Virus record (IMG/VR): IMGVR_UViG_2623620497_000002
Direction: 5' to 3' (one strand)
DNA: 4,307 nucleotides
Source of the DNA: a virus
Taxonomy: Duplodnaviria > Heunggongvirae > Uroviricota > Caudoviricetes
The translations under genes were made by a program, and so were the position numbers. This document shows positions 1 to 4,307 of this stretch, one piece after another (the first letter of the stretch is position 1; each line of letters opens with the position of its first letter). The notes under the pieces were generated by a model, which was not told the DNA's origin, did not search any database, and saw only the letters and a program-made list of their open reading frames with translations.

Positions 1-502
1 ACTGAGCCGACGTCGCGGCCTGCCCGGCTGATGTGCTGGCTGCACGTGCTGAGCCTGCAGCATCAGTCGCATGGGTTGCCGCCTCACGGGCTGATGTGCC
101 GGCATCGCTGGCTGACTTCTTCGCGGCTGCCGTGTTCTGTGCCACTGCGGACGCGTTACGCGCCACCTCTTCCACCATCAGTTCAAAGCGGCGCAGTGCC
201 TCCGGACGGGCATCATCCTCCGTCATGGCACCGAGAAAATCATTCAGCGTACCCGGTTGTGAGTCTTCATACACGGTGATGGTCCCGGCATGCGATGGCG
301 GGAAGCCTTCCACCATCAGAATAACGCTGTACTGACCGTACTCAACGTCCATGCTGTAACGCCCGGCTTCATCCGGATTTTCTGAGGCCACCGTGTTCAC
401 CACCACCGTGGTGCTGTTACGTTTTGCTTTCAGCTGGATTGTGCAGTTCTGTACCGGTTTACCTGCACCGTCTTTCAGTACACCTGAAATCTTTACTGCC
501 AT
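1..502 (-). CDS. stf: Side tail fiber protein (Stf family), N-terminal 167 codons only; the gene runs off the left edge of the window
   Basis: Minus-strand ATG at 502..500 with a GGGGGG run 3 nt upstream as a Shine-Dalgarno-like element. My own translation is open for 167 codons to position 2 with no stop: MAVKISGVLKDGAGKPVQNCTIQLKAKRNSTTVVVNTVASENPDEAGRYSMDVEYGQYSVILMVEGFPPSHAGTITVYEDSQPGTLNDFLGAMTEDDARPEALRRFELMVEEVARNASAVAQNTAAAKKSASDAGTSAREAATHATDAAGSARAASTSAGQAATSAQ. This matches, from memory, the conserved N-terminal domain of lambda Stf (orf-401) and E. coli StfR, followed by the start of the Ala/Ser/Thr-rich shaft. It sits immediately after lom as in lambda. It is absent from the supplied ORF track because there is no stop inside the window; the plus-strand ORFs 31..279 and 33..335 are its antisense shadows. 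Confidence 0.85.
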   Translation of the reverse strand, partial: MAVKISGVLKDGAGKPVQNCTIQLKAKRNSTTVVVNTVASENPDEAGRYSMDVEYGQYSVILMVEGFPPSHAGTITVYEDSQPGTLNDFLGAMTEDDARPEALRRFELMVEEVARNASAVAQNTAAAKKSASDAGTSAREAATHATDAAGSARAASTSAGQAATSAQ

Positions 503-510
503 ATTCCCCC

Positions 511-539
511 CACAAAAAAGCCCGCCTGAACCGGCGGGC
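511..539 (-). terminator. Rho-independent terminator downstream of lom (minus-strand orientation)
   Basis: The minus-strand transcript reads GCCCGCC-GGUUCA-GGCGGGC, a 7-bp all-GC stem (forward 520..526 pairing with 533..539) with a 6-nt loop, followed directly by UUUUUUGUG (forward A-run 514..519). It lies 28 nt after the lom stop codon. On the plus strand the hairpin is not followed by a T-tract. Confidence 0.6.
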
Positions 540-566
540 TGTCATAACACTGTGTTACCTGGCTAA

Positions 567-1166
567 TCAGAACTTATAACCGACACCCACGATGAAACCG
601 TCAGTGCGCCAGTCGCCACTGCCGGAGCCTTCATAAGCAATATCAATGGCCACGGATTCGGTCGGGTTAAACTGCACGCCAGCCCCCCACGCCAGAGACG
701 TGTTGCTGCGGCGACCGTCATCACTTCCGGTCAGCACTTCGTGCGTTTTCCCCTTGTTGTCAGTTACGCGGAGATAATCCCCGGAGAAAGTCGAAATACG
801 GCTGTAAGCCACACCCGCCATCGCATACGCGCTGAACCATTCATTCACGCGCACAGACGGCCCCGCCATCACGCTGAACCAGCGGTTACGCACGGAATCT
901 TCATGCCAGCGGGTATCGCTGTAATGAGTCAGCTGGCGATTCTTGTCTCCTGCATAGCTGAATGACGTCACCAGCCCTAGTGTGTCCGTAAACTCATAAC
1001 GGTATTTCACGTTAATCCCGTTCAGATCATCGCTGCCGGGAACGTTCGTCGAGGCATGAAGATAGCCCGCGCTCAGCGTGGACTGATGTTCAGACGCCCA
1101 TGCAGGCGCACCGGATACGGCCAGACAGATGGCTGCGGACAAAATGGCGGCATAAAGTTTACGCAT
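567..1166 (-). CDS. lom: Lom-family outer-membrane beta-barrel protein (Ail/Lom/OmpX/PagC family), 199 aa, intact
   Basis: ORF-track protein MRKLYAAILSAAICLAVSGAPAWA... has a typical Sec signal peptide (AWA-SE cleavage context), alternating amphipathic beta-strand pattern and a C-terminal ...GFIVGVGYKF ending in Phe, which is the outer-membrane barrel signature. The C-terminal half (DIAYEGSGSGDWRTDGFIVGVGYKF) is identical to what I recall for lambda Lom, and the whole protein is near-identical to my memory of E. coli Rac LomR. Minus-strand start ATG at 1166..1164 is preceded by GAGAGG with 5-nt spacing; stop TGA at 569..567. Confidence 0.93.
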   Translation of the reverse strand: MRKLYAAILSAAICLAVSGAPAWASEHQSTLSAGYLHASTNVPGSDDLNGINVKYRYEFTDTLGLVTSFSYAGDKNRQLTHYSDTRWHEDSVRNRWFSVMAGPSVRVNEWFSAYAMAGVAYSRISTFSGDYLRVTDNKGKTHEVLTGSDDGRRSNTSLAWGAGVQFNPTESVAIDIAYEGSGSGDWRTDGFIVGVGYKF

Positions 1167-1187
1167 AATTACCTCTCGCTTTTCTGC

Positions 1188-1214
1188 AATAAAAAAGGCG
1201 CCAGAAATGGCGCC
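1188..1214 (-). terminator. Rho-independent terminator between the J-derived ORF and lom (tJ-like position)
   Basis: The minus-strand transcript reads GGCGCC-AUUUCU-GGCGCC, a 6-bp all-GC stem (forward 1197..1202 pairing with 1209..1214), followed by UUUUUUAUU (forward 1188..1196). It lies in the 68-nt spacer between the stop at 1235..1237 and the lom start. Confidence 0.55.
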
Positions 1215-1234
1215 CGCATATGGGTTATGAAAAT

Positions 1235-2110
1235 TCAGCTAATCGTGATACCTGCTGTGGATTTCTTCATCACCACAACCAGCAAATCGCTGATACTGGC
1301 TGTGGGATACCAGTCATTTACCAGCCACGCTGATACCGAAAACTCCAGCGTCATGTGACCGCGACCAGCAGGCATATCAATAACACCTGTATAAACCAGC
1401 GTATTATCCAGCGCGGTACGGTTATAAATTTCAGCACCGTTTTTCTTCACTATCAGGCGGCATGACGAATAAATATCGTTATTCTCCCGCTCATGTTTAG
1501 CGCCACGAAACGCCACCGCGGGAATAACAATCTGCCGGTCAAACGGCTGATCGTCATAAACCCTGACGGTAATGGTCCCTGATGGCCACCGCTCCGGTGC
1601 ACGGGAGTCCCGGGGGAAAGCTTTGCCCACTGTTTTAACAAGATCGCCTTCAATCTGGTTCGCGGACAGTTTTCCCAGAACCCGACAGTTCTCGTTAATC
1701 GTGACATTGTTGAGCGTCCCGGCGTTCGCATTCACACTGCCACTGATATCCGCATTTTTAGCGGTCAGCTTTCCGTCCGGTGTCAGGGAAAATACCGGTG
1801 GATTTCCACCACTGGTAATGGTGGGGGCCGTCAGGCGTTTGAGGAACACGTCGTTCATGAATATCTGGTTGCCCTGCGCCACAAACATCGGCGTTTCATT
1901 CCCGTTTGCCGGGTCAATAAACGCGATACGATTGGCGGCAACCAGAAACTGGCTCAGTTTGCCTTCCTCTGTATCCTCCATGCTGAGGCCAAGCCCCGCG
2001 ACATAATGCTTACCGTCTTCGGTCTGCTCAATTTTGACGCCCCACATGGCGTTCCATTTATCGTTAGCGTCCTTCCACTCTTTCGAAAACTCCTCCAGTC
2101 TGCTGGCGTT
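1235..2110 (-). other. J: 3' fragment of a J-like tail tip / host-specificity gene (C-terminal ~290 codons including the receptor-binding domain), fused to the upstream head gene
   Basis: ORF residues ~650-940. A long near-identical block to the lambda J C-terminal region as recalled ([78 protein letters not shown]), then a diverged receptor-binding domain; lies immediately upstream of lom. The 5' limit is uncertain by roughly 100 nt or more. Confidence 0.7.
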
Positions 2111-3865
2111 ATCCTCCGTCAGCTCGACTTTTTCCAGCAACTCCTTGCCGAGATGGGATTCGGTTACCAGTACGAACGCAGGACGAATATTCAGATGACG
2201 CTCCCCCTCTTTCTGAACGCGCATCAACTGGCGGGCTTTATCCAGCGATGCCACGTCCATTGCCGCGCTCTCCAGTACGTTTGCATGTTTCGCTTTATCG
2301 AACAGACTTACATTATCTGTGGAGATTTTCGGGTTAGACGTCAGAATGGCATAAACCAGATCGGCAATAGTGGATTTCGCCGCACGGCCCAGCTTCATCG
2401 GGACATCGGTCAGCATATTCAGATCATCATTGATAATGGCCTGACGGGTGATACTGAACAGCTCGCCATAGGTCGCCAGTGCAATAGTGGCCTGTTTATC
2501 TCCGGTGGTGACGTATTTATATTCCGCCCCTTCACGCACCTGACGCAGAGCACTGAAGCCCCCCATACCCACACGATGGGCAATTTTAAAATCAGACAAC
2601 TGACCTTTCCGCGTCCACTGTTCATAGGTTTCAGGGGCATCTTCCCAGCCCTGCAGAATGGCTTTGTTCGCAACATCCAGCAGAATATTACCGAAGTCAG
2701 ACGTACTGTGTGTGAACGCCGCACCGACCATCTGCATCGGGTTATAACCGGAAACCCCAATACCCCGTTCAGTTAGTGACATACGGGCATATTCACGCAG
2801 GGTCATCCCGTTGTAGACATTATCACGTTCGGTTTTTTCAAATCCGGCACGCGCCATCAGCGCCTGGCGGATCCCGTCCCCCACAAAATTACCGTTACCG
2901 GCATAAATATGAGCCGGGGTATTTTTATTGGATGGCGTGGACTCGCGCCCCATCTCGTTCAACAGCTTTTCACGGGCCTGCTCCAGCGAACATTCAGGAT
3001 CGGCAAGACACTGGGCCTGCAGCATCTGATAACGCCCGCCAAACATGGCAAACAGATCATTAATACCGTTTACACGCGCTTTTTGCTCTGCCAGTACCTG
3101 CGCACGGATACTGTTTTCATCCACCACGGGTGCTGCTGCCTGCACTGGCGTCCGGGAGGCTGCAGGTTCATCATCCTGTACGCGTGGAGCACTGTTGCGT
3201 GGCGGAGTAATCATGTTTCGAATGGATTCCGGCATCTTTTTAAATTCCTCTGTACGTTTTGACTGAATACATGCCATTGCCTTAACGGCTGGTGTCACCT
3301 GATCAGCAAATCCCTGTGCCAGACATTCGGCACCGGACATCCAGGTCTCATCCGCCAGCATGGCAGCAATTTCATCGGTGGTTTTCCCGGTTTTCTGTGC
3401 ATAAGCGGGTAACAGAACCGCCTCAACTTTATCGAGCAGGTCGGCATAGGTGCGCATGTCCTCCGCATCACCGCCCGTAAAGCCAAATGGTTTATGAATC
3501 ATCATGAAGGAGTTTTCCGGCATAATGACCGGGTTTCCCACCATCGCAATGACCGACGCCATTGACGCCGCCACACCGTCGACATAAACGGTAATGGACG
3601 CACCATGTGTTTTCAGTGCATTAAAAATGGCGATGCCTTCAAAGACATCGCCACCCGGTGAATTAATATGGAGATTAATGTGGGTGATATCGCCCAGTGC
3701 ATTCAGATCACTGATAAACTGCTTCGCTGTAACACCCCAGAAACCAATCTCGTCATAAATATAAATATCCGCGTCACTCTGGTGACCTGCCTGCATCCTG
3801 AACCAGGAATTATTCTTCGGACTGGTCGTCGGTGTGCTGCGGCTCCTGTCATTTCGTTGCGGCAC
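1235..3865 (-). CDS. Chimeric ORF (about 876 aa from the proposed GTG start): ClpP-family (S14) prohead protease, scaffold-like linker and Mu gpT-like major capsid domain, fused in frame to the C-terminal ~290 aa of a lambda J-like tail-tip/host-specificity protein. Probable deletion-derived fusion and likely non-functional as a structural gene.
   Basis: Single uninterrupted minus-strand frame (ORF track 1235..4057). N-terminal part: [14 protein letters not shown]...[16 protein letters not shown]...[10 protein letters not shown]...[12 protein letters not shown] carries the ClpP catalytic Ser context (AASM, compare E. coli ClpP GQAASMGA) and His context (MIHKP, compare ClpP MIHQP). Middle: ...[13 protein letters not shown]...[19 protein letters not shown] resembles Mu-like major head subunit gpT as I recall it (weaker evidence). 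C-terminal: ...[106 protein letters not shown]... then a diverged ...VIDMPAGRG...[14 protein letters not shown], which matches my memory of the lambda J C-terminus (which ends ...VMVIKKQALGISVV). Position directly upstream of lom fits J. Start: GTG at 3865..3863 with a perfect AAGGAGG 5 nt upstream, overlapping the portal stop; the TTG at 4057 that opens the longest ORF overlaps the portal by 208 nt and is unlikely to be used. Confidence 0.7.
2123..2812 (-). other. Mu gpT-like (HK97-fold) major capsid domain, probably lacking its C-terminal end (approximate limits)
   Basis: ORF residues ~416-645. Motifs [11 protein letters not shown] and [19 protein letters not shown] resemble the N- and C-proximal conserved blocks of Mu gpT as recalled from memory; this needs a profile search to confirm. 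A protease-capsid arrangement in one polypeptide is known in prophage head modules. Confidence 0.45.
3293..3775 (-). other. ClpP-like serine protease domain within the chimeric ORF (approximate limits)
   Basis: ORF residues ~95-255. Catalytic Ser codon TCA at 3565..3563 within GVAASMAS and His codon at 3496..3494 within MMIHKP; HINSPGGDV motif upstream. Limits estimated by eye. Confidence 0.8.
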
Positions 3866-4307
3866 TGCTGCCTCCTTTATCACTGGCCGGATCGGTATCA
3901 AATACCAGATCCAGCTTGCGGTTTTCATCAATTTCGGCCTTGCGCCGACGTTTGACATCATCCGGATTACGACCACCTGCACGTACCCAGTCTGATTCTG
4001 TCGCCGCTCCACCACGAATCTGAATTTTCCAGGCCTCAGCCTCCTTAACAGGGTCAATCCACGGCATCACCGGTCCGGAATACACCGCGGTATACAGTGA
4101 AGATCGGTCCAGATCGCGGGGTAGCCTGATAACACCGGATGCCACAGCCTGTTTCAGCCAGGCACGGTACATCGGGCGGGTGACGGCACCAATAAACCAG
4201 TCCTGCAGGATCAGGTAGCCATCAGTAGATTCAACCAGCTCCTGACGCTGGGCGCTGTAAGTGCCGTTATAGTTGCGCGCTGTACTGGAAAAACTCAGAC
4301 GACTGCC
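3849..4307 (-). CDS. Portal protein, C-terminal 152 codons (5' end of the gene lies beyond the right edge of the window)
   Basis: The minus-strand frame is open from the window edge: my translation of 4307..4173 gives [45 protein letters not shown] with no stop, continuing into the ORF-track protein MYRAWLKQ...[10 protein letters not shown], so the ATG at 4172 is internal. Stop TGA at 3851..3849. The call as portal rests mainly on gene order (immediately upstream of, and overlapping, the prohead protease start) and on the charged, flexible C-terminal tail typical of portals; direct sequence recognition is weak. Confidence 0.55.
3871..3877 (-). promoter_or_regulatory. Shine-Dalgarno sequence (AAGGAGG) for the prohead-protease/chimeric ORF
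   Basis: Reverse complement of forward CCTCCTT at 3871..3877 gives AAGGAGG, with a 5-nt spacer (CAGCA) before GTG at 3865. It lies inside the last codons of the upstream portal ORF, suggesting translational coupling. Confidence 0.6.

Follow-up and report, generated by a model that had tools for sequence, protein, structure and literature searches.

A head-gene and J chimera in a defective lambdoid prophage of Escherichia coli, probably the scar of a recent deletion

The locus and its chimeric reading frame

The window, as the whole stretch of 4,307 nucleotides analysed in this work is called, contains the end of a phage portal gene, a long open reading frame (ORF) that joins residues 1-567 of a head protein to residues 823-1131 of the tail-tip protein J, an intact lom gene and the beginning of stf. 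An earlier note, made from the sequence alone, had described a head-tail chimera within one ORF followed by lom and stf, and this description was confirmed by Pfam domains, by the Ail/Lom match and by longer public contigs. The features of the window are as follows.

1..502, minus strand: N-terminal part of stf (side tail fibre), with its ATG at 502-500, running off the window
519..540, minus strand: predicted terminator-like hairpin with T-run between lom and stf (consensus scan)
567..1166, minus strand: lom, intact, for a 199-aa Ail/Lom outer-membrane beta-barrel protein (Pfam Ail_Lom, 6.4e-122, full profile)
1196..1215, minus strand: predicted terminator-like hairpin with T-run directly after the stop of the chimeric ORF (consensus scan)
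1235..3865, minus strand: chimeric ORF, 876 aa plus stop (ORF reading and public contigs)
1235..2166, minus strand: J-derived part, with the final 309 codons and the stop of a J gene of 1131 codons
about 1238-1630, minus strand: C-terminal receptor-binding domain PF12421 (profile positions 1-135 of 135)
about 1715-2098, minus strand: tail-tip fibre domain PF09327 (profile positions 2-138 of 139)
2165..2166, no strand: deletion junction (three-way alignment of the window with the J side and the head side of prophages L011 and L004)
2165..2734, minus strand: truncated major-capsid domain, residues about 378-567
2165..3865, minus strand: head-derived part, codons 1-567 of a 675-codon ClpP-like prohead protease/scaffold/major capsid gene
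3296..3772, minus strand: ClpP-related head maturation protease domain, residues 32-190 (NCBIfam NF045542, 2e-64, and alignment to ClpP chains)
3849..4307, minus strand: 3' end of the portal gene, running off the window (annotated as phage portal protein in all relatives)
3871..3878, minus strand: Shine-Dalgarno-like AAAGGAGG, located 5 nt ahead of the GTG start codon (read from the sequence)

The longest ORF track at the locus covers 1235..4057 on the minus strand and is 940 aa long. Within it, the GTG at 3865-3863 was chosen as the start codon, as this is the start used by gene callers and by RefSeq for the intact homologue, and the stop codon is at 1237-1235. The portal gene, which in full length matches Pfam Phage_portal_2 in the longer contig L005, overlaps the chimeric ORF by 17 nt. 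Numbered on the 940-aa track ORF rather than on the 876-aa protein, the Pfam matches are CLP_protease at residues 95-255 (4.9e-36), Phage_capsid_4 at 442-643 (2.7e-35; truncated, with profile positions 7-168 of 262), Phage_Tail_Tip at 654-781 (8.8e-34) and Ig_GpJ_C at 810-940 (8.6e-39, full profile). Matches to Pfam, NCBIfam and the PDB give the domain order ClpP, truncated capsid, J fibre and J receptor-binding domain. The junction falls between residues 567 and 568 of the 876-aa protein, equivalent to 631/632 of the track ORF; the transition from capsid to J had been recognized correctly, but the true junction is about 15-20 residues earlier than first placed. No signal peptide or other added feature was found in the chimera, which appears publicly as 'DUF1983 domain-containing protein' (NCBI) or 'ClpP-like prohead protease...'.

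The DNA of the head half is 99.8% identical to the gene of the M16807/ATCC 25922 prophage, with 3 differences that are all synonymous. Against NCBIfam NF045540 the chimera scored 804.7 bits, above the curated cutoff of 475, with incomplete coverage (profile positions 2-548 of 652), while the intact protein of L011 spans profile positions 2-651. Intact homologues are 675 aa long, and 108 residues of the native capsid C-terminus are gone from the chimera. The predicted catalytic residues are Ser101 (3563-3565, in GVAASMAS), His124 (3494-3496, in MMIHKP) and Asp172 (3350-3352, in LADETW). All three align with the solved ClpP chains 1y7o and 6hwm, in which the counterparts are AASM, MIHQP and Asp. 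The contexts of the ClpP-type Ser-His-Asp motif are conserved, as had been claimed for the Ser and His motifs. The capsid segment had been expected to be gpT-like (PF10124), a family for which only a sub-threshold match was obtained (0.0049, 16.7 bits against a cutoff of 20.1); it is better assigned to Phage_capsid_4, and when this middle segment was checked for J-family hits it matched capsid families and not J families. Protease, linker and capsid together form a native, unbroken 675-aa gene (NF045540) in the functional phages mEp460, cdtI and phi458, which carry J elsewhere in the same genome. The scar is thus the capsid-to-J join only. The earlier note was right on that join, whereas the protease-capsid fusion, which it had also counted among the fused parts, is native to the phage group and no scar.

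The DNA of J, lom and stf is 99.5% identical to that of NCTC11129 and 99.95% identical to that of JML285, and the protein of the J half is 100% identical to residues 823-1131 of J in L011. It matches residues 821-1131 of the solved lambda J (8iyk) with an E-value of 3.6e-136, and the fibre and receptor-binding domains are complete. The lambda-type J family NF049904 scored 487.4 bits, below its cutoff of 1950, with only profile positions 856-1163 of 1163 matched, which shows the N-terminal hub domains of J to be missing. The predicted hairpin after the chimeric ORF has an 8-bp stem with 6 GC pairs followed by TTTTTTATTGC, and that between lom and stf an 8-bp stem with 7 GC pairs followed by TTTTTTGTGGG. 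Translation of stf starts MAVKISGVLKDGAGKPV, i.e. MAVKISGV...; in longer contigs the same gene has PF08400 phage_tail_N, and in JML285 it is annotated as 'prophage tail fiber N-terminal domain-containing protein'.

The junction, the missing segment and its carriers

Aligned to the apparently complete prophage of NCTC11129 (L011), the window forms two collinear blocks of 99.5% and 98.7% identity with one gap of 11,832 bp. Against the prophage of M16807 (L004) the flanks are 94.2% and 99.8% identical and are again separated by one gap, of about 11,426 bp. The presence of only one gap (11.4-11.8 kb) relative to two intact prophages agrees with the one large in-frame deletion that had been proposed. 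The gap contains DUF2190/cement, the head-tail adaptor, Z, U, V, G, T, the tape measure, M, L, K and I, together with the last 108 capsid codons and the first 822 J codons; in L011 it holds 13 genes plus parts of two more. Four longer contigs (L005-L008), each matching the window at 100% identity, carry portal, terminase and lysis genes upstream of the chimeric gene, and lom and stf directly after it.

The only exact homology between both parents at the joint is the TA at window positions 2165-2166, which lies in an imperfect match TCGGT(T)A on the plus strand. On the coding strand, with a slash marking the joint, the head gene reads CTG GTA/CCG and J reads AAG ATA/ACC, and the scar is CTG GTA ACC. 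In the protein, the residues around the joint are RPAFVLV/TESHLGK. The junction breaks at exact nucleotide positions and not at domain boundaries. When a deletion joins two co-oriented genes, the frame is expected to stay open in about 1 of 3 cases, and the in-frame outcome is therefore unremarkable.

At least 24 independent contigs, drawn from isolate assemblies at NCBI, metagenome assemblies at ENA and Logan, encode the exact chimeric protein; carrier strains include those of GCA_054157515.1, GCA_017731695.1 and GCA_965258225.1. The junction was missing from 50,697 phage records, the best of which hold the two halves at separate places, so that the intact phage with this contiguous gene, for which the earlier note had suggested looking, was not found among them. 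Likewise, the junction was not found in 5,426 complete E. coli genomes or in GTDB species representatives. Carriers are identical to one another within the ORF. There are no amino-acid differences from the parents either, and the five nucleotides that differ from the nearest intact alleles are all at synonymous third positions. At the protein level both halves are thus 100% identical to their counterparts in intact phages; the deletion therefore appears to be recent, and for this reason the open frame is uninformative on selection. A single Logan contig (L015) has this junction too, together with another receptor-binding domain, of lambda type, and with SNPs at distances of 25 nt and 99 nt from the joint, which suggests that the junction has recurred or that its age is greater than the identity figures imply.

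No intact ancestor matching both halves at 99.8% or more was found. The head half is matched best by prophages of the M16807/ATCC 25922 type and the J half by different ones, of the JML285/NCTC11129 type, and the ancestor was therefore reconstructed from mosaic relatives. A location in the thrW prophage may be suggested, the only hint being the near-identity of J-lom-stf to JML285.

Related scars and the origin of the joint

Further head-J chimeras were identified in public E. coli assemblies, with the same parent genes and orientation, in frame and followed by lom (or stf). Given as head codon/J codon, these are P0002 (567/729), P0034 (257/823), P0104 (257/773), P0006 (374/765), P0007 (about 372/712), P0100 (273/897) and P0003 (500/489). 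The endpoints of the present junction are shared to the nucleotide with P0002 on the head side and with P0034 on the J side. Endpoint combinations and prophage backgrounds differ among the head-J chimeras, and the 257/773 junction is found in combination with several variants of the receptor-binding domain and is present in three complete genomes. The same head gene was also found fused to L, tape measure, portal or terminase in independent chimeras, and several out-of-frame scars of the same region are present in complete genomes, where they are about as easy to find as in-frame ones. Given the many independent chimeras and out-of-frame scars, such deletion events are common. The abundance of in-frame chimeras is an ascertainment effect, because a protein search returns in-frame products only.

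The locus is best explained as a recent deletion scar in a defective lambdoid E. coli prophage, the result of ordinary prophage decay, a reading to which a probability of roughly 0.78 is assigned. Illegitimate (non-homologous) recombination would have removed ~11.4-11.8 kb, from head codon 567 to J codon 822/823, and the joint between these co-oriented genes would have happened to keep both frames, leaving a single 876-codon ORF. From the head gene the chimera keeps the native ribosome-binding site and start, and from J the native stop and terminator-like hairpin. The prophage retains its lysis genes, terminase, portal, lom and stf, and has lost the C-terminal third of the capsid domain, cement, the head-tail adaptor, all tail shaft and assembly genes and the J hub. 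Owing to the loss of these head and tail genes, the prophage would be expected to make neither capsids nor tails, as the earlier note had predicted from the head-completion and tail genes missing at the locus. Transcription of the chimera would be confined to that of the late operon, provided the operon can still be induced, and the chimeric protein is most likely a by-product without selected function. We infer a deletion in one step, as we do the enzymes behind the joint.

The proposal of a single deletion is supported, with the qualification that the scar is one of many similar ones and that an origin in two steps retains a small chance. In such a history, a deletion from head codon 567 to J codon 729, as at the P0002 junction, would have come first; slippage over 282 bp would then have occurred between TAACCG, a short direct repeat present at the P0002-type junction, and the native AGATAACCG in J codons 821-823. 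The head-side breakpoint of P0002/L012 is identical (CTG GTA/) and is joined to J codon 729/730, and in native J the 9-bp sequence AGATAACCG occurs twice as a direct repeat, at codons 728-730 and at codons 821-823, the two copies being 279 bp apart. Short-range slippage between repeats of 6-9 bp is a well-established deletion route in E. coli. However, the 1,701-nt head part common to the window and P0002 has 29 differences, the first 600 nt beyond J codon 823 have 92, and the lysis modules of the two differ as well. A descent in two steps would therefore require recombination events flanking the joint, to within about 100 nt of it on either side.

Recombination between two prophages, on one chromosome or during co-infection, is a very unlikely substitute for an internal deletion. 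The head half is nearest to Qin-type prophages (99.8%) and J-lom-stf to the thrW remnant in JML285 (99.95%), with only 94% identity to its counterpart in the Qin-type prophage. Lambdoid prophages are mosaic, however, and the intact prophage of NCTC11129 already unites both halves, at 98.7% and 99.5%; gene order and orientation, moreover, are those of one late operon with one gap. Under either origin the joint would be illegitimate, because only 2 bp of homology are shared.

Just as little credence is given to the chimera being a retained functional gene, such as a dominant-negative inhibitor of capsid or tail-tip assembly directed against superinfecting relatives, or a cytoplasmic decoy formed by the J fibre and receptor-binding domain. 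The open frame, a ribosome-binding site that appears strong, and a catalytic triad and two J domains that are apparently intact would fit such a role. Several other in-frame ClpP-J chimeras persist, e.g. 257/773, and virion-assembly inhibitors encoded by prophages are known from other systems (PMC10884400). Against a retained gene, an open frame is expected by chance in about a third of cases, zero amino-acid changes since the deletion mean that there has been no time for decay, ascertainment accounts for the in-frame abundance, and the chimeras have neither added features nor junctions at domain boundaries. Finally, every carrier contig is short (<20 kb) and prophage repeats break assemblies, but an assembly or sequencing artefact is effectively excluded because the identical protein and junction recur across independent NCBI, ENA and Logan assemblies, 2 bp of homology is far below any assembler k-mer and analogous scars are present in closed long-read genomes.

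A side observation concerns the endpoints themselves, several of which are reused: head codons 111, 257 and 567, J codons 729, 773 and 823, and a site in the Z tail gene. The reuse is exact to the nucleotide in independent scars with different partners, for some endpoints from either side, and most of these joints share TA alone, in contexts such as CWGGTA/ and RGATA/. A purely random one-off event does not predict such reuse of endpoints, which counts against that simple form of the deletion reading. IMG/VR was scanned with a 15-base pattern for continuations other than the native ones beyond head codons 257 and 567, which gave 60 hits, all but one due to chance; the exception, L059, carries the 257/773 junction. 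It is conceivable, if rather doubtful, that a site-preferring breakage-and-joining process partly drives the decay of lambdoid prophages, and that chimeras might occasionally persist as assembly inhibitors. Candidates for such a process would be a nuclease, a type II topoisomerase, a recombinase acting on pseudo-sites or the homology-facilitated illegitimate joining of fixed-end fragments. For the TA joints, DNA gyrase is a candidate: when stabilised by quinolones, its cleavage takes place before G, with a stagger of 4 bp (PMC6379681), and the gyrase register reproducing the joints (GGTA/GATA) fits on one strand only. Integration sites of helper-embedded satellites (HE-PICIs) were rejected as a cause, as no breakpoint sequence occurs in the att files of PMC10111431; the ClpP att core is 30 nt away from the recurrent codon-111 endpoint. 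Quasi-sites of Din-family invertases (Pin/Gin) and target motifs of integrons or IS elements gave no convincing fit to the consensus sequences, and Chi sites, present only upstream of the head gene, gave no support for the TA joints.

The locus itself is another example of prophage inactivation by internal deletion, in line with ordinary decay. Automated annotation can pass such a deletion chimera off as an ordinary protein, and surveys of domain architecture should be read with caution, since 'architectures' of ClpP, capsid, J fibre and receptor-binding domain are scars and not designs. Only the reuse of breakpoints could open a new question; should this reuse hold up in a large and unbiased collection of scars, it would point to a specific, testable mechanism of prophage decay.

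Comparison with known systems

HE-PICIs interrupt lambdoid late genes at fixed positions, including this ClpP domain (Tommasini, Mageeney & Williams 2023, PMC10111431), and the att core ATGATGATCCAT corresponds to codons 121-124 of the chimera. In contrast to HE-PICI insertions, the window holds no satellite, integrase or att junction, and the site is unoccupied. The native 675-aa gene of NF045540 (scaf_prot_MCP1; mEp460, cdtI, phi458 and Ayreon) provides the closest comparison for the head half, with residues 1-567 of the chimera 100% identical to the M16807 allele. Native gene and chimera are alike in start codon, ribosome-binding site, portal overlap, protease domain and Ser/His/Asp triad, and differ in that the last 108 capsid residues have been replaced by 309 residues of J.

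These last 309 residues correspond to 821-1131 of lambda J (8iyk, 8xcj, 8jvm; NF049904). As in lambda, Phage_Tail_Tip and Ig_GpJ_C are complete and are followed by lom and stf; unlike lambda J, the chimera lacks the 822 residues of the N-terminus (hub and Ig/FN3 domains) and has another allele of the receptor-binding domain.

Among known scars, that of the K-12 Rac prophage consists of a ynaA tape-measure fragment, lomR, stfR and tfaR, and the tail genes have been lost there too. Defective O157 prophages and cryptic-prophage scars are described in PMC2669165 and PMC3945230. As in Rac and the O157 prophages, lom, stf and tfa are kept and truncated fragments of structural genes abut. Unlike those scars, the present joint is in frame and forms a long ORF, and the terminase, portal and lysis genes are still there.

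Composition of the chimeric ORF

All window genes lie on the minus strand and are transcribed in the order portal 3' end, long ORF, lom and start of stf.

Features of the window
4307..3849, minus strand: portal gene, 3' end
4057..1235, minus strand: longest ORF track, 940 codons
3865 (GTG start)..1235, minus strand: chimeric ORF, 876 residues; start as in intact homologues and from gene callers
1215..1196, minus strand: terminator-like hairpin and T-run just past the chimeric ORF stop
1166..567, minus strand: lom (Pfam Ail_Lom, 6.4e-122)
540..519, minus strand: terminator-like hairpin and T-run past lom
502..1, minus strand: stf, start of gene

The GTG at 3865 sits 5 nt after AAAGGAGG, and the 876-residue ORF, to which residue numbers refer here, overlaps the portal stop by 17 nt. 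The hairpins at 1196-1215 and 519-540 have GC-rich stems and are probably native terminators bracketing lom.

The earlier note had described an ORF joining a ClpP/capsid head part to the C-terminal part of J and followed by lom and stf. The window holds lom and the start of stf, and the head-tail chimera was confirmed by domain matches from Pfam, NCBIfam and solved structures. Pfam identified CLP_protease (4.9e-36), Phage_capsid_4 (2.7e-35, profile positions 7-168 of 262 only), Phage_Tail_Tip (8.8e-34) and a complete Ig_GpJ_C receptor-binding domain (8.6e-39); the Mu-like gpT family PF10124, anticipated as the capsid domain, fell below the Pfam threshold. NCBIfam assigned residues 32-571 to NF045540, ‘ClpP-like prohead protease/major capsid protein fusion protein’ (804.7 bits against a cutoff of 475; profile positions 2-548 of 652), and residues 576-876 to lambda_TipJ (487 bits against a cutoff of 1950; profile positions 856-1163 of 1163). 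The C-terminal part corresponds to lambda J residues 821-1131 in the solved structure 8iyk (E 3.6e-136), and ClpP of solved structures could be aligned to residues 54-191, with S101, H124 and D172 in motifs (LADETW for D172). The fusion of head and J parts within the ORF was thus upheld, with its boundary at 567/568 (631/632 of the longest track) instead of near 645-650.

The join between protease and capsid is native, and the only abnormal joint in the window ORF is that from capsid to J. RefSeq annotates an unbroken 675-aa protein named as the NF045540 family adjoining the portal in the apparently complete M16807 and NCTC11129 prophages. Isolated phages (phi458, mEp460, cdtI, Ayreon, Tritos and others) also have this gene, at 98.6-99.0% identity, with J elsewhere in the genome. 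Genomes with the 675-aa gene lack a further capsid gene downstream of it, where a cement protein and a head-tail adaptor alone are encoded.

The junction, its carriers and its origin

By megablast the window divides at 2160-2166: a prophage remnant of strain JML285 matches positions 1-2166 at 99.95% identity, and the head region of M16807/ATCC 25922-type prophages matches 2160-4307 at 99.8%. Against the NCTC11129 prophage the two halves are 99.5% and 98.7% identical, with order and orientation kept and one gap of 11,832 bp spanning the tail genes; the gap against M16807 is about 11,426 bp, after removal of a 1-base alignment gap placed at the joint by BLAST. The native frames are joined in register against either prophage, and this single collinear gap agrees with the one large internal in-frame deletion that had been proposed. 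Missing from the window relative to NCTC11129 are 13 whole genes (cement, adaptor, Z, U, V, G, T, tape measure, M, L, K and I, plus a hypothetical gene), the last 108 capsid-gene codons and the first 822 J codons, so that the product consists of head residues 1-567 and J residues 823-1131. On the coding strand (a slash marks the break) the head sequence CTG GTA/CCG ACG and the J sequence AAG ATA/ACC GAA become CTG GTA ACC GAA in the window. The exact shared bases are TA only (2165-2166), inside an imperfect TCGGT(T)A similarity.

The exact 876-aa protein, named ‘DUF1983 domain-containing protein’ by NCBI, was present on at least 24 contigs (30 index blocks) from NCBI isolate, ENA metagenome and Logan assemblies, which excludes an assembly artefact. 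Four carrier contigs are 100% identical across the whole window, and two others, the metagenome-derived L009 and L010, differ solely at 4161, 4167, 4230 and 4305, all in the portal gene; the chimeric ORF was invariant among all carriers examined. These carriers look like one recent lineage. They encode, in this order, methyltransferase, holin, lysozyme, Rz-like, SDH-type Clp-fold protease, small and large terminase, gpW-like, portal, chimera, lom and stf, and no tail genes were found in the carrier contigs. The junction was not found in 5,426 complete E. coli genomes, 50,697 phage records or GTDB species representatives. The 300-aa SDH-type serine protease gene (PF01972; L005:2874-3776, also in carriers L006-L009), located between the lysis genes and small terminase, encodes a second, unrelated Clp-fold protease of the same late region and is probably cargo.

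Relative to the M16807 allele the head half has 3 nucleotide differences, and the J half has 2 relative to the NCTC11129 allele. All five differences are synonymous third positions; therefore each half is identical in protein to a functional phage allele. No change could be assigned to the period after the deletion, and because the elapsed divergence is so small an open 2.6-kb frame is expected under neutrality. The prior for an in-frame outcome is about one third. That the frame is open, the ribosome-binding site strong and the triad intact is a matter of inheritance and not evidence of function.

These data support a deletion scar that affects the capsid-to-J joint alone, the protease-capsid fusion being native. 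Most likely, a single illegitimate deletion inside the late operon of an integrated prophage was followed by clonal spread of the deleted prophage. Provided that the prophage is still inducible, transcription of the chimera would proceed together with the late genes, and its translation would start from the native signals of the head gene. About 40% of the profile is missing from the capsid domain and the J part lacks everything that anchors J in the tail tip; we infer that the protein would be unable to enter capsid lattice or tail and would have no selected role. A recent deletion scar without selected function is given a probability of about 0.78.

A less likely two-step route would begin with a junction of head codon 567 to J codon 729 and then require slippage of TAACCG at the new joint against native AGATAACCG at J codons 821-823. 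This intermediate architecture exists in P0002, another chimera of the same head gene, although its haplotype is very different. In native J of NCTC11129, AGATAACCG forms a perfect 9-bp direct repeat (codons 728-730 and 821-823, 279 bp apart, in frame), the second copy of which is partly kept in the window (2160-2166, TAACCGA). The pair offers a substrate for slippage deletions within J as well as for a two-step origin. An inter-prophage event is another, unlikely origin of the joint. The idea that the chimera is kept for a role of its own, for instance to disturb the assembly of related phages, has intactness in its favour and nothing beyond.

Recurrent breakpoints

Both endpoints of the window junction recur in other scars. 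The head endpoint after codon 567 (CTGGTA/) is common to the window and P0002, and the J endpoint before codon 823 (GATA/ACC) to the window and the chimera P0034, joined from head codon 257. Besides P0034, head codon 257 (CAGGTA/) serves as an endpoint in P0104 (IMG/VR record L059; to J codon 773) and in P0115, which keeps the opposite side and has terminase as partner. Four different scars end at J codon 773 (GGATA/GCC): on their left stand head codon 257, a sequence from the early region of JML285, the end of a Z-like gene (VE-V10-F) and a holin gene (Z1323HEC0423). Three chimeras (P0116, P0117 and P0118) share head codon 111 as their right endpoint and retain the head gene from precisely there, each with a different upstream partner, namely portal and two terminase positions (L080:8001-10256, L081:793-3786). 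The joint of P0117 carries a 15-nt filler, CGTGCTGGTGGTCGT, containing a perfect Chi octamer, and the terminase-side break is again CAGGTA/. One Z-gene site is used from opposite sides in strains N169 and 2 HS-C.

Breakpoint coordinates, window and other sequences
window 2165-2166
L012:9212-12124 (contig of P0002)
L013:10001-11701
L016:6001-7932
L018:6001-9411
L003:17290-17340
L084 (about 5145)
L085:4990-5010
L059:8846

At about half of the nucleotide-resolved joints the two sides share TA alone or chiefly TA. The recurrent endpoints (head 257, 567; J 729, 773, 823) coincide to the nucleotide, and TA is the sole shared sequence at most of their joints, for example in the contexts CWGGTA/ and RGATA/. 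By our own rough estimate, which is not a tool result, a uniform model expects about 0.1 shared codon endpoints in the sample. Part of the reuse owes to ascertainment, given only three in-frame G/GTA sites in the head gene and only eight ATA codons in J, and some joints could be nested derivatives of one another. Neither explains the TA preference or the same sites in out-of-frame scars. The Logan contig L015 (L015:2284-4413, SRR31115745) carries the exact window junction followed by a lambda-type receptor-binding domain, with SNPs 25 nt downstream and 99 nt upstream of the joint and an upstream terminase that is also truncated; it represents either recurrence, post-deletion recombination or a mosaic contig.

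HE-PICI satellites integrate at fixed sites in late genes of these prophages (PMC10111431), and were rejected as the cause since no recurrent site is among their att sequences (PMC10111431). The HE-PICI ClpP att core ATGATGATCCAT (site C:CLP_protease:110, PMC10111431) is present and unoccupied at 3494-3505, minus strand, as ATGATGATTCAT, with one mismatch; it encodes M121-H124, including the predicted catalytic His. Gyrase cleavage rules (PMC6379681) fit the recurrent sites only partially. Breakpoint reuse stays a lead, and a specific mechanism behind it is unlikely.

Related scars and known systems

A search with the chimera in a 5.8-billion-cluster protein collection, which can return only the in-frame third of scar events, yielded head-J fusions at 567/729, 500/489, 374/765, about 372/712, 257/823, 257/773, 273/897 and one more site. 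The same head gene also came up fused to tail protein L, tape measure, portal and terminase. Among P0004, P0008 and P0119 the head gene itself has duplication-type in-frame joints (residue ~385 to 71 and ~367 to 184) and an internal in-frame deletion (residue 404 to ~516), each on a single contig. Out-of-frame scars of the region occur in the complete genomes of N169, 2 HS-C, JML285, strain 573, AR437, VE-V10-F and Z1323HEC0423. In the related N169 prophage remnant, located at pao/thrW, two scars lie side by side, with 124 bp of the Z tail gene (L001:9716-9839) isolated between them, a J fragment on one side and a truncated ClpP gene on the other; this remnant therefore represents an independent decay path and not a derivative of the window architecture.

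The prophage Rac of K-12 has reached the same end state, with a tape-measure fragment followed by lomR, stfR and tfaR. Given the many similar chimeras, the out-of-frame scars and Rac, the window scar is a new example of a well-known process. Functional phages such as mEp460 have the same protease-capsid gene, and the window differs from them in the capsid-to-J joint.
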